From the NCBI GenBank assembly GCA_964016885.1, contig OZ024740.1:272986001-273050000 (forward strand): a DNA stretch of 64,000 nucleotides. Reading direction: 5' to 3'. The translations under genes were made by a program, and so were the position numbers. Positions 1-64,000 of this stretch are shown here, one piece after another. The notes under the pieces are model-generated. The model did not search any database, was not told where the DNA came from, and saw only the letters and a program-made list of their open reading frames with translations. Position 1 is the stretch's first letter. Every line of letters begins with the position of its first letter. This DNA is from Eledone cirrhosa. Its lineage: Eukaryota.

Positions 1-143
1 GTCTTTCTTTCTTTCTTATTTCCCTCTTTTCTCTCTCTCTTTCTTTCTCTCTGTGTTTTCACTGCTAGAGTGAACCTCTTCAAATGAAGTTGATGTTTAT
101 TACGGTATGTCGAATATATTTATCTATAAAACTGTTTATATTG

Positions 144-209
144 TATTTTGTCTGATGAAGGCATAGCATATTGTTAATATGATATCCCCGAAATATATAT
201 AATGAAATA
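144..209 (+). ncRNA. Type I minimal hammerhead ribozyme motif at a PLE-like 3' end
   Basis: tattttgt-CTGATGA-(imperfect stem II)-GAAA-tatata-TA-atgaaata. Stem I pairs with G-U wobbles and stem III is palindromic. AATAAA and (TA)n follow. Confidence 0.7.
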
Positions 210-247
210 AATATGGTTTTATAAATATAGTTTTCCATTTATTTAAT

Positions 248-299
<52 letters not shown>

Positions 300-302
<3 letters not shown>

Positions 303-480
303 CCGTTTTAACATTGAATGTCAGAAAAATTAAATATGGCGATATAACAGATACAGAAGCGAAGACCATATATTATAACAATATGACCCTCCCAAATATA
401 ACTATATATATATTTATTAAAATAACAGATTACAGTTTAAGCAAAGAATCGCTGCTTTCACCCTTAACGGGATCTTCTGA
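300..480 (-). mobile_element. PLE-end fragment (CAGAAGA-HHR family), truncated at the HHR core
   Basis: Sequence shared with 23840-23912 and 28120-28260. Flanked by (TA)n on both sides. Confidence 0.6.
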
Positions 481-552
<72 letters not shown>

Positions 553-1222
553 ATATTAATATATATATGTGTTTGTGTGTGTGAGATAGAAAGAGTGAGA
601 GAGGCTGTGTGTATGTATACGTGTGTTTATATGTGTGTATATATCAGCGTATATCAGTGTATACCAGTGCCTATGTGTAGTTAGCAGTAGCTTTGACAGA
701 CACCCAAGCTGTTCGTAATGGAACAAAAAAAAAAAAAAAAAAAATTGTAATCCAGTGAGACAGGGAGTGCTCGTACCGCTGAAAGTTGCGGATGGGTGGG
801 TAGTATTAATAATGTCATACGTGTAAAGTGCTTTAGATAACGCTTAGAATTTTGTCCAAGCTATACATGCTGATCCTGTCATCCTTTGTGTGCTTTTCCT
901 TGTCGATCAATCCGTAATCACCTTCACCACATGTGATATCTCGTATTTGTAACTAGGCTTTTGTATGCTTCGATCAGTTGGGATCAAGTAAACGCTTTCA
1001 ACTAGATCGGCAAACATTAACAAAGGACTTTCTTTTCAGTGGAACCAGCTTTGGCCCCGTTTTCACGGCGGTAATGGATCCATCTACACGGTGATTAGAC
1101 TATATTGTAGCCTATTAAACAATTTCAAAGCTCACGTTCAGTCTGTCAACCGTGATACTCCTCTTTGTTGCGGAATATATATATATATATAAATATATAT
1201 ATAGTTATACTGGGGGGGGGGG

Positions 1223-1677
1223 GCGTCATGCGGCCAATAATCTCAAGCACCTGCTTGTTTTCACTTCAATTTATTATAGATTTCCGGTTGGTTCGCTGGT
1301 TCGTTCGATAACCGGATGGTTGTTTATATATGGTCAAAGCTCTTTCGTCACACATACTGTGACCTCCTCAGGACACAACACACAACACATGAAAATAAGA
1401 TGGTGTAGGGCAGAACGAAAGAAGGACAGGACACAAAATAAAAATCAAGTCACTGAGGAGGTCACAGAATGTGTGACGAAAGAGCTTGACAATATATGAA
1501 CAACTATTCGGTTATCGAACCAACCAACCAACCAACCGGAAATTTATAATAAATTGAAATGAAAATTATAGAGTGCGTGTGTTTATTGGCAGCATGACAC
1601 TCCCTAAGTATAACAATAACTGTTTCAACACGTGTTTCCCGATAAGAAATCTTGCAAAGCAAATTAAAAAATGAAGT
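1223..1677. mobile_element. Inverted pair of PLE ends with two HHR motifs (1333-1374 minus, 1449-1490 plus)
   Basis: Inverted arms ~1223-1372 and 1452-1600. Motif gtca-CTGAGGA-ggtcaca..tgtgac-GAAA-gagc-TT-gac. The right arm extends to (TA)n. Confidence 0.65.
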
Positions 1678-1756
1678 ATATATATATATATATTTATATA
1701 CACACACACACATATATATATATAGACACACACACACATACACCCTCCACCCCCAG

Positions 1757-1805
<49 letters not shown>

Positions 1806-2012
1806 CATATATATGTGTGTACAAATTAATTGAAATGCACGACAACCGCGTCGTTATATGCAGATGACGTCATCGTATCGGACGACGTAATGGTATCAGA
1901 CTGCACAAAAATTTAGGTAATCGGAGCCAAGCTGATAATATAGTACTTCTTTATCTGGTAGAGACAACTCGGCAGAACTCAGCTATTGAGAATAATTGAG
2001 GTCAGATAAGTG

Positions 2013-2227
2013 TACGAAGTTCGGCTGAAACGTTCATAGGCTAAATACTTCATAGGCTGACCAAGACACTCTCATGCAATTTCCAAATGAGGTTTATTTT
2101 TCAGCATAGTCCTTGGAAAAAAACCTTACAGTTATTAGTAAGAAGAATTGAAATTAATGCATGCAAGACTTTACAGGTCTAGTATTCTTCATTGTCAGCC
2201 TAGGGATTTTTTAAACCCACCCTCGTA
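2013..2227. mobile_element. Tc1/mariner-type MITE
   Basis: TA-flanked degenerate TIRs (tacgaagttcggctgaaacgttcatagg ... aacccaccctcgta). Second copy at 44127-44353. Confidence 0.6.
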
Positions 2228-2586
2228 GTGGATTGATTTTATCTTTAATAGTATGTAATTGGGTAATTACATTTTGAGCAGTGTTTTGGGCTAGTTTAGA
2301 AGGTTCGTTGAGTTTAGGTGTTGGATACAGCTGTGTAAGTATCAGTTATTTACGTAAATAAGACCGTTATTGCTCCAATCAGTTCGCAAACACTCAGCAA
2401 ATGACTTACCCCGAACGGCAACCTGTACTCATGTCTACTGCCAAACCAAACTGTACACACCCTTCAAATTGGGCAAATCGAATGCGGATCACCCATCATC
2501 CCAAACTCGACATATGTTACGGGACCGCGATAACCCCCAAATGGGGAAGACACACGTTATCTACCTGCAGCATTGTGAAACCGTAC

Positions 2587-2752
2587 GTACGTTTTCATGA
2601 GACAAAATATAAGATTTGATATGTGACATACCGCTACGGTTTTGATTATTCAATTCCAGTATTGGTAGTACTGCCAATACTGGAATTGAATAATCAAAAC
2701 CGTAGCGGTATGTCACATATCAAATCTTATATTTTGTCTCATGAAAATGTAC
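2587..2752. repeat. Near-perfect 166-bp loopless palindrome
   Basis: Arms are reverse complements around AGTACT at 2667-2672, with about two mismatches. Confidence 0.95.
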
Positions 2753-2857
2753 TTAAACAATGTACTTAAAAATGTACTTAAACAATGTACCTTTGAAATA
2801 TGTAAAACTAAAAAAAAATTTTTATTATGATAATATTTTTCATTTATTAACATTTTG

Positions 2858-2914
<57 letters not shown>

Positions 2915-3045
2915 CGATATTAAACGAGTAGGTTTACGATATTATGTTTAATATCGTAAACCTACTCCAGAAACTGTTGAGTGCTTTTATATCAGTTATA
3001 AAATATTTACTCGTTGTAACCCAACAATCTTAAATAAAACTTTTG

Positions 3046-3080
<35 letters not shown>

Positions 3081-3084
<4 letters not shown>

Positions 3085-3185
3085 ACTGTAACGTGCAGTT
3101 ACTGTAGGTTCAACCTTGAGCTGATCAATAGCGAAACGCGCGTCACTACTCAATAAACGTAATGAAGACAACAAATCGTCATTTT
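3081..3185 (+). mobile_element. Degenerate PLE-end/HHR remnant
   Basis: gct-gatcaat-agc-GAAA-cgcgcg-TC-actac..aataaacgtaatg; same family as 27883-28005. The 5' core is decayed. Confidence 0.5.
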
Positions 3186-3945
3186 ATATATATATATATA
3201 TAGACATATATGCATGAATATATGGGAAATTTCTAGTTAAGACCAGTAAGACTATTGTTCAGCTTAGTGCCCGATACTTAAGAAAGTAGCGTGTAGTTAT
3301 TATAATGGTGTTCTGCCATGTGGTTGAGTTCTTACCATTTCGACAGTAAGACCTCAGCTGTCCGGTAAAAAAATCAGGATAATACACACACATATATACA
3401 CACACACATGGCACACACACACCCACACACACATACACCACCACCAACACACATACATATATATATATATACATATATATATATATTGAAGCGAATTAAT
3501 GGCGTCAACATCTAAATTCTTATAGCCACTATGCATGCTGGAAGACATGAGACATAAAGTCTGGTGCTACAACTTTGCTCAGATGCAAAACACACAGATG
3601 TATGGTGCTTTCGATATCATTATCCGTAAGCTAAAATATCATCCATTAAATCAATATTATGCAATGTTTGTTTAAACTCAAATTTCAATACGTTTGAAAC
3701 GCTTTTTCTACATAACATATCAAGTTATGCTCTCGTTTAAATTCGTTTCAATTTGTTGTACTGTATTATATTTGCGGAATGAATTTAATAATTAATTAAT
3801 AAATTGTTTGTTTGCGTTATTGACTATAATATATGGAACAGAATATTTCTCCTCCTTAATTTTAGAAGCTTAGTAGATAGCCAAAAGACTATATTTATGA
3901 ACAGAACAATTCGTAATTTCAACCTAAGAATATGTGTGCGTTTAC

Positions 3946-4127
3946 ATAACTGTTTCTACTTTTGACACGATGCTAGCAAATACCCCAGTGTATTACTGGT
4001 ACTTTATTTTATCGACACCGTAAGGATGAAAGGCAAAGTTAACCTCGGTGGGACTCAGAACGTAAAGGTCCGTAACTCTATGTTGTAAAGCATGTGTCTG
4101 ACGCTCTACCGGTACTGCCAATCCACC
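3946..4127 (-). mobile_element. SINE family A copy
   Basis: Matches the consensus attggcagtatcggtagag...gagttcaaatcccgccgaggttaactttgcctttcatccttacggggtcgataaaataaagtaccag...gtagaaacaattat, which has a tRNA-like B box. Confidence 0.85.
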
Positions 4128-5570
4128 TTTAATTAATATACCAACAAATGAAGCCACGCGCAATTGCTTGATCTGTGGGAAATGTCGTCGACATCAACAT
4201 CAAATCTTAATCTACCTTCTTACAAATGAAAAATAACATCAGATAATTTTAGTAAAAAATAGGATAACATATGTCTGGAAAAGATTTGGTAATACGTCCG
4301 TTAAATTCATATCTGCTCTGAGAAAACACATCATTCAACACAAGTTTGCGAGGAATTTACTGTGTGGCCATTTAAGCAACTGAAACTAGCTGCCAAATTT
4401 TAGTGAATTTTCCTAAAAATGACATGATGGAATGTTTTTGACTAGAGTTAACATAGAAGTAACCAACAATGCCAGCACCACCAACAACAATAAAAGCTAT
4501 AGAAATAACAACCAGTACCCATGAAGAAATCTCGTCATGGATAATCTATGTCTAAAAAAAAAAAGCAAGCTATTTTAATATCGGTACAGCTTTGATCATA
4601 CGTCCCCTCGATTAGGGCAAACTCAGAGTCAAACGAAAATAAGAGAAACCATGATTTAGTATAATCCAAAATTCACCATCTCTTGGTGAACAATCAGGTA
4701 GGGAAACATTTTAAGCTACCGTATTTGCAGGCGCCGAAGACGCTTCGTTCTTGAGGGCGTACCCTAATTTCAACAACCAAAAATTTGAAAAAAACAATAA
4801 AAACAATAAACAAACTTCGGCCTCCAGGAAGCATGGTAGATTTTTGAGACCTATTTTAGGAAAAAGGTAGCGTCTTCGACGCCGGGAAATACGGTATGTT
4901 CCTTTGATCTCGGCGGAACTCGAGTTAATAAAAAAAATCACAGCCGCAGTTATTCGGATGAAATAATACTAGATGACAATTCAGAAGAGGATTTTAAGAA
5001 ACCTAGGAATACAATAGGAGGAATATGACCCGGGCCTCTGAGAACCACTGATCTAAAGTTTTACCAAATATATCTCAGGGATAAACGAAAATAAGAGAAC
5101 AAAATAAAAAGCTATTGGTTACCACCGAGCAAAAGATGCGATTTTTCTATCATTAGCACGTTCAATGTTTCTCAATTCTTATTAGTTATGCGCCTTATCT
5201 TCATAACATTTAGTATATTGCCGTGGCAAACTGCCAAGCTAGAACCTGAAAATTAATATTAGGGATTCAAAAATAATGTCGACATTACAAAAATATGTCA
5301 GTTCTATGTCGTGTACTGCTATTCAGATCTACATCACCAATGTTTAAGAACGAAGAATACACAAACCTTTGAACAAAAATATTACATCCGTTAAACATCT
5401 ACACAAAGCGTTCAACAAGAAAATAAGATCCGTTAAACAACTATGTTACTGCAGAACCTAACTTTCTCCAGTTCCTAACATAAAATTCAGAGACACAAAA
5501 CGACAGAATGTGATAGTAGTATATATGGATATACTAATTAATATTACGATATATATATTTCAAGAAGAGA

Positions 5571-5754
5571 AATTGGCAGTATCGATAGAGGGTCGAACGC
5601 CATGCTTTGCAGCAAAGAGTTACGGCCCTTTACGGTCTGAGTTTAAATCCCGCCAAGGTTAACTTTGCCTTTCATCCTTACGGGGTCGATAAAATAAAGT
5701 ACCAGTAATACACTGGTTAATTGCTGGCCTTGTGCCAGAAGTAGAAACAATTAT
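5571..5754 (+). mobile_element. SINE family A copy
   Basis: Full match to the family A consensus. Confidence 0.85.
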
Positions 5755-5783
5755 TGTATTATATTATACACACACACACACAT

Positions 5784-5985
5784 ATTTAATATAGAAATGG
5801 CTTCTACAGGACTAGAACTGTTTGATTCGGAGGAAATCATCAGGAAATCAAGGTTTTCCCGAAGATTTCCTCCAAATGAAACAGTTCTAGTCCTGGGAAG
5901 CCATTTCTTTATTAAATGTTTAAACACTGCTATGTACTGAATGCCTTACTTACTCTTGTTACGCCCGGTTGAACTCGGGATAAAC
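5784..5985. mobile_element. Head-to-head PLE-end hairpin with degenerate HHRs
   Basis: Palindrome 5784-5917. The minus arm has CTGATGA..CAAA and the plus arm CCGAAGA..GAAA-cagttctag-TC. A ~68 nt tail runs to (TA)n. Confidence 0.55.
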
Positions 5986-5997
5986 ATATATATCTAT

Positions 5998-6145
<148 letters not shown>

Positions 6146-6153
6146 CTGTGTGT

Positions 6154-6189
<36 letters not shown>

Positions 6190-6356
6190 TTGAATCCGCC
6201 GTCGATTCCGACTAATGAGAATCAGAACAACCTATTCAGTTCATTCTGTTTGGATTGTTTATATTGCTGTCATGTTTGATAATACTTTTTTTCTCACTCT
6301 TGTATTTCGTAGCCCGTGGATATATTCGAACCAGACGTTTTCATTATTATCTAGGT

Positions 6357-6465
6357 AATCCCGCCGAGGTTAACTTTACCTTTCATCCTTACGGGGTCGA
6401 TAAAATAAAGTACCAGTAATGCACTGGGTAATTGCTGGCCTTGTGCCTAAAGTAGAAACAATTAT
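6357..6465 (+). mobile_element. SINE family A, 5'-truncated
   Basis: 3' half of the consensus. Confidence 0.8.
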
Positions 6466-6469
6466 GACA

Positions 6470-7640
6470 CCTTATCTCCTGTACTTCGGATTGTGATCCA
6501 TACAAGAGTGTGGTTAGTATAACAGCTCTAATCTGTATTTTGGTGGGCAGTTATATGCCCCTTTTATTCGAAAGGCGATGGCGGAGCTTACCAAATGCGC
6601 TTGCGGCTTTTCCTATACGATTAATTATCCCGTCATCGATAAATACATTTCATCATCTTACTGCCAAGATATGTGAACGATTTCACATACTTGAGATTCT
6701 TTCCATCGGCCTTTATAGGGGTCTCTGGGAACTGGTGAACTAGGTGTCTATGTTTGACACCTTGTATTTTGTTTGAGTACCTGTTAGATCACCTCGGTTT
6801 TCTCTATGCTGATGGTAAGCCTGAAGGCTTTCCTTGCAACAGATAAAAACGCTATTTTAAAGATGCTATTATTAATACTGCATCATCTGCAAAAAAGGAT
6901 ATCACAAAAGATGCTGGTCCGTTGATGCATCTTTGATTTGAATCATTGATGGTTGAAGTGTCCGTCACTAGTTCGGAAGTGGAATTTAACACCTGTGGCT
7001 TTTTCATCAAAGTCATATTTCAGCAGCACAGAGAAGAATAGTGCAAAATGCATTGGCGCCCTGATAGAAACTTGTTTTGAGCCATTTGACAGATCGAAGG
7101 AAACCGACTACTCCCCATCGGATAAAGCGGCATGTTTCATTCCTCGTGGAAGGAGACAATAAAGCAATGATATTAAACATCTTGTCAGGTAACTCAAGTT
7201 TACTTAGAGTTTTCCAGAGCATTTGCCGATTTACACCGTCGAAAGCTTAGGTTAGAGCCACGAACACCATATACAGCTTCTGATTTCTCTCACATACATT
7301 CTCAGTAACCTGACAAAAAAAAAAAAAAAAAAGAATTGCTCGATTATGCCAAGGCCTGAAAGGAAGCCACACTGGGATTAAAGTTAAATGTCATCAACAA
7401 TATATTTGATGATCATGTTCAGAAACAGCCTGGCTGGGATTTTACCAGAAATTGAATTGATATCCCACGAAAGTTATCACATATGTTCTTATTCCCTTTG
7501 TTCTTGTAAATGTTTGTTGGAGACATCTTTTTAGTCCCGTGGAATACGGCCGGCCTTCCAAATTATTTCCGAGAGCTCATGTAGTTTCCTGACCAAATGT
7601 TGTCCATCATATTTATAAATTTCTGGCGGAATAGCATCCT
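6470..7640 (-). pseudogene. Degenerate RTE-clade LINE reverse transcriptase fragment
   Basis: LWKTLSKLELPDKMFNII (7013-7222) resembles LWKVLQKLGCPDKFLALV of the RTE at 47980. FADD motif near 6880-6895. Many frameshifts. Confidence 0.7.
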
Positions 7641-9024
7641 TGGACTTTTTTTCCTATTCCTATTCCTAGCTCTTTCTTCAATATGTTATATCCACTGCAT
7701 ATACAGAATGTATCTATTATTTTCCATTACATCTGTCAAGTCTCTGTTCACTTTATGGCTGCTCATATTGCTATCAACTCTAATGAATATGGTAGATCAA
7801 AGAATCCAGTTTAAGTAGAAACAATGAACAGATAATTTAAAGAAAATATTGCAATGAATGGGCCTTAAGGTATACGGATATCACCAATGACGTAAATTTC
7901 GAGACAAACTTCATTAAAAAAATTAAAAACATTCTTCTGTTTAATTCATATTATGCCTGCAATATACACTTTTTTAATTCAATGCATACAGCGAAGGAGA
8001 GAATTGTAATTAATTGCTCTCTAAGCTCTACCACAGATCACCCAAATAATTTAGAACAATAAACAATACCACTTCAGCGCATATTGAGATGTTATTTCAA
8101 CGATAGCAGAGCAATCAACATTTTTTCAAAATGTTCATTTTTTATATCTTGTCTTTTTTTATTTCTATGTTAGTCTTGTTCAAATATTACACGTGATTTC
8201 AATGCTACACCAGGAGTTTACATTTCTTGGACTATAATTTCGGTTCAGGCACTAAAATGAAACATGGTTGGCATCTGTTAAACAATGTAGACATTGTGGC
8301 TCCTTGTTTAATTACTTTCTTTTAATATTTTGTTGGTGACAAATATTGAATTTAAATAATCAATAATTGAAGTCCCGGAGATTCTGTATGTTTCAGTTGC
8401 TACTGCATCCATTTTCGATTTTATTTACTCTTTTTATTTTATTTAGCGGGAAGTGGTACATTTTTGTGTGTTATACTATGTGCATGGAAATGAAGTGACA
8501 CAAATTATTGCGGGCACAATATGAGTTAAACAGAATACTTGTTGTCTTTACTTTATATGAAGTTGTCTCAAAATTAAATTCATTGGTGCTTGTGCCTCAT
8601 GGCTCATTGGTTTCACTCGAGAAAACGGAAAACAATTTCATCAAGTTACAAGCAAAACAATAAGAAAAATAAATGACATATCTAAACAAACAAAATACAT
8701 ACACACAAATACATATACACGCTTAGATATAAACCAAATTACAAAATGTGATGGTTAGTAGAAAAGTGATGTTACAAATCTATTGTTTTTTAGATATCGA
8801 TTTATTACTATTTATTTGAGTTTTTCCTTCTCTGTATGACGTGGCTATCATAACTTCTTTTATTCCTTCATCTAAATTTAAGTGAACATATATTTTCCTG
8901 CACAACCCATAAAAAAACATTTTTCCTCTGATTCCCTAGAAAAGGAATATCAATGGTAACATAGAGCATTACAAAATTGTTGAAAAATGAAAAAAGCAAA
9001 AATACTTATACACACACAAACAAA

Positions 9025-9128
<104 letters not shown>

Positions 9129-10099
9129 CTGTGCGTTGTATAGCAAATAGCAAGCACAAGCAGTGTTCGATTTTTACATTTTAATCCAGTGTGTTTTCAC
9201 GTTTCCTATGCAGTTTGTTATAACAAGGCTTTTCTAGCATTCCCTTATCTTTTCCTATTTACATTATAAATTATATTTTCCCACACAAACTATTACTAGT
9301 TTATTCATTTGATTGTCGTTTTCTAAATATTACACATTGATTCATGTCCTGATCTCTGTTGTACATTTGGTTTTCTGGTGAGTGCTGTATTTACTAATCT
9401 TCTCAGAGTTTCGTACAGAAGTCATATTTTAGATATCAGGGGCGTAATTCTTCCATTTCGTGGTCCGTGTCCGGGATGTGATTGTAACAATCATTAAGTA
9501 TGTTTGATAACATTTGCTTGGTTCCTCCACTTTGACTAGAGTAAATATAGATAACCTACCCAAGGGATTCAACACACATCCATCATGAGCCGCACTTAAT
9601 AATTAACCAATGATTATATTGATTATAGTCGGGATTATATTTAAAAAGAAAAAAATATATGTATATGATTTTCTGTAGATGATGTCTCAAGAAACAAAGG
9701 AGTAAAATAAAATAAAAAATGATATACATCCATTAATAAAATCTTAAGAATGTCTCAATATAAGAAACCGTCTTGCATTAAGATCTCCTTGCAAAGTTAA
9801 TTGTGATGTGAATAAAATAGATCATGTAACGTTCAAGATAAGATCTTGCAAATGTTGATTGTTGTGGGATGTTAACTGCAGTTAAGGCTATCAGAATTGT
9901 TGAAGTATATGGTTGTTTGAATTGACACTGGCATGTTTCTGTTATTTTTTTTTATCGATTCTGTAAAGAACGAAGTAGATAATGGAATACCAAACACTGA
10001 AAACGTTTACAATGAAATATTTCAAATCATACTCAGTCATTGTTGCTAAATCGCAGTCCGAACATAGGCTAATATTAGCTTAGATTTGAAGCAAGGATA

Positions 10100-10844
10100 T
10101 AAAAGAACATTTTAAATAAAGCACAAGACCAAGCTCTTTCTAATAATTAGGTGAAATATAGCATCTACAAAACATCTGACAACCAGAAATGCAGGCTCTG
10201 TAGAAAGAATGGGGAAAATTAACTTATTTGGAAAGTGGGTGTGAGAGCCTTGCGCAAAAGGAATACAAGCGCCACCATGATAAAGTCTGTATGTAAATTC
10301 ATTGGCTGTTATGTCGTAAATACCAATACGAAATAATAGTGAATTGGTATGAGCATGCGCCTTGAAAAGTATTGCAGGAGGATAGCAAAACAAAGATATT
10401 CTGGGATTATGATTTACAGACTGATATAGTAATTGAGCAAGATTGACCAAACATTTTCTTATTGAACAAGAAAGTCAAATACTGTCAGATGATAGACGTA
10501 GCCATGCCAAAATATATGAATGTTGTGAGCATAGAGGTTGAAAAAATCGCCAAATACTCCAAATTGAAAGAGAAGATGGCAAGACTGTTTGGAATATGAG
10601 AGGACCATATGAAAGTGATACCAGATGTGAACGAGGCATTAGTGTCAATCTCACTGATACTCAAATACTTCTTAAAGCGGCTGGTAATAAATAGCATGCA
10701 CGATTGGTGTCATACAAAGATCAGTATTGTTAGGCACTGCACATATTTTAAGGAAAGTATCAACTGTTTGAGATCCTTGTTGTGACTTGACAGATGACAA
10801 TATTTTCCGGTGTATTTTCCATCTAAACTGCCTGACAAAAGAAA

Positions 10845-10909
<65 letters not shown>

Positions 10910-10910
10910 A
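10100..10910 (+). pseudogene. R4/Dong-like non-LTR 3' fragment (restriction-like endonuclease) with (TAG)n tail
   Basis: Broken frames read GC..LAQKEYKRHHDKV, ILWDY..QTD, IDVAMP, EKIAKY and LLGTAHILRKV. Confidence 0.7.
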
Positions 10911-10999
10911 GTTTTAATTAAGCTAGTAGTAAGTAGTAGTAGTAGTAAGTTTTAATTAAGCTAGTAGTAAGTTTTAATTAAGTAGTAGTAGTAGTAAGT

Positions 11000-12097
11000 T
11001 TTAATGAAGCTAACAAATTTAAAGCAGTATTAAAGTAAAATTGAGAAGTAATTATAGGGAAATGAAAACAAAGAAGAAATAGCAAAAAGATAAAATCAAA
11101 ACTGAAAAGGGGTCCGAAAGCTATGCCAAAATAATTGCAAGAAAATTACCTACATGGTTAATGCCTAAAAAAAAGAAAAGAAATCTGAAACGTGGGGAAG
11201 TGGAAAAAGACATTTCACAAAACTAGTAAAGAAGCAATAGACTGAAGCCCGAGACTGAAAAATATTTCTAATTGCAACACAAAATTAAAGCCTCTCCAGA
11301 AACCACAAAAAACAAAACAAAATAAAGAACACAATAACAGCAGAATATATGGTGATGGGAAACACATCGCATATGGTTTGGCTGCCCGTCATAGCCAAAG
11401 AAGAAAATATCCCCAGGCATGATAGAGTTTAGACTTACATTCACGGGAAGCTGTTCCAACACCACGAAATGCTAACAGAAAAAAGGTCGCACAATCATAC
11501 AACAGAGTAGGTGTCAGAGAACGGCACATCAAATCATACACACTGACGGAGAGATCAAAGCCAACCGCGCGAATATTATAGACAAAGTCCACAAATAAGA
11601 AATGTTTTCTAATTGATGTATCTATCCCCGTAGAAAATAATATATCTCTTAAGGAAATGGAAAATTATCCAGATATAAAAAATTCTGGAGATAGAAATAA
11701 CTCAAATGTGAATGGTGAAAACAGGAACTACCTTTATAATAAAAGGTGCTTTGGGGATGATAAAAACCACATAGACAGATACATACTCAATATCACAAGA
11801 CTTACACATATATAGAGCATACAGAAAATAGCAATAGTATGCACTGTGCATATATTACGAAGGGTACTCTAAATACAATAGAAATAACAACACGAAAAGC
11901 AGCACTGCACATACCCAGGGCACACAGAGCTGGGCTCGGTAATGCTGTAACAACGTGCAGTAGAAATAATACTAATTTTTATAACACTGATAATGAGAAG
12001 AAGAAGAAGAAGAAGAAGAAGAAGAAGAAGAAGAAGAAGAAGAAGAAGAAGAAGAAGAAGAAGAAGAAGAAGAAGAAGAAGAAGAAGAAGAAGAAGA
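11000..12097 (+). pseudogene. Second R4/Dong-like 3' fragment followed by (AAG)n
   Basis: Broken frames read LKPETE, RHDRV, HTDGEIKANR, LIDVSIP, GALGMI and HILRRVL. Confidence 0.65.
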
Positions 12098-12639
12098 ATT
12101 ACAGGAAATAAAAAAAACGAAATAACAGTACCACATATGTGAAATAACTAAAAAAAAAAAAAGACAGAAAATAAACTAGAAAACCAAAGAAGCTAAGACA
12201 ATCTCTCCATCTCCAAAATATAAAGCAAAGAAAACAAGCAAACAGAAGAATATTATGAATGGCATAATGAAAGGAGCAGAGGGAAAAAAATGGTGACGAA
12301 GAAGAAGAAATGGTGATTGAACAGAGCGTAGAAGACAGAAAGAAGCATATAAGAGATACGTTACGTTACACCATTCTATCTCTACCCGACCCTTTACTCT
12401 CAGATGCCTGCGGTTCTTTTCCTCTGCTGTGCATTTAAAGAAAATATTGCATTTCATTATTTTTTATTTGTTATTTGTTGTTTGAGTCTTTGGTTTATGG
12501 CTTTGTGGGTAATAACCATATAAATCCTTTGGAACGGTCTCGGCGAAAGCATATATATAAAACAAACTAGAAATTCAATGAATATAAAACCACCACGCAT
12601 GCACATACATATTGACATACCTATACGCAAGGGTTTTTA

Positions 12640-14810
<2,171 letters not shown>

Positions 14811-14811
14811 T

Positions 14812-15090
14812 GTGGAGGCACGTGGTCTAGTGGTAAGAGTGTTGAACTTACGATCATAATGTCGTGTGTTCGATTTCTGGGTTGGGTGTTGTGTTCTTGA
14901 GCAAAACACTTCATTTCACGTTGCTCCAGTATACTCAGCTGAAAATGAGTACCAGCAATAGCTGGAGGTTTAACCCTGCGATGGACTGGCGTCCTGTCCA
15001 GGGGGGAGTCTTGTACTCTCAGTCGCTTCACGCCATGAAACCGGGATAAGCACCGGCCAAATGACCCTTCTGGCTTAAGACAGACTTTAG
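14812..15090 (+). mobile_element. tRNA-derived SINE family B (CORE-like central domain)
   Basis: A box (gtggtctagtggtaag), B box-like (gttcgatttc), cttgagcaaaacacttcatttc core, then aaccctgcgatggactggcgtcctgtccagggg. Confidence 0.75.
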
Positions 15091-15143
15091 ACATTTTAGA
15101 TATATTCATATATGTATATGTTCATACACACACAATATATACG

Positions 15144-15178
<35 letters not shown>

Positions 15179-15542
15179 AAGTGTGTGTTAATGTGGGCAT
15201 ATACGTGTGTAAATATGTGTGTGAGTGGCCTTCTTTCTATTTTAGTTTTTCTTTAAGAAAACCTTCGTTAACAGAAACACGGGACGGAAAAATATTATGG
15301 TATTTAGTTTCGCTCCCTCCTCTTTGTGAGTTAAATATCCTTCTTTTCGTTTCATTATTCGAAGGTGATAAAGGTAATAAAAGACCTGTATTGAGCTTAT
15401 TTCCATCAACTATGATATAATCTCCAAATCTCTCAGAGTGTCTGCCGATGTAAACTACAAATTTATTTTACTTTAAAATGGTAAAGTCAACAGCAAAGAC
15501 ATATATCTCAGCGTACAATGGGTTCTATTGCTTAGCGGGCAG

Positions 15543-15751
15543 TAGATTGGCAGGATCGGTAGAGAGTCGGACACCCTGCTTTGCAACATAAAGTTACGGA
15601 CCTTTACGGCCTGAGTTCATATCCCGCCGATGTTAACTTTGCCTTTTATCCTTACGTGTCGTAAAGTACTAGTAACGCACTGGGGTCGATTTGATCGACC
15701 CCCCCCCCCCCTAAAAATATTACTGGCCTTGTGCATATACTAGAAATCATT
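15543..15751 (+). mobile_element. SINE family A copy
   Basis: Consensus match, with an insertion near the 3' end. Confidence 0.8.
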
Positions 15752-16019
15752 GCCTATAGCTATCGTGTCAATTCCGTGAATATAAATCTGAAACATTAAC
15801 ATGAGAATACTACAATAATTACTTAAATGCTTACATGGCTGAGATGGTTTATTTATTTTATTTGTTCTACGTCAAACTAGGGAAATAATAGAGTCATTGG
15901 AAATATATATTCTACGGTACTGTCACTGGTTCATTTAGTTTCGACTTCGAAATTGACAGACCTCTTATTTTAACTGGTTAGATGGCAAATATTTTAAGAG
16001 AATTCTTTTTTAAAGCACG

Positions 16020-17550
16020 TGTTTACATAATATTTCTCCCTTCCGAAATCCATACGTAAACGTGTGAAGAGTGCAAATAACGAAGAAAAAACAAAATATA
16101 TAACAATAAAATTAAACAAAGAAAATCCTCCATCAGGCGAGGGACATCTGCAAGATCTACTCGTGGAAAATAACCACAAAAAGCTACGGCCACCCTGATC
16201 TCTAATATAAGTGTTTTCCTCCAGTTGTTTTCCAATCAAAAGGTGTATATTCAGAGAAATCACTTTCATTCGGAACCATGCTCACCATTTTCAATCACTT
16301 TTTACCAAATTTACTGGAAGGAAGCACTTATTTCTCTACGCTCAATTTTTAATTTCTATACTCAAATTTCATTTCAAGTAAAACTTGATTTGATAAGCCT
16401 TAATCTTCAGGTTGTTTCATCATAATAACCTCTTATTTGTTTCTTATTATATCTCCCGATAATCTAGTTTTCTATCGCTACCCCCGTATTCAGCCTTATG
16501 CATTCTACAGTAATCATTTGTTGCCGGCGAGTAACCAACCTAACTAATTTGCTAATTTATAAGGCTTGTGTGTTGGAAAGGGCGTGTTCAGCTTCTAGTA
16601 ATCTACCCCTTTCTCCGAAGCTTGTCTACTTTGACCATACAAATCACAATTAACACTAAAGAAAGGGACCTTCCTTAAAAGCCCTTTAAGCGCATGGAGA
16701 TATTTGGCCGACCCACTCCTCTCCGAGTGTAGACGACTACTTGTCCGAATGTCTGGCATTTGCTGTTGGTCATATCCAGTATCGCAGATGTACCTTTTGG
16801 GTCCAGGAAGATGGTTCCTATTGTGAGATCCACACCTTTGTGAAACTACATGGTGACTCCAACTCCCGAACCAGGCTGAATTGATGTTGTGTACACCACA
16901 TACCCATGGATGCTGGGCGCCACAACCTATACCATAGTCACGCTGATGATCATCACATCTGTATCAAGTGACCTGATGTCGTCGGGTTAGTGACACTGCT
17001 TCGAAGACGAACATAGTCCACGTCCATGCACACGGTCTATTATAAGTAAAGCCACATTAGACAAAATGGTGGAAAGTGAATCAGAAGTTATCCTATTCAT
17101 GAGGAATTGTGATGCGACTTGTAACTTTCAGCTTTCTTCCGCGATACTATTTGTGAGAATCTCTCATTTTTTTTCTTTTCTTCCTTCATGCCCGCTAGCG
17201 GCATTCTTAGGGAAGGTTGTTTATACTAGCTCTCTACTGACACTTGCTTTTGGCTCCGGGACCATTTTCAGTCATAACCCGGTAACTGCCTCTACTGGCA
17301 GGGTTAACTTAGAGAAGGACTGGATACTTACAGAAGAGGTCACCACCATCAGGTATTTCTAGGGTTCATTGACATTCAATGATAGACACACAAAGTCTAG
17401 ATTGGCACTTATATCACAGGCCATTAGGGTCTTCTTCAATGATAACAAAACAAATTCATGCAACATGAAATGACCAAATGTATGTGCTAGACGGTTCGGA
17501 GTTTGAAAAGGTATATGCCTTCTCATGCCTTGGAAGTTTCCTGTACACAG
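16020..17550 (-). pseudogene. Highly degenerate L1/Tx1-like fragment (endonuclease region, possibly ORF1 end)
   Basis: GC-elevated block. Minus-strand remnants such as LADVPRL, F..LF and a weak AP-endonuclease-like pattern. Confidence 0.4.
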
Positions 17551-17589
17551 CACGATGTGGACATCACATTAGGTAAGGCATGCGTTATT

Positions 17590-18045
17590 TTTCGACCCCA
17601 GAAGGATGAATGGCAAAGTTCTCGGTAGGATTTGAAATAAATTCACAGAGAGCCGAGGTAAATAATCGTTTCTGATTTAGGCACAAAGCCAACACATTTT
17701 ATGGAAGCAAAATCGATTAAATCAACTAAAGTGATTTACTGGTACTTTATTTTATCGACCCCGAAAGGATGAAAGGCAAAGTAGACCTTGGTGGGATTTG
17801 AACTCAGGACGTAAAAAGCTGGAATAAATACCGCAAAGCATTTTCTCTGAGAGTCTAACGATTCTGCCAATCCACTGCCCTTAGAAGAATCGACGCCTGT
17901 ACTTGACTGGTACTTTGTTTAGCGACCTCGAACGGATGAGAGGCAAAGTTGACTTCGGCTGGATTTGAATTGAGAGAGAGCAGAGCAGAAACTTTACCCA
18001 ACGCATTCTTTCCGACGTTCTAACGACTCAGACAATTCGACGCCT
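17590..18045 (-). mobile_element. Cluster of three diverged SINE family A-related copies
   Basis: Repeated tcgacccc..ggatgaaaggcaaagt..ggatttgaa motif at ~17590, 17755 and 17925. Confidence 0.75.
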
Positions 18046-18669
18046 TACACAAATATATACATATATCTATATGGTAAATGTGTGGATTATACACACATTA
18101 GAATGTGTTTCGTTTTGGATATATATTGACTGTAGAAGCATACAAACCGTTTATATTGTTTGCTTATATAAATTTGCAATGTCATTTCGACATATATTTC
18201 TCCATTTGTATAACTGCGTGTATGTTTATATATGTGGATGGTGAGGTCACGTAAGAATAACTCTGTGAACCAAAATATGTTAAGGTCAGCATATTCTCCC
18301 CTGACAAATTCAGTGATTTATCAACAGACAGAACATATGAAATACATTTTCATTATAAAATGTTCACATCTCTCACAAATACACAAACACATAGTAGCAA
18401 ACACACACGCATACCTAGACACACGTGCATACATATATATATATATATATATATAAATGCGTGTGCCTGTGTGCGTGTGTGTGTGTAAGTGTGTGGGTGG
18501 GGTGGGGGTGGGGTGGGGGTGGGGTGGGGAGGGGGCTCTCTGTGTGTATCTGTGTACGTTTTTGGTTTATAAATGAACTTACAAAATATCAATGTTTATA
18601 GCAATATACGCGCACATAAATTTATACATGCATACACATCCATCCATATATACATACATAAACATAAAC

Positions 18670-18709
<40 letters not shown>

Positions 18710-18761
18710 TATATATATATATATATATATTTATACATATGTATATATATATATATATATA

Positions 18762-18847
<86 letters not shown>

Positions 18848-18857
18848 TATATATATA

Positions 18858-18893
<36 letters not shown>

Positions 18894-19226
18894 TATATAT
18901 ATATATATATAAACACACGCGAATAAACAGAACATTATACATTACACATCTCACTTCACAATAAGTGATTATTTCAAAGTAGAATTGGTAAAGCAAACGA
19001 TAAATTGCATTACACAAAAATAAAGAAAGTTCACAGTAACATTCACAATAAAGAAGCAAGTAACAACAGATACATCCAGTCCGGTGTAATATCAAAAGAT
19101 TTGTATCAGAAACATTATTCCTCAAATACTTACCATTTCGTAAAATTACCAATAGAAATTTTAAAATTACCGGTAGTAATTTCACTGAAAATTCAGAAAT
19201 CAGTTTTAAAATGTGTCTCTTCCTTC

Positions 19227-19263
<37 letters not shown>

Positions 19264-19311
19264 TTATTTATTCATGTATACATATATATATTTATTTATT
19301 TATGTATACAT

Positions 19312-19344
<33 letters not shown>

Positions 19345-19350
19345 CACACG

Positions 19351-19396
<46 letters not shown>

Positions 19397-20079
19397 CAAA
19401 CACACACACATATATAGTTATAAAATATATGTGATGTGTGCCTCTCAGTGTGTGTACGTGTGTAATCGAATATAAGTATATTCATATACACTTATAGGTA
19501 TATAAATATGGACATATATGTGTGTAATTTTGCTTCTGATCTGGTATTGGTTTATGATTATTTTTCTGTTCTCATGAAGGTATTTGGTGTTTTTTTTTAT
19601 AACTTGTATTATATTACAAATATCTTTATTCAAAAATTTGTTTTTAAAATGTTTATGAAGAATTTCATATTTTCAAGCTCATGAGGATATCTAAATATTG
19701 AAATCCTTGAAACATTCTGGTAAAAGATCAAAGAAATATAGTTTATTGATAATATAATTGAAATTCATGTTCAGATTATGTGAATTGAATAAAGAGTAAA
19801 TACGCTTTGTATAAATGTTTATAGTGTAAGATTTAGCTACTCTATTTTCACTTTATGTGCTCATACTTCGACTGAAGAATGATACTTCTTCAACATCATA
19901 CAAAAAGATTTTATATATGAAATCAACGCTACAAGATCCACGTACATACAACCTTACTCACGCACTAACATGCATGTAGACACACACATGCGCATACACT
20001 CATACGTACACACACACACACATACACACACACACATATATATATTGTATGAAATGTTACGTCTTTCTCTCCATTTATT

Positions 20080-20115
<36 letters not shown>

Positions 20116-20206
20116 CGAAGGAAATGTGGAAAGGAACCAGGTGGACCATAACGCACCAAAGTACTCAATACTTGAGGTAGTAGAGTGGGTAATATGAACC
20201 AGTAAG

Positions 20207-20300
20207 ACCCCGACAGCTGAGCTCAAGCCGTTTCGACGGCTAATTCTGGACTAAATGAAAATTTATCCTGGTATTTAAATAGCCGATCTTCTCAAGGGGT
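20207..20300 (-). ncRNA. HHR with U3-A8 variant core (element sense copy)
   Basis: Reverse complement of 23258-23351. Confidence 0.75.
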
Positions 20301-21435
20301 AATTCCATATATGGTCAAAGTGATTGTCAAAAATCAGTAGTAATTCTGTGGTTGCAAATTAGTAGGGGAGATGGTGGCTAAACCTGCCAGTAGGAGAAAG
20401 AGGGGAGGGGTGGAGTAGACCCAATCAAGCGTTTGTAGTGCCAGCTACAGCTGGGCATGAGGTCAAAGAAGATACAGGGGAGGGGGAGGGGGAGGAAGTC
20501 GGAACGGTAGGTAGAACAATGGGGGGTAGAAATATAGGAAAGAAAAAATACTGAGAGTGAAAAAAAGCAAATAAGTGTAAAGAAAAACAAATGAGTGTAA
20601 AGAAAAAAGTAAAGTAAATTAAATTCTACGACCTAGGTCTCTAGCTATTGGTAGGCTAGAATAAATAAATAAATAAATAAATAAAGAAAGAAGTAAAGAA
20701 AGAAATAAAGAAATAACGAAATAAGTAAAAGAACTAGGTGGGACGGATTAGGCGAGGACCCTTTTAAGAGGTATAAGTACGTAAATGATACGGTGACGGG
20801 TCAACAAAAGGGGCCAAAATACTAAAGAGACTACCACGAAATAAACAATAAAGGTTTCCATGCCGGGCACAATTCCAGCAACCACCCAGTGCAGCAAAGT
20901 GAACTAATACGAGATAATAATTCTGAGTCCCGAGAAAAATATATACTAATGCTAACTCTAAAAGATCTAAAACAAGCTACATGAAAGTTCGTACGAAGTA
21001 AAGGTAGAATACGGAAAAATAAATTCAGAATCCACCCCGCCCAAAAGAAAAGCGAAGAAAGAAATACTGAAACGAAAAAATAAGGCATAAGTGCCACTAA
21101 GAAATATAGAGGGTACGGAGAAAGGTGGGAGCGGTCGGAAAAAGGGGACAAGTATCCGAGGTCTAAACCAACTGCTATAAAGGGCGGAGTCCGCCAAATC
21201 TATCCTAGACTAGGGGTGGGAGTGGGGGTACTAAGGCTACAAGGGGCCAAAGGGCAGCCTCGGGTGGGCGAGAAAAGACGCCGACAAAGGAGAAGAGCTG
21301 GGGTAGAAGGACTAAGGAGAGAGGGGGGAAGGAAGGAGATAAAGGAAGCGATAAAAGAATACAAAGAAGATCTTACGTCTCCCTTGGCAAGCAGGGGTTA
21401 CCCATTGCAAAATCGGCAAGTGGGGTGCTATAGCC

Positions 21436-22330
21436 CTAGTCTACCCCCCCCCCCGGGTCATTATGGGGTTTGAGGGCGAGGTAAGTCCTACGCAATCTAT
21501 GTTTACATGCAGTAACCAGTTCATCTTTCTTGTTTAGGAGTTGGTCCGTCGAAAACAGCATTTGTAAAGTTTCCTCCGAGCATAAATTGCACGGACGGCG
21601 TCCTCCCGTGTAAGAATTGGCTCTGGACAGTAATCTCCAAGTGAGATCATAGGTGATGTTGTTGTCCTTGAGGTCCCATATGTGGCCCGAAAGTGTAGTG
21701 GCGTGACGCCGGGCCGGGTTTCGGAAGGTATGTCTATGTTGGTATAGCCGGGTCTTGAAGTCACATGCGGTAAGTCCTATATAGGCTTTGTTGGAGGTAT
21801 CCGTCCTCACGTTGCACTGGTAGATCACATTACGGTCTCTGCATCTATTGTCGAGTGGGCAAATAGATCTATCCGGGCAGTTACACCTCCTGGTCGGTTC
21901 TCCACTGCTATTTAGGTTATTTCTGCCATCGGGGTTGAGTTTTTTGTTGTTAGAGGAGACGATGTTTTGTGCGAAGTTTGGTGTAGTGCTGTAAGAGAGT
22001 TTGATGGTATTTTTGTTAATTATGTTGTGGTAGCGGTGTTGTAATGGGAAGTGTTTTTCAATGAGCCTAAAGAATAGTTTCCCGATGGGAGTTGTCACCT
22101 CTGCTTTGTGGGGAGGATTGAAGCATGTTACATTGCGTGAGCGGTGGTGTCTCCTGCTGGTTCCGCTAATGGGAGCTGGACAGTAGGATATTTCCTCCCG
22201 GAAACCACTCCGCTTGAGGGCCTGGTTGTAATAAGGCGCATGTTCATCGAATATCCGCTCATTAGCTGACAAACGGGATATGCGGAGGGAGATGTTTTTG
22301 ACCAGGTTGTTTGTGATGTTCCTAGGATGA
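21436..22330 (-). CDS. PLE ORF C-terminus: RT thumb end plus GIY-YIG endonuclease (truncated)
   Basis: FNPP, NTIKLSYS, CNCPDRSICPLDNRC, NVIYQC..AYIGLTACDFKTRLYQH, CNLCSEE. Confidence 0.9.
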
Positions 22331-23257
22331 GTACCCCCACCCCCACCCCTAGTCTAGGATAGATTTGGCGGACTCCGCCCTTTATAGCAGTTGGTTTAGA
22401 CCCCGGATACTTGTCCCCTTTTTCCGACCGCTCCCACCTTTCTCCGTGCCCTCTATATTTCTTAGTGGCACTTATGCCTTATTTTTTCGTTTCAGTATTT
22501 CTTTCTTCGCTTTTCTTTTGGGCGGGGTGGATTCTGAATTTATTTTTCCGTATTCTACCTTTACTTCGTACGAACTTTCATGTAGCTTGTTTTAGATCTT
22601 TTAGAGTTAGCATTAGTATATATTTTTCTCGGGACTCAGAATTATTATCTCGTATTAGTTCACTTTGCTGCACTGGGTGGTTGCTGGAATTGTGCCCGGC
22701 ATGGAAACCTTTATTGTTTATTTCGTGGTAGTCTCTTTAGTATTTTGGCCCCTTTTGTTGACCCGTCACCGTATCATTTACGTACTTATACCTCTTAAAA
22801 GGGTCCTCGCCTAATCCGTCCCACCTAGTTCTTTTACTTATTTCGTTATTTCTTTATTTCTTTCTTTACTTCTTTCTTTATTTATTTATTTATTTATTCT
22901 AGCCTACCAATAGCTAGAGACCTAGGTCGTAGAATTTAATTTACTTTACTTTTTTCTTTACACTCATTTGTTTTTCTTTACACTTATTTGCTTTTCTTCA
23001 CTCTCAGTATTTTTTCTTTCCTATATTTCTACCCCCCATTGTTCTACCTACCGTTCCGACTTCCTCCCCCTCCCCCTCCCCTGTATCTTCTTTGACCTCA
23101 TGCCCAGCTGTAGCTGGCACTACAAACGCTTGATTGGGTCTACTCCACCCCTCCCCTCTTTCTCCTACTGGCAGGTTTAGCCACCATCTCCCCTACTAAT
23201 TTGCAACCACAGAATTACTACTGATTTTTGACAATCACTTTGACCATATATGGAATT

Positions 23258-23351
23258 ACCCCTTGAGAAGATCGGCTATTTAAATACCAGGATAAATTTT
23301 CATTTAGTCCAGAATTAGCCGTCGAAACGGCTTGAGCTCAGCTGTCGGGGT
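23258..23351 (+). ncRNA. HHR with U3-A8 variant core
   Basis: acccc-TTGAGAA-gatcggcta..tagccgtc-GAAA-cggc(ttgagctca)gctg-TC-ggggt. Confidence 0.75.
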
Positions 23352-23380
23352 CTTACTGGTTCTTATATATATATATATAT

Positions 23381-23720
23381 AAAGATGAAATCGAAAATGC
23401 AACTGGAGTCTTATTTTAAAAAGAATATATATATTTATTTGGTTCCTTTACCGGTTTCGCAGTTCTTCTGCTTTTCAAAAGTAGAGTTGAGATGGAGGTT
23501 CTGTGGTTTTTCTCATATCTGAGAAAAACCACAGACCCTCCATCTCAACTCTACTTTTGAAAAGCAGAAGAATTGCGAAACCGGTAAAGGAACCAAATAA
23601 ATATATATATATATATTTTTAAATAAGACTCCAGTTGCCTTTTCGATTTCATCTTTTTTTCTTTATACTTTCCTGGTGTAGGACACGTCGGTGATTTTTC
23701 ATTTTGTAAAAAAACCTCAC

Positions 23721-23725
<5 letters not shown>
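23381..23725. mobile_element. Head-to-head PLE-end hairpin with two UUGAAAA HHR motifs (23446-23481 minus, 23554-23589 plus)
   Basis: Palindrome ~23381-23656. Motif ctt-TTGAAAA-gca..tgc-GAAA-ccgg-TA-aag. A ~70 nt tail runs to (TA)n. Confidence 0.7.
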
Positions 23726-23749
<24 letters not shown>

Positions 23750-23751
<2 letters not shown>

Positions 23752-24005
23752 GTAATAATAATAAATTTGAAGACTAAAATCCAAAGAGGGCTAGATAAGG
23801 ATAAATATATATCAAATATATAAGAACCGTAGAGCAAATATTTATTAAAATAACAGATTTAAGTTTAGGCAAAGAATCGCTGCTTTCACCCTTAACGGGA
23901 TCTTCTGAAACTAACAAAGTCAATCTGTGAACGCGGAAGTGAATATTTCAAAAAACGTTGCAACCGGAGGAAGACAGGAAGACGATACTTTGGTTCGTGG
24001 AAATA
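23750..24005 (-). mobile_element. PLE-end fragment with CAGAAGA HHR motif (23862-23912)
   Basis: Homologous to 28041-28190 and 410-480. Confidence 0.65.
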
Positions 24006-24013
24006 TATCTATA

Positions 24014-24335
<322 letters not shown>

Positions 24336-24567
24336 TCTATATATATACACATACATATATATACATAAGTATGAATATATATATATATGTATGTGTGTGT
24401 GTCTGTGTATATATTTTTGTGAGTGTGTATGTGTGAGTATGTGTGAGTATGTGTGAGTATGTGTTTGGGGTCGATAATATAAATTACATACCCAAGGTTG
24501 TTGGATTGGCGAAATTGCTAGTGTGTTGGCTAGATACTTTGTTATATTTGTTCTGGCTTTTTGCATT

Positions 24568-24643
24568 GAGAGGTCGATAAAATAAAGTACCAGTAATACA
24601 CTGCGATAATTGCTGGCCTTGTGCCAAAAGTAGAAACAATTAT
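24568..24643 (+). mobile_element. SINE family A 3' fragment
   Basis: ggtcgataaaataaagtaccag...gtagaaacaattat. Confidence 0.75.
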
Positions 24644-25146
24644 ACAAATATATATACTACTGGGGTAGAAGTTCCCTCTACATCTCTTTCTCAGTTCCTT
24701 TCTCTTATTCTGTACTCTTCTCTGGAAGAAATCTGCTGTATTCAGACATGAAGAAGAGATTGGCCCAGTTAGATTTAAAAAATGCCCTAAAAGTGGTGTC
24801 TGTCAATGTGATCCGCTTCTCGACTCTCCCATGATTTACAGGTCCATATATACCATGATTTACATACTCGTAGATATAAATATATGTCGAACAGCTGCGG
24901 CGATGACTATTGCATTTGCTCCAACTCAATGATTTAAAATGTATCTTTAACAACATTCTCAGACTGGGTTAGGGAACTCACCAGATATCACAAGATCTAA
25001 TGCCGTAGAATTGTATGGTAAACAATTTTTCTTGCGCCTGTACTATTTAAATATCATTCGTGATCTAATTTTATCGCTTTCCTTAAATGTTTTCTTAGTT
25101 CTCTAGCATTCCTATATCTTTCAAATATCCTATAATGTGTTAGCAT

Positions 25147-25345
25147 TTGGCAATATCGGTAGAGCGTCAGACACCATGCTTTTCGATATAGAGCTATGGC
25201 CCTTTACGTTCTGAGTTCAAATTCCGCCGAGGTTAACTTTATTTTTCATCCTTAGGGATCGATAAAATAAAGCACCAAGTAATGTACTAGGGTGATTGTT
25301 CTGGGGTAATTGTACTGGCCTTGTGCCAAAAGTGGAAACAATTAT
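25147..25345 (+). mobile_element. SINE family A copy
   Basis: Consensus match. Confidence 0.8.
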
Positions 25346-25574
25346 CTTGCGGAATTGGTTACAAGTGTCTCTTTAAAATCATATTCGCTGTTTTGTGTAT
25401 TGTAGAGGAAAGCTGAGGAGGCAAACTGGTTTCAACCCATAGTATATAATTCATCTTATGGTGTTAATCTATTGAAAAAAAGCTACGTTTTAATTTCCGA
25501 TTTTCTTTCTTATGAAATTGTGGGTCTCTTTACGTAAGCAATAGAAGTCAGTTAAGGTTTGTTTTATTGTAGAT

Positions 25575-25740
25575 TAATTGTTTCTACTTTTGGCACAAGG
25601 CCAGAAATTACCCAGTACATTACTGGTACTTTATTTTATCGACCGCCTAAGGACGAAAGGCAAAGATAACTTCGGCGGGATTTGAACTCAGTCCGTAAAG
25701 GGACGTAACTCTATGCTGGAAAATATGGCGTCCGACTCTT
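25575..25740 (-). mobile_element. SINE family A copy
   Basis: Consensus match, inverted relative to the 25147 copy. Confidence 0.8.
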
Positions 25741-27562
25741 GTTTTATTGTAGAATAATGGTAGCTACTCTGCCTTTATGCTGTCAAAGGCACTGGATCAG
25801 TATGGAAATCCAAATTTCTCATTTTCATTTGCCATTTAATCGAAGACTTATTACATACTTTTCAAAAGAAAATTATATTTTCAATTTTATTAATTTATGA
25901 TTTATGCGAATCATATTTCACAGTATTAAGTTACAATAACAAAGTAAATAAGCAACAATCCAACACAAACAACAAAGGGAATCCGAATTCATAATACACG
26001 CACACATGCACAAATAATAACAGGAATTTTTAGTAAACCATTTATGTAATCTGTAATCAACTAAATTATTATTTAAGCATTCATATAGTTGCTATTGATT
26101 TTGATTTGATGAAGGGAACACAAGTTTTGTGGCAATTATTTAGGAATAACAAATGGTTTATTAATCACATGAATTATATTAAAAGGCGAATTTAAGTATC
26201 TATTTGTCAATGTTTAAGTAAAGAAGAGAAAAGTTGTTTACAATGAAATTTATTTGCTTATACAGAGATGTTTATTCTGTTGCAAAGATAAGCAAAATTG
26301 AGATTTAGGAGGAATATCTAATTCATAATAGCATTTTAAAATAGATTTAATATTGGTTTAAAAAAGATGAAATAGAGAGAAAATAAAATAACAAAATGTA
26401 TCACAGAGATGATCTGTCTCTTTGTTTAATAATTATTAAACAAAGAGACAACCAATTACATGCTTTATAGCAAGCAGGAATATCCATCAATGGGTGACCA
26501 GCTGAATTCTGCTATCTAAATGAGACCAACACATATATTTTTTACAGAAGTATTTAATATAAGTATTACTGGAGCAGAAAGCAATCATCATTTTTGTTGT
26601 AATGCGCTATACAGCACTGTGCAAGCAGACGAAATGAGCCCCTCCATTTAAATCGAATTCCATTGACATAATCCCCAAATTTGTGTATTTGTTTGTTTGT
26701 TTCACCAACTAATCGTTGGTGCATTAACAGTGTTTTCATGCAAAACAGAATAATGATAAGGATTAGAATTGTTGTGCTGAGGGTAATGGTGGTGGTGGTG
26801 GTGGTGGTGGTGGAGGTGGTGGTGGTGTCCTTTCTTAATGGCGAACAGCCTTCCTATCCGAGAAAGATATTTACTTGGTTGCTTTGATGTTGTATATCTC
26901 CCATGTCTGCCTTAAACATATCTTCAAGGCTTTAGCAGACAGTATCATACTGGCGTTGTGCGATCTAGTGTCGCTAGATCAACATTATCCAATGGAAGTG
27001 TTAGATAAGAAAAAAGCTTTGAATGAGCATGTAGTGTATTTCCGGTGAGGAATATCATATTCATATATATGATCCAATGGTAAGCAGGCTTACATATATG
27101 GTAGATTCTGATGTAAACTTTGTCATTCCTTGATTGATTTGGTATAACCTATTGCTGACAGATAAGTAGGCAATGTAAGAAACACAATCAGGAAAAAAAA
27201 ATAGCAATAGATTTGAATTCAGAATCTCTGGTTAGATATTCATTTCGTCACCACGCTTCCTTTACTCCTATGTGCAATTACATATGATTGTTCAGTCTTA
27301 TGAATTAACGTGAACATATCTAATTTCTAATGCACACACACACACATACACATATGTATGTACATATATATATATATATATAGAGGTTTTTTGAGTGATA
27401 GAATTTGCTCCGGACATAACAGCCGTGTCTGAAAGAACCCGCAGAAGTAGAATCAGCCAGATCCATACAAGGACCAAGACTCGAGCTACATGCCGGCGAA
27501 ACATTTGTAACACGAAATAAACTAAGTCCAGATGCATCACTGATTTTTCGTTTTCTTGATAC

Positions 27563-27662
<100 letters not shown>

Positions 27663-27669
27663 TATATGT

Positions 27670-27810
27670 ATGGAGGCAGTAAAAAGCAGTTAGACCATTA
27701 CTGACCAGAGTACTCGATATTTGGGGTAGTAGCATGGGTAATATGACAAATTCGTGACCTCGACCAATTGAACGGGCCGGAGCTCACCCGTCGAGGTCCC
27801 GAATTTTTCA
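27670..27810. mobile_element. Mini PLE-end hairpin related to the 20114 element
   Basis: Palindrome 27742-27810 with cggg(ccggagctca)cccg-TC. The left tail resembles 20130-20195. Confidence 0.6.
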
Positions 27811-27811
27811 T

Positions 27812-27843
<32 letters not shown>

Positions 27844-27867
27844 GCTATGTATATTCATTCTGTCATT

Positions 27868-28005
27868 ACTACTTACAGAGTTCAGATGAGCTTGAGATTC
27901 CAGAGTCGGCCCAGATCGATACAGATCGAAACTTGACCAGATAAGTAGCGAAATGTGCGTCACCAGCCAATAAACGTAATGGAGACGTAAACATCCATCC
28001 TTGTG

Positions 28006-28007
<2 letters not shown>
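27868..28007 (+). mobile_element. PLE-end fragment with CAGATGA HHR-like motif
   Basis: CAGATGA-gct..agc-GAAA-tgtgcg-TC-accagccaataaa. Stem I pairs poorly. Confidence 0.5.
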
Positions 28008-28040
<33 letters not shown>

Positions 28041-28045
<5 letters not shown>

Positions 28046-28262
28046 ATAATAATAAATTTGAAGACTAAAATCCAAAGAGGAATAATATATATCAAATATA
28101 TAAGAACCGTAGTGCAAATATTTATTAAAATAACAGATGAAAAGTTAAGCAAAGAATCGTTGCTTTCACCCTTAACCGGATCTTCTGAAGTTTCAGAAGA
28201 TCCCTTTAAGGGTGAAAGCAGAGAGTCGTTGCTTAAACTTTAATCTGTTATTTTAATAAATA
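28041..28262. mobile_element. Head-to-head PLE-end hairpin, CAGAAGA family (HHR 28188-28240 plus)
   Basis: Palindrome ~28118-28262. Motif aagttt-CAGAAGA-tccc..gggt-GAAA-gca..tgc-TT-aaactt. Left tail of ~77 nt. Confidence 0.7.
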
Positions 28263-28309
28263 TATATATATATGTGTGAGCCTACAGTAACTCCAAGTTA
28301 CAATCCCTT

Positions 28310-28347
<38 letters not shown>

Positions 28348-28419
28348 TTTTGAGTATATGTTATAACAAAATTATACACCTCAACAACATATGTACTTGT
28401 CTATACCACACTAATTCGG

Positions 28420-28474
28420 ACTGCCCGAAGAGGTCACAGCCAAAGATGGCTGTCACTGAAATATATATAGCAGT
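28420..28474 (+). ncRNA. HHR motif with CCGAAGA core
   Basis: actgc-CCGAAGA-ggtcacagcca..tggctgtcact-GAAA-tatata-TA-gcagt-AATAAA. Confidence 0.7.
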
Positions 28475-28519
28475 AATAAACGAAGCTAAATTTTAAACAT
28501 TTGACTTTTTATTTAGCTT

Positions 28520-28614
<95 letters not shown>

Positions 28615-28883
28615 GCTTAAAAATAAAAACGAGATTGCCACGGCTAAAATATAATTGATCAAACGATGCTGAAAAGGCGTAGCTCTGAGAGCAAACTATT
28701 AAATGAAAACATGACTGAAACGAATAATTATCCACTTTACATAAATGTGAACCAGTTCTTGTAGTGTTGATCCATATTCTTGATTATATTTTTTAATGAT
28801 TTTATTTATTTGCTTATCTAACAATTATTTCTAAAGTATTCACATCTCTTTCATTGAGTTGTAGATTTATCAGCATCGCCGTG

Positions 28884-28964
<81 letters not shown>

Positions 28965-28979
28965 CTATATATCTATCTA

Positions 28980-30560
28980 GCAAATCGAGGAAGTCGGCAC
29001 CTTACTAAAGGAATACGAAAGTCTCACAGGAGCGAAGCTGAACCGGGACAAGTCCATCGGTTTGCAACTCGGATCGTGGAGAGGCAGACCAATGCCTTCC
29101 GATGGCGTCGTCGGACGCTGGACGGAAGGACCGGTAAAGCTGCTCGGGGTCTGGTTTGGTCCGGACCTCCAGGTGGAGAAGAACTGGAACGAAGTGACGG
29201 CCAAGGTGTTTGCACTCACCCAGAAGTGGGCCGAGTGCAAACTATCCTTGAAAGGTCGAGCGGAGGTGGCGAACACTTTTATAGCGTCCGCCATCTACTA
29301 GCGCTTGACCGTCGTGCCTTGACCAGCCAAAACGCTCGCCAAAATGGAGCGCGCGCTCTTCCGATTCCTTTGGAAGAGGCGGGCTCCTTTGGTGAGAAGA
29401 TCCATCTGCTGCCAACACCCTTCTAACGGAGGGCTGGGGATGCCGTGGTTGACGATGCGCAAACACGCGCTCAGGCTGCGGCATCTCTACGTATTCCTCA
29501 CCGGACAACCGGTGTGGGCCCCGTTCGTGAGGCGAGCCTTCCCACGACTCGTCTCGCTGACCGAGCTGCAGTCCTGGGACAAGCAGAGACCGAGGAAAAT
29601 GGGCGACTGGCACATCGAATGTGCTCAGGCGCTCACAGCCCTCTGGCAGGCGGACCCGGCGATCAGTGGAGACTCCACTTCGTCATTCTATAGAGGGTTG
29701 GTCCGCAGCAAGTGCGACGACGCGCTCGGTGAAACTCTAGGCGTAGAGGAAGATGAACTGGCCAGTCTGTTCGGTAGGACCTTCCGCCCGGGACCGATGG
29801 ACAACTTCCAAAAGTCCCTGGCCTGGCAGTGCTACCGAGGAGCTCTACCAGTTCGAGACAAGCTCTACAGACATGGGCGCCCGGGCATGGACCCTGCAAA
29901 AAAGATCTGTCCGAGGTGCGTGCGAGACGAAGAAACCGTCGCGCACGCATTCATACACTGCCCGGGCGTCACTGACCTGTGGGGCTATGTAGAACGACTA
30001 TTGTCGCGGGTGGGACCAATCCAGTTGACCACCGAGTCCATTGTCATGATCAAACCGCCACCCTCCTTCAAAAACGAAGGAGAGGCGGTTTTCCTTTGTG
30101 TGATAGCTATGGCGAAAGAGGTTGTATGGTGGACAAGGTTGAAAGGGCTGAGGTCAGACACCTTTCTCTCCGGCCAACAACTGATTCTTTTTTTCAAATA
30201 CCACTTTGGAAGAAGAATGAGGATGGAGAGAGTGGTGCTGTACCCCAGCAAGTTTTATGAAAGGTGGGTGAAAGTGGCGAGAATGGCCCGAGTGAATGGG
30301 CCTTCTCTCTATATCAGCCTATAGGTTGAGGAAAAGGAGGAGGAGAGGAAAGGAGTACAAGCTCTTCGTAATCCTGGAGATGAGGGTTGCACATTTTTTT
30401 TCAGGGGTATGTGTTACCCATATAAACTGTCTCCCTCTATTGGGGAAAATCGACTAACTTTTAACTTCCATCTGTGATAACATTTTACACGTTGTTATTG
30501 TATGCAAACTTCCCCCTTTGTATTTGTCCCCTTCTTTTGTGCCCCTGTGGCTAATAAAGA
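28980..30560 (+). mobile_element. 5'-truncated Tx1/L1-clade LINE (ORF2 C-terminus plus 3' UTR)
   Basis: One frame ~28981-30324 with two premature stops (~29299, ~29320). Motifs VKLLGVWFG, LSLKGRAEVANTFI, GGLGMP and the CPRC..ETVAHAFIHC zinc finger. AATAAA is followed by TATC-like repeats. Confidence 0.85.
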
Positions 30561-30589
30561 AATATATCTATATATCTATCTAGATGAAA

Positions 30590-30836
30590 GACCAAGGGAG
30601 CACCCCTTCTCTGTGCTCCTGAGGAAAAGGGTTGCACACTTTTTTTCGGGGGTGTGTGCGACCCCCCAAGGCGCCTTCTCTCTCTTGAGGATTTTGTTAT
30701 AAATGTTATTCTGTTATATTTTATTTTATTTTTATATTTTGTTATTGCCTCCTCATTATTGAGGACGCCTTTTTGTGTAAACTCCCCCCATTGTACTTGT
30801 CCCACTTTTGATGCCCTGGTGGCAAATAAAAGAAAC
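30590..30836 (+). mobile_element. 3'-UTR-only copy of a related Tx1-like element
   Basis: Shares agggttgcaca, aaactccccc..ttgta.ttgtccc and gccc.gtggc.aataaa with 30380-30560. Ends in (ATCT)n. Confidence 0.7.
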
Positions 30837-30837
30837 A

Positions 30838-30926
<89 letters not shown>

Positions 30927-31427
30927 GTTTATCTCTCTACCTATTTGTCTGTCTCTCTATCTTTCTCTCTATCTTGTATATCTATCTATATATATATATT
31001 TATTTATATATTCTATTTATTTATTTATTTATTTATTTATACCCTTCTTTTCTTTTTATCTATGCCTTCATTTCTGCCTTCCACTTCTATTTGTTTACTT
31101 GCGAGAATTATATGTATATACGTGTATATGCGCATTTCTTTATATACGTGTATGTTTGAGCTTTACGTTTTTTCTAACCCTCTCTCTATTTCTCCCCCTC
31201 TCTCATTCCCCCTCTCTCTCTCTCTCTGTCTATCTATCTATCTCTCTCTCTCTCTCTCTGTAACATTGCACCTCCCCTATGGGTACGTATATGTATGTAT
31301 AGAATTTGTATATTTATATTTGTATATATATATATATAGTGTCTTACCCTTCACTCGTTTACTTTGTCATGTTGCTCATTTCCTTACGCTTTCTTCCTCT
31401 CTTTTATTGTTTTCACTCTCTCTCTCA

Positions 31428-31550
<123 letters not shown>

Positions 31551-31554
31551 CATG

Positions 31555-31590
<36 letters not shown>

Positions 31591-31964
31591 AATATACATA
31601 TATATCTATCTATCTATCTGTTTATCTATTTATCCATCTATCCATCTATTTGACTAACTAGCGGTTTGCCAATCTTTCGATGTATCTAGCTATTAATCTA
31701 TTTATCTGTCCATCCACCTCCTCAGCGGAAAAAAAAACATAACCAAACAGATTACAAGAAGTCAAAACATAACAATAATAAGAAAACAGACCCACAAAAA
31801 TTATGAAAGAAAACAAAAACAAAGGAACAACTTACAAATATAAAACTAGACAAAGGAAGAAAAGACAAGCCAAACGAAACTTCAAAAGGAGACAAAAATA
31901 TTTCAAGTCTTAGTAAAAATTTTTGGAACCTGATGATGTATTTTCTTCTTTGTGATTTCATTAC

Positions 31965-32814
31965 TAAGTGTATGTTTGTGTGTGTTTGTGTATATATGTG
32001 TCTATGTATGTGTGTATGTGAATGTGTGCGTGCGTGTGTATGTGTTTGTGTGCATATGTGTGTGCGTATGTGTGTGTGTGTGAATGTGTGTGCGTGCGTG
32101 CGTCTGTATGCGTTTGTGTGCATGTGTGTGTGCGTATGTGTGAATGTGTGTGCGTGCGTGCGTCTGCATGTGTTTGTGTGTATATGTGTGAGTGTGTGTG
32201 TGAATGTGTGTGCATGTGTGTGTGTGAATGTGTGTGCGTGCGTGCGTCTGCATGTGTTTGTGCGCATATGTGTGTGCGTATGTGTGAATGTGTGTGCGTG
32301 CGTGCGTCGGTATGTGTTTGTGTGCATATGTGTGTGCGTATTTGTGTGTATGGATGTATGTGCATGCGTGTGTATGTGTTTGTGTGTATATGTGTGTGTG
32401 CGTATGTGAGTGTGTGGATGTGGGTGCGTGCGTGTGTATGAGTGTGTGTGTATATGTGTGCGTGCATATGTGAGTGCGTGAATGTGGGTGCGTGCGTATG
32501 TATGTGTTCGTGTGCTTATGTGCATATGTGTGTGTGTATGTGTATTTGTGAATGTGGGTGCGGGCGTGTGTATGTGTTTGTGCGCATATGTATGTGCGTA
32601 TGTGTGTGTGTGTGGATGTGTGTGCATGCGTGTGTATGTGTTTGTGTGTATCTGTGTGTGCGGATGTGTGTGTGTGAATGTGGGTGCGGGCGTGCGTATG
32701 TGTTTGTGTGTATATGTGTGTGTGCGTATGTGTGTGTGTGAATTTTGGTGCGTGCGCGTGTATGTGTTTGTGTGTATAAGTGCGTGCGTATGTGTGCGTA
32801 CGTATATGTGTGTG

Positions 32815-32848
<34 letters not shown>

Positions 32849-32890
32849 AATGTGTGTACTATAGTGCGTGCGTGTGTATATGTTTGTGTG
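31965..32890. repeat. TG-rich minisatellite with ~60-bp higher-order unit
   Basis: Recurrent gtgaatgtgtgtgcgtgcgtgcgtctg.atgtgtttgtgtgcatatg unit. Confidence 0.85.
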
Positions 32891-33493
32891 TAGTGAAAAT
32901 GACTGCAATGCTATGCAATGCAATGTTATTTAGCTAGGCCTGTTTATGACAGCAATTGTTCTTGGTGTAGATATAGAGCCTCCCCTAGCTTCCACAAACC
33001 ACCCCTAAAAATAAATCAAAGTAATAATAAACATCGATAACAAAATTTAAAATAAAACAACTGAAATAGTAATGACCGTAGTGATGGTAGTGTGGATAGT
33101 TAAGTATGAAAATAATATAAAAAAAAACCCAAGTAAAAACAAACAAAACATGTCGTTGTTATAGACATATAAGTCAATGAAAACATAATACTTTTCATCG
33201 CGAAGAATAAATTTTAGTAAATATTTAGGTGTCGGATTATCTGTCTTACACTGGCTTTTTGACAGACCAATGAATGTCAATAAACGGTTCTTTTCATCAA
33301 ATACTGACTGCATTCACATTCAAATTTTGTTATTGTTTTCTTTCGCTTTTTTCTATTTCTTTCTTTCTCCATTACTTTCTCTCAATCCCTCGTTATAATT
33401 GTGTGTATATATATTTATATATATATATGTATATAGGATTCTATATATATATATATGTGTATCTATATATATAGAGATAGATAGATAGATATG

Positions 33494-33526
<33 letters not shown>

Positions 33527-33690
33527 ATTATCTCTCTCCCCCCCCCCCCTCTCTCTCTCTATATATATGTGTGTGTGTATATTATCTCCCTCTCTCCCTC
33601 CCCCCTCTCGGTCTCTATATCCTTCTGCTTCTTCCCCACTGTCAACCTTTCATTCTTTCTCTCTCAGTTTTTATTTAACATCAATATAAA

Positions 33691-34280
33691 ATAATTGTTT
33701 CTACTATTGGCACAAGGCCAGCAATTATCTCAGTGCATTACTGGTACTTTATTTTATCGACCCCGTAAGGATGAAAGGCAAAGTTAACCTAGGCGGGATT
33801 TGAAATCAGGATGGCAAGGGCCGTAACTCTATGCGTCAAAGCATGGCGTCCGACCCTCTACCGATACTGCCAATTCTCTGCCCTCAATATAAAATAATTG
33901 TTTCTACTTTTGGCACAAGGCCAGCAATTATCTCAGTGCATTACTGGTACTTTATTTTATCGACCCCGTAAGGATGAAAGGCAAAGTTAACCTCGGCGGG
34001 ATTTGAACTCAGATCGTAAAGGGACGTAACTATGCTTGAAAGCATGGCGTCCGACCCTCTACTGATACTGCCAATTCAATGATTTCCAATCTAGATACAA
34101 GTGTTAAGTATTTTATGTAGGGGTAAGATGGTTATAGAGATTCAGTATTTAACTGGCACTTTATCTTCTTGATCTCGGAAGGATGAAAACAAAAGGTAAT
34201 CTCGGCGGTATTTGAACTCAGAATATAAATCATCAGAATTAAATTACGTCAAATATTTTAACCATCGCTCTAACGATTCA
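33691..34280 (-). mobile_element. Tandem SINE family A copies (33691-33885, 33893-34076, plus diverged 34080-34280)
   Basis: Two near-identical adjacent copies, each preceded by caatataaaataattg. Confidence 0.85.
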
Positions 34281-34667
34281 GTACCTCAGCACAATCTAGT
34301 GTATATATAAACTAATATGATAATAATATCTTTCCCTAGTTTTTATCTAGCTATCTCAAGATTTTGATTTGGGTTTGTGAACATGTGATAGTGTGTTCAA
34401 AGTTTGTATCTTATTGCATTGTGTGAAGATGTATTAAAAAATATTGTATAGTAGGATGTGGATAGATTTATTTCACAGAAGTCACATGATGAAATCCGAA
34501 AGGTTAAGATACTTTTTCCCATTATTTCAAGCGTTAAACTAATATATTTTTCATTGTTCTGTGTCGTTTACTTTGTTCTTTTTGTTCACTTTTTACGTAC
34601 ACACACAGACGCACGCACACACACTCAAACACACGTACACATACACACACACGTATATATATATAGA

Positions 34668-34863
34668 TCAGAGCAAACAGCAAGCACGGACACTCTATCT
34701 CAAAATTATTTTTGAAAAGCATTTAGAAATGCGCAACCGGTAAAAACTTAAAAACTTAAAACCACAACTGAATACTAACCCATACAATCACTAATACTCT
34801 TTTATTCCTAATTAAACCATTTTTCAACTGTGAACAATTTGTCAGCATTTTCTATTCCGTTTA

Positions 34864-34870
<7 letters not shown>
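34668..34870 (+). mobile_element. PLE-end fragment with UUGAAAA/GCAA HHR-like motif (34709-34745)
   Basis: ttt-TTGAAAA-gcattt..aaatgc-GCAA-ccgg-TA-aaa. Ends in (TA)n. Confidence 0.6.
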
Positions 34871-34932
<62 letters not shown>

Positions 34933-35263
34933 TCATATATGTATATATAAGTCTCAGTGACACACACACAAACTGAAGCAATAATGCTTATTACTAATTT
35001 CATCCTATCGGCACACATATAACCACACCCATGAAACACCTGGACCCTCTACTTTGTCCCCGACTGTCGAACCACTTTTCTTCCACCTCCGACCTAACAA
35101 TCTTTTCCCGACTTTCATGTACCTATCTGTTTTCTCCCTATTTGAACTGTCAAACGAAGGACTTCCGTATGAAACATAGAACCCTCCCCCACTTCCTCTA
35201 AGTGTGAACCTAATAAGGTTTTGTATATTTATATGCCTGTGTTTATTTTGTTTTATTTGTGAA

Positions 35264-35340
<77 letters not shown>

Positions 35341-35344
<4 letters not shown>

Positions 35345-37090
35345 ATTAAAATACTGGAGCGTGTTGGAGTTAAACACCCTCTTCGTATTATAGAAATGAC
35401 AGTAAAAGGTATAGCTCAATGTAATTAAACAGAGCCGAAGAATTATGAAAATAATTTTCACTATTAACACCTTATGAGTATATATCTGAATATATATTTT
35501 ATATTATTTTATTTCATTTTATTTTATTTTATTTGGATTCTTCTTTGGATAACCCCCCCCCCCCCCTTCCCCCCCATGCACACATAAACTTATTGCTAAC
35601 CCCTTCAAATATATTATGATTATATTTAATCCCCTTTTTTATGCTCCTTTCTATTATATAATACAGTATATTGACTACGATTTTATGCTCCTTTGTATCC
35701 CTCATACATTTCTTTTTTTCTGTCCATATTAGCCTACCATAATTCTGCTTAAGTCAGTTTTTTAGATATCGTTATGTAGAATATCGATAGTAGAATATTT
35801 CATTCCTTTCTATATATATTTATAGTGAAATATTGATGTTTAGGGATTTTGATTACTTAAACCATAGCTAATATTGTAATGCGTTATTAAGTATTTTAAA
35901 TATTTTCAATATTAATTTATCAAATAGGGTTTTCTAGTCATTTATCCGGGTTGTTTCCTAACTTTTTACTTAACTGCATGTGAGACCTAAGTAAATACTT
36001 TTGTTTTTGTTTTTTGATTTCCGGTCGATTTTATTTATTTATTTATTAATACTACTGTGTATAGTATTTTCTGTCTGGCCCTTATTCACTCATTCACATA
36101 TGTGTCTGTTTACCAACCTTGTAATTATAAGTAATTATATATTATATTATGTTCATTATTTTATATTGAAGTTGGTATTCAACTCTTTGTAAATGTACTA
36201 TTGATCCTTATTACTTACCGATGATTTTATGTACCATTATGATATGTTAAATTTTATATATCATGTAAGATGTTTATATTTTTGTACCATTATAATTTTG
36301 GGTATTGTACAATTTATTTTTTTTTTTCTCACCTGCTCTGTAACTCTATATAAATTGATTTGTTAACTTACATGCCATTATATATTATATATTATTATAT
36401 TATTATTATAGTGTTATTGTGACATCTATATTGTTTGTGTAAATTAACCGGAGATTATCTATTATATTATATTATATATTATATAATTATATAGTTTATT
36501 ATATATTATATATGTTACTTTTAATCATTTCATTACTTAATGTTATACTGTATATTAGATATACGTATTATTTTTATTTTTATTCCTATTATGCTTATTT
36601 ATATTTAAACTCTTAATAAGGTTTAATTTGTGCTGTTAATGATGGAAATGTGTATTGATGTATATGTATATGTGCGTTCGTGTGCGTATATATATACATA
36701 TGTATATTGTGCCTTTTAATTTTAATTTTAATTTTAATATTGTTACAAGTATATTATATTATATTATATTGTTTTACATATAGTACTATAATTCCTGCTC
36801 TATATAACCACCTTTGTTTAGCTCTAGTTTTTTTTGCTTTGGACTATATTTGTAATATGGTTCAAAATGTTATCCACCTCCTTAGTGATTTTTAATATAT
36901 ATTTTTACCCATAATCTTCCAATACTTTAGTGTATGTACACTCCATATTCTTCGGAGTTTTCGGCTTGTATTGGCCGATAGTGCTTCTTGTGGTTTTGAT
37001 TGCCCTGATGAGTCCTTAATAGGACGAAACATTGTTGGCTAATAAAGACTTTTGATGTATTGAAGGCTTCTTTGTTTTATTTTCATAAAA
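35341..37090 (+). mobile_element. Probable 5'-truncated PLE: decayed endonuclease C-terminus, ~1.5-kb AT-rich 3' region and HHR
   Basis: Bounded by (TA)n. Decayed RIKILERV...RAEEL..LLTPY resembles the GIY-YIG C-terminal E..WI..L.TL.P.GLN motif. Canonical HHR near the 3' end. Confidence 0.55.
37002..37039 (+). ncRNA. Canonical minimal type I HHR
   Basis: gcc-CTGATGA-gtcc-ttaata-ggac-GAAA-cattg-TT-ggc, then AATAAA. Confidence 0.85.
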
Positions 37091-37218
37091 CATATATATA
37101 TATATGTATGTATGAGTGTGCGTGTCTTAAACAATGAATATTTTATGTTTTATCACTTGATATATGTATCTATATATATATATAGTGACAGAGAGAGAGT
37201 GAGAGAGAGAGAGAGAGG

Positions 37219-37351
<133 letters not shown>

Positions 37352-37364
37352 ACAGGAGGTTATA

Positions 37365-38010
37365 TCCGAAGTTGCTAGAGTACTCAGTTTAAAGGAGGAG
37401 TTCGATATAGTGTTAGTTCCACAACAAATTAGCAGACCATGTGTTAAACCGGAGGGATTTGAAACCGTGTATGTTTGCAGTGAGAACGGAAATATATATG
37501 TGTTGACTGAGAAGGGAGACAATCAAAATTTGACTGTTGTAAGGGGTAAAACTTTCGTTTGTGTTGGTTCACCCCAGGCTAAAATTCTGGCTACTCCGGG
37601 TCCTTTTAGTTACGTAACAGAACATTCGCAGACTAGGGCAACGATTAAAAGAAATGGTTGTCGTGTTAAAGCAAGTACTGTTACGTAACCTCTACAAGAT
37701 ATTCACCCTTTCAACAATACGAACTTACAGGACACTGCTCCATTTCCGTATGGTCTCGATTTGATTAGAATTTTCCTTTGAAAGGAGAAATCTATGCCTG
37801 CTTCATTGAGTGACCGTAACGATTGTCTAAAGATGGCCTGATGGTTAAGGAGGCGTTCTTTAAAGCGGCCATCCGACATACCTACATATGTTTTGAACTT
37901 CTGCAGTTGATTAAGCCGAGTGGGTGTAACTTCAGTCTCATAGACGACTGTGTTTGTGTTACACTCTTGTTAAAGAGGCCATAATTCTGGCCTTCTGCAA
38001 GAGCATGTAT
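37365..38010 (-). pseudogene. Degenerate PLE GIY-YIG endonuclease fragment plus 3' region
   Basis: Minus strand reads CSCRRPELWPL*QECNTNTVVYE..TYVGMSDGRFKERLLNHQ..KILIKSRPY..C. Confidence 0.8.
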
Positions 38011-38096
38011 GTGGGGGAGAGCTCTTGGTGTTGGTAGTGTAGTGGGCTTTTATATTTTTAGCAGAGGAATATATATATACATACATATCATACTCG

Positions 38097-38490
38097 GTAG
38101 ATGGGTAATGATAGAAAGAATACGATCGCGAATACAAGCAACCAAAGTGGGTTTCCTCCGAAGGGCTTTCGGAGTAGCGTTTCTCGATAAGTTCGTGGCT
38201 CGGAGATCAGAGAGTGACTCCAAGTAGAGCAGTTACTTCTCTGAATTAGGAGCTCACATCTCTGATACCATGGGCATGTGGTGAGAATGTCTCAGGGAAG
38301 AATCACTGGACTGATTTTACGGGTAAAACCAGCTTGCAGGGACCCCAAGTTTAGACCCCGAACAAGAAGGTTGGATAACATCCATGAGCTTACTGGTGTT
38401 GCTTGGGGATCCAGACGGATCAGTTGGAGAGAGTTGCTTCTTACAGGACCCGCTGGTGAAGTGTTTGAGGACTCTGTCCCCACGACCCCC
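38097..38490 (+). pseudogene. RTE-clade (Expander/Rex3-like) 3' fragment
   Basis: WVMIERIRSRIQATKVGFLRRAFG, GHVVRMSQGR, RPRTRRLDNI. Confidence 0.8.
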
Positions 38491-38497
38491 TCTTTCT

Positions 38498-38547
<50 letters not shown>

Positions 38548-39319
38548 CGCGCGCGCGTGTGTGTGTATGTATATATACATATAAATAAATATCTATCCGA
38601 AATTACGTTGAACTCTAGCAGGCAGCCAATGACTAGGATGTTTCCGCTTGTAAGTTTTACATGTTTGTTTCAACTTTCAAATGTTTACAATCGGTTTAAA
38701 TGTTCGAGCGAAGTACAGGCATGTACAGCCATTCTGTTTACCTCCCTTATTGTGTGAACCACATTCCCACTTTTATGAATTGAACAAACATTAGGTTGAT
38801 TGTTATTAACGGGAAGAAATGTTTTATAAAATATTTCTGACGCTTTGATAGAACATTGAACAAAATGCCCAATCAATTACTATGTGCTTTGATTTCAACA
38901 AATGGAGGATTTTAAAATATATTTAAACTTTTTTTAAACAACAAATAAAGTAATAGGAGGTAAAAAAAGGACATTCAAATGTATCTTCAATGAAAGAAAG
39001 GATTCCGTGTGTAGTTTCAGTTATGTATAAAAACAGTCTTTCATTTATTTGTACGTATTCATTTGCTGGGTTGTCATATTTTATGTTTCTCTGTTGGTGT
39101 TCAGTGATTTTGTGTGTTTTTATATATTTCGTTCGTATGTGTGTGTGTGTGATTGCATGTGTTTGTGTGGTGTGTGCGTGTGTATGTCTGTGTGTATCTG
39201 AATATCTGCATGTGTCTGGATATAATGTGTCTGGAAGGTAAAATAATTATCATGTACCACATAAAGTATTTAGAATTAAAAGTTACAAATCATTCTATAC
39301 ACACACTGCCACAAACATA

Positions 39320-39471
<152 letters not shown>

Positions 39472-39519
39472 CATATATATATATATATATATTTATATAT
39501 GTATATATATATAAATTAT

Positions 39520-39574
<55 letters not shown>

Positions 39575-39695
39575 AATATATATACATATATACACACATA
39601 TATGTATATAATATATATATATTTGTGGTAGTCTGTGTATAGAATGATTTGTAACTTTTAATTCTAAATACTTTATGTGGTACATGATAATTATT

Positions 39696-39765
<70 letters not shown>

Positions 39766-40053
39766 TATGTATATATACTCTATGGAAATACATCGTGGTA
39801 GTATACATTCAAGTTATCAGATCAAAATAAGTTTTAAATAGAATCTAAATATTTGACTCATTATTCATAATGATGTTTTTAGTTGTAAATAATAGTACAA
39901 CAATATATACCCGGTGTGTAGATGTAACGTGTTGTGTATTCGTCTGCAGGCATGCGTTTAACCTGTTGCTGTTAATAAAGTTACTGGAGTGGTTGTTAAC
40001 CATCTCACCTCAAACTTTACACTCATTCTTTACACACACACACGCACACACAC

Positions 40054-40198
<145 letters not shown>

Positions 40199-40300
40199 AC
40201 TTTTCCTAGTTATACATATATTTCCTATCGTTTTGCATACAACTGCGACATATTCGACATGTATATGTCAATAGATACATACAAACAGGTTTATACACAA

Positions 40301-40349
<49 letters not shown>

Positions 40350-40912
40350 GTGTGTGTATGCTTGTACATACGCATATGCACACACAGACACATACACATA
40401 TATATATATATATGTGTGTGCGTGTGCATTTGAATGTGTGTGCATCTGAACATGCACATATATATATATATATATATGTATGCGTGTGCGTCTGAACGCG
40501 TGTGTATGTACATACATATGCACATGCACATATATATATACTCACATGTAGACAAAGAGACGAAAATAAAAACAAACTCATAGTTAACCAGACCTGAAAA
40601 TGAATTAGTAAATTAAGAAATATATATATTGAATAGGGGAGAAAATTACTTAACAAAGACGATAAGTATATTTAAATTTAGAAAAAAATATGTGTTATTT
40701 GCTTTTATCTCTTGTTTCATTTTTCCGACCCCTTTATATCAACTATATGTTATTTGAAAACGGCCGAAAGTGAATATAAAATGTAATTTGGAAATAGGCC
40801 GTAAATAAACCAAACAGACTTATTAATACATGATGATGTTAATAATAATAACAATATTAATAACAATAATAATAATAACAATGTTAATAACAACAACAAC
40901 AATAACAACTAC

Positions 40913-40952
<40 letters not shown>

Positions 40953-42127
40953 GTAATAATAATAGTAATAATAAATATTAATAAAATAATGTTAATGATA
41001 ATATGAATGAGGGTAATAATATTTTTTTTAAATTACACACAAAAATATTATATAAAAATGCCATGCAGTTCTTTTGAAAACAAGAAATTTGAATTTACAA
41101 TAAAATAAAGAATGCAAGCATTTAAAAAAACAAATTGATAATACCACAAATTTAGTATACGGATGTGACAATGGCGATTTGTTTGTAAATTAGTTGGATT
41201 CATCCCATACATGGCATTTTGTAATTTATCATTCATTTGAACTTGGAAATTTGTAAAGAAATAAATATTTGTACAAATAAATAAATAAATAAATAAAAAT
41301 GGCTGCTGTGAAAAAGAAAATCGTTTCTGTTATTTTGTTCTTTCTTTTTATTATAATATATATTTTTATTTTTGCGGTGAATATTCTAAAAATATTTTTT
41401 TTATAGCGGCAAAAGTTATGGTAGTCTGGTGTAAAGGTATCGTTTGCCATGTTATTCAGTGTTGTGATTGTTATTGTTGTTCTTGCCATTTCTAAATAAT
41501 ATTTCAATAATGTTATTAAAAAAAAAGGTTTTATTTGAATGAAATTTAGGGGGGAAAATAATAAATTGAGCAAAAAGTTATATACTACATAAATAAAATT
41601 TAGAAAATAAATGTAAAAATAGATTAATGATTTGCCAAAGAAATTTGATTTGTATGACTTTTCTATTCTCGTATTTAATTCATTAATGTTGTCATTTTCA
41701 ATTTCACAAAAACGTTGATTTTTTGTGTTGTCATTGTTGCTGTTTGATTTTATGTTCGTCTGTTCTTTGCGGTTTTTAAAATTTACTTCCTGATCGATAT
41801 AAATTTATTTACGGAAATTTTAGGAAATGTATATATATACAAAGCTTGTTACACAATTGTTTCACAATGAAGCAGAGACGTTGAAAAAGGGAAAAATATT
41901 GTAGAAGGGTTTCAACAATCAATAATAAAAAAGAAACGAAGCAAAAGAGATTGAGAGAGCAAAAGTGATGAAGTGAACATGACGACGCCGACAGACGCTG
42001 TAACGACGAAACCTCTGTGTAGTCAATACACTTAGAAATACCAGCCAAATATCTAATATGACACTCCATGCTGTCTTTTAAAAACTTGAAAGCTAGATGA
42101 TATGGTTCAAGATACATTATGCCTGCA

Positions 42128-42200
42128 AATAATTGTTTCTACTTTAGGCACAAGGCCAGCAATTAACCAGTGCATTACTGGTACTTTATTTTATCGACCC
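42128..42200 (-). mobile_element. SINE family A 3' fragment
   Basis: Consensus 3' end. Confidence 0.75.
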
Positions 42201-42919
42201 CAAATTATGCCCGCAAATAATATGTAATGTTCATGGCTGGAACGGCTTTGATCACAGGAGTGCTGAATCAGCAGCTTGGTGTTAAACAAATATATCACCA
42301 AAAGCTTCAAAGAGGGTGATAGAGATAATGACGCTTCGGGGCAGCTTCATGAGGTAATGTGATGATGAAGACGACGATGATGATGTAGATGATGATGAAG
42401 ATGATGAATTTGATGATGATATCGACGTCGATAACATCATTATCATCATCTTCATCATCATAATTATCCCCATCATCACCATCATCCTAGTCATCACAAA
42501 TTACATCACCAATATCACCATCATCGTCATCACCCTCATCATGATCATGATCATCAACATCACCATCAATATCAGGATCAAATTCATCATTATTATCATC
42601 ATCATCTACATCATCATCATCATCGTCGTCTTCATCATCACCTGCCTCTGCCTCTTCAGTTCATTTTGAAACATACTACTTGTAGTGCTTTGTCTTTCGA
42701 ACAAAGCCGAGGCACGTTACGCTCAAAAGCACAACTCTACTCAACAGTTTATAGATATATAGTGGAAAATGCCATTATGTGATAGTGTGTCAAATTTTAA
42801 AACTGGATTGTCATAAACAACAGGAGACAGTTTAGCATAAATCGTTAAATGAACAAAATATTGTTATTTTTGTTTAATCACCATTCAGCCTTGATCGAAA
42901 TATTTCCAGCCATGATTAT

Positions 42920-43083
42920 TGGGTCGGACGCCATGCTTTCCAGCATAGTTACGTCCCTTTACGATCTGAGTTCAAATCCCGCCGAGGTTGACTTTGCCTT
43001 TCATCCTTACGGGGTCGATAAAATAAAGTACCAGTAATGCACTGGGTAATTGCTGGCTTTGTGCCTAAAGTAGAAACAATTAT
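42920..43083 (+). mobile_element. SINE family A copy
   Basis: Consensus match. Confidence 0.85.
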
Positions 43084-43743
43084 TGGTTTTATAACCAGGC
43101 CGAAGTTATTCAATGCTTTCATTCTTGTTTATATCGGCAGATGATTTAACTACTATTTCTAACGTTTCGTGTGACTATATATCACTCTCCCCATTTTATA
43201 AATGGTTTAAATATGTATTTGAAAGAATTGAATACTTTCTAGTTTTCTCCAACAGTGCAAGGGTTTACACAATGTTAATATACAATGTTTATTTATTAAT
43301 GCCACAAAATTGTGAATTCTGTATAAATAACAGCGAAGTGACAAAAGCAGTTGACCATTTGATTAAATCCTGTATTTTATTTATTTTCAGTGTTGACTTT
43401 CATTTCCTTCAGGATTCGCTAAAGATAAACCAATAAATCTCACATGCTTGATAACTTTTTATCAAAGAAGAAACAGAAATCTTATTCAAATTAAACTCAC
43501 AACGTTAGCTTAAAAACCATTGATAATTACATATATGAAAAACAAAAACAAAACAAAAATTTAGTAATGAGAAAAGAAGGGGTAAAGGGAAAAGGAGGGT
43601 ACATTTGGTTGAATGGGAAAGTAGAGGAAAGGACCATTATGGCTACATTTTAACTTTTTCAGTAATTAGATGAGAGGTATGTATTAAGCATTCACGCTGT
43701 GACTCTTTTTGTCAAGATTAAACGCAATTGTATTCATTTAAAC

Positions 43744-44043
43744 CGGAGATTCTCAAAGTGGGTGGTGCCAGTCTAGGAGGGGGCACTGCGGCCTATATGA
43801 GGGTGGTGGGGGTCGGTAAAGATGATATAATAGTATATTAAATATCAAATCACACATATTATATATAAATGTAGTAAAATAAAAAATATAATATTTATTT
43901 CAACATAGTATATAATATTTTATTTATTATATATTATTTACAACTTGCGTATAGACACGTCTCTCTGGAAATAGGGGTGGGAGTGATGAGGGTATCATAT
44001 ACTCATGAGTGGGGCGGTGGCCCAAAAGGTTTGAGAACTTCTG
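43744..44043. mobile_element. hAT (Charlie-like) MITE with 8-bp TSD
   Basis: TIRs cggagattctcaaa / tttgagaacttctg. Identical ATTTAAAC at 43736-43743 and 44044-44051. Confidence 0.8.
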
Positions 44044-44126
44044 ATTTAAACTGTTTTCACGGCTCACAGATACTCAAACCCTTTGTTGGAAGAGAAATAA
44101 TGGAGAGATTTGATGTAGTCATGAAA

Positions 44127-44353
44127 TACAAGGGTCGGCCGTAAAGTTCATAGACTGAAACGTTCATAAGCTGACCAAGATTCTCTCATGGAATGACCAA
44201 ATGATATTTTTTTTCAACATAGACCCAGAAAGGAACAATGCAGTTACTAATAAAATGAGTTTAAATTAATGCATGCAAAATTTCATAGCACTAGCATCAC
44301 TCCTTCATAATCAGCCTATGACTATACGCAGACCTTATAAGCAGACTCTCGTA
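44127..44353. mobile_element. Tc1/mariner-type MITE (same family as 2013-2227)
   Basis: tacaagggtcgg..ttcata.gctgaccaaga.tctctcatg..ctctcgta. Confidence 0.6.
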
Positions 44354-45368
44354 ATTGTTACATATTTTCGAATATAATAATTTCAGATACTTTTGTTCTG
44401 ATATGTTAAGAGCAAAAAATCCTTAACTGGACGTCCTCAATGTACAAAGTTCTGAAATTATCCAAGTCATGTACTTTACCACCGATCCACCATAATTAAA
44501 CAATTATCTATTATACCTACAACAGTCTGCTGAATAGTAATTGAAAGATAGCAGCATGAAGAGAATGGTCAGAAGATGTTTTCGCTTTTTCCAGCGACAT
44601 CTTTTGTTGGTCAAATGTTGGCATTTCTTGGCAGGCGCTAAACTAGTTCCCTGTTGCACGTTGATTTGTATGTTTGTTTATGTGGGCAGAAATCCATATG
44701 ATAAGTTTGCTTAACTGGGGTTTTTAAAACTTTAACCTTATGTATGATTCACCTCATGCCTGATGTCTATATTTAACTCTTTAAAACTTTCTTCGTCAGT
44801 TTTGGAATTGGTGTTAGAATTTTGGCTTAGAATCAAAACAACATTTGATGAAAAATTTTGCCGTTAATAGAGTGTTGATGAAGTTTAACGTAGGCAGAAA
44901 TTTACATTTGGATCTTTTCAAAGAGAACTCTGCCAGCATCTTTGTTGCCAATTAATCAACTAAGTTGAACTAGATTGTTACTCCGACATGAAAGAAAATG
45001 TTAAAATGACAAGTGAAGATACGTGTTGAAACCTATGCTATTGTGTATCTTTTCCTTACATTCCAGAAAGATATATTGTAAAACGTCATGGATAAGGAAT
45101 AATTTAATCTGTTATTTTGTTTTCTCTGAAACATTTGTGATACTCTATCTTACATTTATAATGTATGTGAGATATAAACCCCAGACATTTGGATTATATA
45201 CAAGGCTACATATATTTACATATTTATATATACAATATATTAAAATACTAGGTATTATACGCATTAATTGCGACAGAAACAAGAAACATACTCACTGACG
45301 GGATTTGAACTAAGTATCTCTCACATATCCCGTGACAGAATTGCTGTTTACTGTACACCCCCACCCCC

Positions 45369-45853
<485 letters not shown>

Positions 45854-45861
45854 ATATATAT

Positions 45862-45942
45862 ATAGGGTGTGCCAAAGATGTATACATACTTGAACACCAA
45901 TCTACTGAATATGTGTATACATTTTTGGAGACACCCTGTATA
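45862..45942. mobile_element. ~80-bp Tc1/mariner-like MITE
   Basis: TIR ta(c/t)agggtgt.ccaaa.atgtataca at both ends. Related partial copy at 13777-13845. Confidence 0.6.
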
Positions 45943-46289
45943 TTTATATATATGTTCCCAGATTTATCTCTTCACATGGATAAATTAAGAAATCATTACT
46001 CAATGTGGCATATAATAAACCATTTTGTTATCACTGCAGCATGAAATATATAACTGTTTTGTAGCGAAGTACTTCTCATAATGATTACTTGACACTATAC
46101 ATAAACAAGTGACAAAAACTACTTGTACCATTTTGGTAACGTTTAATATGCCACTATAATAACACTGGATATACCTCCTAGCCAAAAGAACTATGGCATG
46201 TATGGGAAGATTTAAGAGCATTATCATCAAGATGAACATGTGCTTTTAGAAAGGTCACTCATCTCAAATTTATGTGGTATACTAGAGTT

Positions 46290-46705
46290 GGATTGGCAGT
46301 ATTGGTAAAGGGTCAGACACCATGCTTTGAAACATAGAGTTACAGCCATTTTATGATCTGCGTTCAAAGCTCACCGAGGTTAACTTTGCCTTTCATCCTG
46401 GCGGGGTCGATAGAATAAAGTACCAGTAATGCACTAGCGTAATTGCCGGCCTTGTGCCAAACGTAGAAACAATTATATAGTTACACAATTTATAGTTCTT
46501 TTAATTATAATTGATACAATGGATAAGTGTGCATTATAGAGGGTCGAACGCCATGCTTTGACGCATAGAGTTACGGCCCTTGCCATTCTGAGCTCAAATC
46601 CCGCCGAGGTTAACTTTGCCTTTCATCTTTACGGGGTCGATAAAATAAAGTACCAGTAATACACTGCGTAATTGCTGAACTTGTGCTAAAAGTAGAAACA
46701 ATTAT
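46290..46705 (+). mobile_element. Two SINE family A copies (46290-46475, 46538-46705)
   Basis: Consensus matches. Confidence 0.85.
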
Positions 46706-47481
46706 TTTAATTTCATATGTTAATCACAATGCCGATTTCTTATTCTATCGAAAATGCAACAGAATATCAACCACGGAATTTTAGGTGGAAACACCAAAGC
46801 ATTTCCTCTCCTCTCTAGCACCCCGTCCACTACTATTGCATTGCGACCATTTACACTGGTAAGAATATGAGTTAAAATGCAAGACTAAACAACTTAAAGT
46901 ATCCTTCCGATGCTCGAAAGTTTCTGCTAATCTGCAGCCCTAGTTAGACGAATAAAGATTTCTAATTTATGTAGAGGAGTAACATTTTTTGTGGAGAGAA
47001 AAATCGGTTACCTCGATCCCAGTACTATATTATATTTACCTCAGAATTGAAGAGCCAGAGCAATACTCCTAAGCATTTGTCAGATGGTTGAAATATTCCG
47101 CAAATAAACCGCCCATATTACAATAATAATGCCAAAAAAACAATGTATAGATTCATGCAACATTAATATTTACAGGTAACTATACTTTGGTAAACTAACT
47201 TCATAGTTGCTATACATAATTCCCACACTATGATACGTGTAACAATATTTTAAAGTAGCTGCAAACTACAAGCATTATACAAATTGTATTACTTAGCAGT
47301 ATTTTGTATATAGCTAAACGCAAACAATTCTCCAAGGAATAGGTATGTTAAGTGAAAATTTGGATGGATAACAATTCTGAAGCTAGTCTTTCCATAGCAC
47401 GTTCCATTGCATTCACAATATGGGGTATATCTGAAGGTATATCGTATATCCAGATTAAATGTTTTATAAGTATTATTACAT

Positions 47482-47667
47482 GTGGATTGGCAGTATCGGT
47501 AGAGGATCCGACGCCATGCTTTCGAGCATAGTTACGTCCCTTTACGATCTGAGTTCAAATCCCGCCGAGGTTGACTTTGCCCTTCATCCTTACGGGGTCG
47601 ATAAAATAAAGTACCAGTAATGCACTGGGTATTTGATGGCCTTGTGCCTAAAGTAGAAACAATTATT
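47482..47667 (+). mobile_element. SINE family A copy
   Basis: Consensus match. Confidence 0.85.
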
Positions 47668-47701
47668 ACATGTTGGAAGAATAAATTGATATCAGTATGT
47701 A

Positions 47702-47734
<33 letters not shown>

Positions 47735-47740
47735 TGTGTT

Positions 47741-50020
47741 ACCCTGCCCAAAAGATTGAATGCTGCTCGTCTTAAGGATAAAAATGTGAAGAGGACATTG
47801 GAAGAAGAGATGCAGGCTGCAGATCTTGGTGAGGATTGGCCGACCCTTAAAAAGTCGGTTTATGATGTAGGCAGGCGTGTTCTGGGATTGGCGCAGAGGA
47901 AACATCAGGACTGGTTAATGAGAATGATGTACATATAGAAGACTTGTTGGCTGATAAGAGGCGTGCTCTGTGACGCTACTTGACGGCAAAAACACAGGAG
48001 ATGAGTACGTTGCATGAGGAACTCAGGGATGTAAAATCACGTGTTAGGCGGAGTCTTTCTCAGATGAAGGATCAGTGGTGGAGTGAGAAGGCTGGTGAGA
48101 TACAAACTGCGTCTGATTCCAATAAGACAAAGCTGTTGTACAGTCTCTTGCGTGAGGTTTATGGACCGTCTTCTTCTCTGGTGTCACCGCTTCGCAGCAA
48201 GGATGGCAAAGAACTTCTTCGTGACTCAAAAGGAATTCTACGAAGGTGGCGAGAGCACTTTGATGATCTTTTGAATCAGCCGTCTGTCGTCAGTGAAGAT
48301 TTCCTCAATCTCATTCCAGAAAGTCCTGTGGAAGTAGCTCTCGCAGAACCTCCGACGCTTGTGGAGGTTGCAGTGGCTATTTCGAAGCTGAACAGTGGAA
48401 GATCTCCAGGTATGGATGGCATACATGCTGAGCTCCTACAATATGGTGGTGAGAGACTCCTGCAAGATCTTCACTCTTTGTTTGGCAGGATATGGGCTAA
48501 TAAATCCGTACCTGAGGACTGGAGAGATGCAGTAATGGTGGTCTTGTACAAGGGAAATGGTAACAGGAACGATTGTGGGAACTACAGAGGTATATCATTG
48601 CTTTCTGTCGTAGGGAAAGTTTTATGTAGGGTGCTTCTGGACCGTCTGCTGACACACATTGCAGATTGTGTTCTTCCTGAAAGTCAATCTGGTTTTCGTG
48701 CTGGACGCGGCACTATTGATATGATCTTCTCAGCTAGACAGCTCCAGGAGAAGTGCATGGAACAAGGCTTGGATCTGTATCAGGTTTTTGTCGATCTGAC
48801 AAAAGCTTTCGATACTGTTAACAGAGGTGCATTATGGAAGGTTCTCCAGAAACTTGGTTGCCCTGATAAGTTCCTTGCTTTAGTTAGGTCTTTCCATGAC
48901 GACATGAAGGCTTGGGTTAATGTCGGGGGTAACATGTCGGAGCCTATCTCAGTAAAAAATGGAGTGAAACAGGGGGATATTCCAGCACCGACCCTGTTTG
49001 CCATATACTTTGCAATGGTTTTCTGTATTGTATTCAGGAATTGCGAGCATGGTGTTTACATCCAATATCGAACCTCAGGCAGCATATTTAACATCAGGCG
49101 CTTTGCTGCGAAGACAAAAGTATTTACATCAATCATAAGAGACCTCCTGTGTGCAGATGATTGCGATCTTATAGAGCACACAGAGAGTGATATGCAGCAC
49201 ATTTTGAATGCATTTTCTGACGCTTGCACTGCCCTAGGTCTGACTGTCAGTCTCAAGAAAACCATCGTCATGTACCAACCTGCCCCTGGTAAGAAGTACA
49301 CTGAACCAAACATCTATGTGTATGGCAAACGACTTGGAGTGGTTGATCAGTTTGTCGACCTCGGAAGCACTGTCAATCGATACAGCAACCATGACAGTGA
49401 AATCTCACTTAGGATTAGGAAAGCAAGTGATGCTTTCGGAAAACTAGAAAGGCGACTCTGGGGTCGGCGAGACATATGCAGGAGGACAAAGGTAAAGGTG
49501 TACAGGGCATGTGTGCTCTCATGTCTTCTTTATGCCTGCGAGACCTGGGTCACATATCGACACCACCTTAAGCAATTGGAGCGTTTCCATCAGATGTGTC
49601 TCAGACGGATCCATGGCGTTCACTGGAGGGACCACATCAGTGATGTCGAGATTTTGGAAAGCTCTATGTGTGACAGTATAGAAGCTCTTGTGCTTAAGCA
49701 ACGACTCCGTTGGAGTGGTCACCTTGCCAGGATGAAGGATTCTAGAATACCAAAACAACTCTTTTATGGAGAGTTGATTAAAGGAAAACGACCGCCACAT
49801 AAACCAAAAAAGAGGTATAAGGAATCCTTCAACGCCTCTCTGAAAGACGCTAACATCTCTGCTGATACATGGGAGAATATTGCTGCTGAAAAGTACACGA
49901 ACTCCAACCACAACCGACTATTCCCAGTAAATGTTTTGGTTGCCGACTCTGTGCAAGGCATTTTAGATCATTGGCTGGGCTAAAAAGCCACATTCGATCG
50001 CAGCGCTGTTAGTTGCTATC
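47741..50020 (+). mobile_element. 5'-truncated RTE-clade (BovB-like) LINE
   Basis: Contains the 667-aa RT ORF. Upstream LPKRLN..RKHQDW and a downstream frameshifted C2H2-like motif. Confidence 0.92.
47980..49983 (+). CDS. RTE reverse transcriptase ORF (catalytic YADD appears as CADD; probably inactive)
   Basis: GRSPGMDGI, NYRGISLLS, QSGFRAGRGTIDM, FVDLTKAFDTV, GVKQG, LCADD, LRWSGHLARM. Confidence 0.9.
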   Translation: MTAKTQEMSTLHEELRDVKSRVRRSLSQMKDQWWSEKAGEIQTASDSNKTKLLYSLLREVYGPSSSLVSPLRSKDGKELLRDSKGILRRWREHFDDLLNQPSVVSEDFLNLIPESPVEVALAEPPTLVEVAVAISKLNSGRSPGMDGIHAELLQYGGERLLQDLHSLFGRIWANKSVPEDWRDAVMVVLYKGNGNRNDCGNYRGISLLSVVGKVLCRVLLDRLLTHIADCVLPESQSGFRAGRGTIDMIFSARQLQEKCMEQGLDLYQVFVDLTKAFDTVNRGALWKVLQKLGCPDKFLALVRSFHDDMKAWVNVGGNMSEPISVKNGVKQGDIPAPTLFAIYFAMVFCIVFRNCEHGVYIQYRTSGSIFNIRRFAAKTKVFTSIIRDLLCADDCDLIEHTESDMQHILNAFSDACTALGLTVSLKKTIVMYQPAPGKKYTEPNIYVYGKRLGVVDQFVDLGSTVNRYSNHDSEISLRIRKASDAFGKLERRLWGRRDICRRTKVKVYRACVLSCLLYACETWVTYRHHLKQLERFHQMCLRRIHGVHWRDHISDVEILESSMCDSIEALVLKQRLRWSGHLARMKDSRIPKQLFYGELIKGKRPPHKPKKRYKESFNASLKDANISADTWENIAAEKYTNSNHNRLFPVNVLVADSVQGILDHWLG

Positions 50021-50335
50021 GTGTGTGTGTGTGTGTAGATGTGCTTGTGTGTGTGCGTGTGTGTATATACATATGTATATGTATATTATTATTGTTGTTG
50101 TCGTTGTTATTGTTGTTGTTATTGTTATTATTATTATTATTGTTATTAATGTATGTGTGTGTGTATATGTGTGGGTGAGTGTGTGTGTGTGTGTGTATGT
50201 ATATGTATATATATATATATATGTTGAAAAAAAATGAAAACGAAATTTCATTTCTCACTCTTAGTATGGCACTTACTTAAATGTAAGTATGTATGTATAC
50301 GTACATACATATATGTATACAGACGTACAGTAGCA

Positions 50336-50415
<80 letters not shown>

Positions 50416-50836
50416 CAGGTACATATACATATATGCACGCATCAGTTTAGCGGACGCTTATTATAACGCCGCTTTGTTAGTTTGTAAACAAACTGAACAG
50501 CCTGAATTTATGCCGCTAAACTGATGCGTGCATATATGTATGTGTACCTGTATGTATATATATATATATATATGCATGCTACTGTACGTCTGTATACATA
50601 TATGTATGTACGTATACATACATACTTATATATATATGTATATATATTTCTTTTTTTTTATTTTCTTTTTAGTTATTTATTATTATTATTATTATTATTT
50701 TTTTTTTTCTTCTCGTGCAATGGCCATACTCGATAACGAGGGGGCAGCCATCATGTATGTATGTATGTATGTATGTATGTATGTATGTATGTATGTATGT
50801 ATGTATGTATGTATGTATGTATGTATGTATGTATGT

Positions 50837-51717
50837 CAGGTCACCAGTTGGTGCTACTGGTAACCTGTATCCCAGTACAACCTGTCTCATGGTCGGGTCG
50901 TTGGCGACTAAACTGGCAACCACACCAAGGTTTCTTGGTGAGGAGGGTGACTTTGGACATCCCGCAGGACTAAAAACAAAACCTGTCAAAAGGCAAAGAA
51001 GCTCTTAAGAGTCAATGGCCATCCAAAATCACCGGGAGAGATGACCCCTTAGCATTTGTCAAGGCAGAATTCTAGGAGAAGGAAAACTCTGATATAACAC
51101 CTGCAACCCTGATGGTATCCAATGATGTTGACTTGTTCTTCTTTTTGGTAAATATCATCTTGGTTAAGAGAGTGGGACTGGCTTTGTGCAGTGCCTTTGC
51201 TCACTATAAAAGCTTCGCGGCACAGGCATTGCTTTATATCTGGAGATCTCTCTGCACTTGTCGTCACATGGTAACATGGGCCCAGTACTATGTGTCAATA
51301 ATTGTCACAAGTGTAGTGTTTGTACCAGAGTTTTCAAGTCGCTGGCTGGACTAAAAAGTCACACTCGTTCAGCGCATCGGTAGGGGTTCTCCTACACGGA
51401 TATAAAGTAGTGGCCGTACTCGAAAACGAGTTGGCAGCCACCATGTATGTATGTATGTATGTATGTATGTATGTATGTATGTATGTATGTATGTATGTAT
51501 GTATGTATGTATGCACGCACGCACGCACGTACGTACGTATGTATGTATGTATGTATGTATGTATGTATGTATGTATGTATGTATGTATGTATGTATGTAT
51601 GCACGCACGCACGCACGTACGTACGTATGTATGTATGTATGTACGTACGTACGTATGTATGTATGTATGTATGTATGTATGTATGTATGTATGTATGTAT
51701 GTATGTATGTATGTATG
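50837..51717 (+). mobile_element. Internally deleted RTE-derived element with (TATG)n tail
   Basis: RTE-like 5' region (ctaggagaaggaaaactctgat) joined to the C-terminal CSVCTRVFKSLAGLKSH and a 3' end also seen at 50713-50753. Confidence 0.65.
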
Positions 51718-52769
51718 TGTACATAGGTAGAGCTTAGGGAAAGTTTATAAAATGCTACTTTCATAAACTTAGAATTAAGTTTACAAAAATTTTTTTTCTC
51801 CTTCAACGCGAAACTTGAACAGATTAAAAACAAATTAAACCACTTGTATTTAGGTATTTATTTTGTGCAGTGTAATTGTTGTTGAACGACAGGATATGGC
51901 TCTTATATCATGACCATTTCCATTGAGGTGAAGTTCTGTTCAATGTGTCCTTTAGGAAGCTATGGCGAAGCAAACTTCCAGGAACTTAAATATTCAGGAC
52001 AGCATAGAGAAGTGGTTTCACATATTCATAGACCATGATTTACCAGGACATGAACATACTTAAGAAAGGATTGTATAAGAATATTCAGGGAATTCGAATT
52101 ATATATTAACAGTAGAAATGGCATAACAGTTGTTAACCTTGTAGAGAGAAATGTGAAGTTTAAACACAGAAAATCAGCTGCAGACCCCATATATTGACAT
52201 TAGAATATAACATCCTTTAAGACATATTTAGTAATCTTGCAGGAGACATGTAAGAGAGTGTCCTACCCATACTATAACATGTAAAGATTTAACATGGACA
52301 ATTCTTGTTATGAATTGCACTAGAATTACCTTCCGTGAGAGAAATGTGTATGTGCGACTCTCTTCTCTACAATAACATAACAAGAAAGAGAGTGGCCGTG
52401 TGGTATAATACATTCTACAACCTAAATATAGCCATATAAATAAACAAGATTTACTACCAGTTGGAAGACAAGGTGTTTCATCTCCAGCAAAATTACCTTT
52501 ACCACCTACCTGAAAATAAAACAACTTCTCTAACACTAATAACCTACAGGTCTTGCCACGATAATTCGTTTCGAAGATCTAATTCCTCAACGTGCAATAT
52601 AGACTTCGCTATTATTAGTTGCCTGTTGAGATCAACAGGCAACTAATAATAGTAGCAATACTTCAGTATACTTATTTAAAGGATTGTGTTGCTCGAAGGT
52701 GGTGGATGAAACATTGTGATAATACTGTGGAGTATTTTGGGGTACTCACTAAAGAGCAGAATACCTCCC

Positions 52770-54690
52770 GTAAACACAAACATTTCGGGTAAGTGACAAG
52801 AGATTTCCTAATTCCACCGTTCACTACTTTGGTTTCTGCAGAGACACAAACATCAGGACTGGTTTACTGCAAATGAACCTCAAATGGAAATCCTTGTAAG
52901 GGAAACGAAACATTGCTTGTACACGCCCTCATCATGTTATAAGGGATTTGCAGAACAATATCTGTTGGGGAGGCTTTCCAAGGATGTAATTCTCTGGTGT
53001 AGCGCAAACACCGTGAAGCAAGAGATTTATGGCGGCGCAATTATGCTCATCTCTTACAAGCATCGACAGAAAGAAGAGGTGCTAAATCATTGTATCATGA
53101 ACTGCGTACAGTATATGGTTCAACTACCACAGACTTTGCCCCACTGCGGTCAGAGAATGGAAACGAAGTGTTCCGTAACCTTGCTGAAATCGAGGCAAGA
53201 TACCTAGAATATTTAACGACTTCATAATTCACAGACAAATTAACACTCGCAAACACTTGATGGTATAGTGACTGAAATTGTGCAACAAAGAATAGAATAT
53301 ATGAGTTATTGCATAATATACACGACCGGTGGTGAGTGAAGGACACAATCCCACATAGCTAGAAGGATGCCACTCTCGTGTTCCTCTTCAAGAAGAGACA
53401 CAAATTGTTTGTGACTACTAAGGTGGGCTCCTTATAATATCAGTTGTTGACTAAGTCTAAATCGACTGCTGATGCACGTAGCACCTAGCATCCTGCCGGA
53501 ATCTCAGTATAGTGTCCGACTATATCAGGCACTATAGAAATGGTCTTCGCTGCATGAGAGATGCAGGAAAGGTGTAATTAGCAACAACTTGATGTGCCCA
53601 ATTGTTATATTTATCTCAAAGAGGCTTTTTTCACCGTCAATAAGCAAACACTTTGGAGTATACACTTGAAGCTAGCATGCCCTGAGGAGATTACGGTTTT
53701 CATACGTCGATTGCATAATGACATGAGGGCATGGGTTTTGGTCAACTGTGAGCTACTAGAATCTGTCTCTGTTCGGATAGGGGTAAAACAGGGTTATCCG
53801 GTCACACCCACTTTGTTTACCATCATCTTTGCAATTGCTTTGTTAAGACTTTCAGAAACACTGATATTAGCATATCGAAAAACAGAAAGACTCTTTAACA
53901 TTCGATGATTCCCCGAGGCATCAAAATATATATTGCACTGATATGTAACCTTCTTTATGCAGATGATTATGATCTTGTTAGCCACAAAGAAGAAGATCCT
54001 CAATTCCTTATGTACTGCTTCTCGGCAGCGTGTGGTGGATTAGGGCTGACAATCAGTCTGAAAAAACAGTAGTAATATACCAGCATATGTACCGAAAGCA
54101 ACATATTCCGCCATCCATATCTCTCAAAGAGAAAATAGAGATGGTTGTATAAGGTCATCTACCTGGGTAGTACCATTACCCAAACTAGCACACTTGGTTA
54201 AGGGGATCAACTACCGGATGTTTAAAACTGCCGATGCTTTTCGTAATCTAGAGAAGTGTATGTGGTGAGAGTCAAATATCTGAATTTTATAAGTTGTACA
54301 GAATCTAAAGTCAGTCACATTCCTGTCAGCCCCAAAATATGTCATTTGAAAGGCTGAATTATATTTTATGATGTATTTATTGAAGTGTTGTGCTTCTGCT
54401 GTATGCTGAAAGAGCAGATTCTTCAGAAATTCAGGAGGTACTTGTATTGTTTTAAGGCTCACTTTGCCTTTTGAGCACCAGAGACTTGGACAACATACCG
54501 TAGGCATATGCAGCGTCTCAAACATTTCGACAGATAATGCTTGCGTACATCCTCAATATCTCATAGAAGTCTCATACTGATGTATTGCCACCGGCCTGTT
54601 TGCCTGCCAAGACCATGATCAGGAAACAGCGTCCACGGCAGTCATGTGACATAGGTCACCAAGTGAATAGTAGATTCCACCACATCATAC
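52770..54690 (+). pseudogene. Older degenerate RTE LINE interrupted by a Helitron fragment
   Basis: KHQDWF, TLWSIHLKLACPE, GVKQG, YADD, ADAFRNLEK..W, then ETWTTYRRH after 54481. Confidence 0.8.
54281..54480 (-). pseudogene. Helitron Rep/Hel N-terminal coding fragment
   Basis: CSKGKVSL...PPEFLKNLL...HFNKYIIKYNSAFQMTYFGA...TYKIQ matches the Helitron CC.GKV.LP..PP..L..F...IR.YNSAFQMTSFGA..FKIQGQ motif. Confidence 0.8.
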
Positions 54691-54839
54691 TTTGACCAAT
54701 GACTGTTTATTTTTTCTATGTGGCCGTAACCAGACACGAGTTGGCTAATACTATGTACTCTATATATTATATATATAAATATATAAATAGACATACCCGC
54801 GTATATATATATATATATATATCCATATATATATATATG

Positions 54840-54977
54840 CAAAAGTTCTATTTAAATTGTTGGGAAACAACAAGCAAATATTATTATAACTGATATATAG
54901 CACTCGACAAATATTTGGAGTAGATATACAATATTAATAAATGGAAACTATATTTAATATAGTTTCCATTTATTAAT

Positions 54978-54986
<9 letters not shown>
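54840..54986. mobile_element. Mini hairpin of the same end family as 144-255
   Basis: Palindrome 54924-54986 (atagtttccatttattaatattgtata matches 226-255), with a left tail between (TA)n tracts. Confidence 0.55.
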
Positions 54987-55022
<36 letters not shown>

Positions 55023-55070
55023 GTGTGCGTGTGTATGTATATATATATATGTGTACATGTATATATTTTT

Positions 55071-55688
55071 TTAATTCATATGTATCACATTCGCAACAAC
55101 GCAGCACGCCATTTTTCATTCCTATATGTTTTCCCCTCGCTGTGACTTGTCTTTTTTCTATTCCCTTACTGCTATCCTCTTTCTCTCTCGCCATTCTCTC
55201 GCCTTGTACACCTTACTTTCATTCAAACCCTCTGCTGGTCACGGTCTCTCGGCTGGCGTCTTCCTCAAACTTTCACTCACTGACTCTCTGTTACTCCTCC
55301 TCTCCCACTTCCTCCCATCTGACCTGTGTAAAATCCTTTTCTCGCTCACATTTCGTAGGGTTCGGACGCGTCTTTCGTCTTCTCGTCAATGATTTGCAAG
55401 AACTTAAGTTCACATGTATCACTGACATGTTTTCTCATTTTCCCCTCTTTACGTTGCCTTACCATTTTTGTATGTTTACATGTGTCTCTTTCTCCACCCA
55501 ATTCTTTTTATCACTATAACTTATTTTAGTTATTGTTCGCGATGGCTTGAGGTATCTGGTCTTTAATGCGAAGAAATACTGATGATGGCCAGAAGATCAC
55601 TGATGACGGATAGTCCTGGTTTCTTGCTTGGTTTAATTCATATGTACCTACCACATTCGCAACAACGCTGCACGCCATTTTTCATTCC

Positions 55689-55692
<4 letters not shown>
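55071..55692 (+). mobile_element. ~560-bp unit with ~58-bp terminal direct repeats, probable PLE pLTR remnant
   Basis: ttaattcatatgta..cacattcgcaacaacgc.gcacgccatttttcattcctata at 55071 and 55634. Two CTGATGA motifs at ~55580 and 55600. Confidence 0.5.
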
Positions 55693-55721
<29 letters not shown>

Positions 55722-55753
55722 AGATCAAAAGATGGTTAAAGGAGTTCAATATA

Positions 55754-55820
55754 TTTTATTATGCGCATTTCAAAAACAAACATCATCAAACAATAATATT
55801 TGTGTTTTCATCAGATAAAA
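55754..55820 (-). ncRNA. HHR in the inverted pLTR
   Basis: Reverse complement of 57828-57894. Confidence 0.85.
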
Positions 55821-57827
55821 CAGGAGAACATGATATGAAGGCTAAAAAAACACTTGTTGATAGTGCAGTTTTAAATCAACATATGAAAAGTGGTTTTAGA
55901 TTGATGTGTGATATTGGGAAAAATATTTTATTTAGAGAGGGGGGAGAGAAAAGGATGAAAAGGGAAGGAGATGAGAGGGAGAGATGGGTGATAGAGAGAA
56001 AGAGATAGTTTTTATAACTGAGAGGAGATATATTTTATATAGAGGGGTTGAAAACCGTTGGAAGATACTGTATAAATTAAAAATTTTGAAAATTAACGAA
56101 GGGAGGATATGTGCGAGGAAAAAATATATTATATTTAGGGAGGGGGGGGGGGTTGGAAAGGATGAAAAAAAGGGGAGGAGATGAGAGTGAAGGTGGAAAG
56201 GGAGAGATGGGTGATAGAGAGAAAGAGATAGTTTTTATAACTGAGAAAAAGATATAATGTTTTAATATAGAGAGGTTGGGAACCGTTGGAAGATAATGTA
56301 TAAATTAAAGGAATTTGAAAATTAACGAAGGGAAATTATGTATGAAGATAGAGAGAAAAAAATAATAATTGTGGGTGAATATTCTAACGTCAAAAGAAGA
56401 AATGTAGGAATTTTAAAATTAGCAAAGAGAAAAAGTTTATGTGTAGAAGGATTTGAGAAAAATAATGTGAAGTTAAAGTTTGTATATTGAATTCATATGT
56501 ATTAATAATGAGTTCGTTGATGGGGAGAAAAAAATAATAATAAATTAAGGATGAAATTGAGATTAAAAAGATTTATGATAGAGAGAAAAAATAATAATGA
56601 TTGCGGATGAATACTCAAAATGTCAAAAACAAATGTTATTGTTTTACGAGGAGATAGAATGAGGGTGATGAGTAAACGAGTATTATAGAGTGTATAATGC
56701 CCTTTAAAGTAAGGTAGATGGGTATATTTTAAAGAATATATGAGTATATATTAAAAAAATATATAATAATAAATTAAGGATGAAATTGAGATTAAAAAGA
56801 TTTATGATAGAGGGAAAAAAATAATAATGATTGCGGATGAATATTCAAAATGTCAAAAACAAATGTTATTGTTTTACGAGAAGATAGGATGAGGGTAATG
56901 AATAAACGAGTATTATAGAGTGTATAATGCCCTTTAAAGTAAGGTAGATGGGTATATTTTAAAGAGGTGTATGTATATGTGCCTTTGAGAAAAGATTCTA
57001 AATTGATAAAGAATTGAATATTAACTGTATACTTTGTGAAAAGTTCTATGGAATTTATGCAGGCAGATGGAAAACAAATCCGAGCATCTATTTATTATGG
57101 ATTCTAGGTTAGAGATAATGGTAAATTTTTCATTTAGGCAGAGATTACAGATTTTAGATAGAGAGCTGTTCAAGTACGAGGATGCAGAAGAAATCTTTTT
57201 CCAAAAGATGTTATATTTAATGTTTTTGTCTTTTAAGGACCATATGAGTTCTGAGAGAGCAGTGTTAGTTCTTTTAAGTTTGTATTTGAAAGATGAATGA
57301 TGATTATAGAGACGAGCTTTAAAAGAGGTGGAAGTGGAGCCAAAATAGGTGAAGGAATTGGTGCTAGTTATAATTTTACATTCATATTAAAACATTATAT
57401 CTTTTTCTCAGTTATAAAAACTATCGCTTTCTCTCTATCACCCATCTCTCCCTTTCCACCTTCACTCTCATCTCCTCCCCTTTTTTCATCCTTTCCACCC
57501 CCCCCTCCCTAAATATAATATATTTTTTCCTCGCACATATCCTCCCTTCGTTAATTTTCAAAATTTTTAATTTATACAGTATCTTCCAACGGTTTTCAAC
57601 CCCTCTATATAAAATATATCTCCTCTCAGTTATAAAAACTATCTCTTTCTCTCTATCACCCATCTCTCCCTCTCATCTCCTTCCCTTTTCATCCTTTTCT
57701 CTCCCCCCCTCTCTAAATAAAATATTTTTCCCAATATCACACATCAATCTAAAACCACTTTTCATATGTTGATTTAAAACTGCACTATCAACAAGTGTTT
57801 TTTTAGCCTTCATATCATGTTCTCCTG

Positions 57828-57894
57828 TTTTATCTGATGAAAACACAAATATTATTGTTTGATGATGTTTGTTTTTGAAATGCGCATAATAAAA
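57828..57894 (+). ncRNA. HHR in the 5' pLTR
   Basis: ttttat-CTGATGA-(12-bp G-U-rich stem II)-GAAA-tgcgca-TA-ataaaa. Confidence 0.88.
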
Positions 57895-58100
57895 TATATT
57901 GAACTCCTTTAACCATCTTTTGATCTTATATTATGCATACTCCAGTCCCACAAACTGTAGAGTGCTTCTTATCCGATATCTGCATTGCTTTATTGTACTA
58001 CAATAAAACTCACCTCCTACATTAACTTGCTCCTTAACGGTTGAGCGCTTACTCTCATATTGGATACCTTTTGATGGTCCTTCACCTCTTCTTCTACAAC

Positions 58101-60487
58101 ATGGATTATTACAACATAACCAATTCTACTAAAGACATTCCTATACCTGGTAAATCTGAATTCACCAAACTTCTTATTGAAAAAACCGACTCCTTCGTAA
58201 GAAGACTTAGATGGACAGCCTATTTCTATGACCAGCGCCTAAAAGGGAACACAACTTCCTCGATCATCTTTTTAATTCCAGACGAAATCCTCCTTCCAAC
58301 AAAAATCTAGCACAATTCGAGGAAGAATTAACTAAAATTATAAAAAATCTTAAATTCAAGAGATACCCTTACAAAGGACAAGAGCACCTTGTAAATCTCA
58401 AGAACACAATCTCTAACCTAAATTCCTCAAAAAATGTTTTAGTCCACTCTGACAAAACCAATAACCTATATGGTATTTCCAAGGATAATTATAACAACCT
58501 TATCCTAAAGGAACTTAGGAAAAAGTATCGTAAAACCAACCATGAAAATTTAGAATGCATAAACCTTGAAGCCTATGAGATTATGTCAAAACTTGGCATT
58601 GAAAAAAAGACCGAACCATTCCTCCCAAGAACTCCGAGGATAAATCTCAAGGATCACAAAAACAATTTTCGCACTGAACTACCTGTTAGATTAATCGCCC
58701 CCTCTAAATCTGATCTGGGGGTTGTTAGTAAAGCCATCTTGGATAGGATTATCCCACAGGTTAGTTCTAATTGCTCTTCTTTAAACCTAAATTTATGGTT
58801 TGGTACTTCTGAAGTGATTGGCTGGTTCAACAAATTGGATAATAAAAACAAACTAAAATTTATTCAATTCGATATTGCCAGCTACTATTCCTCCATTTCG
58901 CCTTCACTTCTCAATAATGCTCTATCTTTCGCACTTAAATATTCTGACATCACCACAGATGAACTTCACATCATCCTCACCGCACGTAAAACCATCCTAG
59001 AGTTCAACAACGAATATTGGACCAGAGCCGATACCTCTAACAACTTCGACATCACAATGGGAGCATCCGATTCATCCCAATTGACTGATTTAATTGGTAT
59101 CTTCATTTTGAACTCTCTGAGTCGGAAAATTCCTCAACTTCGCGGTGGAATTTATCGTGACGATGGACTCTTTACTATCCTAAATTGCAATATAGTTAAA
59201 CTTAATATTATTAAGAACAATATACGTAATCTCTTTAACCAACATAACCTAAAAATTGAATTTGATAATAGTACCAAACTAGCTAATTTCTTGGATGTAT
59301 CTCTTAATCTTGACACTGGCCTATATTACCCTTACCATAAAAACAATGAGAATCTTAATTATGTTAACTTTAAATCTAACCATCCTACCAATATCAAGAA
59401 TGCTATAGTTAATAATATTGGAAATAGAATATCTAACATATCTTCTAATAAAAACAGCTTTGATGCTAACGCCAATTACTATAATAACGCACTTTCTAAA
59501 GCCGGCTATCCAGATAAAATCAAATATAATAAAGAAACAAATTCTAGGAAAACTTACAGTAGAATATTTAATCATAACCATTCCAATAATTTTAATAAAA
59601 GACCTAGATACAAAAACATAATCTGGTATAATGCTCCTTTCTCCATCTCTATTAATAACAATATTCCTAAATTATTTTTTAGTGCCTTAAATAAATGCTT
59701 CCCTCCCTCACATATCTATAGTAAAATATTTAACAAACACACCATCAAATTTTCGTATTCTACATCCTCCAATATTTCCAACATCATCTCTAAACACAAC
59801 AACAAAATATTAAATACTAAATCTCTTCCTTCCAATATTGAATTTCATAATAACAATAATAGTACTCCTGACGTCATTATAAACCCTAGGCTAACTTCTC
59901 TAAACCCAAATGCAACGTCAAACACAACTTCGCTAAATGTTCATAATCCAACTCTAAATCAAGAAACTATTATTCCTATTATTCCTATCGCAAACAACTT
60001 CTCCAATCCAATTCCTTCTATAGATAACACTAGATCACTCATTAATAATCTCTCTAATTGCAACTGCCGCATTAAAAATAAATGTCCTCTCAACAACCAT
60101 TGCCTCGATAAAAACTTAATTTATGAATGTAAAATTATAACTAGCACCAATTCCTTCACCTATTTTGGCTCCACTTCCACCTCTTTTAAAGCTCGTCTCT
60201 ATAATCATCATTCATCTTTCAAATACAAACTTAAAAGAACTAACACTGCTCTCTCAGAACTCATATGGTCCTTAAAAGACAAAAACATTAAATATAACAT
60301 CTTTTGGAAAAAGATTTCTTCTGCATCCTCGTACTTGAACAGCTCTCTATCTAAAATCTGTAATCTCTGCCTAAATGAAAAATTTACCATTATCTCTAAC
60401 CTAGAATCCATAATAAATAGACGCTCGGATTTGTTTTCCATCTGCCTGCATAAATTCCATAGAACTTTTCACAAAGTATACAGTTAA
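58101..60487 (+). CDS. PLE polyprotein, RT plus GIY-YIG (~795 aa), with one frameshift near 58240-58262
   Basis: N-terminal STKDIPIP..LIEK..FVRRLRW, FDIASYYSSI, TMGA..S, YRDDGL, NFLDVSL, CNCR..CPL..C, TYFGST..FKARLYNH, CNLCLNEK. Confidence 0.92.
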
Positions 60488-61684
60488 TATTCAATTCTTT
60501 ATCAATTTAGAATCTTTTCTCAAAGGCACATATACATACACCTCTTTAAAATATACCCATCTACCTTACTTTAAAGGGCATTATACACTCTATAATACTC
60601 GTTTATTCATTACCCTCATCCTATCTTCTCGTAAAACAATAACATTTGTTTTTGACATTTTGAATATTCATCCGCAATCATTATTATTTTTTTCCCTCTA
60701 TCATAAATCTTTTTAATCTCAATTTCATCCTTAATTTATTATTATATATTTTTTTAATATATACTCATATATTCTTTAAAATATACCCATCTACCTTACT
60801 TTAAAGGGCATTATACACTCTATAATACTCGTTTACTCATCACCCTCATTCTATCTCCTCGTAAAACAATAACATTTGTTTTTGACATTTTGAGTATTCA
60901 TCCGCAATCATTATTATTTTTTCTCTCTATCATAAATCTTTTTAATCTCAATTTCATCCTTAATTTATTATTATTTTTTTCTCCTCATCAACGAACTCAT
61001 TATTAATACATATGAATTCAATATACAAACTTTAACTTCACATTATTTTTCTCAAATCCTTCTACACATAAACTTTTTCTCTTTGCTAATTTTAAAATTC
61101 CTACATTTCTTCTTTTGACGTTAGAATATTCACCCACAATTATTATTTTTTTTCTCTCTATCTTCATACATAATTTCCCTTCGTTAATTTTCAAATTCCT
61201 TTAATTTATACATTATCTTCCAACGGTTCCCAACCTCTCTATATTAAAACATTATATCTTTTTCTCAGTTATAAAAACTATCTCTTTCTCTCTATCACCC
61301 ATCTCTCCCTTTCCACCTTCACTCTCATCTCCTCCCCTTTTTTTCATCCTTTCCACCCCCCCTCCCTAAATATAATATATTTTTTCCTCGCACATATCCT
61401 CCCTTCGTTAATTTTCAAAATTTCTAATTTATACAGTATCTTCCAACGGTTTTCAACCCCTCTATATAAAATATATCTCCTCTCAGTTATAAAAACTATC
61501 TCTTTCTCTCTATCACCCATCTCTTCCTCTCATCTCCTTCCCTTTTCATCCTTTTCTCTCCCCCCCTCTCTAAATAAAATATTTTTCCCAATATCACACA
61601 TCAATCTAAAACCACTTTTCATATGTTGATTTAAAACTGCACTATCAACAAGTGTTTTTTTAGCCTTCATATCATGTTCTCCTG

Positions 61685-61751
61685 TTTTATCTGATGAAAG
61701 CACAAATATTATTGTTTGATGATGTTTGTTTTTGAAATGCGCATAATAAAA
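61685..61751 (+). ncRNA. HHR in the 3' pLTR
   Basis: Same motif as 57828-57894. Confidence 0.88.
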
Positions 61752-61874
61752 TATATTGAACTCCTTTAACCATCTTTTGATCTTATATTATGCATACTCC
61801 AGTCCCACAAACTGTAGAGTGCTTCTTATCCGATATCTGCATTGCTTTATTGTACTACAATAAAACTCACCTCC

Positions 61875-61946
<72 letters not shown>

Positions 61947-62055
61947 CACATGTATATAACAATTTTTGAGTGATTGAGCGCACGTGGTGTAGCAAGCAAG
62001 TGATTCATCGAATGATTTTAAATAGATATACATTCTACATTGCGTGTATGTGTAT

Positions 62056-62135
<80 letters not shown>

Positions 62136-62267
62136 TATATGCATATATACGTGTGCAGGGGTGTAAGGTGTGTGGGGTGGTGGTTGTATGTATGTATAAC
62201 GAGAGATAAATCCATAGATACGCATATATATATACATACATACAAACATACGCATATATGTACATTT

Positions 62268-62312
<45 letters not shown>

Positions 62313-62476
62313 GATATATATGTGAGAGAAAGAGATAAATAAATAGATAGTTAGACAGATAGATAGATAAACGGACAGACAGATATATATATATATAGAT
62401 ATATATATAGAGGGAGAGAGAGACAGAGAGAAACAGAGGGAGAGCAATCAAGAGACCATCTGAAATAGTAGACATA

Positions 62477-62573
62477 TTTCTTCTTCTTCTTCTTCTTCTT
62501 CTTCTTCTTCTTCTTCTTCTTCTTCTTCTTCTTCTTCTTCTTCTTCTTCTTCTTCTTCTTCTTCTTCTTCTTC
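62477..62573. repeat. (TTC)n microsatellite
   Basis: Direct reading. Confidence 0.95.
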
Positions 62574-62729
62574 AGATTTCTATGACATAAAGACAAATGT
62601 ATTTAAGTCTAATTTAACAACATAACACTTGTACTGAAATGTTATTTTATTTGAAAGCTGCTGAACAGAATATTTACAGACATTGAAATAACGACGTTAA
62701 ATCGGAACAATACATACACACATACATGC

Positions 62730-62802
<73 letters not shown>

Positions 62803-62878
62803 GGTGTGTATATGTATATACATATATATATATTTATATATATATATAATTATACATATATACACATAAATATATATG

Positions 62879-62912
<34 letters not shown>

Positions 62913-62973
62913 CACACACACATATATATATATATATCATTTATATGTATGATGTATATATATATATATATAT

Positions 62974-63013
<40 letters not shown>

Positions 63014-63014
63014 T

Positions 63015-63048
<34 letters not shown>

Positions 63049-63062
63049 CATACATATAAATG

Positions 63063-63094
<32 letters not shown>

Positions 63095-63544
63095 GGAGAG
63101 AGAGAGAGAGACAGAGAGAGATAGAGAGGGATAGATAGATAGATCGATATACAGATAGATAGATAGATAGATAGATAGATATATAGATAGATAGATAGAG
63201 AGTTAGAGTGATAGATAGAGGGAGGGCAAGGTGGTAAAATAAGCAAAAACAACGTATTAAAATAAAATGCACAAAAAGTGTGCATAACGAGAAAAAATAA
63301 GGCGGGGAAATAAAACAGAAATATATAAGACAATGAAGAATAGATTAACAATACGAGCGAGACATTACTAAGAATAGTATGTTAGTAGATAATAAGAGAT
63401 TTTGTTTGTATTATTTGATGTGTATGTCGTATGGAGGATGTAGTGAAAGAATGATGTTGATTAGATTTGATGACCGTCTCACAGATGGCTATGTAACTTT
63501 TGATCTATTTATCTCATGTTATCTACACGCTCTCATTATACATT

Positions 63545-63580
<36 letters not shown>

Positions 63581-63908
63581 CTTTCTCTCTCCTCTTTCTC
63601 TCTCTCTCTCTCTCTCCCTCTCTCTCTCTCTATCTCTATTCTGTCCTCTTTCTCTCTCTCTCTCTATCTCTCTCTATGCTCTTTCTTTCTGTCTCTCACT
63701 CTCTTCTCTGTTTCTCGCTCTATCCTCTTTCTCCCTCTCTCTCTATCCTCTTTCTCTCGCTCCCTGTCTGTCTCTGTCTCTACCTGCCTGCCTCTCGCTC
63801 TGTTTCTTACATTTCCCCTTTAATCTTCCTCTCCCCACTCCCCCCCCCACACACGCACATACACATACGAGCACACACACACAAGCTCACACGCACATAC
63901 ACACACAA

Positions 63909-63944
<36 letters not shown>

Positions 63945-64000
63945 AAAAACGAAAAACCAGTGATGCATCTAGACTCAGTTTATTATGTATATTAGTAAAA

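What the first reader, a model, noticed from the sequence alone, without database searches (positions are those of the whole stretch)
20207..23351. Young PLE carries an HHR with compensatory U3-A8 core, extended stem II and palindromic stem III loop
Seen: UUGAGAA in both near-identical arms, with complete stems I-III and a GUC site. The loop UGAGCUCA is self-complementary, and GAGCUCA is retained in diverged relatives (27780, 45467) whose stem III covaries (cggc/gctg, cggg/cccg, tggc/gccg). Known: C3-G8 is a tertiary pair that tolerates compensatory swaps. Inference: a functional variant HHR with a kissing or dimerisation loop.
Basis: partly seen in the sequence, partly recalled or inferred. 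Interest (0 to 1): 0.75.

Follow-up and report, generated by a model that had tools for sequence, protein, structure and literature searches.

The report
Variant hammerhead in Hydra-type Penelope retrotransposon
This is a real self-cutting-RNA (hammerhead) motif, of an already published variant type, in the end repeat of a young jumping gene with thousands of copies; a few percent of the copies begin exactly at the predicted cut, which likely records that it cuts in the living germ line, while pairing of two RNAs through its loop remains untested.

Summary
The hammerhead is real: a type I fold with UUGAGAA core at 20207-20300(-) and 23258-23351(+). The two arms are one head-to-head insertion of a young Penelope-like element (PLE) with Hydra-clade motifs. 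U3-A8 is family-wide: 2,757 of 2,798 copies, none C3-G8; an older subfamily has it too. U3-A8, a long helix II and a palindromic loop 3 with a dimer model are all published for PLE hammerheads, so this is not new. The claimed stem III covariation fails: 27780 and 45467 are short fold-back stubs without the catalytic strand, two variants are one-sided wobbles, and the third is private. Only GAGCUC (6 nt) stays constant across subfamilies. Added here: in 100 rows selected for ends near the cut, 30 copies start at the first base after it, against about 2.5 per neighbouring position, and both arms usually stop there together. That is indirect evidence of cleavage in vivo in about 2-5% of copies. 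Most short copies stop 34-44 nt upstream, inside the stem II extension; the cause is unresolved. The scan has noted both patterns in other genomes. No RNA reads could test cutting.

The parts
20207..20300 (-). Type I hammerhead, sense copy (same strand as the ORF), in the 3' pLTR; predicted cut between 20212 and 20211
23258..23351 (+). Identical hammerhead in the inverted arm; predicted cut after 23346
23263..23269 (+). Core UUGAGAA (U3 = 23263, A8 = 23268)
   Evidence: family-wide counts
23270..23323 (+). Stem II domain, 54 nt: 8-bp proximal helix with a bulged U, internal loop, distal hairpin. Its 3' strand (about 23302-23312) is where most short genomic copies stop
23327..23345 (+). Stem III ACGGC/GCUGU with 9-nt loop UUGAGCUCA; constant 6-nt palindrome GAGCUC at 23334-23339
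20112..20191 (-). PLE 'tail', about 80 nt, between the two fixed copy ends (about +20 and +100 from the cut); joined to (TA)n
20192..21435 (-). 3' UTR / pLTR of the sense arm
21448..22329 (-). 5'-truncated ORF: residues 424-717 of the family protein (linker CNCPDRSIC and GIY-YIG-type endonuclease; RT core missing), 98.6% identical to a full copy
22323..23366 (+). Inverted second arm, ending at +20 next to (TA)n
27670..27812 (.). Decayed fold-back stub of an older subfamily (stem III region plus tail); no catalytic core strand; approximate ends
45396..45586 (.). Fold-back stub of an older subfamily (two arms plus tail); no catalytic core strand; approximate ends

Best explanation
This is a type I hammerhead with a U3-A8 core in the pseudo-LTR of a young Penelope-like retrotransposon with Hydra-clade motifs, and it likely self-cleaves the element's RNA after GUC, but only in a minority of molecules. 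Shown: the fold, its place 190 nt upstream of the first ATG of the next unit, fixation of U3-A8 in young and old subfamilies, two fixed copy ends (+20 and about +100), and a spike of copy 5' ends at +1. Inferred: U3-A8 replaces C3-G8 as the Watson-Crick pair of the active core. The reverse transcriptase would start internally at +20 and +100 from both ends of a (TA)n break, making head-to-head arms. On a cut RNA both arms would run off at +1. On uncut, re-ligated or multimeric RNA they pass through the site, as in this window's copy. Cleavage most likely cuts tandem transcripts into unit-length RNA that can circularise. The GAGCUC loop may allow a swapped dimer but is predicted not to be required.
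For: Core fixed: of 2,798 young-family matches with open core positions, 23 lack U3 and none of these has G8; 18 have U3 without A8. Older subfamily, 85 matches read by eye: position 3 U 83/A 2/C 0, position 8 A 80/G 4/U 1. N7 differs between subfamilies (G versus U). Two stem II pairs change on both sides between subfamilies. Cut-site spike: of the first 100 of 563 rows selected for ends between -5 and +8, 30 start at +1; 6 at 0; 25 over the ten positions -4..-1 and +2..+7; 16 were G-run indels and 5 ambiguous (read by eye). Poisson P 3e-12 even against a mean of 6. In a sample not filtered for nearby ends, 5 of 87 tail arms start at +1 against 21 spread over 33 upstream positions (a sixth +1 row was a G insertion). 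In 10 of 12 fetched loci with a sense end at +1/+2 and a visible partner arm, the partner also ends at +1 or 0, and one junction shows repeated re-copying of the first 11 or so bases. Youth: 133 scored ORF hits at 98-100% identity and tandem 3,531-bp units. Literature: U3-A8 natural and active in vitro (PMC3088659); internal two-site initiation and uncut RNA as main template (PMC11167929).
Against: No direct test of cleavage. The one RNA run found was contigs only and covered 4 of 30 bins, not the ribozyme. Rfam finds no hammerhead. The fold is no more stable than shuffles, and with 158 nt of upstream context the predicted stem probabilities drop to 0.02-0.08. Stem II covariation is not beyond the shuffle control (236 of 500 shuffles reach 2 pairs). 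In older subfamilies the +1 signal is weak and noisy (about 6 of 100 rows by eye; 3 of 30 loci). About 95% or more of copies come from RNA not cut at this site. An RT pause at the junction or a minor transcription start could also give +1 ends.
Confidence: 0.75

Rival explanations
1. GAGCUC is a selected kissing or dimerisation loop: two element RNAs pair through it, and cleavage or the two-armed insertion depends on the dimer.
For: Loop positions 1, 2 and 9 vary among amplified subfamilies (UU/CG; A/U) while the six palindrome positions do not. The predicted duplex gain over two monomers is -15.5 to -16.5 kcal/mol, reached by 1, 3, 11 and 11 of 300 loop shuffles for the four commonest variants. 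Dimer cleavage is the published model for PLE hammerheads (PMC4209133). The 2+6+1 loop geometry recalls the HIV-1 dimerisation hairpin (recalled, no call).
Against: No compensatory change inside the palindrome. Only 3-4 related lineages, so constancy may be shared ancestry or a protein-binding site. Helix III is 5-6 bp (-4.9 to -6.1 kcal/mol), unlike the 0-2 bp helices that force dimers. The predicted product is an extended duplex, not a kissing complex.
Confidence: 0.25
2. The motif is kept but rarely or never cuts in vivo. The +1 ends are RT pauses or a minor start site, and the conserved structure serves as promoter or protein-binding scaffold.
For: Most short copies stop at -34..-44, not at the cut (57 of 87 tail arms and 57 of 70 second arms). 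In another PLE, hammerhead mutants did not affect insertion in vitro and no reads ended at the cut (PMC11167929). Upstream context is predicted to unfold the motif.
Against: No comparable pile-up at the bases of stem I (+5/+6: 0 rows) or stem II (-23/-24: 3 of 157 arms). A pause before helix III should end at 0, not +1. Both arms stop together at +1. The base before +1 ends is mostly T or A (17 T, 7 A, 6 G of 30), not a cap-derived G.
Confidence: 0.15
3. Cleavage matters mainly for translation: the cut leaves an uncapped RNA with a 190-nt leader that starts cap-independent translation of the RT-EN protein.
For: The first ATG lies at +191. Self-cleavage in 5' UTRs is reported to drive cap-independent translation in RNA viruses (PMC13725137, abstract only).
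Against: No data here; the precedent is fungal and plant viruses. It does not exclude the best explanation.
Confidence: 0.1

Closest known systems
Hammerheads in pLTRs of metazoan PLEs, including the U3-A8 variant of Schistosoma mansoni Cercyon elements (Cervera and de la Pena 2014, PMC4209133; parts 1-2 of 4 read)
   Same: Type I, in the pLTR, U3-A8 core (about 1,300 hits there), helix I of 4-5 bp, helix II of 7-8 bp, palindromic loop 3, proposed dimer and circularisation
   Different: Full 5-6 bp helix III with a 9-nt loop instead of a minimal one; no extra nucleotide between A9 and G10.1; 54-56 nt stem II domain; genomic 5' ends at the cut are not reported in the parts read
Natural U3-A8 hammerheads (Perreault et al. 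2011, PMC3088659; passages)
   Same: Same core covariation, stated to occur in several natural examples and to be active in vitro
   Different: The passages read do not place them in PLEs; long stem II extension here
Hydra clade of C-terminal EN+ PLEs (Craig et al. 2021, PMC8557442; section 11, passages, one supplement search)
   Same: DKT, RW-basic motif, CxCX5C linker, CxxC and CxH motifs, (TA)n insertion, hammerhead present, tail and inverted arm
   Different: Unit is 3.5 kb rather than under 3 kb; RWR for RWK; no tree built here
PAc Poseidon element of Anolis (Frangieh et al. 2024, PMC11167929; parts 1-2 of 4)
   Same: Two internal RT start sites defining a tail, AT-rich targets, uncut RNA as main template
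   Different: There the hammerhead overlaps the start codon, has C3-G8 and needs protein, and no RNA ends were found at the cut; here the start sites are about 80 nt apart and lie in the leader

Membership tests
Type I hammerhead ribozyme | Core N3-UGA-N-N8-A ... GAAA ... UH with a Watson-Crick 3-8 pair | tested here: met
   UUGAGAA, GAAA, GUC; U3-A8 in 2,757 of 2,798 copies
Type I hammerhead ribozyme | Three helices, open at stem I, with G10.1-C11.1 and A15.1-U16.1 | tested here: met
Type I hammerhead ribozyme | Match to an Rfam hammerhead model | tested here: not met
   No hammerhead family at E<=10 on 23200-23400; the long stem II and variant core probably fall outside the models (inference)
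Type I hammerhead ribozyme | Tertiary contact between loop II and stem/loop I | not tested
   No candidate contact was searched for systematically
Type I hammerhead ribozyme | Self-cleavage 3' of H17 | not testable with these tools
   Indirect only: 5'-end spike at +1; no raw RNA reads
Minimal PLE hammerhead (min-HHR) | Located in the pLTR, sense to the ORF | tested here: met
Minimal PLE hammerhead (min-HHR) | Helix II of 7-8 bp, helix I of 4-5 bp, palindromic loop 3 | tested here: met
Minimal PLE hammerhead (min-HHR) | Absent or 1-2 bp helix III | tested here: not met
   5-6 bp helix III with pair probabilities 0.6-0.75 for the first five pairs in the local fold
Minimal PLE hammerhead (min-HHR) | Extra nucleotide between A9 and G10.1 | tested here: not met
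   A9 is followed directly by G10.1; the bulge lies after 10.2
Hydra clade PLE | DKT for DKG; RWK-type motif; CxCX5C linker; CxxC and CxH in the endonuclease | tested here: met
   DKTG 117, CNCPDRSIC 572, CNLC 670, CKH 698; RLRWR read in the translation; definition
Hydra clade PLE | Insertion into (TA)n | tested here: met
Hydra clade PLE | Length generally under 3 kb | tested here: not met
   Tandem unit 3,531 bp because of a long 3' UTR; the paper says 'generally'
Hydra clade PLE | Phylogenetic placement and absence of CCHH | not tested
   No tree or alignment to reference clades; Pfam and PDB give no hit for the 717-aa protein
Palindromic kissing/dimerisation loop (HIV-1 DIS-like; recalled) | 6-nt self-complementary sequence in a 9-nt loop | tested here: met
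Palindromic kissing/dimerisation loop (HIV-1 DIS-like; recalled) | Compensatory changes that keep the palindrome | tested here: inconclusive
   No amplified change inside GAGCUC among 150 stem III sequences; only scattered single mutants
Palindromic kissing/dimerisation loop (HIV-1 DIS-like; recalled) | Dimer formation that depends on the loop | not testable with these tools
   Energy model only

The most novel reading that the evidence does not exclude
The GAGCUC loop dimerises two retrotransposon RNAs like a retroviral dimerisation signal, so that a dimeric RT-endonuclease holds two templates for the two-armed insertion. Transcription starts inside the extended stem II, so a fresh mRNA carries only half a hammerhead at its 5' end. 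That half is cut only when the 3' copy or a partner RNA supplies the missing strand, which gates unit-length processing; the genome's +1 and -40 copy ends record both steps.
Probability: 0.12. Interest if true: 0.7.

Novelty: new member of a known kind. Interest (0 to 1): 0.3.

Why it matters
The motif itself adds one more U3-A8 PLE hammerhead to a published class. What is useful is the setting. Whether PLE hammerheads cut in vivo and what for is still open (PMC8557442 calls the function unclear; PMC11167929 found no RNA ends at the cut). This family is young, has intact ORFs, and leaves a countable footprint at the cut site, about 12-fold over neighbouring positions, plus a second boundary inside stem II. 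That makes it a good system for testing cleavage, circularisation and RNA dimerisation in PLE retrotransposition.

Tried and rejected
Rfam: only microsatellite-driven miRNA noise among the 150 best of 393 window hits shown, and no hammerhead on the motif. Pfam and PDB found nothing for the ORF; 2,049 homologues were found, nearly all unnamed among the 120 listed. RNA evidence: one RNA run with a small share, contigs only, not covering the ribozyme, so uninformative. Stem III covariation rejected. The idea that the two arms are independent support was rejected: one insertion. The idea that the stubs are a self-copying mini-element was rejected: junctions differ from copy to copy. The idea that the older subfamily is a retrozyme was not supported: some copies link to endonuclease or ORF-start sequence. 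A capped transcription start at -40 is not shown: among the first 100 of 2,220 rows with A/T-only flanks, the base before -40 was G in 5 and C in 5, and most rows had T-runs (by eye). The TATA-like TATTTAAA is not kept in the older subfamily. A start site and an RT roadblock both remain open. Lunse et al. on PLE hammerhead dimers and Przybilski and Hammann 2007 were not held; only their titles were seen in reference lists. Searches for a printed report of genomic PLE ends at the hammerhead cut or of a kissing loop gave nothing to the point in the listings; most subscription journals are not searched. The supplements of PMC4209133 were not looked at, and only the first hits of one search in the PMC8557442 supplement were seen; either may hold related hammerheads.

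Full report
Observation. A strict type I descriptor finds one motif, twice and identical: 23258-23351 on + and 20207-20300 on -. It has a 5-bp stem I, core UUGAGAA, a 54-nt stem II domain, GAAA, a 5-6 bp stem III with loop UUGAGCUCA, and GUC. The MFE fold is the three-way junction but is no more stable than shuffles. Rfam misses it. The two copies lie in 1.04-kb inverted arms (1036 of 1048 columns identical) around a 5'-truncated ORF on the minus strand. The minus-strand copy is therefore the sense copy, and the arms are one insertion.

The element. The genome holds at least 133 ORF matches at 98-100% identity (only the best were scored). A tandem array gives a 3,531-bp unit with an ORF of at least 717 aa whose first ATG is at +191 from the predicted cut. 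The protein has YRDD, DKTG, CNCPDRSIC, a GIY-YIG-type IY..YIG, CNLC and CKH. These match the Hydra-clade description in PMC8557442 (section 11), as does insertion into (TA)n; no tree was built. Copies end at two fixed points, +20 and about +100. This fits the two internal RT start sites and the tail described for PAc (PMC11167929).

U3-A8. With all seven core positions left open, 2,798 copies match. Of these, 23 lack U3 (17 C, 4 A, 2 G; none has G8) and 18 have U3 without A8. An older PLE subfamily, about 72% identical over the motif, gives 85 matches with U3 in 83, C3 in none and A8 in 80. So the pair is old and fixed in this lineage while N7 changes. It is also published: natural U3-A8 cores, stated to be active in vitro (PMC3088659), and about 1,300 U3-A8 hits in Schistosoma found through a Cercyon PLE (PMC4209133). 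The latter paper also reports long helix II, palindromic loop 3 and the dimer model.

Stem II. Two pairs change on both sides between subfamilies, which is not beyond the shuffle control (236 of 500; 24 rows, 22 of them from the 30 older loci fetched). Long stem II domains are common among other hammerheads in the fetched loci.

The 'relatives' and the loop. 27780 and 45467 are short fold-back stubs that hold only the 3' half of the motif; 30 similar stubs were fetched. The ancestral stem III is ACGGC/GCCGU. The focal GCUGU and the AUGGC of 45467 are single transitions to wobble pairs. The 27780 variant was not found elsewhere. Among 150 stem III sequences picked by the tail motif, loop positions 1, 2 and 9 vary by subfamily while GAGCUC does not. 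The predicted dimer is an extended duplex (-26.3 kcal/mol against -4.9 per monomer), and its gain beats 289-299 of 300 loop shuffles. This keeps a dimer role possible, but there is no compensatory change in the palindrome and helix III can form in a monomer.

Where copies begin. 7,368 copies carry the tail junction. Among the first 100, 13 coincide with a core match. I fetched 91 of the 100; the 9 left out are core-bearing. In these loci 57 of 87 tail arms and 57 of 70 second arms start at -34..-44, in the 3' strand of the stem II extension. Older stubs stop at the homologous place (a sample selected by likeness to 45467). A second, sharp class starts at +1, the first base after the predicted cut: 5 of 87 tail arms against 21 over the 33 positions upstream. 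A search built to see both sides of the cut gave 563 matches. Of the first 100 rows, read by eye, 30 start at +1, 6 at 0, and 25 over ten neighbouring positions; 8 were at -5, 10 at +8 or beyond, 16 were G-run indels and 5 ambiguous. In 10 of 12 fetched loci with a +1/+2 end and a visible partner arm, the partner ends there too. This points to a physical RNA end at the scissile bond in roughly 2-5% of copies. The same test on older subfamilies was weak and noisy.

Mechanism. Shown: fold, position, fixation, fixed starts and end distributions. Inferred: U3-A8 supports catalysis, the RNA is cut slowly or partly, and the RT copies from +20 and +100 at both ends of a break. Cut templates would give +1 stubs; uncut, circular or multimeric templates would give long copies such as this one. 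17 of 18 chosen full-ORF copies run past the upstream hammerhead. The -34..-44 boundary may be a transcription start (an initiator-like TTAGT is conserved; internal promoters are known for Penelope, PMC2377424) or an RT roadblock. A cap-derived G was not enriched, so it stays unexplained. This window's copy lacks the RT and cannot move by itself.

Prior scan notes. After forming this reading I checked earlier notes. U3-A8 PLE hammerheads, cut-site footprints and an upstream boundary at about -31 to -33 have each been noted in other genomes, some with only mild enrichment at the cut. These are unchecked notes and were not used as support.

Verdict. A real and probably functional hammerhead of a known variant in a known kind of retrotransposon. 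The covariation claim is wrong and the kissing-loop claim is untested. The cut-site footprint is the most useful addition; I found no printed report of it in the listings. Interest 0.3.

Noticed in passing
window 55709-61796: A second PLE (750-aa frame at 58232-60487, 37% identical to this family) with three canonical C3-G8 hammerheads (55752-55822 -, 57826-57896 +, 61683-61753 +) and a fully palindromic stem III.
   Followed up: partly
window about 23440-23600: Near-perfect hairpin of another family directly after the element's inverted arm.
   Followed up: no
G000, rows; L177: Many junctions at -41..-43 carry long T-runs on the sense strand (A-runs on the cDNA), as if the RT stuttered on the UUU there; 2,220 matches have A/T-only flanks.
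   Followed up: partly
L256 around 1430-1510: Several repeated copies of the first 8-11 bases after the cut sit in the junction, like reiterative copying at a template end.
   Followed up: no
G000:C1 437.20-437.21 Mb (L091, L092) and C1 91.47-91.49 Mb: Tandem arrays of five full units, 3.53-3.54 kb apart. 17 of 18 chosen full-ORF copies extend past the upstream hammerhead, so templates are longer than one unit.
   Followed up: partly
L020:2203-2247, L101:1038-1083: An unrelated small hammerhead family with a U3-A8 core and palindromic stem III; many other hammerhead families occur in the flanks.
   Followed up: no
alignment A2, columns 14 and 67: The second pair of stem II is a U-U or C-U mismatch in older subfamilies and A-U only in the youngest.
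   Followed up: no
window 29323-30324 and 47974-49983: LINE-type reverse transcriptase remnants (zf-RVT and RVT_1).
   Followed up: no
L129/L132 and L130/L131: Near-identical locus pairs (inverted segmental duplication), so they are not independent copies.
   Followed up: no
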